Source: Mobula hypostoma | Taxonomy: Eukaryota | Assembly: GCF_963921235.1 (NCBI RefSeq) | Contig: NC_086108.1 | Location: 45,634,001-45,698,000 of the forward strand | DNA: 64,000 bases | Reading direction: 5' to 3' | Part shown: positions 1-64,000 of the stretch, piece after piece | How positions within the stretch are numbered: the stretch's first letter is position 1 | How the letters are laid out: the number at the start of each line of letters is the position of its first letter | Program-made: the position numbers and the translations under genes | Notes under the pieces: generated by a model | Told to the model about the DNA's origin: nothing | Database searches by the model: none | Seen by the model: the letters and a program-made list of their open reading frames with translations, nothing else

Positions 1-585
1 CCAGCACCAAGTCCAGCAGCTCTATAAAACTCTGGTTAGGCCACACTTGGAGTACTGTGTCCAGTTCTGGTCACCTCACTATACGAAGGATGTGGAAGCA
101 TTGGAAAGGGTACAGAGGAGATTTACCAGGATGCTGCCTGGTTTAGAGAGTATGCACTATGATCAGAGATTAAGGGAGCTAGGACTTTACTCTTTGGAGA
201 GAAGAGGATGAGAGGAGACATGATAGAGGTGTACAAGATAATAAGAGGAATAGATAGAGTGGATAGCCAGCGCCTCTTCCCCAGGGCACCACTGCTCAAT
301 ACAAGAGGACATGGCTTTAAGGTAAGGGGTGGGAAGTTCAAGGGGGATATTAGAGGAAGGTTTTTCACTCAGAGAGTGGTTGGTGTGTGGAATGCACTGC
401 CTGAGTCAGATGGTGGAGGCAGATACACTAGTGAAGTTTAAGAGACTACTAGACAGGTATATGGAGGAATTTAAGGTGGGGGTTATATGGGAGGCAGGGT
501 ATGAGGGTTGGCACAACATTGTGGGCCAAAGGGTCTGTACTGTGCTGTACTATTCTGTGTTCTACAAACGTATGTTCTATATGTT
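1..585 (+). mobile_element. CR1 LINE 3' fragment (ORF2 C-terminus + 3' UTR)
   Basis: Translates to [15 protein letters not shown]...[14 protein letters not shown]...TRGHGFK...FFTQRVV..WNALP, the typical CR1 ORF2 C-terminus; ends in a TTCTATG-like tail. Confidence 0.9.
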
Positions 586-589
586 AAGT

Positions 590-1356
590 CTAGGGCTTGA
601 CACAGGCAAAGTATCCAGTTTGGTGCCTCTCTTCCACTTCCTGGCTGGTCAAAACCCTGATGCATCTTCATATTTATTGCAAATAGTGGGTTTATTGTCC
701 CAGCTAGCAGCAGCCCAGATCAGAAATCACCTACTCAAGAGAGAGATAAACTTGGCCTAGTCCACTGAATACAGAGATGGCTGGAACTCAGAGTGCAAGA
801 CACATTGGGTCAGGAAGTTGTGACATCAGGTTGAGGATCCATCTAAATAGTCAGGCATCGGAATCCTGGGTTCTGAGGGAGGAGGTTTATTGGTGAAAGG
901 TTGCTATGACGAGACAGAGAGTTGGCTGAGAGCAGTCAGCAGGTTTCTTGCTCTTTCTGGATCACATAGTTATGTTGGAGGCCGACTTCCCTGAGGGGAG
1001 CAAACTCTGCTAGGTCAATCACTGGTTCACCCATCCCGTTAGGAAACGTAGAGGAGGCTTGACCCAAAAGCAGAACAGCAGAGACAATTTAGCAATGTAC
1101 GCTAGTTTTTATAACAGACTACGAAAATAACAGTCCAGGAGGGGCCACAAACTGAGAGAGAACAGATGCTAAACCCCACAGCCATCAAGGTAACTGAAGT
1201 CTAGAGTAACTAGTTGTGGCTGGCTGGTTTGAATGAGGGAACAAGGACTGTGGATGGGTTTAAATAGGGGGCATATGATGCCGTGGAAATGAGTGGCAGG
1301 TGATTCCTGTTAGATGAGTGAGACTGGAAAGTGCCTGCCTGAGCAAGCCTGATACA
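590..1356 (-). mobile_element. Decayed Gypsy remnant (LTR ~1040-1356 + gag fragment), same family as 9548-17723
   Basis: Minus strand shares GCAGGCAC(T/C)TTCCAGTCTC and CTGCTTTTGGGTCAAGCCTC with the LTR at 9548-10743; gag-like CHNFLTQC remnant near 800-830. Confidence 0.55.
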
Positions 1357-1910
1357 ATCACCTTTTAACTCCTTAATCAACAGTTTCATATACATCATGT
1401 AGAGTTGGAACTTGCCCAAACTTCTTCTGCTGCATCTATAAAACTCATCCTGAACTCACTACATATAGCCCTACTCCATTATTATCTTTAGATCAGTTTT
1501 TGAATTATCTATCTAACAGAACTGTGAGAATGTTATAAGCATTGATAGCAGTGATTCAAGAAAACAGCTCACTATCAATTTTACAAGGTCAACTAGAGGT
1601 ATCAATGCTTCACCAGCTCAGATGAATTAAAAAGCATTTAATCCTTCAGTTTGGTTAAGAAGGCTGCTCCAGTGTTTGAAAATTCACTCAGGAAATACCT
1701 CAATTCACTCATTGCAATGTTATCAGCTTCTTTCAGCAACTTTAAAAGTCATATGCATGCAAAACCAAGCATACTTCCATTTAGGAAGCCAGGATCAGAT
1801 GAGGCTCTACACAGTTGCCATTAGTCAGGAAGGAATTTAAGAATAGATTTAGGAAACCTAGAAGGGGACATGAGAAGACTTGGCAAATGGGATTAAGGAA
1901 ATCCCCCAAA

Positions 1911-2733
1911 TGTCATAAGGGTGGTGGCTGGGAACAGACCCCAGTGCAAGACACAGACACTGAAGTACTAGGGACAGGACTAGGATACAGGGCAATGGCA
2001 AGGACATGAATAGGAAAACCAGGAACCTGGAACAGGACTGAACAAAGGAGCTAGTATCCTGGGCTTGGACTCTAAGCCAAAGACTGGACAAGGACCCAGA
2101 ACCTGGGTCTTCCCTCAGGCTCAGACCCCAGAACTAGACAAGGACATGACTTGGCTGGCAGGCAGGGTGAGGCTGGAGACCAGAGACCCAGGGGCTTGAA
2201 GCTCCTCCTGGGCAGGGCACAGATTACCACCCGATGGAGGCAAGGGACAGAACCCACCACAGGGTAACGGCAATCTGGCCTGGCTTACCCGACGGAGGCA
2301 AGGGACAGGAAGGGAACTAGCTACAGGGTGGCTTCAGGTGAGACGAAGTGAGAGTTACCAGCAAGACAAGGCAAGGCAAGGCAAGGCTAGGCTTCAAGTA
2401 ATGCAACATGAGGCAAGAACTTCAAGGCGAGGCAAGGCTTCAGGTAATACAAGGGGAGGCAAGAACTTCAAGGCAAGGCGAGGCGAGAGTTACCGGCAAG
2501 ACAAGGCAAGGAAACAGAAGGCAGGGGAAGGGATACAAGGAGTAAGGAGAAGAACAATCCAGCACCCATACCCTGGTCTCTGGAGGTATTTGTGCAGCCA
2601 GCCCCAACGGGAATCAGCTGCCTCAATTAGTGCTCAAGAGGAACAGAAACAGGGTAGACAGGAAAACCCGGAGTAAGGGTCAATGGACCGGACCGTGAAC
2701 CGGAATACAGACTTCATGGATTGGACCATGACA
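1911..2733. mobile_element. Solo LTR (Gypsy-like) with internal (AGGCA)n repeats
   Basis: TGTCAT...ATGACA termini; flanks CCAAA/CCAAG (imperfect 5-bp TSD); splits the CR1 ..PKAF codons. Confidence 0.75.
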
Positions 2734-3640
2734 CCAAGGCATTCTACATGTATATGAAGAGCAGAATGACTAGAGTGAGGGTAGGACTGATCAAGGATAA
2801 GAAGAGTTGGAGGAGATAGTGATATCCTTAAAGAATACTTTGCTTCAGTATATTCCACTGAGACAGACCTTGACAAATGTGAGGACAGTACAAAACAGGC
2901 TGATATGATGGAACTTTTGAAAAACATTAGGATAGGTAAGTGCCCACAGCTAAATAGGATATATTCCAAGCTACTACAGAAGGTGAGGGAAGAGATTGCT
3001 CTGCCTTTTGCAGCAATCTTTACATCCACACTAGCCATGGAAGTCGTAACAGGGAATTTGAGGGTGGCAAATATTATTCTCTTGTTCAAGAAAGATAGCA
3101 GGGGTAATCCTGGGAACTACAGACCAGTGAGTCTTACTTAGTGGTGGGCAAACTATTAGAGGGCATTCCTAGAGAAAGGATTTATGAGCATTTGAGAAGC
3201 ATAGTCTGATTAGGGATAGTCAGCATAGATTTGTGAGGAGCAGTTTATGCTTCACGAGTGACTGAATTGTTTGAGGAAGTAACAAGACAAACTGATGAAG
3301 ATAGAGCAGTGAATGTGCTGTATATGGATTTTAGTGAGGTGTTAGAGAGGATCCTCCATGGTCAGCTCATTCAGACATCAGGAGACATGGGTGGGATCCA
3401 GGGAAACTTGGTTACGTGGATTCAGAATTGCCTTGCTCACAGTAGGCAGAAGGAGGTAGAAGTTAGAGTGTATTGTGGAGGTCGGTAATTGGTGGTGTTC
3501 CACAGCATTCTGTCTTGGGAACCCAGTTCTTCATGATCTTTATAAATGACTTGGATGAGGAAGTTAGAAGGTAGGCTAGTAAGTCTGCAGATGATACAAA
3601 GGTTGGTGGAATTATGGAGAGTGTAGAAGGATGTCAAAAG

Positions 3641-4026
3641 CTCTTCTTGCTGCCTGTTATGCCACTGGCATTTAGGGCAGCAATGAAGGTCCTCCGTCTG
3701 TGACGGTGTTCAGGGCTATCAGTTGCTTACTCTCAGTTTTCACTACTGTCAGTCATGTAAGTCGTGGGTGGAGACTCAGGAATACCATTGCCATTTCGGT
3801 AACAATTCTGTTTTGCCAGTCTGGGTTGTTAGTCCTGAGCTGAATCCCCGAATATGGAGAACTGGTGGACCACTCTTGGTCTGACCTCTATCCTTTGACC
3901 TTTTTGGCATGAGTGACCCCACCAGGAGCCAAAGCATAAAGTCCTGACTCCACCCAACTTAGCCCTCCAGGTCTTTGAGGCACGCAAGCCTCTAAACCCA
4001 ACAACAAGGTTCTGGTCCTCTTGGAA
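3641..4026 (-). mobile_element. Short non-autonomous RTE derivative (5' UTR joined to 3' end)
   Basis: 10-bp TSD ATGTCAAAAG (3631-3640 / 4027-4036); RTE-like 5' UTR and 3' end; second copy at 6846-7240. Confidence 0.65.
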
Positions 4027-4391
4027 ATGTCAAAAGTTACAACCGGAGAGTGATAGGTTGCAGAGCTGGCTGAGAAGTGGCAGATGGAGTTCTACCTAGA
4101 AATGTTGAAGTGATACACTTTGGAATGTCCAACATCAAGGCAGAGTACAGGGTTAATGGCAGGATTGTAAGCAGTGTGAAGGAACAGTGTGACCTTGGGG
4201 TCCACATCTATAGATACCTCAAGGGTGGTTAAGAAGGCATGTGATGTGTTGGCCTTGATTAATCAGGGGGTTGAGTTCAAGAGCCACAAGGGAATATTGC
4301 AGCTCTATAAAACTCTAGTTAGACCACACTTGGAGTACTGTAAACGAAAGAGATTCTGCCGATGCAGGACAGACCCTGTGAAATGATAACA

Positions 4392-5575
4392 CTAAAAGTT
4401 GCTGACCCTCTCCGCTCTGATCCCCTCAATGACAAGTGGTTCACTGACCTCTGGTTTCTTCCTCCAGTAGTCAGTAATCAGCTCTTGCTGACGTTGAGTG
4501 AGATGTTGTTGCTGTGGCACATTTAACCCTAGTTTCAATCTCTCTCCTAGATGCTGATTCGTCACCACCTTTGATTCTTCCAATAACACTAGCGTCATCA
4601 GCAAATCTGAATGTGAAATTGGAGATGTACTTAGCTTCACAGTTAAAAGGATAAAGTGCATAGAGTGGGGGAGTCGTTGCTAAGCATGCAGCCTCCAAAT
4701 TTGAGGAAGGACATTCTTGCTGTTGAGGGAGTGCAGCGTAGGTTCATGAGGTTAATTCCCAGGATGGCGGGACTGTCATATGTTGAAAAATTGGAGTGAC
4801 TGGGCTTGTATACACTGGAATTGTGGGGGCCAGAACCAGAGGCCCCAGTTTAAGAATAAGGGGTAGACAATTTAGAACAGAGTTGAGGAAAAACTTTTTC
4901 ACCCAGAGAGTTGTGGATCTGTGGAATGCGCTGCCTCAGAAGGCAGTGGAGGACAATTCTCAGGATGCTTTCAAGAAAGAGTTAGATAGAGCTCTTGAAG
5001 ATAGTGGAGTCAAGGGATATGGGGAGAAGGTAGGAACAGGGTACTGATTGTGGATGATCAGCCATGATCACAGTGAATGGCGGTGCTGGCTCGAAGGGTC
5101 GAATGGCCTACTTCTGCACCTATTGTCTATTGTCTATTGTCTACATCTGTGACGCTTGTGATCGTGGAAGATATGTTGTTGCCAATCTGAACGGACTGGG
5201 TGAGGGAACTGAGGATCCAGTGCAAAAGGAGGCATAGGGGCCTAGGTCCTGGAGCTTACTAATTAGTTTTGAGGGGATGAATGTAGACCTATAGTCAATG
5301 AAGAGTATCCTGATGTATGCATCTTCACTGTCTAGATGTTCCAGTACTGAGTGAAGAGCCAATAAAATGGCATCTGTGTTGACCTGTTGTGACGGTAGGC
5401 AAATTGGAGTGGATCTAAGTCACTCCGCAGGCAGGAGGTGATATGTTTCATGACCAGCCTCTCAAAACACTTCATCATTTTGGGTGTTAGAGCAATTGGA
5501 GATTAGTCTTTGGAGCAGGTTACCATGTTCTTCTTGGGTACAAGTATGATTGAAGGCTGCTTGAAACAGACAGAA
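4392..5575 (-). mobile_element. Rex1/Babar-type LINE RT fragments (interrupted by a CR1 3' end)
   Basis: Minus-strand FADDASVIGRIKGGDESA, ELITDY.R, YIRILFIDY.STF, IILVPKK motifs. Confidence 0.75.
4715..5143 (+). mobile_element. CR1 LINE 3' end
   Basis: TRG.SLRIRGRQFRTELRKNFFTQRVVDLWNALP; (CTATTGT)n tail. Confidence 0.85.
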
Positions 5576-5644
5576 TTAGAATAGTTGACACAAAACCTGG
5601 TCAAAAAATTCAATATCAAGGAGTTTCTTGAAGGAGAGAAAAGT

Positions 5645-5785
5645 GATCCGGTCCTGCTGAAGGGTCTCAGCCCGAAACATTGTCTATACTTTTTCCCATA
5701 GAATCTGTTTGGCCTGCTGAGTTCCTCCAGCATTTTCTGCATTTGCTTGGATTTCCAGCATCTGCAGATTGTCTCTTGTTTGTGA
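5645..5785 (+). mobile_element. Penelope-like element 3' terminal repeat fragment with degenerate hammerhead
   Basis: Shares CCATAGA..GCCTGCTGAGTTCCTCCAGCATTTT tail with GIY-YIG-linked copies at 13934-14030 and 45964-46050. Confidence 0.7.
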
Positions 5786-6845
5786 AATAGCGCAATTAAA
5801 TCCAGCAGTGTGCAAAGAGTAGAACAGGAGAAGCAGAGAGATATTGGGAACATTAGGGCTGAAGAGGTCACATTACTTGGGAACATAAAACTACAGATGA
5901 GATTTCTGAGCAGTCCATGAACATATCATTGCTCTTTCACACTACTTTTTTTTCAACTTACTCTATATTAATTTCTTGCACGGTACTGCTGCCACAAAAC
6001 AACAAATTTCATGACTTACTGTACGTCAGTGATAATGAACTTATTCTGCTTCTGAAAACAGATCTGGAACCAATGTAATGGTGCACACTACGCTAGAACA
6101 CTGGGTACAGACTGGAAATTGGCCAGCAGAGCAACTGAACAGAATACTCACAATGAAACATTAACATTTATAGAACACACACCTAGACAGTCTTCATTCT
6201 ACAGACACACGCTTCTGCAAGTGCACATTGATACTGCTTGCTGCCAACAGACAATGTTATCCAATGAAGTCATAGTTTATGGATAGCCACCTGAACATGT
6301 GGGAAGTGATACTGACTGTAGCAGAACATACTGAGTGAATACAAATGACCTAATGGAAATTGGTGTAATGTTTCTCCTTGAAAAAACTGGCCTGGAAGTG
6401 GAGTTGCGCTGATGCAAGTTATATGCCTGGAATTTTTCATAGGCGGCATTATGAACTAGCAGGTTTAGATCAATGTAGACACTCATAAGTATAAAACAGC
6501 TCCATCAATTTATGGATCAAGATCTGTATCGAACCGAGGTGAGTTTTATGAAACCCCTGTAAATTGTATTTTGCACGCCAATCTAAAATCAGAACTTAAT
6601 TAACTTAAATCAAAGGAATAAAAAAATAAGTCCTTGAGTGGCTGAAAGTTCAACCAAAAATGCTTATTGCTCGTTGCACTGGCTATAAATACATGTACCT
6701 GAAGGGGTGAAACTTTAAGGGTATTTTCAGAATCTGAATTATAATAAGTTAATGATGCAGGAGTCATTTAGGGGGCTTTGCAGTCTTGGATAGATCAATC
6801 TATTTTAAACCTACCACTCTTCCATTTTAAACTTTTTCCCTTAAG

Positions 6846-7240
6846 TTACTTACTTACTGCCTATTACACCACCGGTGTCTAGGAAAGCAATGGAGGTCCT
6901 CCATCTCTGGCCGTGTTCAGGGCTTCCTTCACCCCATCAGTAGTTTTCTCTCGGTTTTCACTACTGTCCTGAGTGGAGACCCAGCAATACCATCACACTC
7001 AGATGTAGAAGAGTTTTTCATTGCTGTTTCAGTAACAGTTTTTTTTAAGTTAATCTTGTTAGACCTGTGCTGAACCCCAGAATCTGGAGAACCGGTGGAC
7101 AACTCTTAGTTTAACCTGTTGGCATGGGTGACCCTACCAAGAGCCAAAGCACAAGGCCCTGACTCCAACCAACATAGCTCTTTGGGTCGTTGAGGAACAC
7201 AAGCCTCTAAACACAACAAGATTGTGATCCTCCTGACGGT
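6846..7240 (-). mobile_element. Short non-autonomous RTE derivative (second copy)
   Basis: Collinear with 3641-4026; (TAAG)n tail on minus strand; CTTAAG on both flanks. Confidence 0.6.
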
Positions 7241-7902
7241 CTCTTAAGATACCAGACTCATATTTAATGGCAGGGAAGAGTGAAATTCACTTGATACTAT
7301 TTTGTGTTGATGTTAACTTTATTTTTATTGAAGCATGTTTGTTTTAAGTGGAATGGGCATGAAGCAATAGAAAGAACTGTATAATGTAGAAGGCCATTCT
7401 GCCCGTCGTCTGTGTTGAGGTTTTGACGAAGCTGTTAATTTCACTTTCAGATTACAAATTATTTTAAGCAATGTGATATACCTGGTATCAACATCATTCT
7501 GATGAGGGCTTTTTTTAATCTGAAGGAAACATTTCAGCTGACCTGAAATATCTAACTAGAATACAGTCTGTAAATAACTAGAGGAAGTGCGATTTTTTAG
7601 CAATCACAAATGGGAAGTATTTCAGGTGCGTTAAGAACTGGATTTGTCCCACGTAATTTTATCCCAGCAATTTCAGTCCAGGATAGGAAACAGCAGGACT
7701 ATCTGGAGCAGCATTAAGGATGTCTGGCCATTTACCAGGGGATGGTTGTGCTGGTGTAACACAACTGCAAAAAGTACTTTGGATATATTTCTACCATACA
7801 CAAAGCCTGGGATTCAAATGAATACAACCTTTCAAAAACAATCTGATCAAGGATGAACAAAAGAAAATCTTCAGATTCTGGAAACTGAAGCATTGGATTC
7901 TG

Positions 7903-8000
7903 ATGTTCTGATGAAGGGTCTTGGCCCAAACTTCGACTGTACTATTTTCCATAGATGGTGCCTGGTCTGCTGAGTTCCTCCAGCATTCTGAGTGTGTTGA
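7903..8000 (+). mobile_element. Penelope-like terminal fragment with hammerhead motif
   Basis: CTGATGA-AGGGTCTTGGCCC-AAAC-TTC-GACTG followed by the shared tail. Confidence 0.7.
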
Positions 8001-9652
8001 TCAAGATTGAAATTGCTTAGGTCTGTATTTCTTTGGGGAATTCTTCAGGCAATAGGCCCAAGCTGTGCGTGCATCTATGTACTTTAAATTAGGGTGTTGT
8101 CAGTAAGTTGAAGGGAACTAACTCGAAAAACCTTCACAAGTGGAACAGATGGGTAAGTGGCAAGGCGCCACCTACTGTAAGAATGGAACAAGACTCCACA
8201 GGAATATCCGTAACTAAAACAAAATCTTTTGAGAGAGGATTTGTGTTACAAATGAGATTTATTAAACACACAGTTGAATGTCTTTCTGTATTATGTTGAC
8301 AGGCCACACTTTCAACAGAAAAAAACACTCCCTAAATGTACGGTAATGCCTTTATAAAAACCTATTCTACCTTCCCATTCACAAGGAGTGGTCAAGCCAG
8401 TTTCATTCCAGTGCCTTCAGTGATATATTGATGTGAATTGAGTCTTCCATACTAACTTTAAACAATCTCTATCTAGGTACAATTAAAGTGCTGTGTTCAC
8501 CACTTGATGTTCTATTTTTGAAAAGACATTGAAATCATAGGATACTTGAATTTAGGCTTGGCAAATTATTTTCAAACATAACCACAGCTCTGAGGAGAAA
8601 TTTGAAACTTGGGAACCATTTCCCTTGAAACAGAGGAGGTCAAAATGAGATTAAAGTCAGAGGTTTTAAATAGTGTTGTGTGTTGATTGGGTTGAATAGG
8701 GGAAAATTTTCTGCCTGGGGATCCACTGATCAGGTAGCAAACAATTAAAGTAGTTATTGGATGTGAGGAAAGTAGGGAAATCAATTTACATAGTCATTTC
8801 TTGGAAAGAAATATTCTGCTGATGGGAATAGCTGAGGTAGAGACCACTATATCTCTAAACGGAATTTAGGCAAATCTTTATACTGGAAAAAAGCACAGAC
8901 TCACAGTATATATAGAACAAGCAAGAAACTGACAACTTTGGAGGGATCAACCCCCTCCCGTTCCATAGATATTTATGATGTTGTGGTCATTTGAACAAAA
9001 CACTCACATTTCAGGTGGGCAGACACACTATTTCAGTAAAACACAACCCAACCACATTCCAAAGGTGTCCCTGGCAGGAAATCAGGAGTGATGATAAGTT
9101 AAAAAAATGTTTTTTTGATTTTGTTATAAGCCCGGTACCATAATCTAAAAAGAATATCAACAGCAAGGATCCATTTTGTGCCTAGTTAAATCCCTTAGCA
9201 TCAAATTTCTTCTTCACACCATTGCCATCTCCATATGAACTTTATTTCTCCATTTTTTTCCTTCCCGTCCTCCATGAACTGCACAGGTCAGGAACTCGGT
9301 CTTCATAATTCTAACATATCAACTTCAGCTTTTGTCAAGTAATCCAGTCACATTCTGTAAATAGTCTTCCTTCCCCTTCAGGCTTCTTCAGTTATCATAC
9401 CCTCCAATTATATGAATCTCATCAAATGTGTATTTCTCCTTTCTGTACCCATGGCAGAACCTGCCATCATCACCCCCACAATCTGGATTTTCGGAATCCA
9501 AAACTATTTGCAGTGTTTCTTTCCAGTTTCTGTATTTTCGTTAAGACTATCAGGCCTGCTCCTGCTGACACCTCCCCGCTTGCACATGCAGGCACCTTCC
9601 AGTCTCCACCCAGCTAACAGGATTTACCTGCCTCTCGTTCCAGACTCATGAC

Positions 9653-10483
9653 CAATATTCCCTCTCAGCTGTTCATATGTGCGTGTGCACACACCTTTTG
9701 CTACTAGCGCACAAAGGAATTTAAACTCCGCACAAGAGGTTATCACCTCCTACCCCGTGGCATGTTAAGTATATTTCATGATTGCACATAATCACATTTC
9801 CTTTTTGGGTTTCTGGAAGTGGACGGTGATCTGTCTGCAGATTTTAGAACTGGCTGATCTATAAGGTTTTTATTGAAGAAATTATTGATCCACCATGTCA
9901 AATGCCAAGGAAGCAAAGGGCATGAAGCACAAAAGAACAGCTATTTCATTTAAAGCGGAATAGCTTAATGAAACGGTAGAAATTGCTATACTGAAAGCTC
10001 GTGAGGTCAGGAACGTGCAGCAATGAGGAATATTTGCCTACAATACAGACACTGGTGTTATCTGCGTGTATTGCTGAAAAGCAAAAGTTGTTGGAGAATT
10101 TGTAAGTGAGAAGAAGTGTAGTGATATTTGGAAATTTGACCTTTTAAACCATCATTTAGCAAGAAAATCACATATGGATGTTGTGCAAAAGCTCCAGCAA
10201 TAAAATCCTTCATTACCCACTATAGGCCTGTTACATATGTTTTGTGAGAGTGCAGATGAACACGAGTGAAAACGATCAAACCAGAGGAGATCAAAGTTCT
10301 TATTGACAGTTATTTTATTTCTTTTAAACAATGAACAACAAACTGGACTTGGTAGTTTATTATCCTCAGAGTAGCTTCAGGTGCAGTTCCACTTAGAAAG
10401 TCAGTGCACACATGTCGCCAGCAAAAAACTGCACAAAACAGGATTTTTGCATACACTGGTCATTACAAATGAGAGAAACATTG
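9653..10483 (+). mobile_element. Non-autonomous hAT-like DNA transposon inserted in the Gypsy 5' LTR
   Basis: Imperfect TIRs CAATATTCCCTCTCA / TGAGAGAAACATTG; flanks CTCATGAC/CTCAGATC; decayed N-terminal transposase-like reading frame (CVYC...HHLARKSH). Confidence 0.6.
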
Positions 10484-12431
10484 CTCAGATCTGCAGGCTA
10501 TTTAATAGCAGTTCTCATCCACAGTCCTTGTTCATCATTTAACCAGCCAGCCCTAACCCATTGCCCGAGTCTGCAGTCTCCCTGCCTCGTTTACCTTGTT
10601 GCCTGTGTTTAGTTTGTGTCCTCCCTTGTTTTGTGGCACTTTGTGGCTTATTACTTTACAGTCTATTATTAAAGTTATTGTTTACTGCTATATCTTCTCA
10701 GCAGCTCTGCTTTTGGGTCAAGCCTCGGCCACATTTCCTCACAGGGTGAGGGAACAACTGACTAACCCAGCAAAATGTGCTCAGCTAAAGGAAATTGTCC
10801 CCCAACATAGATACATGACGCAGAAGCAGCAGGGAACCATTGACCGTTCACTTCCAACTCCCCAGCTCAGTGCAGCAATTACACACCAGCCAACCTCTTC
10901 CCTCTGAGCCCTGCATCCCCATGCCCAGATGTTTCGATGGATCTCCAAAATGATGCCACAACTTTCTGTCCCAGTGTGTCTTACACATCAAGCTCCAGCC
11001 ATCTGTGTTCTACAGACTGGGCAAAAGTTGCCTTCCTCATGGCGGGCTCTGACCTGGGCTACCGCTAACTGGGACAACAAAACAAATATGAGGATCTCAT
11101 CACTGCGATACACTGGGTTTCCAACAATCTGGGAAGTGGAAGGGAGGCAGTGGATTTGATAATTTGCCTGCATCACGGCTCACGCTCTGTGCTGGAGCAC
11201 TTTGTCGAATTCAGGGAACTTGGTGGAGTGCAGCTGGAATGGAGAATTGCTGCTGGCCCATTACTATCGCTGCACCTTGGAGCGCTTGAAAGATGAGCTG
11301 TCTACTTGGGAGGTGGCCACCAACCTCAAAATCCTCATCATTCTGGCTCTCCGTATTGACAAACGTCTAGTGGAACAACCTCCAGATCATCAGCCAGAGC
11401 CCCAGTTCCATTCCCTGAACCATTTCAGACTGCTGGACCTCCATCACCAATGCCTCCAGTACCCACGCAGTTAGGGAGAGCTCCCTTAATCCCTCCACCC
11501 CCACCCCCAAGAGAATGAGCATTAGTGGAAAAATGACTTGTGCACCTGCTGTGAAGCAGTTGACCACCAACCCATCAACTGCTCACTGAGTCTGGAAAAC
11601 AGTGCCTCCAGGTAGAAATGAGGGGCATCCTATCTGGCAAGTTCTCTCTGGACCTTGTCCCAGCGCCATAGCCTGTCTCACTCTCCTGCCCTCCTCCACA
11701 CTCTGTCGGCTATACACACTCAGGAGGCTCTGCTGGAATCCGATGCAGCAGACAACCTTACGTGCTTGCAGCTTGGACTCCCTACCGAACCTATCCCTCA
11801 CCCCTTCAACATCATGGTCATTGATGGACATCCTTGGGTCTGGGATAGTCAGAGCACACACGGCCTGCACATGTGAGCTTCAGAGAATACAGTACGTCTG
11901 TCCAATTCCTTCTTACCGACTCACCCAACACTCCTCCCATCCTTGGTGACCCCTGGCTCTCCACTCACGACCCTCACCCCACCTGGTCATCCAGTGCATT
12001 GCTGAGTTGGGACCCATCCCTCGGAGCACCTGCCTGCAGCCTCAGTTAGCTTCATCCCATAACTCCATGGAGATGGTGGGATCCCTCAACCTCATCCAAC
12101 TCCCACAGGAATATCATGACTTAGCCATCACCTTCAGTGAAAAGGAAGTCAGTACCCTGCCACATCACCGACCACACAAATGCGCCATCAGCCTCCTCCC
12201 AGGCAACATCTCTCCCTGAAGCCATCTGTTCTCTGTCTCCCCTCCTGCAACCCAAGTCATGAATGGCTAGAGCACTGAAGTGCTACAGCACGTTTATTCG
12301 ACCATGCCAGCCCCCAGTTGGCGCAGGACTTTTCTTTGTCAAAAAGAAAGATGAGGGTCTTCTCCCTTGCATTGACCAGCTACCGTGGACGCAACAAAAT
12401 CACCATTAAGAAACACTACCCTCTCCCATGG

Positions 12432-14032
12432 AAGCAACACATACAAAGTGCTGGAGGAACTCAGCAGGCCAGGAAACGTTGATGGAAAAGAGTACAGTTG
12501 ACATTTCGGGCTGAGACTCATCATCAGGACTGGAGAAAAAAAGACGAGGAATCAGCATAAAAAGGGTGGGGGAGGGGAGGAAGAAACACAAGGTGAAAGA
12601 TGAAACCGGGGGACAGGGGGAGGGGTGAAGTAAAGAGCTGGGAAGTCGATTGGTGAAAGAGATACAGGGGAATCTGATAGGAGAGGACAGATGGTCATGG
12701 AAGAAAGAAAAGGGGGAGGAGCACCAGAGGGAGATGCTGGGCAGGTAAGGAGATAGAGAAATGAGAATGGGGAATGGTGAAGTTGGGGGATCATTACCAG
12801 AAGTTTAAGAAATTGATGTTCATGCCACAGGTTGGCGACTACCCAGGTGGAATATAAGGTGTTGCTCCTCCAACCTGAGTGTGGCCTCATTGTGACAGTA
12901 GAGGAAGCCATGGACTGACTTGACAGAGTGGGAGTGGGAAGTGGAATTAAAATGGGTGCCCACTGGGAGGTCCTGCTATTTCTGGCAGACAGAGAATAGG
13001 TACTCAACACTGCCCTCAACCGCATCTCTTCCATTCTGCGCACCTCAGCCCTCACCGCATTCTCCCGCCACCCCTTCAGGGATAGGGTTCCTCTTGCCCT
13101 CACCTATCACCCCACCAGCCTCCATATCCAGCACATAATTCTCCATAATTTCCACCATCTCCATTGGGATCCCACCACCAAGCACATCTTTCCCTCCCCT
13201 ATTTCCCACTTTCTGCGGGGATCACTCCCTACGCAACTCCCTTGTCCATTTGTCCCTCCCCAGTGATCTTCCTCCTGCCACTTATCCTTGCAAGCAGAAC
13301 AAGTGCTACACCTGCCCTACACCTTCTCCCTCACTACCATTGAGGGCCCTAAACAGTCCTTCCAGGTGAGGTGACACTTCAGAGTCATTCACTATACCTG
13401 GTGCTCCCAGTGTGGCCTTCTGTATATCAGTGAGACCTGACATAGATTGAGGGACCATTTCACCAAGCACCTTCACTCTGTCTGCCAGAAAATGTGTATT
13501 CTCCCAGTGGCCACCCATTTTAATTCCACTTCCCATTCCCATTCTGACAAGTCAGTGGATGACTTCCTCTACTGTCACAATGAGGCCACACTCAGGCTGG
13601 AGGAGCAACACTTTACATTCCATCTGAGTGGCTTCCATCCGGGTACTTCTGGTAGTGCCCCACCTTCATTATTCCTCATTCCTATTTCCCTCTCTCACCT
13701 TATCTCCTCACCGGCCCATCACCTCCCTCTGGTGCTCCTCCCCCTTTTCTTTCTTCCATGACCATCTGTCCTCTCCTATCAGATTCCCCTTTCTCCAGCC
13801 CTGTATCTCTTTCACCAATCAACTTCCTAGCTCTTTACTTGCCCCTCCTCCCCTCCCAGTTTCACCAATCACCTTGTATTTCTTCCTCCCCTCCCCCCGA
13901 TCTTCTTACTCTGACTCCTCATCTTTTTTTCTCCAGTCCTGATGAAGAATCTCCTCCAAAAACGTTGACTGTACTCTTTTCCATAGATGCTGCCTGGCCA
14001 GCTGAGTTCCTCCTGAATTTTGTGTGTGTTTC
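12432..14032 (+). mobile_element. Penelope-like element: plus-strand RT C-term/GIY-YIG/3' repeat preceded by an inverted partial copy
   Basis: GIY-YIG-like LYISET..LRDHFTKHL..PVATHFNS..H..RLEEQH at 13420-13620; minus-strand copy of the same region at 12432-13003; hammerhead motif in both arms; inserted in Gypsy RT. Confidence 0.85.
12495..12532 (-). ncRNA. Minimal type I hammerhead ribozyme motif (Penelope-associated)
   Basis: Minus strand CAGTC-CTGATGA-TGAGTCTCAGCCC-GAAAT-GTC-AACTG; core boxes retained, stems partly mutated. Confidence 0.6.
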
Positions 14033-14120
14033 ACTCTCTCTTTGATGGATAGTGCATTTGAAACACTCCATGAGGCTGAGATCTTCACCAAACTGAATGT
14101 TCACGATAGTACTAAACTAC

Positions 14121-15491
14121 TGTCCTGATATACACTGGCAATAATGGAACCCCAGTGCGGAGGAAAGACAGATTCCCATGTAGAGATGGCAAACACAGTT
14201 CATACTTAGGAAGGTCAACAGAATATCGGTGGCTCAACTGAGTGACATCAAGAGATGAAACAAACTCAAAGCTTGGACTCCACAATAAGTGCTAATTGAG
14301 TGTTGTCTTAAATAATCACAGATGTGGAAAACACGTGCCAGGCAAAATATACTTAACAAGATTAAACAGAAATAACCAAGGATTAATGACTCTTGTTAAA
14401 ACAACAATTAACAAATTCATATGCTCCGGAAACATCAGTGCCCAATGCTCTCTGGCTCCCCGCACAGGCCCAAAGTTTTCATTACAGTACCCCCATCCCT
14501 ATGGCCAACACCTGACCAAACTAGGAGACCTGAGAAACTCAAAACAGAGCTGGTAAATGTGAGACAGGGCTGGGAAAGTCAAGACAGGTCTGCAGAACTC
14601 AAGACAGAGCTGGTAAATGTGAGACAGGGCTGGGGAAGTCAAGACAGGTCTGCGGAACTCAAGACAGAACTGGTGAATGCGAGACAGGACTGGGGAATTC
14701 AAGACAGACCTGCAGAACTCGAGACAGGGCAGATGATCTCAAAACAGGCCTGGGGAACTCTGGACATCGAATAAACTTAAGCCATACTGAATACACCTGG
14801 GAAACATAGAATAAAACTCGGGAATATAGAATAAAACTCGGGAACATGGAATAAACATCAGAAATATGGAATAAAACTCAGAGACATGAACTAAATCTCG
14901 GGATCATTGAATAACTCTTGGAAACTTGGAATAAATCTCAGAAACATTGAAAAGTCCTCAGAAACCTGGAAGGCCATGGCAGATTAAGGAAACCTTGATA
15001 ATCTTGAAAACCTTGGAAAAAGCTTTGAATTTAGAGGAGCTTGGAACATGGTCTAGAGAAACTCAGAACATAAACTAGAGACAATTGGAAGCTAACCAAT
15101 GTCAAGACACTCCTGTACAACCTCGGCTGGGTCCTTTACATTGCACAGTCTTTCTGTCAGACGAGCGCTGACAAAGGTGGAAACCAAGTACTGAGGAAAG
15201 ACAGACTCCCGTGCAGAGATGGGAGGCATAGATTATACACAGGAATTCCATCAGAACATTTGTGGCTTGACCATGCGACACCAAGAGATGAAACCTTCTC
15301 AAAACTAAGACCCCGGCGCTTAAATAATCACACATGCAGAAAACTCATGCCAGACAAGATTAACAAGATTAAATAAAAAGCACCAGGGATTAATGACTCT
15401 TGTTAACACAATAATTAACAAATTCATGTGCTCTAGAAACCTCAGTCCAATGCTCTCTGGCTCCCTGCACAGGCCGGAAGAATTCATTACA
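14121..15491 (-). mobile_element. Non-coding TRIM-like LTR element
   Basis: TG...CA termini, perfect 5-bp TSD ACTAC; LTRs 14121-14486 and 15155-15491; PPT AGGGATGGGG next to 14486 on minus strand; internal region is tandem repeats only. Confidence 0.8.
14530..15060. repeat. Tandem array: ~4 x 60-bp units (each three 20-bp subunits) followed by diverged ~20-bp units
   Basis: GCAGAACTCAAGACAGAGCTGGTAAATGTGAGACAGGGCTGGGGAAGTCAAGACAGGTCT repeated; then GGAACATGGAATAAAACTCG-like units. Confidence 0.85.
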
Positions 15492-18400
15492 ACTACATAT
15501 ACTTGATAACTTTGTGACCATTGGACTTTCCAATGGTCCAGCTATTTTCAAAGCCTTCAATAATGAGATCCTCTGAGACATGTCACACAGGAATGTTTTC
15601 ATCTACCTTGACAAAATCCTCATCTTCTCCAAGAAACCCCAAGACCACGTCTGTCACATACGTTCAGTCCTTCAGTATCTCATCAAAAAACAACTGTACT
15701 GCAAGTTAGAGAAATGCTAGTTCCACACCTCAGTCATTTCCTTCCTGGGTTACATTCTTTCACCCCAAGGTATAACCATGGACCCAGAGAAAGTGTGAGT
15801 CGTCATTGAATTGTCCCGACTGTGTTCCCTAAAACAACTACAGCACTTCTTGGGCTTCTCCATCTTCTACCACCATTTCATTAGAAACCCAAGCCAAACC
15901 ACTGCTCCTCTCACCTCCCTCACCAAGTCACGTACCTCATGAATAACCTGGTCTGCTACCCAGGACCAATGCTTTTGAGGATCTCAAGAGATCCAGAGGT
16001 GGATGCATCTGACGTGAGCACTGGGGCCATCCTTTTCCAGTGAGGATGGGATGGGAAGGCACACCTGTATGCCTTCTACCCTGCAGAGTGCTGTTATGGA
16101 GCAAGAGACAGGGAGCACTTCACTATTAATTGGGCCTTGGAGGAATGGGGACATTGGCTGATGGGAAACACCAAGCCTTTCCTGATCTGGACTGACCACC
16201 AGAGCCTCATATCCATACAACAAACCTGCCAGCTCAACCCATGTCAGGCTTGCTAGGCCCTCTTCTCCAAGCAAGTCAACTTCACCATCTCCTACTGTCA
16301 CGGCTCTGAGAACACACAGGTGGATGCCCTGTCACAACTGTTTAACCCAGCTGAAATGGAGAGCGACCCTCAATTCATCATTCTAAATTCACTGACAGTG
16401 CTTGCTCCCACCCTCACACCTGACAGCCACATGGCTGCCCACTCAGGCACTGCAGTGGGCCTAGTCCTCACCCGTCTCTTGCCATCCAGGTACACAAAGG
16501 ACCCTGGATTTTCTACGATGCTGCTGCTGGTGGCCCACCATGATCATAGGTGTTTGTCAGTTTGTTGCTGCCTGCCATCAGTCCACCCAGTCCCATTCCT
16601 CCAACCAGCAACCCTCTGGGCTCCTGTGGCCCTTACCAGTCCTCAATGCCTGTGGTCCCACATTGCCACGGATTTCATCAGTTTGCCGCCTTCCGAAGGG
16701 GCCACGATGATCGTGACAATAGTGGACCAGTTCTCCAAGGTGGTACGCTTCATTGTTCTTCCCAAACTTCCATCAGCTGCTGAGACGATGGACCTGGTTC
16801 TCCAACATGTAGTTTGCCTCAGGACATTGTGTCGGACCAGGGTCCACAATCCGCCTCTCAGATCTGGTGAGCCTTCTGCATCTCAGTGAGTTTGTCCTCT
16901 GACCGACAATCAATCTGCAAGAAGCTTCTGCGATACTCTGCCACCTCTAACTCTTCCACATGGAAGAGGTATCTGCTCTGGGCCGAACTGTCCCACAGTC
17001 TACACACCTCCTCCATCATGGGTATATCATCTTTTGATGTGCTTCATGATATGAACCCCATTGTTGCCCGCGAAGGAGCCCGCTGCGGAGGTCCCATCCA
17101 CCAAGGCCCTAGTTTACCACTGCCAAAGTGCTTGGATGAGGGCACAGAGGGCTACCGATTGTGCCTACTGCCACCAGGCTAACTCCCTATGGTGCCCAGC
17201 CAGACTACTCCGGCCTGGGGACCCTGTTTGGCTGGCTATCCAAGGTGTACCGACTCCTGCAAGCTCTCACCCCATTTCATTGGTCTCTTCAAGATCACCC
17301 ATCACATCAACCTGGTCACTTACCATCTCCAGCAATCACTGTCCCTCAGGATCACATCTACTTCCACGTGCCCTTCCTCAAGCTCATCATTTATGTCAGG
17401 TGACACCTTCCAGCCTCCTCGTCTCCACCCAGCTGACAGGATTCATTGGCCACTTGTTCCAGGCTCACCACCAGCGGCGTTTCGAAGCCCAATTCTCATC
17501 CACAGTCCTTGTTCACTCATCAAACCAGATTCCCTCATCCTATCCTTCACTCTCCCTGCCCAAAGGAAGTTTAGCTTGTTGCCTGTTGTGTTCAGTTTCT
17601 GTTCTCTCTTTTTCTGGCCACCTGCGGCTTATTAGTTTGCGGTCTGTTATTAAAGTGGTCATTTACTGCTACACTGTCTCCACTGCTCTGCTTCTGCAGT
17701 TCACCTCACTACATTTCCTGGCAAAAACCTTAATATTTAATCGTTTTATATATATACACACATACACACACCCATATATATCCACCCAAATTCTCTGCCC
17801 AAAACTGCCAGTTTGTCACTCCTCCTCTTCATTTCAATCCTTGGGTTACTCTGGAATAAAGAGAAAAGTTGAACAATTTTGGGAGTTTACAAGATCTTTA
17901 AATCAATCAATAACTATTTGGAAAAAGGTTTTGCATTTCTGAAAGCATTAAAAAATGTTTTGCTTTGAAAAATATTGTCATACTGTATGGGTTTTTCATT
18001 CCTCTTACTTATTGTTATTGTTTACAAAATTAACAGTATCTGAACTGAATGCTGTAATCACTTCTTGGTGTTTAATACTCCTGAATTATTATTTTTGTTC
18101 TTATTCTCCATCATGTTGTATCTCATGATCTTTATTCATTACTTTTTACTGTTATTTATCAGTGATATTAATCTGTCACTGTGGTCTGGCAAATAAAGTT
18201 TGACAGACTACAACAATGAAAGCCAAAGTAGTCATGCAGATATTCCCAACCCAAGTCATTTGATAGGAGCAGGAATAATTGTTGATTTTTTTTTACCTGC
18301 AAATCCATGGACGCTGGGGCCAACTTTTTCACAAGCCACTGCATTACTAATATCTTGGAGCTTATTTCAGACTTGAGTTGGCTATAAGGGAAACTTTCTG

Positions 18401-19216
18401 TGGTTAACAATCAAGCAGAGTTATGCCAGAAAAAAAAGTGTTTTCCTTTACTGAAGGTGCTGCATGAAATGTTTTCACAGCATCAATCCGCTCTGAACTC
18501 AATGCTTTGAACTGTAATATTCTATTAAATAAAGGAGTGTGCTTCATCACAGAGCTATGTAGGAAATGTGGAAATGAAAATGGATTCGTCTTGAGAAACA
18601 GTTTGTGACTGTTGCAACGAATGAGGCGAACCCAAACCCAGGACACAGGCATGAAGATTGAGTTAGGATGCAGACGCGGGTGTGAGCGTTGAATGCCAAA
18701 CAGGAGGGGGTGCAGGACAGCAGGAGGCAGGCAGAACTTATCTTGACATGGAGCGTAGAAAGGAAAACGGCAGACAGAACTTTTCTTAGCACAGAGAGAC
18801 GAAGGTACACAGGTAAACCGCGGCGCTGAAGTAAAACTTAGAATACTTGTCTTGACACGGAGAGACGGAGTTTCACAGGTAAACCTCGGAACTGGAGTAG
18901 AACTTAGAAAACTTATCTTGACGCAAAGAGACTGAGTTTCACAGGTAAATCTTGGTACTGAAGCAAAACTTAGAACATAGAATCCTAAGTGGCCGGGAAA
19001 CGTTAATTACCGCATTGGCAAAACCAATGGTCTGGCAACTAGTGGGTGCAAAGCCAGGGTTCTTATGCTGCAGGTCTTGATGAAAACCAGGTGTGCCCTA
19101 TCAAAGGGAATTAGGAGAAATTGGGGAATGAACGGTCGGAACCGTGGCACAATCAAAGGGAATTAGGAGAAAATGGGGAATTAACGGTCGGGACTGTGAC
19201 AATACCAATCCCCTCC

Positions 19217-19890
19217 TCAAATGGGATCTCCAGGCGAACCACCAGGCTTGTCCGGATTGTCTCGATGTAAATCTTGGATGAGGGAAGGGTCCAAGATGAA
19301 GGAGCAGGGAATCCAGGTGCGCTCCTCAGGACCGTATCCCTCCCAATCATCCAGGTACTGGAGACCCCTGCCTCGGCGACACACATCCAGTATTCGCCAG
19401 ACAGTGTAAACTGGGTAGTTGTCAATGACCCAGGCGGGTGGAGGAGGTTCAGCAGGAGGGCACAAAGGGCTGACGGAAACAGGTTTCTGTTGGGAGACAT
19501 GGAACGTGGGATGAAAGTGCATGGATCTGGGCAGTTTGAGTTTGACCACCAAGGGGTTGATGATGCTCTCAATTTTGAATGGTCTGAGGTAATGAGGGGC
19601 GAGTTTCTTGGGTTCATTCTTGAGGGGGATGTCTTTTGAAGAGAGCCAAACCTTCTGACCAGGCTGATGGTTGGGCACAGGAATTCGATGGCGATCGGCA
19701 ATCCTCCGGTTGCAGTCGGCTGAGCGGAGCAGAGCTGCGCGTGCATCCTTCCAAATCTTGTGGCACCAGCGGAGATGGACCTGAACTGAAGGCACATTGA
19801 TGTCGCCTTCCTGTGCTGGAAACAGAGGGGGGTTGATAACCGGGGAGAGCATTCGAAGGGAGACATTCCAGTGGCGGTGCTAACCAGGGA
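19217..19890 (-). pseudogene. Gypsy integrase C-terminus with GPY/F region and chromodomain
   Basis: [65 protein letters not shown]. Confidence 0.85.
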
Positions 19891-21157
19891 GTTACTGACT
19901 CGGGCCAGTAGTCTACCGTCCAGTGTCCAGGCTTCCAGGGGGGTACTCAATAGCTCACGAGGAATTCTGGCTTGGAAGGCTAAGTTTTCATCCAAAAAGT
20001 TTTCCTCAGCACCGGAATCCACTAGTGCTAACAGAGGCAGGGAATGCTGGTTATAACACAAAGTGGCTTGAGGCTGCATCCGGGGTCGGGGGACAGAAGG
20101 GGATGTTGTCTGGCTCACCAGGGTCCCCCTTTCTACTGATGCCTTCCCTTTTTGGCTGAAGGGGACAGGTAGCACGGAAGGCAATATAGACACTCACCCG
20201 CTCTCATTCTCCCAAGTCCTTCAGTGGGAGAAAGGCATTTCCGCCCCAGCTGCGTGGGTTCCTCTCCCGGGGCGGTGGAAACGGCCGGGCTGGGAGCTAC
20301 TCGGGAAGCAGGAGGAGGAGAGAGGCTTGTGCTGGTGGGAGGCAGTAATGAGTGCCGAGGAGTGGCCAAAGGTGGTGGACAACCAGTTCTCTCGCTCTAT
20401 GGCGTTCTTGCAGACGATTGTCCAACCTGGTGGCTAGGGAGATCAAGGAATCCAGGCTGTCAGTGTCGTCTCTTGCCGCCAACTCGTCTTTCACCATGTC
20501 ACTGAGACGATTCCGAAATACCCCTTGGAGTGTCTTGTTGTTCCACTCCGAGTTGGCTGCTAACGTCTGGAACTCCACGGAATATTTGGCAACACTGTGT
20601 GAGCCCTGGCCAGAGAGTGAGTAGACGCTTGGTGGCGTCTTTACCATGGATGGGGTGATCAAGGATCTTCCTTATTTCCGCGATAAAGTTGGGGAATGAA
20701 GAGCAGATATCCGGTTGGTTATCCCAAACAGCTGTGGCCTACGCTAATGCACTTCCCCGCAACAACCGCATGATATAAGCAATCTTTGACTTATCGTGGA
20801 GTACATGGACGACTGCTGTTCGAACACCAAGGAGCACTAAAGAAGGAAGGCCCGGCACTTCCCCAAATCTGTAGTGTAGTGCTCCGGTTCAGGTACGTGA
20901 GGCTCTCTTGGCGGGGGTGTTGCTGACACGTAGGGGGTTGCCGCTACAGGCTGTCTGGGCTGGCTAGGCTGGGTTCCAGAAGTGGGTTGAGTAAAATGAG
21001 TGGATACACGGTCCACCTGGTCACCGATCTGTGTGACGTGAGCAGACAGGGAACGGAGGTTTTCCATGACCTCCAGGAGGAGTTGGTCATGCTGTCTCAG
21101 TAGGGAACCCCGGCTGGCGAGGGCTTGTTGAAGGGTATTCGTGTCCGCTGGGTCCAT
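19891..21157 (-). pseudogene. Gypsy gag-protease (sushi/PEG10-like), disrupted
   Basis: ATG at 21157 (MDPAD..), [45 protein letters not shown]; stops and frameshifts. Confidence 0.8.
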
Positions 21158-21799
21158 GGTGGCCAGATCATTCTGTTGCAACGAACGAGGCGAACCCAAA
21201 CGCAGGACAGAGGCACGGAGATTGAGTTAGGATGCAGACGCAGGTGTGAACGTTGAACGGCAAACAGGAGGGGGTGCAGGAAAGCAGGAGGCAGGCAGAA
21301 CTTATCTTGACACGGAGCGTAGAAAGGAAAGTGGCAGACAAAACTTTTCTTAGCACAGAGAGACTGAGTTACACAGGTAAACCTTGGTGCTGAAGTGAAA
21401 CTTAGAATACTTGTCTTGACATGGAGAGACTGAGTTTCATAGGTAAATCTCGGTACTGAAGCAAAACTTAGAACACACAATCCTAAGCAGCCGGGAAACG
21501 TTAATTACCACACTGGCAAAACCAACGATCTGGTAACTAGTGGGTACAAAGCTGGGGTTCTTATGCTGCAGGTCTTGATGAAAACCAGGTGTGCCTCCAT
21601 CAAAGGAAATTAGAAGAAAATCGGGAATTAACGGTCAGAACCGTGGCACAATCAAAGGGAATTAGAAGAAAATGGGGCATTAACGGTCGGGACCGTGACA
21701 GTGACAGCCCAGAGAGATAAACATATTTTCCATTCTGATTACCTCAGAGTAAATTGAAGCACTGGCACACAGCAGAGAAAGGAAAGTCAATGGACTTAT

Positions 21800-23905
21800 T
21801 CAGAGTCATACAACACAGAAACGGACCTTCAACCCAGCTCATCCTGCCTGGGCTAATCTCCCTTTTCTGCATTTGGGCCATATCCCCCTAAACCTTTCCC
21901 ATCCATGTAGCTTTTTAAGAGTCTTTTAAACATGGTAATTGTACCGGCCCCTACTACTTCCTCCAGTAGCTCATTCCTCATACTCACCACCTTCTGTGTC
22001 AAAAAAGTTGCCTCTCATGTCCCCTGTAACTTTTCTCCCCCATCTTAAACCTATGCCCTCTAAGTTTTAGATTCCACAACCTGTGAAATAAATTGTGACA
22101 ATTCACCTTATCTATGCTTTTATATACCTCCATTATGTCACCTCCTATCCTTGCACACTCCTTGAAAAAAGACCCAGCCTATCCGGTTTCTCCTTACAAT
22201 TAAAGGTCCGCCATCCCCCAGTCCTAGTAACATCTTTGTGAGTCTTTTCTGCACCCTTTCCAGCTTTGGGCCGGCCCGGGGGTAGTATAGCGCTCAGTTC
22301 CTGCAGGCACCTGTCAGCAGTTTGTACATTCTCCCCATCACCACATGGGATTCCTCCAGGTGCTCCAGTTTCCTCCCACAGTCCAAACACGTACTGGATA
22401 GTAGGTTACTTGGCCACATGGGTGGGTGCAATTCGGCAGCGTGGGCTCGTTGGGTCAGAGGGCCTGTTGCTATTCTGTATCTCTAAATAAATTAATGGTA
22501 TCCTTCCTGTAACTCGGTGACCAGAACTATGCCCGATACTCCAGATGTGATCCCACCAATATCATGTGCCCTCACTGATGACGGTAAGTTTGCCTTTTCC
22601 CTTCTTTACCATATTGTTTGCCTGTGTCATCCCTTTTAGGGTGCTATGTAAGACCATAAGAAATAAAGCAGAATTTGGCCATTCAGTCCATTGAGTTTGC
22701 TCCACTATTCAATCATAATTAATTTTTATTTCAACTCCATTTCTTGCCTTTTCCCCATAACCCTTAACTCTCTTACCAATCAAGAACCTATTAATCCCTG
22801 TCTTAATTACATCTGATGACTTGACCTCCACAGCCATCCTGTGGCAAAAAATCCCATAGATTACTGCCCAGTAGCTTTAGGACTTCCCCTTCACCTCAGT
22901 TTTGAAGGGATGTCTCTTTATTCTGAGGCTGTGCCCTCAGATCCTAGACATTCCTACTAATGGAAACGTTTCCTTGACATCCACTCTGTCCAAACATGGA
23001 CTGAAACTCCTAGATCTCTCTATTCTATTGCACTCTCCAGAATCCTGCTATTGACTGTGCAAATTCTAATCTGGTTTAACTTCTCAAAAGGCTTCACTTC
23101 ATAGTTATCCAAGTTAAATTCCATCTGCCGTTCCTTGTCCCACTTTCCCAAATGATCCAGATCCTGCTGTAATCTTAAATAACCACATTCCCTATCCACT
23201 ACACGATTAATTTTAGCATCTTTTTGGCATCTACAAATTTACTAATTATGGCAAATGCGTTGTCATCCAAAATATGAACGTAGTTGAAGAGCAGCGGTGG
23301 ACTCTATGCCATTTCCTGCGTCATTCTGCAGTTCACATGCCTTCTGTCTGATAAACAGCCCTTCACTACCACTCTATCCATCATGCCACCATGCCAAAGT
23401 TCGATTAAATTGCTTGCTCTCCTTAAATTCATATGATCTCATCTACTGGATCAGCCGAGCACACAGGGCATTGCCCAAGGCCTATTAAAGTTCATACAGA
23501 TAAAGTCTACCATCTTGCCCTCATCAAACCTCTTGAAGAAACTTCAAGAAACTTATTCCAATTTGTGAGACACCATTTCCCACACACAAAGACATGCTGA
23601 CTCTCCCTAATTAGCTCTTGCCTTTCCAATGCCGGTGGATCCAGTCTGTCAAAATCCCCTCCAATCACTTCCCCACCACTGATCTTTGCCATATTGGCCT
23701 ATAGTTCCTTGACTTGCCCTTGCAGTCCTTATTAAATAAAGGCACAACACTTGCCACTCTCCAGGTTTCTGGTAGCTCACCTATGGCAAACGATGATGCA
23801 AATATCTCGGTCTGGGCCACAGAAATTTCTTTCCTAGCATCCTATTATGTCTGAGAATACACTTGGTCAAACCCCAGGGATTTACCCACCATTATGTGCT
23901 ATAAG
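21800..23905 (-). mobile_element. Decayed CR1 LINE fragments (nested)
   Basis: Minus-strand SQHVFVCGKWCLTN and DRLGLFS motifs; nested CR1 3' end at ~22650-22990. Confidence 0.7.
22270..22492 (+). mobile_element. V-SINE (HE1-like) remnant
   Basis: V-domain-like GTTTGTACATTCTCCCC..TGGGATTCCTCCAGGTGCTCCAGTTTCCTCCCACAGTCCAAA; TAAA tail. Confidence 0.7.
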
Positions 23906-24831
23906 ACTGTTATGTTTTGTTCAAGGATGCAAATGATGTGTTCAGTAGCACAAACCCCAGTACTTAAAATAGAAATGTATCATTTCCTTTTAGTATCCTC
24001 TTTTGGTATATGGTCACTATTTAATAGTTACAGGGGCTGGCCAAACTATTCAGGAGATAGTTAAAACTCAATCACAAGTAAATATAGCAAATTTCTTTCT
24101 CTTTGGGCTATTATCAAAACAGAGGAGTTTCTATTCAATAATTCAGTAATTTCATGGTCACAATTCTAATTTTAACCATGTTGTTTTAATTGAATGAATT
24201 TTAATTTCCCATTTAAAAATGGTTAATTAATCCAGGCCTCTGCCAATCCTCCAAAATATCCTTCATCATACCCTTCACGAAGTAAAAACTTCTCAGCCAT
24301 GCTCTGAGAGCTTTCAGCTTGCATAGATCATGCGTCTGGAATGAACGACAGATTCCACGCCCCCCCCCCCACAAGTTTTGTGTGACACACAGCTTTTTGT
24401 GCACACAGCTCATAAATCGATATTTTTAAACACTCTTCTTGATGTTTCTTGATATCTCACAACTGAAAAATAATTATTAGACTAATTAATCAAGATTTAC
24501 ATCCAGGTTTGGAGAGTCACTAACTCAAGTTCTGTTTTGAACTAATCAGTTTATATTTGATTACATTGGATAAACAGCACCACAAATGGTAGTTCAGCCA
24601 CTCTAGACCCTGCTGAGACTTACGCATGATTTAAGCCCTTCCTGTCTTTCCTCAATCATATTCCAACAGTGACTATTTTTCCCTCATATGTTTTATTTCC
24701 ATCCTTTAAAAGCATTTATCCAATTTGTTTTAACTCTTTATAGTAGATTTTCTTCTGAATATCCTAATTTCTTTTTGAAGATCACTTTTTTTTGCTAGTT
24801 AATTTTCATGTCCCTCTGAAGGGAGATAAAA

Positions 24832-25287
24832 CTACTACTACGTCGATTCAGGCCTAGGGGGCCGGCGTCGGCACGATGACGGACTCTCCACTTCTCCCTC
24901 TCCCTCATCAGTGTGTTCAGTTCATCTACATTAGCCGCGCCATTGTCTTCTCGGAGCGTGTTGACCATAGTCTTGGGAGGGCGCCCAGGGTTCATTCTCC
25001 CGTGCTTGGTCTCCCATATGAAGACCAGGCTGGCAGGTAGCTCAGGGTGGCGTAGACAGTGCTCCGCTAGTTGCAGTCTTCTCGCCTCGATTTTAGTGGT
25101 GAGCATCGGTAGGTCGTTATAGAGCTCGACGTTCATCATGTGCTGTTGCCAACTCACGTCAAGAGCCATCCGGAGCATTCGTGTATAGCAACCATCGAGA
25201 GATTTTCGCATAGTCTTGGTGAGTGTCCACGTCTCACATCCGTACGTGAGAATGGACTCTATGACTGCTATGAAGATCCTCTTTTTA
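24832..25287 (-). mobile_element. 5'-truncated RTE LINE
   Basis: SILTYGCETWTL..RMLRMAL..RRLQLAEH..GRPPKT; (TAG)n tail; 8-bp TSD AGATAAAA (24824-24831 / 25288-25295). Confidence 0.85.
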
Positions 25288-26988
25288 AGATAAAAGATCA
25301 CTTAGTATTTCTATGTCTAGTAACTAATTAGTGTCTACTGCTGGTAGATATGTTTATAGACAATAGTGAATGACACAACCAATCCCATGGTCCAAAGATA
25401 TGTTTCAAGTTTCAAATTTAGTTATCATTCAACCATACATGAATATCACGAAACTAAACAGCATTCTTCCTGGTTCAAGCTGCAAGTTCATATTCAATCT
25501 TAAGATCAGGTTTAATTGTCATTCAACCATATATGCATGCCCATGAAAACAGCCAAACGAAACAGCATTGCTGTATGCTAATATGCAACTGGTAATATGT
25601 TTTATACATTACCAACAGCAAACAGCACACTGCACGTAGCACGTAGCGCAAGTAGCGCATATGGTTACGATTTCAGAAAAACATACAGTCACAAAGAGAA
25701 AGTAAATGTATATAGTCCAAGTCTCTGTGTTGTCCCAGTCCAGCTTGTTCTTCCACTGAATGACAGCAGAGAGCACCAAGCTAGCACCGGAGGGCAGCAC
25801 TGAGCAAACACCAGAGGTGCTAGCTTGAAACCCAGTATGAAATCCAGCGGTACACAGGACATCTCTAGCGTGTCCTTCGCCAGTGTCCACAACAGGTGAG
25901 TTCGAGGCACGAAGGCCGTGTCTGCGCAAAATCCAAGGTATCACAGCTGCCCTGCCGTCAGTCTTACAAATGAATCAGTGAACCGAACTTGCAGCACCCT
26001 ACGTCACCAATGTCCAACAGGGCTTTGTGATCACGATGAAAACGTCCAGTACAATCATTTGCACCTTGTTCTGAACCGTGCACCATCTCGGCACAACGAT
26101 ATGCAACGTGTCCAGGTGAAAACATAGCAGTAAGTCTAGCTCTGTCACTATCGGCCAACTAGCTGATGGGATGGTCCTGCAGTCCTTAATGTTTTTTGGT
26201 ATCCAGCAGTGGCTTGCGATTGTATAAGGTTCGTACAGGATGAACAAGTACGCCTTAGACTGGACCCGGAGTGGCTGCTGTGTCTGAGCATGCTGCCATC
26301 TTACTGGAAATTCATTATCCAGGATCACATCTGAAGAATAACTGACTTAAATAGTGACAGAGGGATGATCACACCATAGAAGCTGTAAAAAGACTCCAAC
26401 AGAACTAATTTCCTCAATTATTCCTTGACTGGTCATCACTTCTAATTGGCTTAGTTTACTTAAACAATAAAAATTATTCTGTTTAAAGAAATGTTACTCC
26501 TTTCCCAATCTGAGTGATGCCTGTGGTGGCTTTAATTCTTCCCCGTAACTTGAGCTATTTCAGGTTGATAGATTAAAACTCTGGATTGTATCAGTTGCTG
26601 CCAAACCCTGAGAATCATAATGCATTCCTTGTTTAATATGACTCCAGCCAGTAGAAAGTTCCAGAATTATGTGGGTGGGTGCCAATGTTAAGATGTATTA
26701 ACTCCCACAGCAATGAAAATTATGCGGTGTTGTGGTGATATTAACTCAAAAATGGTTTAAAAAGCCCTAAATTCCAGAAGAATAAAATATATTGATAAAT
26801 TGACACATGAGGCATGCATTCCTCTGGGAATTTATTCTTCTGAGGATGTGAAGAAGAACGTTTTAATGCAATGAGTGGCATTGATCTTGAGTTCTGCCTT
26901 CGAGAGTGGTAGAAGTAGAGATGATTTATGATTTCAATAGGAAATAGGACAAACACTTGAGAAAAATATTCAGATATGATCCTGGATA

Positions 26989-28101
26989 ATGAATGTTGCT
27001 ACAGTTATCAAGGATGTGATAACAGCACATTTGGAAAGCGGTGAAATGATCGGACAAAGTCAGCATGGATTTGTGAAAGGAAAATCATGTCTGACGAATC
27101 TCATAGAATTTTTTGAGGATGTAACTAGTAGAGTGGATAGGGGAGAACCAGTGGATGTGGTATATTTGGATTTTCAAAAGGCTTTTGACAAGGTCCCACA
27201 CAGGAGATTAGTGTGCAAACTTAAAGCACACGGTATTGAGGGTAAGGTATTTGTGTGGGTGGAGAATTGGTTAGCAGACAGGAAGCAAAGAGTGGGAATA
27301 ACCGGGACCTTTTCAGAATGGCAGGTGGTGACTAGTGGGGTACCGCAAGGCTCAGTGCTGGGACCCCAGTTGTTTACAATATATATTAATGACTTGGATG
27401 AGGGAATTAAATGCAGCATCTCCAAATTTGCGGATGACACGAAGCTGGGTGGCAGTGTTAGCTGTGAGGAGGATGCTAAGAGGATGCAGGGTGACTTGGA
27501 TAGGTTGGGTGAGTGGGCAAATTCATGGCAGATGCAATTTAATGTGGATAAATGTGAAGTTATCCACTTTGGTGGCAAAAATAGGAAAACGGATTATTAT
27601 CTGAATGGTGGCCGATTAGGAAAAGGGGAGGTGCAACGAGACATGGGTGTCCTTATACACCAGTCATTGAAAGTGGGCATGCAGGTACAGCAGGCGGTGA
27701 AAAAGGCGAATGGTATGCTGGCATTTATAGCGAGAGGATTCGAGTACAGGAGCATGGAGGTACTACTGCAGTTGTACAAGGCCTTGGTGAGACCACACCT
27801 GGAATATTGTGTGCAGTTTTGGTCCCCTAATCTGAGGAAAGACATCCTTGCCATAGATGGAGTACAAAGAAGGTTCACCAGATTGATTCCTGGGATGGCA
27901 GGACTTTCATATGAAGAAAGACTGGATGAACTGGGCTTGTACTCGTTGGAATTTAGAAGATTGAGGGGGGATCTGATTGAAACGTATAAGATCCTAAAGG
28001 GATTGGACAGGCTAGATGCAGGAAGATTGTTCCCGATGTTGGGGAAGTCCAGAACGAGGGGCCACAGTTTGAGGATAGAGGGGAAGCCTTTTAGGACCTA
28101 G
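26989..28101 (+). pseudogene. CR1 ORF2 reverse transcriptase domain (truncated; premature TAG at 28099)
   Basis: SQHGF..SCLTNL, YLDFQKAFDKV, GVPQGSVLGP, FADDTK, RPHLEY. Confidence 0.9.
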
Positions 28102-28361
28102 ATTAGGAAAAACTTCTTCACGCAGAGAGTGGTGAATCTGTGGAATTCTCTGCCACAGGAAACAGTTGAGGCCAGTTCATTGGCTATATTTAAGAGGGAG
28201 TTAGATATGGCCCTTGTGGCTACGGGGGTCAGGGGGTATGGAGGGAAGGCTGGGGCGGGGTTCTGAGTTGGATGATCAGCCATGATCATAATAAATGGCG
28301 GTGCAGGCTCGAAGGGCCGAATGGCCTACTCCTGCACCTATTTTCTATGTTTCTATGTTTC
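26995..28361 (+). mobile_element. Young 5'-truncated CR1 LINE
   Basis: Uninterrupted RT reading frame; (TTTCTATG)n tail. Confidence 0.92.
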
Positions 28362-28854
28362 TATTCTTTGAGAAATTTGTAGGACTTTGGGATTAGATTT
28401 AGGGAACGAGGTTGATTGGGTTGCTGTATAAAAAACAAGCATGAGCATAGTGGGCTGAATAAACTTTCTGTGTCGCAATGAGTCTATGACTCTGTGGTTA
28501 TAAACATTCTTGAGATGTTTATTGTGAAAGTAAACTGCTGCATGAATGAAGTGTAAGGTCATATATACTTTCAGAGTGAAAACAACAAGAGGAGATAAAG
28601 GATAAAGAATTAAACTTTAAAATAGCAAAGGGCAAAAGCACTCAGGGATTCAAATGAGTAAATATTTTAAAGTGGGAAGTCAACTTGTTAAAAGCAGAGA
28701 AGTAGCATATGGGATTGTATGTTTAAGAACATAGTATGTCAGTATGAAACCAATAAAGAAAATGCTTAAGGTCTTGGTAGATTGTAATTAGGCCTACTTC
28801 CATGCAGCAAATCTCTGACATTCCAACTCTGAAAGCTGAATAGGTGCTGGAAAC

Positions 28855-29707
28855 AACTGTCACAACTGTCATTGGCCTTATCCGAGACGGTGATGAGTCT
28901 GCATACAGACGGGTGGTGGAACGGCTGGTCAGAACAATCTGGAGCTAAATACGCTCAAGACTGTGGAGATGACAGTGGACTTCAGGAGGAGCCCCCCAGT
29001 ACTCCCCCCACTCACTATACTGAACAGTATTGTGTCTGCTGTGAAGACCTTCAGGTTTCTGGGTGTCACAATCTCCCAGGACTTGAAGTGAACACCCAAC
29101 GCGGACACTCTTATCAAAAAGGCTCAGCAGAGGTTGTATTTCCTACGTCAACTCAGGAAGTACAACCTGCCTCAGGAGCTGCTGATTCAATTCTATTCAG
29201 GAATAATCCAGTCTGTTCTCTGTTTGTCCATCACTGTCTGGTTTGGATCAGCTACCAAACAAGATAAGAATAGACTCCAAAGAACCATCAGGGCTGTGGA
29301 AAGGATTATTGGTGTGAAGCTGCCCTCGATCCAGGACTTATATGCATCTAGAGTCAGGAAGTGAGCAAGCAGCATCATTGTAGACCCATCACACCCCGGA
29401 CATCACCTGTTCCAACTCTTTCCTTCTGGTAGGCGCTTTAGATCACTATGCCAGGACAAATAGGTACAAGAACAGTTTCTTTCCATATGCCATCAGTCTT
29501 ATGAACACTTGAATTTTAGTCTAGTATAAACCAAGTCCACCTGTATATGCACAGGTAAACCTCATTGTATATAGTTCACGATTATTTCCACTATTGTTTT
29601 GTTTGCTTTTTGATTCTGTACAGCGAGAGCTCAGGGAAACTGGCATCAAATTCCCGGTATGTGTCCACATACTTGGCAATAATAAAGGATTCTGATTCTG
29701 ATTCTGA
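28855..29707 (+). mobile_element. Rex1/Babar-type LINE 3' end
   Basis: TTVIGLIRDGDESAYR, KTVEMTVDFRR, KKAQQRLYFLRQLRK; AATAAA + (GATTCT)n tail. Confidence 0.8.
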
Positions 29708-29771
29708 AATCTGCTCTATAAACAAAAAGTGCTAGAAATAATTACTGGGCCAGGGAGTAGCTGTGGAGAGG

Positions 29772-29907
29772 GACTCCTGCCGACAGGTCTCAGCCCAAAA
29801 TGTTGATTGTTCTTCTTTCCATAGATGCTGCCTGGCCTGCTGAGTTCCTCCAGCATTTTGTGTGTGTTGCTTGGATTTGCAGCATCAGCAGACTTTTCTC
29901 TTGCTTG
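29772..29907 (+). mobile_element. Penelope-like terminal fragment with degenerate hammerhead
   Basis: Shared CCATAGATGCTGCCTGGCCTGCTGAGTTCCTCCAGCATTTTGTGTGTGTTGC tail. Confidence 0.7.
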
Positions 29908-29927
29908 TGAAGTAAATTCATTCTTGA

Positions 29928-30590
29928 TATAGAACAGAGAACAGTAGAACACAGGACCTAACACTTTAGTCCATGATTTTGTGCCAGACTAATGATCTAA
30001 TGACACCTAAACCCATCTGTCTGCATGTCATCCATAATCCATATCCCTCCATTCTCTGCACATTTGTGTGCATTTCTAAGAGCCTCTTAAACACCCCCAT
30101 CTCCACTCTTGCAGCATGTTTCAGGCACTCTCAACTCACCATGTAAAAAACTTGCCCTGCATCAACTCCTTTGAACTTTTCCCCCTTTCATCTTAAGTGT
30201 AGGCCTCTGAGAAAAATATTCTGGCTGTCTCTCATCATTCTATAAAGCTCTGTCGTGTCTCCCCTCTGCTACTCCAGAGAAAACAACCCTAGTTTGTTCA
30301 GCCTCTCCGTATAGAAGATGCTCTCTATTCCAGGCAGCATCCTGGTAAACCACCTCTGCACCCTCCACATGCTTCCTATAACTGGGTGACCAGAACTGAA
30401 AGTAGTACTCCTGATGTGGCCTAACCAGAGTCTTATAAAACTACAACATAACTTCCTGACTCTTGAACCCAGTGCATTGACTGGTAAAAAGCAAGCATGC
30501 CACATGCCTTCCTTAACACCCTATCAACTTGTGTGGCCAACTTCAGAGAGCTATAGGTTTCGGACTGCAAGATTTCGCTGTGCATCAACA
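29928..30590 (-). mobile_element. CR1 LINE 3' end
   Basis: RVQRWFTRMLPG..ERLNKLGLFSLE; ATAGAACA-type tail. Confidence 0.8.
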
Positions 30591-30892
30591 ATCTCTGCAC
30601 ATCATCATTCCTCTGTGTATTGCTGACTTTGTTTAAAAAGTTAATCACATAGGCTAACGTAAACTTTTAGAGCAGTGCAAGAAAAAACTGAATATCTTTG
30701 GAATTGATCACATTGTCAAAGTGCACGTTTGAAATAATGTTAAGTACAAGTATTCTAATACACAGCTAGAGGTATTTCATTAACTTTCAATCCTCTTTAG
30801 AACAGAGGGGGAAATTGACATAACAAACCCAAATACTTTCAGTGTTTAGAATTTAAAGTTTTCCTGGGTTACCAATCAATGGTAACATCTTG

Positions 30893-31030
30893 GGATGGCA
30901 CAGTGGCACAGTTGTTGGGACTGCTGCCTCATAGGTACAGCAACAGTCTTGATACCCGGTGCTCCCTGTGTGGAGTTTGCATGTTCACCCTGTAACCATG
31001 TGGGTTTTTTTCAGGTGCAACTACAGGTTT
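30893..31030 (+). mobile_element. V-SINE 5' fragment
   Basis: tRNA-like GGCACAGTGGCACAGT start; TGTGGAGTTTGCATGTTC V-domain motif. Confidence 0.6.
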
Positions 31031-34021
31031 ATCGTGACACCCATGCTTTTGCACTGTATTTACAAGTCTCAGGAACACATATGTTCTGCTCTCTCATCAC
31101 ACGCTGTCACTTTCAAGAATATATACATATGTGCACCTAGATCTCTGTTTCTGCATCCCCCTTTAAAATTGAGCATTTAGGCTATAATTTCCTTCCTTAT
31201 TCTTTCCAGGGAAAATAGCTTAATACTTTAAACCTCCGTATTACTGATCATTGGTCACTCTGTGCATTTAGCCGGACCATCTATGTCTTGCAGATTATTA
31301 ACTTCCTCCTAACTGTCAACCACATTTACTAAACTTTATGCCTTATGACCTTTTAAAAATGTTCACATGATCTAAGTAGGAAGTGGTCCAAATTGCAATT
31401 TTCCATAACATGAAGCCATGTTATATGTGCATGCATAAAGAAACACAATTTGAAAAATATCGCATTTATTATTTTTCAATCAATTCTGTGAGTGTGAATT
31501 TTATTCCGTGCTTCAGACTTTTGGGTAATGATTGGTGAATTCTGAGTGGGTGAATTTCCGTTACCCAAACGGCTGTAATGCTGGTGTTATTATTTCTACC
31601 CCCTCTTTAATGAAGATTTTGACAGCAACATAATTTTTCTTTAGTAAGGACTGATGCAAAGTATTCACCAATTACATCATGCTTTGATCATCTTCTTTAT
31701 CCCTTCCTCCTCTTCCTACCCACTTACTGTTTGTGTTTCTGTAGAAGACATATTCAGTGCCTTGGTAGGTTCTATTTCTTTGCTGGTAATGGCACATATT
31801 CATTTTGCCATCTTACTAACCTTATCTAGCTGTCCTGCTTTCTTCAGTAGTATATCACATGCACAGTATTGTCCCTTGATCCTCTATATTTTTCAAAATC
31901 CTGTCATTTATTGTGTATTGCTTTGCTTTGTTTGACCTCCCCCAAAAGCTCTACATCACACATTTCTGGATTGAATTCCATTTCCAATTTTCCACTTGGC
32001 CACAACTTACTTTCTCCCTTTCAGCCAAACAGATAGGTTTAGTATCTGTAAACTTTGTATTCCTGGCCTCTGACGCCGTTTAAATAGAACACAGAACATA
32101 GAAAGTTGAAATCTACAGCATATTACATGCCCTTTGGCCCACAATGTTGTGCTGACCATGTAACCTACTCTAGAAACTGCCTAGAATTTCCCTAGTGCAT
32201 AGCCCTCTGTTTTTCTAAGCTCCATGTACCTATCTAAGAGATCTTAAAAGACCCTATTGTATCCACCTCTACCACCACCGCTGGCAGTGCGTTCCATACA
32301 CCCACCATTCTCAGTGTGAAAAACTTACCCCTGACATCCCCCTTGTACCTACTTCCAAGCACCTTAAAACTATACTCCCTGGGTTAGCCATTTTAGCTCT
32401 GGGGAAAAGCCACTGCCTATCCACACGATCAATGCCCTGCATCATCTTATACACCTCAATCAGGTCACCTCTCATCCTCCGTCACTCCAAGCAGAAAAGG
32501 CCAAGTTCCTCAACCTATTCTCACAAGGTATACCCACCAATCCAGGCAACATTCTTATAAATCTCCTCAGCACTCTCTCTATAGTATCCGCATCCTTCTT
32601 GTACTGAGGTGACCAGAACTGAACACAGTAGTCCAAGTGGGATCCGACCAAGGTCTTTTATAGCTGTAACATTACCTCGTGGCTCTTGAACTCAGTCCCA
32701 TGGTTGATGAATGCCAACACACCAATCAACTTCTTAACAACAGTGTCAGCCTGTACAGCAGCTTTTTGTGTCCTATATTATATTCTGTCTTCAAATTTGA
32801 CCTACCAAAATGAACGACTTCACACTTACCTAGGTTGAAGTCCACCTGCCACTTCTCAGCCCAGTTCTGCATCCTACTGATGTCCCGTAGTAACCTCTGA
32901 CAACCCTCCAGACTATCCACAACAACCCCAATCTCTGTGTCATCAGCAAACTTACTAACCCACCCTTCTACTTCTTCATCCAGGCCATTTATAAATATCA
33001 CAAAGAGGAGGGGTCCCAGTACAGATCCCTGCAGAACACCACTGGTCACCGACCTTCATGCAGAATATGAACCATTTACAACTACTCTTTGCCTTCTGTG
33101 GGCAAGCCAAATCTGGATCCACAAAGCAAAGTCTCCTTGGATCCCATGCCTCCTTATTTTCTGAAGGAGCTTGGCATGGAGAACCTTATCAAGTGCTTTA
33201 CTGAAATTCATATGCACTACATCCACTGCTCTACCTTCATCAATGTATTTTGTTACATTCTCAAAGAATTCAATCAAGCTCATAAGGCACAATCTGCTGT
33301 TGTCAAAGCCATGCTGACTATCCTTCATCAAATTATGTCTCTCCAAATGCTCATAAATCCTGCCTCTCAGGATCTTCTCCAACGACTTGCCCACCACTGA
33401 AGTCAGACTCACTGGTCTATAATTTCCCATGTTATCTCTAGTCCCTTTCTTGAACAAGGGAACAACATTTGTAACCATCCAATCCTCCAGTACTTCTTCT
33501 GCCCCTATTGATGACACAAAGATCATTGCAAGAGGCTCAGTAATCTCCTCCCTCACTTCCCACAGTAGCCTGGGGTATATCTCATCCGGTCCCGGTGACT
33601 TACCTAACTTTTCAAAAGCTTTTTAATGCTTTTCAAAAGCTCCAGCACATTCTCTTTCTTAATGTTTATATGCTCAAACATTTCAGTCCACTGTAAATCA
33701 TCCCCACAATTGCCAAGGTCTTTTTCCCTGGTGAGTGATGAAGCAAAGTATTCAAGTACCTCTGCTGCCTCCCCCGACTCCATGCACCTGATTGATCCTA
33801 TTCTTACATGGCTCATCCTCTTGCTTTTCACACACTTGCAGAATGCCTTGGGGTTTTCCTTAATCTTGCTCACCAAGGCCTTCTCATGGCCCCTTCTGGC
33901 TCTCCTAATTCCATTCTTAAGCTCCTTCCTAGCAACCTTGTAATTTTCTAGAGCTCTACCAGTACCTAGTTTCTTGAACCTTTCGTAAGATTTCTTTTCT
34001 TCTTAGCTAGATTTTGTACAT

Positions 34022-34924
34022 TGTTATGTACCCGGTAACTGGGTTGCCAAACCAGCAGAAATGGATCACTCAGTTGGAGTCTGGATTACTAGAACTAAGA
34101 AAGTTTTATTAATGAAACAAGCAACACAGTACTCTAATCAAAAGGATAATGAATGCAACAGTTCAGCAATGATAAACACACATGTACACAGAATTAAGAT
34201 AACAAGATCAATCAAGCTCTATCGTTGTCTAGGGGTAAATGACCAGTTTCAAAGTGACGCAAAGTTCAGTTCAATTTAGTTCAGTTCAGTTCGCAGCAAT
34301 CGCTGCCGTGGGAGATGGACAGTGGGGGGAAGGAGAGAGAGAGCAAAACGAATGAATATTCAAATGGCTTCCACACACAGGCCTTCAATATTCTTCGCAG
34401 TCAGCTTTCCGGCGAGCCCTTTGTGATGTCATCTGAGGTCACCGACCGTGACCCCTCCGTTTCCAGATACGATCATTTCTCTGCGGTGAACCTGGCACTC
34501 AGGCAAGGATGGACACACACCAGGTTCCCGCTGATCATGCCTTTCCACCCTGTGTGTCCATGGCTTGGTCCCACAACCAGCCTTCCAAAACTTCCCACCG
34601 ACTTGTGGGAGACGCACCGCTTCCAGGGTCTCGTTACCTCGTGGTGTCGTGTGTGTCTTGCCTTAGCGAACCTGTCCCTTTTTATCCCCCTGCTGGGGTA
34701 TCGCCTGTCCATCACTTCAAACAGTTCAGCGTTCAAAGGGGGAGCCGATCTTGACAGCTCTCCTTCCGTTACTCTCTCCCGTCCCTTCATTAACATCTCC
34801 AAATGCTGCTCCATTGTTTTCCTTCTCTCTCTTTCTCCTGAAGACAGGTGGCAGACCAACTGCTGATCCCACTGGTGCCAGCCCAGGCCAGCTAACATCT
34901 TAATTTATGTGTATTCTCGTCACA
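34022..34924 (-). repeat. 3' LTR
   Basis: Direct repeat of 38038-38940, same length, scattered substitutions; TGTT..CACA ends. Confidence 0.95.
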
Positions 34925-35039
34925 CTTCCCACCTTTAAGGATTTTTACTGGGGGGTAAAAATTACAAACATGAATACATTATTTGATACACACAAATATA
35001 CATCTTTATCAGCTATTTGGCTAATACAGCAAATTTGAA

Positions 35040-35530
35040 GTTGTCAACACCTGGCAGACAGTCAGCCATCACATTTCCTGTTCCTTTTATATGTGTTATT
35101 AATTATCCCTTAGACCAGGCTCCAACTTAGCAAACTTCATAGTGGCCAAAAACACTGATGAATTGCGATCAATGTAACCTCTCATTGGGTTTCGTCCCGG
35201 ACCACAATAACAAGGGTCGTCCCATTCCAACTTAGTTTTCTCTCGCAAGGGCTTAGTTGGGGGGGGGGTAGTAACTGCAGAGTTATTGCAAAACTTCCTA
35301 CAGTACCCCACCATCTCCAAGAGCCTTATGAGGGCCCTCTTGTCTGTCGGGGTTGGGATGTCAGAGATAGCCCGCACTTTAGCTTGCATCGCTGCCAGCT
35401 GCCCCTGTGTCACCACAATTCCCAGGTAAGTGACCTTCGTGTGGCTGAACTCATTTTTTCAAGGTTCACTATCAAGCTGGCTTCAGACAGCCGTATTACA
35501 TCGCCAATACACACCTCTGTGTTCGTCAGC
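35040..35530 (-). pseudogene. Deleted RT thumb/RNase H remnants of the Gmr1-like element
   Basis: VTYLGIVV..KVRAISDIPTPTDKRAL..LEMVGYCRKF; HIKGTGNVMADCL. Confidence 0.7.
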
Positions 35531-35577
35531 CCTTTCGTCACTGAATTACTCATTCTATAGGGCTATTGCTCGCTAGG

Positions 35578-37938
35578 CTAGCCTAGCGTAACAAACACCA
35601 CCCAACGTCCCAGTTCTTTGCATCGCCTCGAGACAATCAAACACACGTGTGCGAGTTGGTTAATTACTTCTCCTAAAGAGTCGCTTTGTTCGGGGAATAA
35701 GGGAGAGACCTTATCAGCAGAGCTGGCCAAAACAATAGCCTTCTCCCATCTGGTTGATACCATACTCATCTTTTCAAAATAGTTTTTTTCTCTTATCAGG
35801 GAGACCCTAGCTTCATTGACTTCCGCGCTAACACCGACTAGGTTTGTTAGCATATCAAAAGCCTGTGACCGTCTCAGTTCGCGTCTGCCATGATCAATAA
35901 CATCCTTCCTCCTGGGCAGCCGGTAAACCTCTTTCATGATTCCACCAACTGTTTCCTCCAGCACCACAAAATGTCCACCGGGGGGTACCTTGTGGGCCAG
36001 GTTAAAAATCTCATCCCCATAACTCTTTTGCACCACCCCCCATTCCTCATCTGCAGGTACGGTACTTGGTTTCCCTTTCTTCCTTAGCACTTCCTCCTCC
36101 ACACAATAGCCCACTGGTTCCCTTGTTAATTCTGTGTCAGAGAGAGCTGTCTCTGCCAAAACCCTCAGCCCTTTGTCTCGCTCCTGCACCTGCACAAATT
36201 CTTTCCTGGCTAATGCTAAGTCTGTCTCAGCTCCCTCACTACCTTTTGTTTCACTACACTCCTTCTTTTCACTTTCTACCCCCTTCTCGTACAAGGCTGG
36301 CAGAAACGTCTCAGCTAAATTTGCTACCGCAGCCCCATGATGAACCTGTGAGTCCATGGGCGGGGCCTCAATGCTGGCAGGCTGACCTGTCGATCTCACG
36401 ACTGGGAACACGATTCCCCCGGCGAGGTCATTACCGAGCAAGACTTCCACGCCTTTCATCGGTAATTCGGACCTCACCCTGATCGTGACTAGTCCAGAGA
36501 CCAGGTTGCTTTGTAAGTGTATCTGGTGCAAAGGGACTGACTCTGTCCCTTCCCCAACACCTTTGACCTTTACCTCCCCAGTCTGGGTCTCTGAGCTAAA
36601 CTCTAATACACTCTTCAGTATTAGTGACTGACACGCTCCCGTGTCTCTCCAGATCCGCACTGGAACTGGTTTTAACCCCTCCTTCACTGACACTAATCCG
36701 GCCGAGATAAACCTCTCGCGCCCTTCCTGAACTTTGGCAGACCTGTCCTGTCCTAGCGGTTCGTTTACCAGCTCGATACAGCCAGTCAAAATCCCCGTTT
36801 TTCCTTTTCCCGTCTCCTTCTTTGGGGCAAAGCACCTGGACACAAAGTGTCCGACTTTCCCACAATTATAACAGACGACCCCAGGAGATTTCCTACCAGA
36901 CTGCTCCCGGTCTACCTTATCCTTCTCACTAGTCCCCGGCTTACTTTCTGACTTTTCTGGCGGACTCTCCCTGCCATCCTGACTACCCTTCTGGTAGCCT
37001 TTACTTGGGGCAAACTTCATTTTATGCGTCAACGCATACTCATCCGCTAACTTAGCATTTGCAACTAACGTGGCTGCCTCTTTCTCATCTAGGTAGGGTC
37101 TCATACCCTCAGGGACACAACCTTTAAACTGCTCAATCAGGATCAGCTGTAGCAGTCTGTCATAATCCCCCTCTACCCCCTTCGAGGCGCACCAACGCTC
37201 ACAATATGTCTGCATCTCACGGGCAAACTCTAAATACGTGCGGTCCCACTGCTTCCTCGCATTCCGGAACCTCTGCCGGTATGCCTCCGGGACCAACTCA
37301 TAAATCCTGAGGATGGCCTCTTTCACCACCTCATACCTCTGGGCATCTTCCGCGGACAAAGCTGTGTAAGCTTGTTGGGCTTTCCCTTTCAGTACACTCT
37401 GAAGCAAAACAGCCCACTTATCCCTCGGCCAGTCCTGACTTGTAGCAACTTTTTCGAAATGGAGAAAGTACCGATCCACGTCGGTATCGTCAAATGGGGG
37501 AACTAGCCTAACCTCCTGGGTCGCCCGGAACCCTCCACCTTGGTTCGGTACGGGCCCCTTCTCTGCCCTTATCTTTAACTTCTCCAGCTCGAATTCCCTT
37601 TCCCTCTGTTTCTCCTCTCGCTCCAACTGTCTCTCTCTCTCTTTCTCTTCTCGCTCCAACTGCCGTACCCGGAACTCATGCTCGAGTCTCAGTTTTTCAA
37701 GCTGCACCTGTACCGCGTCTCCAGCAGGTTTTTCAATAGACACCACCTCCAGCTCCCCTTGGGGAAACACACCTTTAGATACATAGTGCTCTACGATAGC
37801 TCTGTGTATCTCCTCTCTTCTCATTGTCGACTTCCCCTTAGCAAAATTCAACCGTTTGGCCACAGCTACCAATTCCGCTTTCCTGGCATCCTCTAATGCC
37901 TGCAAGGTCGGCGCCTTTATAAATTCCTCAGCCTCCAT
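35578..37938 (-). CDS. Gag (coiled coil, SCAN-like capsid CTD, CCHC knuckle)-aspartic protease polyprotein with integrase N-terminal remnant
   Basis: 786-aa open frame; PEAYRQRFR..LILIEQF..LADEY (SCAN-like), CYNCGKVGHFVSRC, RDTGA, LLGND, LAHKVPPGGH. Confidence 0.88.
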   Translation of the reverse strand: MEAEEFIKAPTLQALEDARKAELVAVAKRLNFAKGKSTMRREEIHRAIVEHYVSKGVFPQGELEVVSIEKPAGDAVQVQLEKLRLEHEFRVRQLEREEKERERQLEREEKQREREFELEKLKIRAEKGPVPNQGGGFRATQEVRLVPPFDDTDVDRYFLHFEKVATSQDWPRDKWAVLLQSVLKGKAQQAYTALSAEDAQRYEVVKEAILRIYELVPEAYRQRFRNARKQWDRTYLEFAREMQTYCERWCASKGVEGDYDRLLQLILIEQFKGCVPEGMRPYLDEKEAATLVANAKLADEYALTHKMKFAPSKGYQKGSQDGRESPPEKSESKPGTSEKDKVDREQSGRKSPGVVCYNCGKVGHFVSRCFAPKKETGKGKTGILTGCIELVNEPLGQDRSAKVQEGRERFISAGLVSVKEGLKPVPVRIWRDTGACQSLILKSVLEFSSETQTGEVKVKGVGEGTESVPLHQIHLQSNLVSGLVTIRVRSELPMKGVEVLLGNDLAGGIVFPVVRSTGQPASIEAPPMDSQVHHGAAVANLAETFLPALYEKGVESEKKECSETKGSEGAETDLALARKEFVQVQERDKGLRVLAETALSDTELTREPVGYCVEEEVLRKKGKPSTVPADEEWGVVQKSYGDEIFNLAHKVPPGGHFVVLEETVGGIMKEVYRLPRRKDVIDHGRRELRRSQAFDMLTNLVGVSAEVNEARVSLIREKNYFEKMSMVSTRWEKAIVLASSADKVSPLFPEQSDSLGEVINQLAHVCLIVSRRCKELGRWVVFVTLG

Positions 37939-38014
37939 TTCTGCTGTTTGTCTTTTCTTTCTTTCAGGAATTTTAACCCAATCAATTTACTCCGTCCCAA
38001 ATTTAGCGTTCAAA

Positions 38015-38033
38015 ATCGCGGACGAGAACCCCA
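38015..38033 (-). promoter_or_regulatory. Primer binding site, tRNA-Pro-like
   Basis: Minus strand TGGGGTTCTCGTCCGCGAT resembles the canonical TGGGGGCTCGTCCGGGAT, 4 nt downstream of the 5' LTR. Confidence 0.8.
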
Positions 38034-38037
38034 CTTA

Positions 38038-38940
38038 TATTACGTACCCTGTAACTGGGTTGCCAAACCAGCAGAAATGGATCACTCAGTTGGAGTCTGG
38101 ATTACTAGAACTAAGAAAGTTTTATTAATGAAACAAGCAACACAGTACTCTAATCAAAAGGATAATGAATGCAACAGTTCAGCAATGATAAACACACATG
38201 TACACAGAATTAAGATAACAAGATCAATCAAGCTCTATCGTTGTCTAGGGGTAAATGACCAGTTTCAAAGTGACGCAAAGTTCAGTTCAATTTAGTTCAG
38301 TTCAGTTCGCAGCAATCGCTGCCGTGGGAGATGGACAGTGTGGGGAAGGAGGGAGAGAGCAAAACGAATGAATATTCAAACGGCTTCCGCACACAGACCT
38401 TCGATATTCTTCGCATTCAGCTTTCGTGCGAGCCCTTTGTGATGTCATCTGAGGTCACCGACCGTGACCCCTCCGTTTCCAGATACGATCATTTCTCTGT
38501 GGTGAACCTGGCACCCAGGCAAGGATGGACACACACCAGGTTCCCGCCGATCGTGCCTTTCCACCCTGTGTGTCTATGGCTTGGTCCCGCAACCAGCCTT
38601 CCAAAACTTCCCACCGACTTGTGGGAGACGCACCGCTTCCAGGGTCTCGTTACCTCGGGGTGTCGTGTGTGTCTTGCCTTAGCGAACCTGTCCCTTTTTA
38701 TCCCCCTGCTGGGGTATCGCCTGTCCATCACTTCAAACAGTTCAGGGTTCAAAGGGGGAGCCGATCTTGACAGCTCTCCTTCCGTTACTCTCTCCTGTCC
38801 CTTCATTAACATCTCCAAATGCTGCTCCATTGTTTTCCTTATCTCTCTTTCTCCTGAAGATAGGTGGCAGACCAACTGCTGATCCCACTGGTGCCAGCCC
38901 AGGCCTGCTAACATCTTAATTTATGTGTATTCTCGTCACA
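38038..38940 (-). repeat. 5' LTR
   Basis: Direct repeat of 34022-34924; followed on the minus strand by the PBS. Confidence 0.95.
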
Positions 38941-41479
38941 ACATCTTTAACCCTACCATCCTTTCCCTGCCTCAATGGAACATACCTACGCAGAACTCCA
39001 TGCAAATGTTCCCTGAGCATTTGCCACATTTCTGCCATGCATTTCCCTGAGAACATCTTCTCCCATTTTATACTCCCGAGTTCCTGCCCAATAGCATCAT
39101 ATTTCCCCCCACTCCAATTAACTTGTTTTCCCAAATTGTCTGCTCCTGTCCGTCTCCAGCGCTATGGTGAAGAAGATAGAGTTGTGGTCACTGCCTCCAA
39201 AATGCTCTCCCACCGAGAGAACTGACATCTGACCAGGTTCATTTCCCAATACCAGATCAAGTACAGCCTCTAGTTAGCTTATCTACATATTGTGTCAGGA
39301 AACCTTCCTGAACACACCTAACAAACTCCAACCCTTCTAAATCCCTTGTGCTAAGGAGATGTCAATCAATAATAGGAAAGTTAAAATCTCCCATCACAAC
39401 AACCCTATTATTAATGCATCTTTCCAGAATCTGCCTCCCTATCTGCTTCTCGATAGCCCTGTTCTATTTGGTGGTCTATAAAAAACACCCAGTAGAGTTA
39501 TTGCCCCTTTCCTGGTTCTGACTTCCACCCACACTGACTCAGTAAACCATCCCTCCAAGACTCCCTCCTTTTCTGCAGCCGTGACACTATCCCTAATTAG
39601 CAATGCCACACCCCCACCTCTTTTGCCTCCCTCCCTGTTCTTTCTGAAAACATCTAAAGCCTGGCACACTCAACAGCCATTCCTGCTCTTGAGACATCCA
39701 AGTCGCTGTAATGGTCACAACGTCATAGTTCCACGTGTTGATTCACGCTCTAAGTTCATCCATCTTGTTTATGAAACTACTTGCTTAAAATGGACACATC
39801 TCAAACCATCAGGCTGAGTGCATCTTTACTCTAACATCTGCCTATCCTTCCTCACACACTCTCTACAGGCTGTCTCAGCTTGTGCTCCAACCTCCCATCC
39901 TCTGCCTCTTCACTTTGGTTCCCACCCCCCTGAAAATCTAGTTTAAACCCTCCCCAACAGCATTAGCAAACCTCCCCACCAGAATATTGGCCCCTCTCAG
40001 ATTCAAGTTGCAACCCATCTTTTTTGTACAGCTCATACCTGCCCCAGAAGAGGTCCCAATGATCCAAAAATCTGAATCCCTTCCCCCTGCTCCAATCCCT
40101 CAGCCACGCATTTATCCTCCACCTCATTCTATTCCTATACTCACTGTCACGTGGCACAGGCAGTAATCCCGAGATTACTACCTTTGAGGTCCTGCATCTC
40201 AGCTCCTTTCCTAACTCCCTGTATACTGCTTTCAGGGCCTCCTCCCTTTTCCTACATATGTTGTTGATACCAATATGTACCACGACCTCTGGCTGCTCAC
40301 TCTCCCATTTCAGGATATTGTGAATGCGCTCAGAAATATCACAAACCCTGGCACCTGGGAGGCAAACTACCATCCTTGTTTCTTTTACACGCCTACAGAA
40401 TCGCCTATTTTACCCCCTAACTATAGAGTCCTCTATTACCACTGCCCTCCTCTTCCATTCCCTACCCTTCTGAGCCACAGGGCCAGACAGTGCCTTTGTT
40501 GCTTTCCCCAGTTAGGTCACCCCCCCCCCAAAAAAGCACTCAAAATGGAGTACTTATTGTTAAGGGGGCAGCCACAGGGGTGCTCTCCACTACCTGATGC
40601 CCTCCCTTCCCTCTCCTGATGGTCACCCACTTATCTATCCCCTGTGGCCCTGGGGTGACTTCCTGTCTGTAGCACCTATCTATCACCTCCTCACTCTCCC
40701 TAACAAGCCAAAGGTCATCGAGCTGCAGTTCCAGTTCCTTAACTCGGTTTCTAAGGAGCTGCAGCTCGATGCACCTGGCGCAGATATAGCCATCAGGGAG
40801 GCTGGAAGTCTCCCGGATATCCCATATCCGACACCCAGAACAGAAAACTGGCCTTGCAGTCATACCAACTATTCTTGCTGGGGGGGGGTGTGAAAAAAAT
40901 AACCTGCCTCGCCTTGGCCTGTCCTCATCAAAGCCCCGATGAGCCAAAGCCCTACTACTCTGATTTACACTATTCTGATGACCACTCTGCTAGACAATGT
41001 CTGCTTTCTTAGCATCCTTGTGCAATGACGAGCTACTGCATCTGTGCACTTCTTCCTGACCTGTGCAAAGCTCTCTCTCTCTTCAAATCGATTGATCTGC
41101 AGCTAATAGTTATCCCAAAGAAAACCCAAAGAGATTTAGTAGAAAGCCCTGGAGATCCAAAAGTGTTGTGCTAATCATTATGCTACCATGTCACCCCATC
41201 TTATGCACTCTTTCTTTTTCCATGTACTCAACAATCTCTCAGACTGTGTATTTCCGTTACCTTTTAAATACCACCGCAACCCTTGCAGCTCGATGCATTT
41301 AGCACTACAGGCATATGCTGGAGAATGCTTAGGCCACAAGGGAGGAAAGTTATAGCTGCTCTGTTCATCTCAATCATGCTGACAAAGAATTCCATTAACT
41401 TTCCATTAATGTGATCATTGTAATTCTTCCCAATTTTCTTTTCTCTCAATGTTCATGAAGGATAAATACCTAAAGCATC

Positions 41480-42066
41480 ACTCCCCAACTTTTCCTATGC
41501 TACATCGACAACTGCGTCAGTGCAGCTTCCTGCACACATGTGGAGCTCGTTGACTTCATCAATTTCGCCTCCAATTGCCACCCTGCCCTCGTATTTACCT
41601 GGGCCATTTCTGACACCTCCCTCCCCTTTCTCAATTCCCTATCTCTAATTCTGGAGACAGCTTATCTATTATCAACCCACTGACTCTCACAGCTACCTGG
41701 ACTGTACCTCTTCCCACCCTGTTACTTGTAAGAATGCCATCCCCTTCTCTTAATTCCTCTGTCTCCACCATGTCTCCTCTCAGGATGAGGCTTTTCATTC
41801 CAGAACTAAGGAGATGTCCTCCTTCTTCAAAGAAAGGGGCTTTCCTTCCTCCACCATCAACGCTGCCCTCAACTGCATCTCTTCCATTTCACGCATGTCT
41901 ACCCTCACCCCATCCTCCCACCACCCCACCAGAGATAGGGTTCCTCTTGTCCTCACCTACCACCTCATCAGCCTCTACTTCCGGCACAAAATTCTCCGTA
42001 ACTTCCACCATCACCAATAGGATCTCACCATCAAGCATATCTTTCCGTCCCCCCCCCACTTCCTGC
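41480..42066 (+). mobile_element. Penelope-like RT C-terminal fragment
   Basis: YIDN (YIDD-like)..HPALVFTW..LPFL..SHSYLD..IPFS..FFKERGFP..RVPLVLTYH; homologous to 13004-13200. Confidence 0.8.
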
Positions 42067-42370
42067 TAAATATATTCCTCCTGTTCCAAAAGGTCACCCC
42101 TCAATTTGAGGCTATGCCCTCTCGTTCTGGATACCCCCACCATAGGAAACATCCTCTCCACATCCACCTTATCTAGTCCTTTCAATAGTGGGTAAGTATC
42201 AATGAGATTCCCCCCCACCCCCACATTCCTCTAAATTCCAGTAAGTACAGGCCCAAAGCACCCAAAAGCTCCTCATATATTAGCTCTTTCATTCCCAGAA
42301 TCATCCTTGTGAACCTTTTCTGGACTCTCTCCAATGACAAACATCCTTTCTGAGATAAATGGCCCAAATG

Positions 42371-42992
42371 TCGGGAGGAGAGAGAGCAGTGCACTGTGCG
42401 CGTGCGCAGCCCTCTGGTGAAAAATGATATTGTATCTGTTAAATAGGGGCCGTGGACAATTCTGATTTGATGGAGAATGGATGTGAAAGCACAGAGGAAC
42501 ATCTGGAGAAATTTCTGAAACGCTCGTTCGCTGCTGTTGTTACTGCATGGTCGGGAATCTTTCGGAGAGTAGGCCTCAAAATCCCCGGCTTTGCCTGCTA
42601 TTGGCCACCGAGGTTGAGGTCGAATCGTTCGGACAGAGATGGTGCTCAGTACTCGGTGTCGGAGAGCTGATCAGAGCTCAAAGTTTTTGGATGACTCAGA
42701 GTCAGATTGTGGTCGGCATGGCAGGGGGAGTTCTTCCTTCTCCCGTCTACGTGACATGTGGGACATACGAGAGACCTTGAACTTTTATTGTGCTCATGGA
42801 CTTCTTCATCAAGTTATGGTATTGTTGCACTGTTGTGACTATATGTTATAATTATGTGGTTTTATCAGTTTTGTAAGTCTTGGTCTGTCCTGTGTTTTGT
42901 AATATCACACCGGAGGAAATATTGTATCATTTCTTAATGCATGCATTACTAAATGACAATAAAAGAGGACTACATGTCTTCATAATCTAAAA
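42371..42992 (+). mobile_element. Short non-LTR/SINE-like insertion of unassigned family
   Basis: Interrupts the CR1 at CCCAAA|..TGTTGACAATA; ends with AATAAA and an AATCT tail. Confidence 0.5.
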
Positions 42993-43479
42993 TCTGTTGA
43001 CAATACTGCAAGGACTGCCTGACTAGTGTTTAATAAAGGCTTAGTATTATCTCCTTGCTTTTATATTCTATTCCCCTTGAAATAAATGCCAACATTGCAT
43101 TTGCTTTCTTTACCACAGACTCAACCTGTAAATTAACCTTCTGGGAGTCTTGCACAAGGACTTTTAAGTCCCTCTGCACCTTTGATGTTTGAATTTTCTC
43201 CCCATTTAGGTAACAGTCTGCACCATTGTTCCTTCTCTCAAAATGTATTATCATACATTTCCCAACACTGTATTCCGTCTGCCACTTTTTTGCCCATTAT
43301 TCCAATTTGTCTAAGTCCTGCTGCAATCGCATTGTTTCCTCAGCACAACCCCCCCCCACCTGTCTTCGTACTATCCGCAAACTTTGCCACAAAGCCATCA
43401 ATTCCACTATATAAATCATTGAAAAACAATGTGAAAAGTAGCGGTCTCAATACTGACCCCTGAGGGACACCACTCGTAC

Positions 43480-44456
43480 TAGTGCGCATGCACCGGTCCT
43501 GCATGCAGCCTGTTTCAGCCGTTCCGATCAGTGTTCTTACTTTTTAGCTTACGTTATTTTTTGTATTTTTTTTTCACGGTAACACGTTGAAGCTGCACCC
43601 TCTCTAACATGCTGGTAGAGAGAGTTTTATTTGGGTTTTTAGCGCTGGAAATAGTTACATTCCGACACGTCTCATTAACGGGGCAGAAGCATGGTCGCAT
43701 TGTTTATTCCAGAGACCAGCTGATTGAGCTTATGCCGGCCGGTTTAGCGAGCAGAGCGGCGGACACCCCTGCTGAATTCTGGAGGAAAACACACAGAGGA
43801 TACGGAGGGGGATCACAAAGTCAAGGAAAGAGGACCAGGTCAAGACAACAGAGACTTATGGAGAAGAGGAGTTCGGTGGGTAATAAAATGGACGAGTTCA
43901 CGGCGCTAGCCAGGCGTCAGAGAACATTTCAGGAGTGCAGTGTTATGTGTTTCACTGGTACGGAGCTGCACGAGGACATACCCAATCAAAACTTTTCCAT
44001 GGGCGGCTTCCAGTCCGTTCGGGCTGACTGGAAGTGAACTGAGAGCAGTAAGTGTAAAGGAGTTGGGTGCTTACTGTTCTGGTTAACAACAGATGATGCA
44101 ATCCTGGCCATATTACGATCGAGGAACGTGTTTGTAGACCGGATATTGAACTTTTTACTGTTGGACTTCGGCCATATTCCATCGAGATACAACACTGGGC
44201 GGCACGGGAGGTCGTTCCTGTCTGTGGCCATTGAACTTGCTGCTCCTCCCGTGGAGGGTCAGACACCCTGAGCCAATAGACTGGTCCTGGACTTATTTTC
44301 CATCTGGCATAGTTTTCATTTTGTTGTTTGATTGTTTGTGGTTTTTGTATTGCTATATCTATGCTCTATTCTTGGTTGGTGCGGCTGTAACGAAACCCAA
44401 TTTCCCTCGGGATCAATAAAGTATATCTATCTATCTATCTATCTACCTATCTATCT
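43480..44456 (+). mobile_element. Bipartite non-autonomous Rex1/Babar derivative (5' UTR + endonuclease N-term joined to 3' tail)
   Basis: SVGNKMDE..CSVMCFT..FQSVRAD..LRPY endonuclease remnant, then GGGATCAATAAAGTA(TCTA)n tail. Confidence 0.65.
44424..44455 (+). repeat. (TCTA)n microsatellite tail
   Basis: Seen directly. Confidence 0.9.
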
Positions 44457-44879
44457 GTCAGTCATTGACAGCCAACCAGAAAAAGCCCTCTTTATTCCCA
44501 CTCGCAGTTAGTGTCTTCTACAGTAAAGACTGAAGCAAAGTACTTAGTAACTTCGTCTGCCATTTATTTGTCCCCACTACTACCTCACCAGCATCATTTT
44601 CCAGTGGTCCAATATCAACTCTCACCTCCCTTTTATTCTTTATATAACTGAAAAAACTTTTACCATCCTGCTTTATATTTTCATCTAGTTTGCTCTCATG
44701 TTTCATCTTTTCCTTTCTTAGAGCTTTTTTAGTTACTTTATGTTGGATTTTAAAAGCTTCCCAATCATTCAACTTCCCACTCACTTTTGCTCCCTTATAT
44801 GTCCTTTCCTTGGCTTCTATGCAGTCCTTAACTTGCCTTGTCAAGCACAGTTACCTACCCCTGCCATTTGAGAACTTAA

Positions 44880-45205
44880 ACATAGAACATAGAACATAGA
44901 ATGGTACAGCACATTACAGGCCCTTCGGCCCACAATGTTGTGCTGACCCTCAAACGCTGCCTCCCATATAACCCCCCACCTTAAATTCCTCCATATACCT
45001 GTCTAGTAGTCTCTTAAACTTCACTAGTGTACTTGCCTCCACCACTGACTCAGGCAGTGCATTCCACTCACCAACCACTCTCTGAGTAAAAAACCTTCCT
45101 CTGATATCCCCTTTGAACTTCCCACCCTTTACCTTAAAGCCATGTCCTCTTGTATTAAGCAGTGGTGCCCTGGGGAAGAGGCGTTGGCTATCCACTCTAT
45201 CTATT
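44880..45205 (-). mobile_element. CR1 3' end, same subfamily as 1-585
   Basis: Near-identical RVDSQRLFPRAPLLNTRGHGFKV translation; (CATAGAA)n tail. Confidence 0.9.
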
Positions 45206-45369
45206 CTGTGGGACATATCTATCCTGCACCTTGTGAACTACTCCCAGAAACTTCAGCCACCTCTGTACAACCATCATTCCCACCAGTATCCTCCTCCAAT
45301 CCACCTGGGCAAGCTCTTCTCTCATGCCTGCGTAATTCCCTTTATTCCATGGGGATACTGATACATGTA

Positions 45370-46050
45370 ACTTCCCACTGATCCCCCTCCTGGTATTTAT
45401 CCTTGCAAGTGGAACAGGTGTTACACCTGCCCCTACACCTCCTTCCTCACTTCCATTCAGGGCCACAAACAGTCCTTCCAGGTGAGGCGGAACTTCACCT
45501 GTGAGTCTGTTGGGGTCATCATTTCCAGTGCTCTCGGCGTACCCTACTGTATATTGGTGAGACATGACGTAGATTGGTAGACCACTTCGGCAAGCGCCTA
45601 TGCTCTGTCTGCCAGAAACAATGGGATCACCCGGGGGCCACCCATTTTAATTCTGCTTTATATTCCTATTCCAACATGTCAGTTCATGGCCTGCTTTACT
45701 GCCACAATGAGGTCACGCTCAGATCGGAGGAGCAGCACCTTATATTCCATCTGGGTAGTCTCCAACCCTCTGGTGCTTCTCCCACTTTTTTTTCTTCCAT
45801 GACCTTCTCCTGTCAGATTCCCGCTTCTCCAGGCCTGTATCTCTTTCACCAATCGACTTCCCAGATCTTTACTTCACATCTCCCTCCTGGTTTCATCTAT
45901 CACCTTGTGTTTCTCCCTCCCCTCCCCCCACTTTCTTACTCTGACTCCTCATCTTTTTTCCTCCAGTCCTGATGAAGGATCTTGGCCCAAAACGTCGACT
46001 GTTTGCTGCCTGGCCTGCTGAGTTCCTCCAGCATTTTGTGTGTGTTGCTT
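45370..46050 (+). mobile_element. Penelope-like 3' fragment (GIY-YIG + terminal repeat)
   Basis: LYIGET..LVDHFGKRL..ATHFNS..RSEEQHLIFHLGSLQP; pyrimidine tract; hammerhead. Confidence 0.85.
45964..46001 (+). ncRNA. Minimal hammerhead ribozyme motif (best-preserved copy; GAAA>AAAA)
   Basis: CAGTC-CTGATGA-AGGATCTTGGCCC-AAAAC-GTC-GACTG; perfect stem I CAGTC/GACTG. Confidence 0.65.
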
Positions 46051-46464
46051 GGACTTACTGCATTTTAAAACATTAACTTTCCTATTCTATTTACAAATGC
46101 TGGCTCTCCTACTTTGTGCTTCTGACATTTTCTACTTTTATTTCAAATTTACATTGTCTGTTCTTTTTATCTCATATTTCATGAAGTAATCAACCCCGAA
46201 AATTAAAGACTTTAAAAACATATTTCAGGATTATTTTGAATTAACATTCATAATGATTTCAAGTTTGGCTGGTGGAATGTTGATTAAATACCTTGCTATT
46301 TATTACAGCACCAGGACTTCTTCTTCAAAAATGCAATTTGCATTGATTTGCATTGTTTTACTTCATCAGAAGACTGTAATACATGGAATAACCAGGGGAG
46401 GGAGAACTAGGACAAGATGACAAGAGATGTCATGTCTAACTTGTTACACACACCGTAATAATGT

Positions 46465-47835
46465 TTTCAAAGGTCAAAGTTCAAAATAAATGTACTATCA
46501 AGGAAGATACATGTTACCACATACTACCATAAGATTCATTTTCTTGCAAGCATTTACAGGAAAATAAGTATAAAATAAATTTTATGAAAACTGTACATAA
46601 ACAAAAACTGGCAAACAACCAATGTGAAAAAGATGACAAACTCTGCAAATAAAATAATATTGAGAACATGAGTTATAAAATCTTTGAAAGTAAGTCTGTA
46701 GGTCGTAGAATCACTTCAGAGTAGTGGTGAATGAAGTTATCCACGCTGGTTCAGGAGCCTGATGGCTGTAGGTTAGTACCTGTGCTTGGACCAAGTTGTG
46801 TGGGACCTAAGCTTCTGTACCTTCTGCCCAATGGTAATAGCAAGAAGAGAGCATCTGCTGGATGGTGGGGGTCTTTGATGATGAATGCTGCTCTCTTATG
46901 GCAGTGCTCCATGTAAATATACTCAGAGATGGGGAGGGCTTTGTCTGTGGTCGACTAGACTGTATCCATTCCTGGGCATCAATGTTTCCATCAATGATGC
47001 AACCAGTCAGGACATCTATAGAACTTCGTCAGAGCTTTTGGTGACATGCTGAATCTTCACAAACTTGGAAGAAAGTAGAGGTGTTGTCGTGTCTTTGTGA
47101 TTGACACTTATGTGTTGGTTCCAGGTCAGATCCTCTGATATGATGACACAAAGGAATTTAAAGCTACTGACCTCTCCACTTCCATTCCCCTAAAGAGGAA
47201 TGGCTCAAGGACCTCCAGCTTCTTCCTCCTGTAGTCGATAATTATCAGCTCCTTGGTTTTGTTGATATTGAATGAGATATTGTTGTTGTGGCACCATTCA
47301 ATCAAATTTTCAATTCCCCCCCCCATATGGTGATTCGTCACCACCTTTGATTCGTCCAACAACAGTAGAGTCGTCGGCAAACCTAAATATGGCACTGCAA
47401 CTGTGCTTACACACAGTCATAAGTGTTAAGTGAGTGGAACAGGGGCACCTCCGCTGATGATGAATGTGGAGGAATATTGTCACCAATCTGTACTAACTAG
47501 GGTCCTCCAGTGAGGAGATTGAGGATCTAGTTGGACAGGGAGGTAAGGTCTTGGAGATTAGCAATGAGTTTCGAGGGATGAAAGCCGTGAAAGCTGAGCT
47601 ATAGTCAATGAAGAGCATACTGACATACACACCTTCATTGTCTGATGTCCAGAGCTGAGTCAAGAGCCAATGAAATGACATCTGCTGTGATCTGTTGCGA
47701 CGGAAGGTAAACTGGAGTGGATCCAGGTCACTCCTCGGGCAGGAGTTGATGTGCTTCATGACCAGCCTCTGGAAGCACTTTATCACGGAGGGTCTGAGTA
47801 CTACTGGACCATAGTCGTTGAGGCACACAACCACA
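46465..47835 (-). mobile_element. Rex1/Babar-type LINE fragment with 3' UTR
   Basis: CLNDYGPV..KCFQRLV..LDPLQF, MLFIDYSSAF, EWCHNNN..NKTKELI.IDYRR; CTTTGAA-like tail. Confidence 0.75.
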
Positions 47836-48089
47836 TTTTAACAGAACTTACGACACTGCATTATGCTTTTGTCAAATTTTGTATTTTCTAGCATATTTTT
47901 AATTTTTAAAAAAACAGCCATATTTCCTTTTCTCATGAAACAGCCTATCCACACTGTGGACCTGCTTTATGAACTAACTAATTTTATTTTAATGCCTCTC
48001 ACCCAATAGTAAACGCCAGATTTAAAAAGCAAACGGAGCCTGTCAGGACTCGTGGTGGAGCTTGATATTGTACAAGCTGTTGTTTGTGG

Positions 48090-48900
48090 TAAGCTCAGGA
48101 TTTTAAAAGTGAGCAGAGTCTATCGGGACTTTTGGCAGAGCCTGAGAAATCACAAGCTGTTGCGTGTGGTGTGTAAGCACAAGATTTTAAAATTGAACAA
48201 CATCTGTTGGGACTTTCAGTGGAGCTTAAGCTCATTTTAGTTATTAGGCACTTAGCAAGGGCTAATAAAAAGAAGTTAGTTTTAAGTGGAACGGCCATCG
48301 TATGTGTGGGCCAGTGTTACAGTCAGGAGCTGAGGCTTTGAGTCAAGACGTGTTGGCAAGAAGAAGCGGAGACTAAGATAAGCTTCTGCTCAGTTTCTTT
48401 TTTACTAATTGCAAAGTTAGAACAGCGAGTGGGAATGACAGTCAAGACAGTGGAGTGCCTCTCTTCTGGGATATAGGAAGCCATTGAGACCCCCATTATC
48501 CTTGACAACTTCACCTACCAGAAGGGCATCAAGCTGCATCTTCTTACAGATCATGTTAGGGAACTGCACCAGGAGCTGAACGAATCTCTGGTCATTCGGG
48601 GGCCTGAGGGGTTGATGGACAATAGATGCAGGGGGTAGTTGTACCTAAGATGCAAGACACAGGTAAATAGGGGACTATCCACAGAGGGAAAGAGGGTAGG
48701 CAGTCAGTGCAGGATACTGCTGTGGGGGTTCCCCTCAATAACAAGTATATTGTTTTAAATACTCTTGGAAAAGCCACAGCAGTCAGATCTCTGGCATTGA
48801 ACCAGTCTCCGTGACTTGGAAGGAAAGGGGGGAGAAGAGGTGAGTAGTAGAGATAGAGGATTCATTGGTACGGGGGGAACAGACAGAAGGTTCTGCAGAT
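48090..48900 (+). mobile_element. CR1 5' UTR/ORF1 remnant
   Basis: Similar to ORF1 at 40540-40863 (LQLLTDHVRELHQEL, VPLNNKY, IRDS..GTDRRFC). Confidence 0.65.
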
Positions 48901-49009
48901 GATGAACACCAAGCTGAACTGAAATATGCCTTTTGATTTTATGTTTTATATTCTGTGTTTTTCTCATTTTTTGTTGTGGCTTCCATGAATTTTTTGTGCG
49001 CATGACGCG

Positions 49010-49812
49010 GGAAGTGGGCTGAAAAATGGCAGATGGAATTTAATACAGACAAGTGTGTGGTGTTAAACTTAGGGAGGATAAACCGGAATTGAACACAGAC
49101 TAGGGCTCTGAGGTGTGTGGTAGAACAAAGGGATCTGGGAATATAGATCCGTAATTCCTTAAGGTGGTGTCACAGGTAGATAGAGTTGTAAGGAGAGCTC
49201 TTGGCATATTGGCTTTCATAAATCAAAGTATGGAGTACAGGAGTTGGGATGTTATTTTAAAGCTGTATAAGGCATTGATGAAGCCAGATTTGGAGTATTG
49301 TGTGTAGTTCTAGTTACCTACCTGAAGGAAAGCTATCAATAAGATTGAAAGTGTACAGAGAAAATTTACAAGAAGTTTGTCAGGACTTCAAGACCTGAGT
49401 TATAAGGAAAGATTGAGTAGGTTAGGTCTTTATTCCCTGAAGCGTAGGAGAATGAGGGGAGACCTGAGAGGGGTATAAGAGATTATGAGGGGTATAGATA
49501 GGGTAAATACAAGCAGTTTTTTTCACCGAGGTTGGAACTAGAGCTCGAGGTTATAGGTTAAGGCTGAAACGTAAAATATTTAAGGGGAACGTCTTCACTC
49601 AGAGGGTAGTGCAAGTGTAGAACGAGCTGCCAACAGACGTGGTGGATGTGAATTCATTATCAGCGTTTAGGAGAAATTTGGATGGGTACATGAATGCGAG
49701 GGGTGTGGAGGGTGGTGGTCCAAGTGTGGGTCAATGAGACTAGGCAGTATTGCACAGACCAGGTGGCCCATGGGTCTGTTTCTGTGCTTTAGTACTCTAT
49801 GAATCTATGACT
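49010..49812 (+). mobile_element. CR1 3' end
   Basis: WQMEFN.DKC..LEYCV..RRMRGDL; (CTATGA)n tail. Confidence 0.8.
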
Positions 49813-51172
49813 GGGAAAATGGGCCAAGAAATGGCAGATGGAATTTAACTCAGATAAATGCAAAATGATTCATTTTGGGAAGTTAAGGTAGGGCAGAAGG
49901 TACACAGTCAATGACAATTCCCTAAGAAGTATTGCTGAACAGAGTACGTGGTTCCCTGAAAGCGGTGACACTGGTAGGTCGGGTGGTGAGGAAGGAATAT
50001 GGCATGCTTGCTTTCATCAGATGAAGCAATGAGTACAGTTGTGACAATGTCTTCATCTCTGGAGAAGATGACAGAGTTTGTCACCGGAATGCCGGTTATA
50101 AACAATACCTGTACCCTGGAAGCCCAAGAAGTGTTTAATGTCTTATAGCTTTACAAGACATCGGTATGACTGAACTGGGAATATTACAGGAAGAATTGGG
50201 GTCAAAGAAACAGAACAAACTAAAAACTTTACAAATAACACTTTAATAATAACGATCACCTCTAACAAGCAGTGGTGAGGCGAGGCGTGGTTGAGACAAG
50301 TGGAGGCAGATGTGCAGTCGAAGCAGAGTCAGGGCAGGGTTGAGATATCCCCAAGAATGAGGAATGTGCCGATGTCTGATCATTTCAACACCAGGCCGAG
50401 TTAGAAGGTTGGGTACAGGCCGAATCCTGGTGGCGGGTTCCAGGCCTCAGAGCAGCCCAAGGGTGAGGAACAACCCAGTGTTTGGACGATTTAAGCGCCA
50501 GACCAGATTGAAAATGTCAGTGAATTAAGACTGGAGGCAAGGGCCGGTTCTGCTCATTGCTCTGCAATGTTTACCCAGCCCTACTCTAATCTGAGGTTTT
50601 GGCCTACTCTAATCTGAGGCTGCGGCCTACATCGGTTGCAGTGATGCCTGGCCTCATGTCTTTCATAAAATTCCAGTTGTGAATGTTACTTGCTCACTTT
50701 TATTGGGGGCACGATTTGTTTTTTCTCTCTTTCTCTGCTCATTGGCTGTTTGAAGGTCTTTTTTTAATGGGTTCTAACGGGTTTCCTTGTTTTGCAGCTG
50801 CCTGTGAAGAGATGAATCTCAAAGTTGTATATTGAATACATACTTTGATAATAAATATATTTGGAACTTTGAAATTTGAGAACATAATTAAACTAGACAG
50901 GATGCAGAAAAGATTCACTGGGATATTTCCAGGATGGTGGTCTTGGGTTATAAGGGGAAAATAAATAAGGTAGGGCTCTTTTTCTTGGAGTGAAGGAGGC
51001 TGAGAAGTGACATCAAGATTTGAAGGGATCTGAGGGGAAAGTTTTTCACCCAGAGACCAGTGAGTATATGGACCAATGCTATATATGCTAGTGAGGCGTT
51101 GAAGCAAGTACAATTATTCTTAAAAGACATTTGGAAATTTCCATGGAAAGAAAAAGTTTAGAGGGATAAAGG

Positions 51173-51749
51173 CAGACATCCCACTCTGCAAAAACTTATT
51201 TCAGGGAGGTAGCACCATCAATTTGCAGGAGACTCCCAGGAGAGGTGGGACGTCTGCAATAGAGTAGCTCCTTAGCAGCTGGCCAGCTAGTTTAAATAAC
51301 GTTAGCTATGCTAATGAACGAATGACACCTGTTAAACTCATCTCAACCTGTTGCAAACAGCGCAGCGAGCAACACTGTCGTTATTTTTGACCCCTATTAG
51401 GCAGGGGTACACTTTAGTGTAGTCTGGGGTGACGTACGTTTTATATTTTCTTTGGAACACTCTGCCATGGTGTGCTCTCTCTCTCTCTCTCTCTCGCGGT
51501 CACTCGCACGCTTTCAAGCACTCTCGCTTGCTTTCGGTCCCGCTTGCTTTCTCTCTCGCTCGCTCGCTTGCTTGCTTTCTCTCTTGCTCGCTGTCTCTCG
51601 CTCTCTTGCTTGAGCGCTCTCTCTTGCTTTCTCTCGCTCGCTCTCAAAAAAATTGATTTCCGTGATATTGTATATAACTTGCGGGCATCAGGGAGCCACT
51701 ATTAATATGCGGGAGACTCCCAGAACTTCCGGGAGAGTTGGGATGTCTG
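51173..51749. mobile_element. Non-autonomous DNA transposon (MITE, hAT-like)
   Basis: TIRs CAGACATCCCA / TGGGATGTCTG; flanking duplication TAAAGG; inserted in a CR1 3' end. Confidence 0.75.
51475..51645 (+). repeat. CT/CTCG-rich low-complexity tract within the MITE
   Basis: Seen directly. Confidence 0.85.
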
Positions 51750-52787
51750 TAAAGGCCAAATACAAGAAAATGGAGCTACTTGGGAAAGTATCTTTAAGGG
51801 CATGGACGTGTTGGATTGAAGGGCCTATTCTGCTCTGTGTAATTCTAACTCCATGACAAAGACAAACACCAGTGATAGGGACTCAATAATCAGAGCATCA
51901 GAAAGTCCTGGCCATGAGCAAAACTCGAAAATGGTTGGTTATCTCCCTGATGCTAGGGACCAAGATTTTTCAGAGCAGGTAAAGGACATTCTGAAAGAGG
52001 GGTGTGAGAAGCAAGTGTTCGAAATCCATGTAGGTATTAATAACATAGATTACAAGAGAGAGATGGTTCTGCAAAGAAAATTTAGGGAGTTTGGGCACAA
52101 AATTGAAAAGCAGAACCTCCAGGGTTCTAATCTCAGGATATGTCCTTGTGCCATGTGCAAATGAGATTCGGAATTGGAATATAGGACAGCTGAATCTGTG
52201 GCTACGGAGAGGCTCCAGGGTGGAGTGCTTCAGCTACTTGTATCATTTGGATCTCTTCCAGTGTAGGGGTAATCTATATAAGGGTGACAGGTCACACCCA
52301 AACTGGAGGGGAACGAATGTCGTTGCAGGGAGATTTGCTAGTGCTACTCATGAGTGTTTAAACTAGTGAGACCCAGAATAATAGTGGAGCAGGTGGAGAC
52401 AGAATTAGATGTAGAAAATAGAACAGGCAAGTCCAGTGGGCAAGGCAGGCAGGGACAAGTGGGAAAGCAGTAGGAGGCTCATAAATTTAACTGCATTTAC
52501 GGTAATGCAAGAAGCCTCTCAGCTAAGACGGATGCACTGAAAGCATGGATCTATACATGGGATTATGATATTGCTGCAGTCACAGAGGGAAAGGCTGGAC
52601 AGGTAGCTCAATGTTCCAAGGTATGGAGATTTCAGGCATGACAGATGGGGTACAATAGGGGAGTGGCTATTGCATCACTGATCAGGAAGCACTCAAACAA
52701 TATCCTTGACAAATTAGCCAATGAGGCTCTATGGGTAGAATCTAGAAATAAGAAAACTATGGTAGAAATAAGAAAGGACTTTGATGG

Positions 52788-52975
52788 CAAACAAGAGAAA
52801 ATCTGCAGATGTTGGAAATTCAAGCAACACACACAAAATGCTGGAGGAATTCAGCAGTGCAGGCAGCATCTATGGAAAAGGTACAATCGACGTTTCGGGT
52901 CGAGACATAGACTGTACTCTTTTCCATAGATCCTGCCTGGCTTGCTGAGTTCTCCCAGCATTTTGTGCGTGTTGC
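52788..52975. mobile_element. Fold-back mini-element made of two inverted Penelope termini
   Basis: Minus arm 52788-52906, plus arm 52910-52975; 14-bp TSD AAGGACTTTGA(T/C)GG. Confidence 0.8.
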
Positions 52976-52999
52976 AAGGACTTTGACGGGGCTACAGTA

Positions 53000-53222
53000 C
53001 ACGGCAATGTTGACTCAGACCATGAGAGGCCTGCGTCAGCATTTTCATGCCTTACAATGCACAGATTGGAAGTCTGTGTGGGGCGCCACTCCTCGCACAG
53101 AGACTAGAGCAATGTGTGATTAAGTGCCTTGCTCAAGGACACAAACACGCTGCCACAGCTGAGACTCGAACTAGTGACCTTGAGAAAACTAGACGAACGC
53201 CTTAACCACTTGGCTACGTGCC
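53000..53222 (-). mobile_element. tRNA-derived CORE-like SINE
   Basis: Minus strand A box TAGCCAAGTGG, B box GTTCGAGTC, then GTGTCCTTGAGCAAGGCACTTAA (CORE-like). Confidence 0.7.
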
Positions 53223-54204
53223 AAACAACAGGCCTCCCAATAGTAGGAATCTGAAGAACAAACATATAGGCAAATCACAATAGGGTTATTATAGGGAATT
53301 TTTTATTTTCCCAATATTGATTAGGATTGTCTAAAGGGAGTGAAATTTGTAAAATGCATTCAAGAGGGGTCATTGAAGCAATACACGGAGAGACTACAAA
53401 GAAAGTGTCTATATCCTAGGGCATGAGGATGGACAAGTGCTGGACCGGTCTGTGAAGGATCCCTTTGGAAACAGTGAACAAGGTACTCATGAAAAAAATA
53501 TAAGGTTCTGTTCTCAAGTTGAGGTGTTTAATTGGCAAAGAGCTGATTTCAACTGTGTAAGGCAATATCTGCTGAAAGTAGATGGAGAATTAAAGAAAAT
53601 AATGACATCGGATAAGAGGGAGGCATTTAACATGAAAATGGTAGCAGCTCAGAGTCAACATCTCTATGAGGGTAAGATTCAAATACATTAAGATTAGGGA
53701 ATTGAAAAATTGAAGGCTTGATCAGAAACGTTAAGACATCTGGTGTTGTGAGAGTCCTTTGAGGTTTACTGGTGATGTAGGAGAGAGCTTAAGAAAGAAA
53801 TTAGGCAGGTAAAAAGAGGACATGGAATCACCTTGGTAGGCAAGATTAAGGAGAATCGCATCATCATCTTTTATGTTAGAAAAAAAAAGGATAGCTAAGG
53901 GAAGAGTAGGTTCCTTCTGGGACCTAAAGGAAAATCATTGTGAGGAGCAAGGGGATACGAGCAGGATACTAAACGAAACCCTCCCATTGGTATTCACCGT
54001 AGAGAGGAGTGTGGAGGATGGAGAGTTAGAGGACAGGTACACTGATATTCTGGAACATGTCTGTGTTAGAAAAGAGTATGTATTAGAGATATTGACACAC
54101 ATTAAAGTAGATAAATCCCCAAGACTGATGGGATCTATCCCAGGATGCTATGGGAAGCAAGTGAAGTGATTGCTGAGGTTCTATATGAGACTTTTTCATC
54201 CCAT

Positions 54205-55990
54205 CCCATGTACCAAGCGGCTGCTTGAAAAGTTCCATTCAAACATCAAATGGGCCCGAATGATGATTAAAACAAACAAGTCCAGGAGCATTTCTGTACT
54301 TGAGGGATGGCTGGTCGACTATAAGTTCCATGTGGATGGGAAACTAATTCCTACTGTGTCAGAGATGCCAGTTAAAGGCTTGGGATACAAATCAAGTGAA
54401 ACTGCTGAGAGAAGAAATCATCAAAGGGCTTAAAGCCATCGATAAGGCCTTGCTGCCAGGAAACCTCAAGCTCTAGTGCCCTCAGTTTGGATTGCTCCCT
54501 CGGGTGTGGTGGCCACTGACTCTGAATGAAGTCCCCATCACTCGTGTTGAAAAGCTGGAGAGGACAGTTAGTTCCTTCATTAAAAAGTGGATGGGCCAGT
54601 ATCGCTAAGTAACATCTACCTGTAAGGCAAAGGAGCTCTGGAGTTGCCTGTCACGGGGCTGACTGAAGAGTTCAAGTGTGCTACGGTGAGGCTTGAGATG
54701 ACTCTTTTGGAATCTCGTGACAGTGTCGTCCAGGATACTGCACCCAGGACCTTAACTGGGAGAAAGTGGTGCCCAGCAGAGTCAGTAAATCTGGCAAAAG
54801 CCACACTCAGGTTTGCAGACATGGTGGGCCAGGGGCAATCTGAAAGTGGGGTCTTGGCATAGGCTCCCTTGGCAAAAGACGACAACACAAAAGCTTAGGC
54901 CAGCTATGGTGGTGGAGGAAGTACAGCGACAGGAGGAGCAGATGAGGTTTGCAAGAGCAGTGTCTCAGGCAACACAGGGACAGTGGACAAGTTGGGAAAA
55001 CATTGAGAAAAGAAAATTCAGCTGGAAAGAATTATGGGAAAGGGAAGGAAGAAAGATTAGCTACCTTATAAGAGCTGTTTATGTTGTTCTCCCAACTCCC
55101 AAAAATCTGAATCAGTGAAATAGCAGCTTGTCCACTCTGTGGAAGAACAGCAAACCTCAGGCACATCCTCTCATCTTGCAAAGTAAGCCTCACTCGAGGA
55201 AGATACACTTAGAGGCACAACAAGGTCCTCAGATGTTTGGCATCCATTGTGGAGAAGCAAAGGCTGAACAACAACTCTAAGCCGCATACGACTGGAAGAA
55301 CCACCATCCCCTTTGTTCAGCAAGGACAGTCAGTGCCACCCTCAGTGACATGGCTGGTGTCAGGCACACTGGAGCCTGCTGGTAACTGGAACATGCCTGG
55401 TGACCTCCTGGAGATAGCCATTACCACCCTCAGACCAGATTTGGTCTTGTGGCCCGGCAGTCTGAAGGTTGTAGTAATCTCAGAGCTCACAGTGCCCTGG
55501 GAAGATGCAGTCTGCGAGGTGTATGAGTGGAAACACGTAAAATACGCTGAGCTGGCCACAGATGCTAAGCTGTGTGGATGGAAGGTGCTGATTTTCCCAG
55601 GTGAGGTTGGCTGCGGAGGATTTGAGGCTCCCTCCATGGTCAGATTCCTGAATGGATTGGGAGTCTGAGGCCAGGGCCAGCGGCAGGCTATAAATGAACT
55701 CTCGGAGGTAGCCGAGCAAAGCAGCCGCTGGTTACGGATGAAGTGGAGTGACGGTAGTTCGGCCCTAAAATGACCCATGGGTGGCCAGATGTGAAGGGGA
55801 GTGCACCTGGGATGTCAGGTTGCACTGTTGAGCCCTCTGGAGATGCAGTGGGCTTAAACTGATGAGACATCTAAGAAGTGGGGTGCCCGCCCGATGATCC
55901 CAGGGAAGTACCTGCCACCCACCAATCCCCACCTCAAGATCCCTGAGATCTGAGTTAGGATCTGCTTATCAAAGGGATTGAAACAACTTA
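54205..55990 (+). mobile_element. Hero/R2-group non-LTR retrotransposon 3' portion (CCHC + restriction-like endonuclease), decayed
   Basis: CPLC..HILSSC..GRYT*RHNKVL; TTLRPDLVLW..ELTVPWED..KYAELA..EVGC. Confidence 0.8.
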
Positions 55991-57319
55991 TCCTACAAGT
56001 CTGAACTTCATTATCCATGGATTAGGTGCCAGAAGACCCTAGGATAGCTGATGTTGTTCCCATATTGAAAAGGGAAGTAGGGATAAACCAGTAAACTACA
56101 AGCTCATGAGTCTTAAATCAGTAGTTAGATTATTGAAAAAATTCTAAGGTACAGGACTGATACTGCCTAGGAAAGGCAAGAACTGTCTAGCATTTGTCAG
56201 CATGCTTTTGTGCAAAGGAAATCCTGCCTCAGAAATCTGATTGACTTTATTGAGCAGGTACCAGAGGAAATAGATGAAGGTAGAAGTATAGGTATAATTT
56301 GCAGCCCTACCATGGAAACATGGCCCTTAGTAGGTCCAGTAATTTAGGGCACATGGAATCCAAATCTGACTTTGTGAAAGGAAACAGAGAGTTGTGATCA
56401 AGGGGTGTTCTTTTGACAGGAAGTCTGTAACCAGTGGCCAACTAGGGATCACTGCTGGAACCATTGGTTTTTGTCATGTCTTCGGTGAGCAAGGATTGAT
56501 TCGTAAGTCTGCTAGTGGCACGGTATTGTGATAGAAAATTAAAAAGTTCATCAAAGGGTTTAGCGAGACATACTGTAACTCAACTGGAAAATTAGACAGG
56601 GCTATGACAGATGGGATTTAACCCAGTTATATGAGTTAATTCATTTTGGGGCATCAAATACTATCTACACGTATCAGCAAATAGTAGGAGCCTTGGGAGT
56701 ATTGATGTATAGAGGGCTCTCAGGGTTCAAATTCATAACTCCCTGAAAATGACAACATAGGTGGATAGGGAAATGAAGAAGGCATTCAGCATGCTTACCT
56801 TCATGGGCTGAGGCATTGAGTATAAGAGTTGGGATGCCATGTTGCAGCTGAATAAAACATTGCTTAGGCCACACCTGTTCAGTTCTGGTCACCATACTCC
56901 AGGAAAGATGTTCTAGCATTAGGAAAATTTAGAAAAGATAACATCCAGGTGTTGCTTGGAATGGAACACTTTACTTACCAGGCGAGATTGGATGGTCTGG
57001 GACATAAGAGATTGAGGGGAGCCCTCTATAAGGCATAGATTTTAGGTAAGAGTGGAGAAATTTAGAGACCTGAGGTGCACGTTTATCACACAGAGGGAGG
57101 TGTTTCTATGAAATGAGCTGCCAAAGGAAGCAATAGAAGCAGATACAATAATATAATTTAAAAGGTATTTGGGTAGATAATGGGGACGGAGGGAGCAGGG
57201 GGATACAGGCGTAATGCAGACAAATGGGATTAGTGTAGATAAGTATCATGACCGGCATGAACCATTTGGGCCAAAAGGCCTGTATCTGTGCCATACAACT
57301 CTATGACTATTAATGCACT

Positions 57320-57560
57320 GCACTCAGTGCTCCTCTACACTGGAGAAACCAAATGCATGTTAGATGATCATTTTGCAGAACACATTCATCCGGTCTGCAG
57401 AGGTAACCCTGAGCTTCCGGTTGCTTGTCCCTTCAATTCTCTGCCCCATCCCTACCCTAACCTCTCTGCCTTTGATAGTTTTTTACTGTAAAAGCTGTAG
57501 AGAGAATATATCCTCTTCCATTTTAATGTTGTAGACCCCAAGACTTAATATCGAATTCAA
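57320..57560 (+). mobile_element. Older Penelope-like GIY-YIG remnant
   Basis: LYTGETKCMLDDHFAEH..PVACPFNS. Confidence 0.65.
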
Positions 57561-57944
57561 CAATTCAAAACTGGCCTTTAAAATTATTTTTTTTCTCTCT
57601 TCGCAAATGTTGTTTGACATTCTGAGTACTTCAAGCATTCTCGTTCACTTCACTTGCTTTGCTTTACGGTATAACTCACAGCTCCAGCATTATTTTTCTG
57701 TTTCTCTCTCTATTTTCATTTATCTATATTTAGTGGTGTCTCCTTCAGACAGTTCAATGTTAACAAGTAGACCTCCACTTTCTTCTCATCTGGTACCATC
57801 AGTCATTCAGTTCCTCTTGGCCTTCACTATACCACAAACATTTCCTTTGTTCTCTCCAATCCTCACCCTTCTTTGCATCTCAAAAACACATTTGATTTCT
57901 AACTGTTCCTTATTATGATGAAAATTCATTAGTGAGAAATGTTA

Positions 57945-58136
57945 CACGAGGAAATCTGCAGATGCTGGAAATTCAAACAACACACATAAAAGTTGCTGGT
58001 GAACGCAGCAGGCCAGGTAGCATCTCTAGGAAGAGGTACAGTCGACGTTTTGGGCCAAGACCCTTTGTCAGGACTAACTGAAAGAAGAGCTAGTAAGAGA
58101 TTTGAAAATGGAAGGGGGACGGGGAGATCCGAAATG
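57945..58136 (-). mobile_element. Penelope-like terminal fragment with hammerhead motif
   Basis: 14-bp TSD AGTGAGAA(A/G)TGTTA; minus strand TAGTC-CTGACAA-AGGGTCTTGGCCC-AAAAC-GTC-GACTG at 58039-58076. Confidence 0.75.
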
Positions 58137-60199
58137 AGTGAGAAGTGTTAGCTTGATTTCTCTCACCATAGATATTGCCAATCAGCTAAATGTTCCAGCA
58201 CTTGTCCTTGATTTCCAACGTCTACAGTTGTGTTTTCTCCGCATCAGCTATTACTTAGCCTTTTGGACAATTTGCTTAATTAGGAAGTCAGGCTGCCAAA
58301 TGCTTTATGTAATAACCCATCTAGTTACAGGAGGCAGAGAATTATATTGCAATTCAATTATTATTATTATTAAGATATACACCAACAAATTAGAAGCTTG
58401 GCCTTCAATGGTATGCTCATATCTGAATGTAGTGATCCCTGAGTTAACTGTATTGCATTTCCCATAGTTTTGGTGTATCCTTTAAGGAGCTTCTTTAAGA
58501 AGATTGGAGCATTCAACTCCAAGCATTTAATTACTTTCAGAACATGGGACAATACCTGCCTCGAATGGCTCACTCAGTCACTGGAAAGAGAGACAATGTT
58601 CCTCAGTTTTAATTGCAACCATCTAAGCAAAGATATACCCAAATATAAAAGTTAGGAGGAAATTTATGGGAAATCATTTCACCTTCCCTTTCAGTATCCA
58701 CCTTGAGAATCTCAAATATGAGAGATGAGTATGAATACGGTATGTTTGAGAGAAAAGCACAACAAATAGGACCTTATCTCACCCAAGATGACTGACAAAA
58801 TGTAAGAATGTTTCTCAGCCTTGTTTGGTTTCAGCATTCACTCCGGGAAGTACATTCTATAGATACATTTTGGGAACTGTTTGAAGTTCGTTGGCAATGC
58901 TGGCCCACGAGTGATAACCGTTGAGCAGTGTACTTAAGAAACTGATTCACAGTAAAGAGTCAACATCTTCAATAGAGAAAAAAAAGTGATAAGGAAAGAA
59001 ATGAATTACCAAACATATTACCTTCCCTACATCTTCAATGTTTCTTCAGCTCCCCCAGTCCTGGGGAATCACATTTTAAGTCTATTATACAACTATTTAG
59101 CATGTGATTTATGAGACAAAGCATTAAAGTGGATAATAATCCGCTGTAGGAGTGCTGTGCAATTACAAGATCAAAGTTTGACATCTTCTTCTAACTGAGA
59201 TTTGTAACTGTGATATGGTGGCTAAAAGAATCTCTTATTAATATAAAAGGAAGAGCTTATGGAAATTGATTGCCAAGTCAGCAGCAACCCATGGGAAAAA
59301 AGGTTGAATGCAGGACATAATATATAACATACTGTAACTAAAATGTAAACTTGTCATTTTCATGCAAAACAATGGGTCAATTTAAACAAGTACTGTTTAG
59401 GAAATAAAAAAGACATATTGGAAGTGGAGGAGCGCAGTAAAATTTTTACACTATTGATGGAATTGTGCATCAGAAAAGCAAAAGACAAAGGCAAGGGAAT
59501 TTCTTTTGCATATACACATATTTGAATATGTATGCAATAAGCAGATGGATTTAATCTAAAACCTGAACTCCAGAAATGGATGTCCTGTCTCACATGGTAT
59601 TCCTACATCATTTCCCATTCAAATCCTAACCAAGTCTGAGTCTGCTCAGTTCACTTCACCAAGTCATGACCAAGCAGATCCAATCCGTAACCTGCAAACT
59701 ATACAATGGATCAATAATTCTCATTATAAATAATTTGAATATCACCTTCACCAATAAGCTTGTATGTCCTTAGTGGCTATTATACGATAACTCTAGGTAA
59801 GTTTGTTGTTATGTTTCAAGCTAATTAACTGCATTGAACCTTTCATAATCATATGGTATTTGAGATCCTTATGGCAAGCTGTTTATTGTAACAGAATAAT
59901 TGATTTTATCAGCCTGTCCACTTAGACTGAAACAAATTAGTGAAAGGTAATCAAGTTCAAGAGTCACGTCTGAATTGCCATAACATAGTTTTGTTTTAAT
60001 TTGATTAAATTCCAAGTATAATGAACATTTTTCAAAATTATTTATTACCAGAAGAGATAATTACAGGTACTAAGCATAGACATCCTCCTTACAGTGCTCA
60101 TTTTAGGATTTATTTTTATCAATTTGTCTACATTTTTAAAATTTGCATTTCCCATCAATAAATGTGAAAATTAATTGAGTCTGCCTCAAGTCCGTGATG

Positions 60200-61059
60200 C
60201 TAGGTTTTACCTTCTTGCCTTTCGCCAAGTGCTTTCAAAGATTTTTCTGCCACTTTTCCATCACAGACAGCTGTTGTTTGGGAACCCTCCTTTACGGCAG
60301 GTAAAACCATTGTTGTGCTCCCCAAGAGGGCACTAGTAGAGTGAGCCAGGGAGGTAAACTGTTGCCTCAGGCTAGGGTGCTGGAAGGTCATGGTGCTCCA
60401 TAAAGCAAACTCACTAGAAACAAAGGGGTGATTTCCAGACAAAGTTGGTCTGAAAAATGTTGGCACTGGATAATGACTAGGCTGTGTAACTGTTTGATTT
60501 AGATTAGGCAAACTTGCCACAACATTATGGTTGCTGGGAGCTACCTGGAATGGATCAGATGGGGACCTAAAGGCAGAACTCAGTGACCAAGCTGTTGAGG
60601 ATAAAGGATAGTGACCGGAACTGCAGTCAGCTATGTCCTTGGAATTCTGCTGACTTCCCCTTCTCCTAGCATTACTGGACAATAAGGTTTCAATTGCTGA
60701 AACCAAGTCATCACTGCACCCTTTCAGTATCAGTTCCAACACAGACTGTTTCTGGTTTGGAAATATTTTTGTCAGAACTTCAATAGGAGGTCTTTTGAAT
60801 TCCCCTGGAGGGAACATGTCCTTAAGTACATCTTCAGACTTAAAGAACTTCTTGATGTCTTTGAAATTATATCTGGTGCCATCTTTAACCTGTACTGTGT
60901 CTTCCTTCTTTTGCTCTGTGTCATTGTTTGACTCAGCCAGTAGTGTTGGTGCATCACTATTCTGGGTATCTGTGGGTGAAATCAACTCTTCTACATTATT
61001 TTCCATCATGTTTATTTGCTTCTTCTCATTAACATTTCCTTCTGCATCTTCATATTCAT
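60200..61059 (-). CDS. dmrt3-like: Terminal coding exon of a DMRT3-like (doublesex/mab-3 related, DMA domain) transcription factor
   Basis: DMA domain [38 protein letters not shown] (60680-60793); DMRT3-type motifs YPLSSTAWSLSSAFR and LWSTMT.Q; splice acceptor TTTTCAG at 61060 with an open phase-1 frame (EYEDAEGN..); stop at 60200; AATAAA on minus strand at 60109 and 60041. Confidence 0.88.
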
Positions 61060-64000
61060 CTGAAAATATATAAATACAATATTATAAATGGTGGCAAATA
61101 ATCGGCTTGCAATGTTGTGTATGGTAATCCATAAGAATACATTTTTTACAATGTTGCATTTTGGAGAATAATTTTATGAAGGGCCTATCTTTCTTTGACT
61201 GCTTTTTTTTCTATCAGATTTTGAATTTGGTTGTCGACTTCCTCAACTCTTCACATTCTGGCCTGTTCATATCACCAGTGGAACACGATATTTCCGGCAA
61301 AGGGTTGGTTCTGGTGTATCCAATAACCTACCTCTTCAGACAGTTAACATACTACCCGTATGTAGCTCAGCAAAAATCATCTAATTGTCCTTCAGGTATA
61401 TACAAACCTCTACAGCTACCCCAAATTCGGACTGTGACATTGTTCTGCACGCCATACTCCCCAAGAGATCATTGAATTCGGCTCATATGGAGATTATTCT
61501 GGACTACGGCGCTTCTTCCACTGCTGAAACTTTGTGTGCAAGTTGAGCAGTGTTTCTGTGTTCTGCCACTTCCTTGTGTATTAAAACCCAGTACTCATCA
61601 AACCTTTTTGGGGAGTCGCAAGGGACCGAAGCTGCTGGAATCTGTAGCAAAACAAAAAAGAAACTGGAACCGAAACGCCGACCAGAACCTCCAGTCCACC
61701 GGTGCTCTACGATCGGCTCGGTTCGTCTACAACCTTTTTTCTGTCTTTTCCAACAGCCTGTGTTTTTGGATCACCGCGGATGTTCTCCGCAACTGGATTC
61801 ACTTTAGAGTGTGACCATTTGCTAAGGATTGCCGGCCAGCAAATGAGGCGAGTTCGCGTTCATTTAAACTGAATATTAATCTGACCAATATTTGTTGTTA
61901 TATATAGAGGGGTCATACTTTACTTAAGTCTGTATGTTATCTGTTGGCGGATATCATTTTTAAAAATTTCAGTCCATTTGTAAACTTTTTGGAAGGAAAA
62001 CTACGTGAAAAGTTTGTCGCCTTCCCAAATTGCGGAAGCGAGTTCGCCACACATCCATGAAATAACCACTCGCTGTTCTTTTTTTTACTTAGAATACATG
62101 GTAATATTTAAAATATAGGTAACGTATTATTTCTTTGCAATAACTCAGATTAAAGTCAATAAGGGAAAACGAATCACCCAAGTGAGATCTATTTAAAATA
62201 TCGCACATATAGGACAGGGACAGAAAACAGTTTGACTGTACGTGTGATCTGCCTGAACTGAGAATCGCTTCGTCCGAACATCCAAAGAAATTATAATCCA
62301 GCAAAACTCTCGCCAATTTGATAAACCTTTAATTAAATAGAATAACTCATTATTTACATGAAAGTGTCCCGTTAGTTTCTATCTGATTAATACTCATAGA
62401 TTCAAATGAAAGTTATGGTTTACTTGCGTGTTTTTTTTTGACATTTTGTTCACATTATTCGAATGTAAATAGTATTGACAAGAATAACACGTCACCAACA
62501 ATTTATAACAGGTTACCAGTTGATGTTGTAAACAATTTGTTAGATACTTCAATTTATAACCTGTTATACGTTATTATTTTCGTTTGTCCGGCCAAATCCA
62601 AATCGTATCTACTCTGTTTCAACCGTACGGAACAACTTTTTTATTTTGCTTAAACTCTTGATTGATAATGTGAAAAGGTCAATCGGCTCCTTTAGTTAGA
62701 GCAGCAACCTCTGACTATCTCAGTATAGTTCAGCAATCGGCATTGGGGAGTCTTTGCAGAATGTCAATCTAGATCATTGCTATATACTTTAAATCTATAT
62801 TTGGAACAAACATATGGAAATGTCACTAAAGTGTTTTATCAAAATTTATTAAAGCGCGGTTTTATTAAAATAATGACGTTCATAAAAGTAAGGTTTTTAA
62901 AAAGAAATATGTAGAAATGATCCCAGCAGTAGGTCTCTCTTTGTTTCAATTGTAACCAGGCAATTTGATCCCTTAATCCTTGCACTGTGCAGATTAATCA
63001 CGTCCCTGGGGCTGAAACGGTAAACGCGGGTCATCCAAACAGATCAATCCCCCCTTTCACCCCAACGCAATTATCATAACCAGAGCCTCATGCCTTTGAA
63101 CTAGCCGGCTCTTTGATTTGTTATGTTGAGAATTAACGCGGAAAAAACAAGCAGGAAGCCAATTTGTAGTAAGAATAATAAGACCCTTAAGTGTTCACAG
63201 ACAAGAGGATAACAAGTGTGGCTTGCTATGCCACTGATTATGCAGTTAAAATGACATCCAGATTGTTGCATTCACTCCAGATTCTGTGCTCCATTCATTA
63301 AACTAAAACGCTCTACCCCCTTGTTCGACATAAGTAATTCATGTCCATGTAGCCATGAAATTGTTTGCGGAATTTTTTTAAGGGGCAATATTATATTTCT
63401 TGTTAACCTTCCTGGAGTCGGAAAAATCTTGCGAAATCACCTCACACGTAATGAAGATGAGGAGACAGATGAGGTGCTTTTGCTAACTGAACAAACACCC
63501 CTAATACATAGAATTTTTTTTCGCAGTGGGTTAGTTTAATATATGCTGAACAAATCGGGATTCCCCATTCCTGACCGCCCGAGTCTACGGCCAGGAGAAT
63601 CAGACTGTTTGGGGTGTTCAAAGGGGGTATGAGTTGCAGGCGTGAAAAAAAAAAACCCGTCCAATTCTCTCATTCGGGGCAGATTTGAGGAATTCTGTCT
63701 TATAATGTTTCCAGAGGAGAAAAAAATAAACATCCAATTTTGTAGACTCCCTTCATGCTAATATCTCCATGAATGCAAGCTTGTAACGTTGTTACATGTC
63801 CTGGAAAATAGCAAACTCCCCATTATGAATTAAGTACAACAGTGGCCGCCTCGTTCTTAGAATGGGTGAAACAAAACGGATCATACATTGTATGCTGACG
63901 TTTTGAAAAAAAAATTCTTAAAGGCTTCCTCATACAAAATGAATGTATTTTTAAATCTAAATTCCCAAGTGAATGTGAGACACTTACCAGGTCCCAAGAG

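Follow-up and report, generated by a model that had tools for sequence, protein, structure and literature searches.

A second dmrt3 gene of sharks and rays, intact and most likely a first-round ohnologue beside dmrtb1

Elasmobranchs carry a second dmrt3 gene, dmrt3b, whose last coding exon lies in a 64,000-nucleotide stretch of the Mobula hypostoma genome (contig NC_086108.1, positions 45,634,001 to 45,698,000 of the forward strand; hereafter the window). Very probably, dmrt3b is a real, intact and elasmobranch-wide paralogue of dmrt3 and, beside dmrtb1, most likely an ohnologue from the first vertebrate genome duplication (1R). A first-pass annotation of the window had described a divergent DMRT3-like gene, either a genome-duplication copy or a lineage-specific duplicate, with possible relevance to sex determination. 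The second dmrt3 is upheld and a genome-duplication origin is the best reading, while the lineage-specific duplicate and the link to sex determination are not supported. The features of the gene in the window are the following.

60200..61059, minus strand: last coding exon (exon 2) of dmrt3b, residues 133-418 and TAG stop, from the open reading frame and protein identity
61060..61085, minus strand: splice acceptor of phase 1, a T-rich tract and CAG, from the sequence and from contigs leaving the window at 61062
60686..60793, minus strand: DMA (DMRTA motif) domain, CUE-like, from Pfam PF03474
60566..60589, minus strand: DMRT3-type W..SAFR motif, residues 290-297, from alignment with dmrt3a and with lamprey and hagfish DMRT3
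60362..60427, minus strand: 22-residue C-terminal block, residues 344-365, a diverged DMRT3 'LW.TM' region, from the clade alignment
61060..64000, minus strand: 3' part of dmrt3b intron 1, without DM match, the DM exon lying beyond the window
59983..60199, minus strand: 3' untranslated region containing AATAAA-like sites (near 60109 and near 60041); contigs extend to 59983 and 60004 but cannot define the transcript end

The frame is open from stop to stop over 293 codons (61081-60200, minus strand), and the TAG stop occupies 60202-60200. The acceptor, ending at 61060, and this stop confirm the exon bounds of 60200..61059 given at first reading. Exon 2 is 100% identical over 286 aa to the M. 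hypostoma protein XP_062921002.1, which is 418 aa long, with a DM domain (PF00751) at 22-68 and the DMA domain at 222-257; the dmrt3b protein of Mobula birostris differs from it in exon 1 only. Pfam recognizes the DMA domain (PF03474) on exon residues 89-124 with an E-value of 8.8e-16 (57.6 bits, with the cut-off at 23), and the motifs after it are recovered in an alignment with DMRT3 from shark, gar, mouse, lamprey, hagfish and amphioxus, in agreement with the DMA domain and downstream DMRT3-type motifs of the first-pass annotation. The W..SAFR motif is almost invariant across the elasmobranch dmrt3b clade, and the 22-residue block is identical in 20 of the 21 dmrt3b proteins, the exception being the white-shark model. 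That model (Carcharodon) has another C-terminus after the SAFR motif, reflecting either an erroneous model or a genuine change in this species.

Neither a DM profile nor sequence queries revealed a DM exon in the 64-kb window, and queries with DMRT1, DMRT2-like, DMRTA and DMRTB1 gave no other credible match in it. The best DM-profile match of the window, near 32180 (E 0.016), was dropped, being without the cysteine pattern. A strong GT donor-like site stands at the window edge (63980-64000, minus strand); as exon-1 donor, this site near 63988 was discarded, since exon 1 in fact ends in a different sequence, one that the window does not contain. The intron sequence at 61001-64000 has a high CpG content (observed/expected 0.66-1.05) and contains no self-repeats, in contrast to much of the window; it may carry regulatory elements. 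TCF/LEF-like sites number 4 in 2.9 kb of intron against 50 in 60 kb, an enrichment too small for a claim.

Orthologues of dmrt3b were found in 21 elasmobranch species, and 19 of these also possess the canonical dmrt3a, always on a sequence of different length; in M. hypostoma, dmrt3a is on a 73.2 Mb sequence and dmrt3b on one of 118.1 Mb. A separate canonical dmrt3, on which the first-pass reading depended, is thus present on another sequence. In Narcine and Stegostoma, both with dmrt3b, no dmrt3a was among the matches listed, and in Pristiophorus and Callorhinchus dmrt3a was found and no dmrt3b was seen. The two proteins share 39.6-44.3% identity within species (18 species pairs). The M. hypostoma protein is 41.6% identical to the dmrt3a of its own species, which itself reaches 62-77% identity with DMRT3 of the elephant shark and of bony vertebrates; the divergence beyond the level of an orthologue, suspected from the letters alone, is real. 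Equally borne out is the missing acidic tail, since its C-terminal motif occurs in 0 of 21 dmrt3b proteins against 18 of 20 cartilaginous-fish dmrt3a proteins. Within elasmobranchs, dmrt3b evolves somewhat faster than dmrt3a.

Vertebrate DMRT3 or dmrt3a (DMRTA3; in Mobula, XP_062925280.1 and XP_072137208.1) has the same DM and DMA architecture as dmrt3b and shares with it the N-terminal, W..SAFR and LW.TM motifs. In the DM region, 50 of 55 residues of dmrt3b are those of dmrt3a and mouse DMRT3, against 42-45 of 55 for the other subfamilies tested. The two genes differ in overall sequence (about 42% identity), in the acidic tail, which dmrt3b lacks, and in location: dmrt3a belongs to the dmrt1-dmrt3-dmrt2 cluster, whereas dmrt3b is on another chromosome, beside DMRTB1.

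The gene neighbourhood was read from protein records. In all seven species for which both lengths came from one chromosome-scale assembly, dmrt3b and DMRTB1 are on a sequence of the same length. They form one RefSeq locus in Amblyraja (XP_032884009/010) and Leucoraja (XP_055498192/193), carry consecutive accessions in Hypanus and S. canicula, and have non-adjacent accessions in the other three. The Heterodontus record XP_067894174 is a fused model with DMRTB1 in front of dmrt3b. These RefSeq merges of dmrtb1 and dmrt3b in three species (Amblyraja, Leucoraja and Heterodontus) might represent read-through transcription or an annotation artefact. The best non-shark matches of the neighbouring DM protein are DMRTB1 of birds and reptiles, and six full-length shark and ray proteins score higher with a DMRTB1 profile (177-210 bits) than with one of fish DMRT1 (106-120 bits); judged by these comparisons, the neighbour is DMRTB1. 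The dmrtb1 side of the synteny proposed in the first-pass annotation is thereby borne out in related species. The protein search returned no DMRTB1 from Mobula, so the adjacency in this genus is deduced from Hypanus and the other species; the 60 kb downstream of dmrt3b in the window contain no DM exon.

RefSeq names most of the shark and skate DMRTB1 models 'dmrt1-like'. Intact DMRTB1 (dmrt6) models exist for sharks and skates, among them the little skate (XP_055498193.1, 316 aa), a species whose dmrt6 is called a pseudogene in PMC6737965. In Callorhinchus milii, a DMRTB1-like fragment without DM domain was observed, and PMC6737965 gives no dmrt6 for this species.

The age of the duplication was addressed with a tree of 45 proteins, chosen from about 390 fetched. 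In it, dmrt3b groups with deuterostome DMRT3 (99/97), apart from DMRT4/5 and DMRT93B, and its clade nests within vertebrate DMRT3 (95/94) and is excluded from the group of all 23 jawed-vertebrate dmrt3a proteins (96/99, and 96/97 in a second tree). On this placement, the duplication predates the split between cartilaginous and bony fishes. The stem branch of dmrt3b is long (1.4 versus 0.65 for dmrt3a), so long-branch pull may deepen its placement, a bias that approximately unbiased (AU) tests share. Hagfish and lamprey DMRT3 join dmrt3a weakly (87/82 and 74/70), and the tests do not reject either alternative (p-AU 0.18 and 0.34). Because the tree cannot place the cyclostome proteins, the timing at 1R rests on the published synteny of flanking genes.

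Those paralogon data lead us to infer an origin of dmrt3b in 1R. In gar, dmrt6 and dmrt2b are at 9.46 and 9.45 Mb of LG10, and dmrt1, dmrt3 and dmrt2a at 47.3 Mb of LG2 (PMC6737965, Table S1). The supplement of PMC8040251 assigns LRP8 (gar LG10, 9.51 Mb) to quadruplicate C and VLDLR (LG2) to quadruplicate A of one paralogon, and the same paper has A/B parting from C/D at the first genome duplication. On this basis, dmrt3b would be the missing middle gene of a dmrtb1-(dmrt3b)-dmrt2b cluster, sister to dmrt1-dmrt3a-dmrt2a, and would have been lost in bony vertebrates.

An unlikely alternative is that dmrt3b arose as an old segmental duplicate in the jawed-vertebrate stem, or in the second genome duplication (2R), and came to lie beside dmrtb1 later. 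A clade of dmrt3a and dmrt3b without the cyclostomes is not rejected (p-AU 0.176), and dmrt2b was located in no elasmobranch. Against a later arrival, the order and strand in the fused Heterodontus model, dmrtb1 and then dmrt3b, mirror dmrt1 and then dmrt3 in gar, and the flanking paralogons A and C parted at 1R.

It is still less probable that dmrt3b is a duplicate peculiar to elasmobranchs, or to cartilaginous fishes as a whole, with rapid early evolution. Such a history would agree with its detection in elasmobranchs only, with the long stem and with the somewhat faster evolution relative to dmrt3a within the group. However, AU tests on a 21-protein subset reject both an elasmobranch-only origin (p-AU 0.0012) and one confined to cartilaginous fishes (p-AU 0.0046), which leaves the lineage-specific option of the first-pass annotation unsupported, and dmrt3b is in the paralogous cluster, not beside dmrt3a.

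Loss in bony vertebrates, as the 1R reading implies, is likely, given that protein searches show a gap below the dmrt3b clade; unannotated copies would escape such searches. Among 1.84 billion representatives, a profile search found one member of the dmrt3b clade (902 bits), followed by canonical DMRT3 (275 bits). In the 90% collection, no protein scored between 441 and 260 bits among the best 120 of 838 matches, and a profile of exon 2 of the clade gave no standout among about 150 listed non-clade representatives (best 115 bits). The pairs dmrt2a/dmrt2b and dmrt4/dmrt5 are attributed in PMC6737965 to vertebrate genome duplications, as dmrt3b is here; both pairs are kept in bony fishes, but a second dmrt3 was not found there.

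Extra copies of DM-domain genes, as dmrt3b is, include the sex-linked medaka dmy/dmrt1bY and Xenopus dm-w, and a comparable sex-determining or sex-linked role for dmrt3b has been considered. The argument for it is one of analogy only: dmrt1 duplicates have been recruited twice, according to PMC6737965, and the neighbouring gene, DMRT6, is highly expressed in coelacanth testis, as PMC3636272 states. We regard this role as very improbable. The medaka and Xenopus genes are young copies of dmrt1, whereas dmrt3b is an ancient dmrt3 on a large chromosome; a derivation from dmrt1 is contradicted by the tree and by the DM region, with 42 of 55 residues shared with a fish dmrt1 against 50 of 55 with DMRT3. 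The sequences with dmrt3b measure 118 Mb in M. hypostoma and 115 Mb in Hypanus, compared with 45-73 Mb reported for their X1/X2, and 104 Mb in the zebra shark, compared with about 17 Mb for its X. Their size, beyond that of an X, indicates an autosome, and the interest in sex determination raised at first reading is therefore unsupported. In PMC12318234, shark and ray sex determination is reported to be based on X dosage, a male-specific Y gene having not been found; 'dmrt' is absent from its supplement text.

The gene is an intact, spliced, two-exon DM and DMA gene. The exon junction is carried by contigs from all four sequencing runs examined, out of 18 listed, which come from three studies and are only guessed to be RNA. 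In each of the four, contigs exit the window at 61062 and run on into sequence coding for the last part of exon 1 in the RefSeq protein, a stretch absent from the window, which means that the junction between the DM exon and exon 2 is spliced. The first-pass annotation had placed a DM exon beyond 64000, and it is indeed this exon that is joined to exon 2. Compared with contigs of the most distant of the four runs, 22 coding differences are listed, 20 synonymous and 2 non-synonymous (pN/pS 0.03 for exon 2, binomial p 8e-12); the exon is under purifying selection. A run-contig match of 47 bases at 61612-61658 is probably a repeat and was disregarded. That dmrt3b is a pseudogene or a truncated dmrt3, a possibility the first-pass annotation had tied to a lack of DM exon or transcript and which the missing acidic tail and the RefSeq label 'truncated-like' might suggest, can be dismissed with near certainty, as 21 species keep an open frame, the two exons are joined by splicing, pN/pS is low, and the label is no evidence of truncation, being also attached to the full-length DMRT3 of amphioxus (550 aa) and acorn worm (507 aa).

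Several properties of the protein can be predicted. As its DM region is so nearly that of dmrt3a, the DM domain is expected to recognize the DNA sites of DMRT3; a PDB search matched solely the DM domains of DMRT1 and Doublesex. The DMA domain of human DMRT3 binds ubiquitin, according to PMC7538159, and conservation suggests that the DMA domain of dmrt3b would do the same. Long retention under purifying selection together with a remodelled C-terminus suggests that dmrt3b likely persisted by assuming some of the expression of the ancestral DMRT3. The tissue might be the testis or germ line, together with dmrtb1, which is our tentative first choice, and the nervous system is a possible site that ranks only slightly below it. 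The lean towards the germ line comes from the gene models that merge dmrt3b and dmrtb1 in three species, merges that may be annotation artefacts. According to PMC10169611, spinal dI6 interneurons require DMRT3 in mouse and zebrafish.

A broader scenario can be put forward, which we consider doubtful as a whole. Sharks and rays alone would keep the full dmrtb1-dmrt3b-dmrt2b cluster, the three-gene cluster would predate 1R, and DMRT1 and DMRTB1 would both descend, as ohnologues, from a single germ-line gene. In the germ line, dmrt3b and dmrtb1 would be transcribed together, and in sharks the two dmrt3 genes would divide the gonadal and neural roles of DMRT3 between them.

The gene has probably appeared in print once. 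Table S1 of Mawaribuchi et al. 2019 (PMC6737965) enters 'dmrt3a' and 'dmrt3b' of the little skate, Leucoraja erinacea, by contig number; in the main text, as far as available, the skate 'dmrt3b' is never named, and no synteny, age or distribution is given. It is, like dmrt3b here, a second gene of subset 3. Since the proteins fetched include exactly two of DMRT3 type from the skate, that 'dmrt3b' is probably the same gene, a match made without sequence comparison. The name 'dmrt3b' also occurs in the literature listings seen for a sea cucumber and a sole. A literature search, with subscription papers outside its reach, found no published studies of elasmobranch dmrt3b. Before this analysis, dmrt3b existed as a database prediction with one probable naming in print, and this literature yielded no characterization of it.

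DMRT1 is the main testis regulator of vertebrates. A dmrt3 copy right behind dmrtb1 supplies the gene missing from the paralogous cluster, and with it the ohnology of DMRT1 and DMRTB1 becomes testable by synteny. Elasmobranchs often keep ohnologues, and this common retention, together with the previous prediction and probable naming, limits the surprise. In PMC6737965, DMRT1 and DMRTB1 (dmrt6) 'might emerge' in early vertebrates, and their origin is otherwise left open. The pair dmrt3a and dmrt3b offers a natural two-gene system for separating the neural and gonadal roles of DMRT3. In expression work on sharks, dmrt3b should not be mistaken for dmrt3a, nor its RefSeq 'dmrt1-like' neighbour for DMRT1.

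The rest of the window is rich in mobile elements. An open frame of 802 codons at 35581-37986 (minus strand) with SCAN and zinc-knuckle domains is probably an LTR-retrotransposon gag, and near-identical repeats at about 34258-34904 and 38274-38920 flank it. Pieces of reverse transcriptase and a piece with Tf2-type SH3 and chromodomain occur at 26980-28098 (plus strand), 33059-33622 (minus) and 19220-19879 (minus). About 25% of the window is self-repeated, and the 60 kb downstream of dmrt3b are rich in retroelements.
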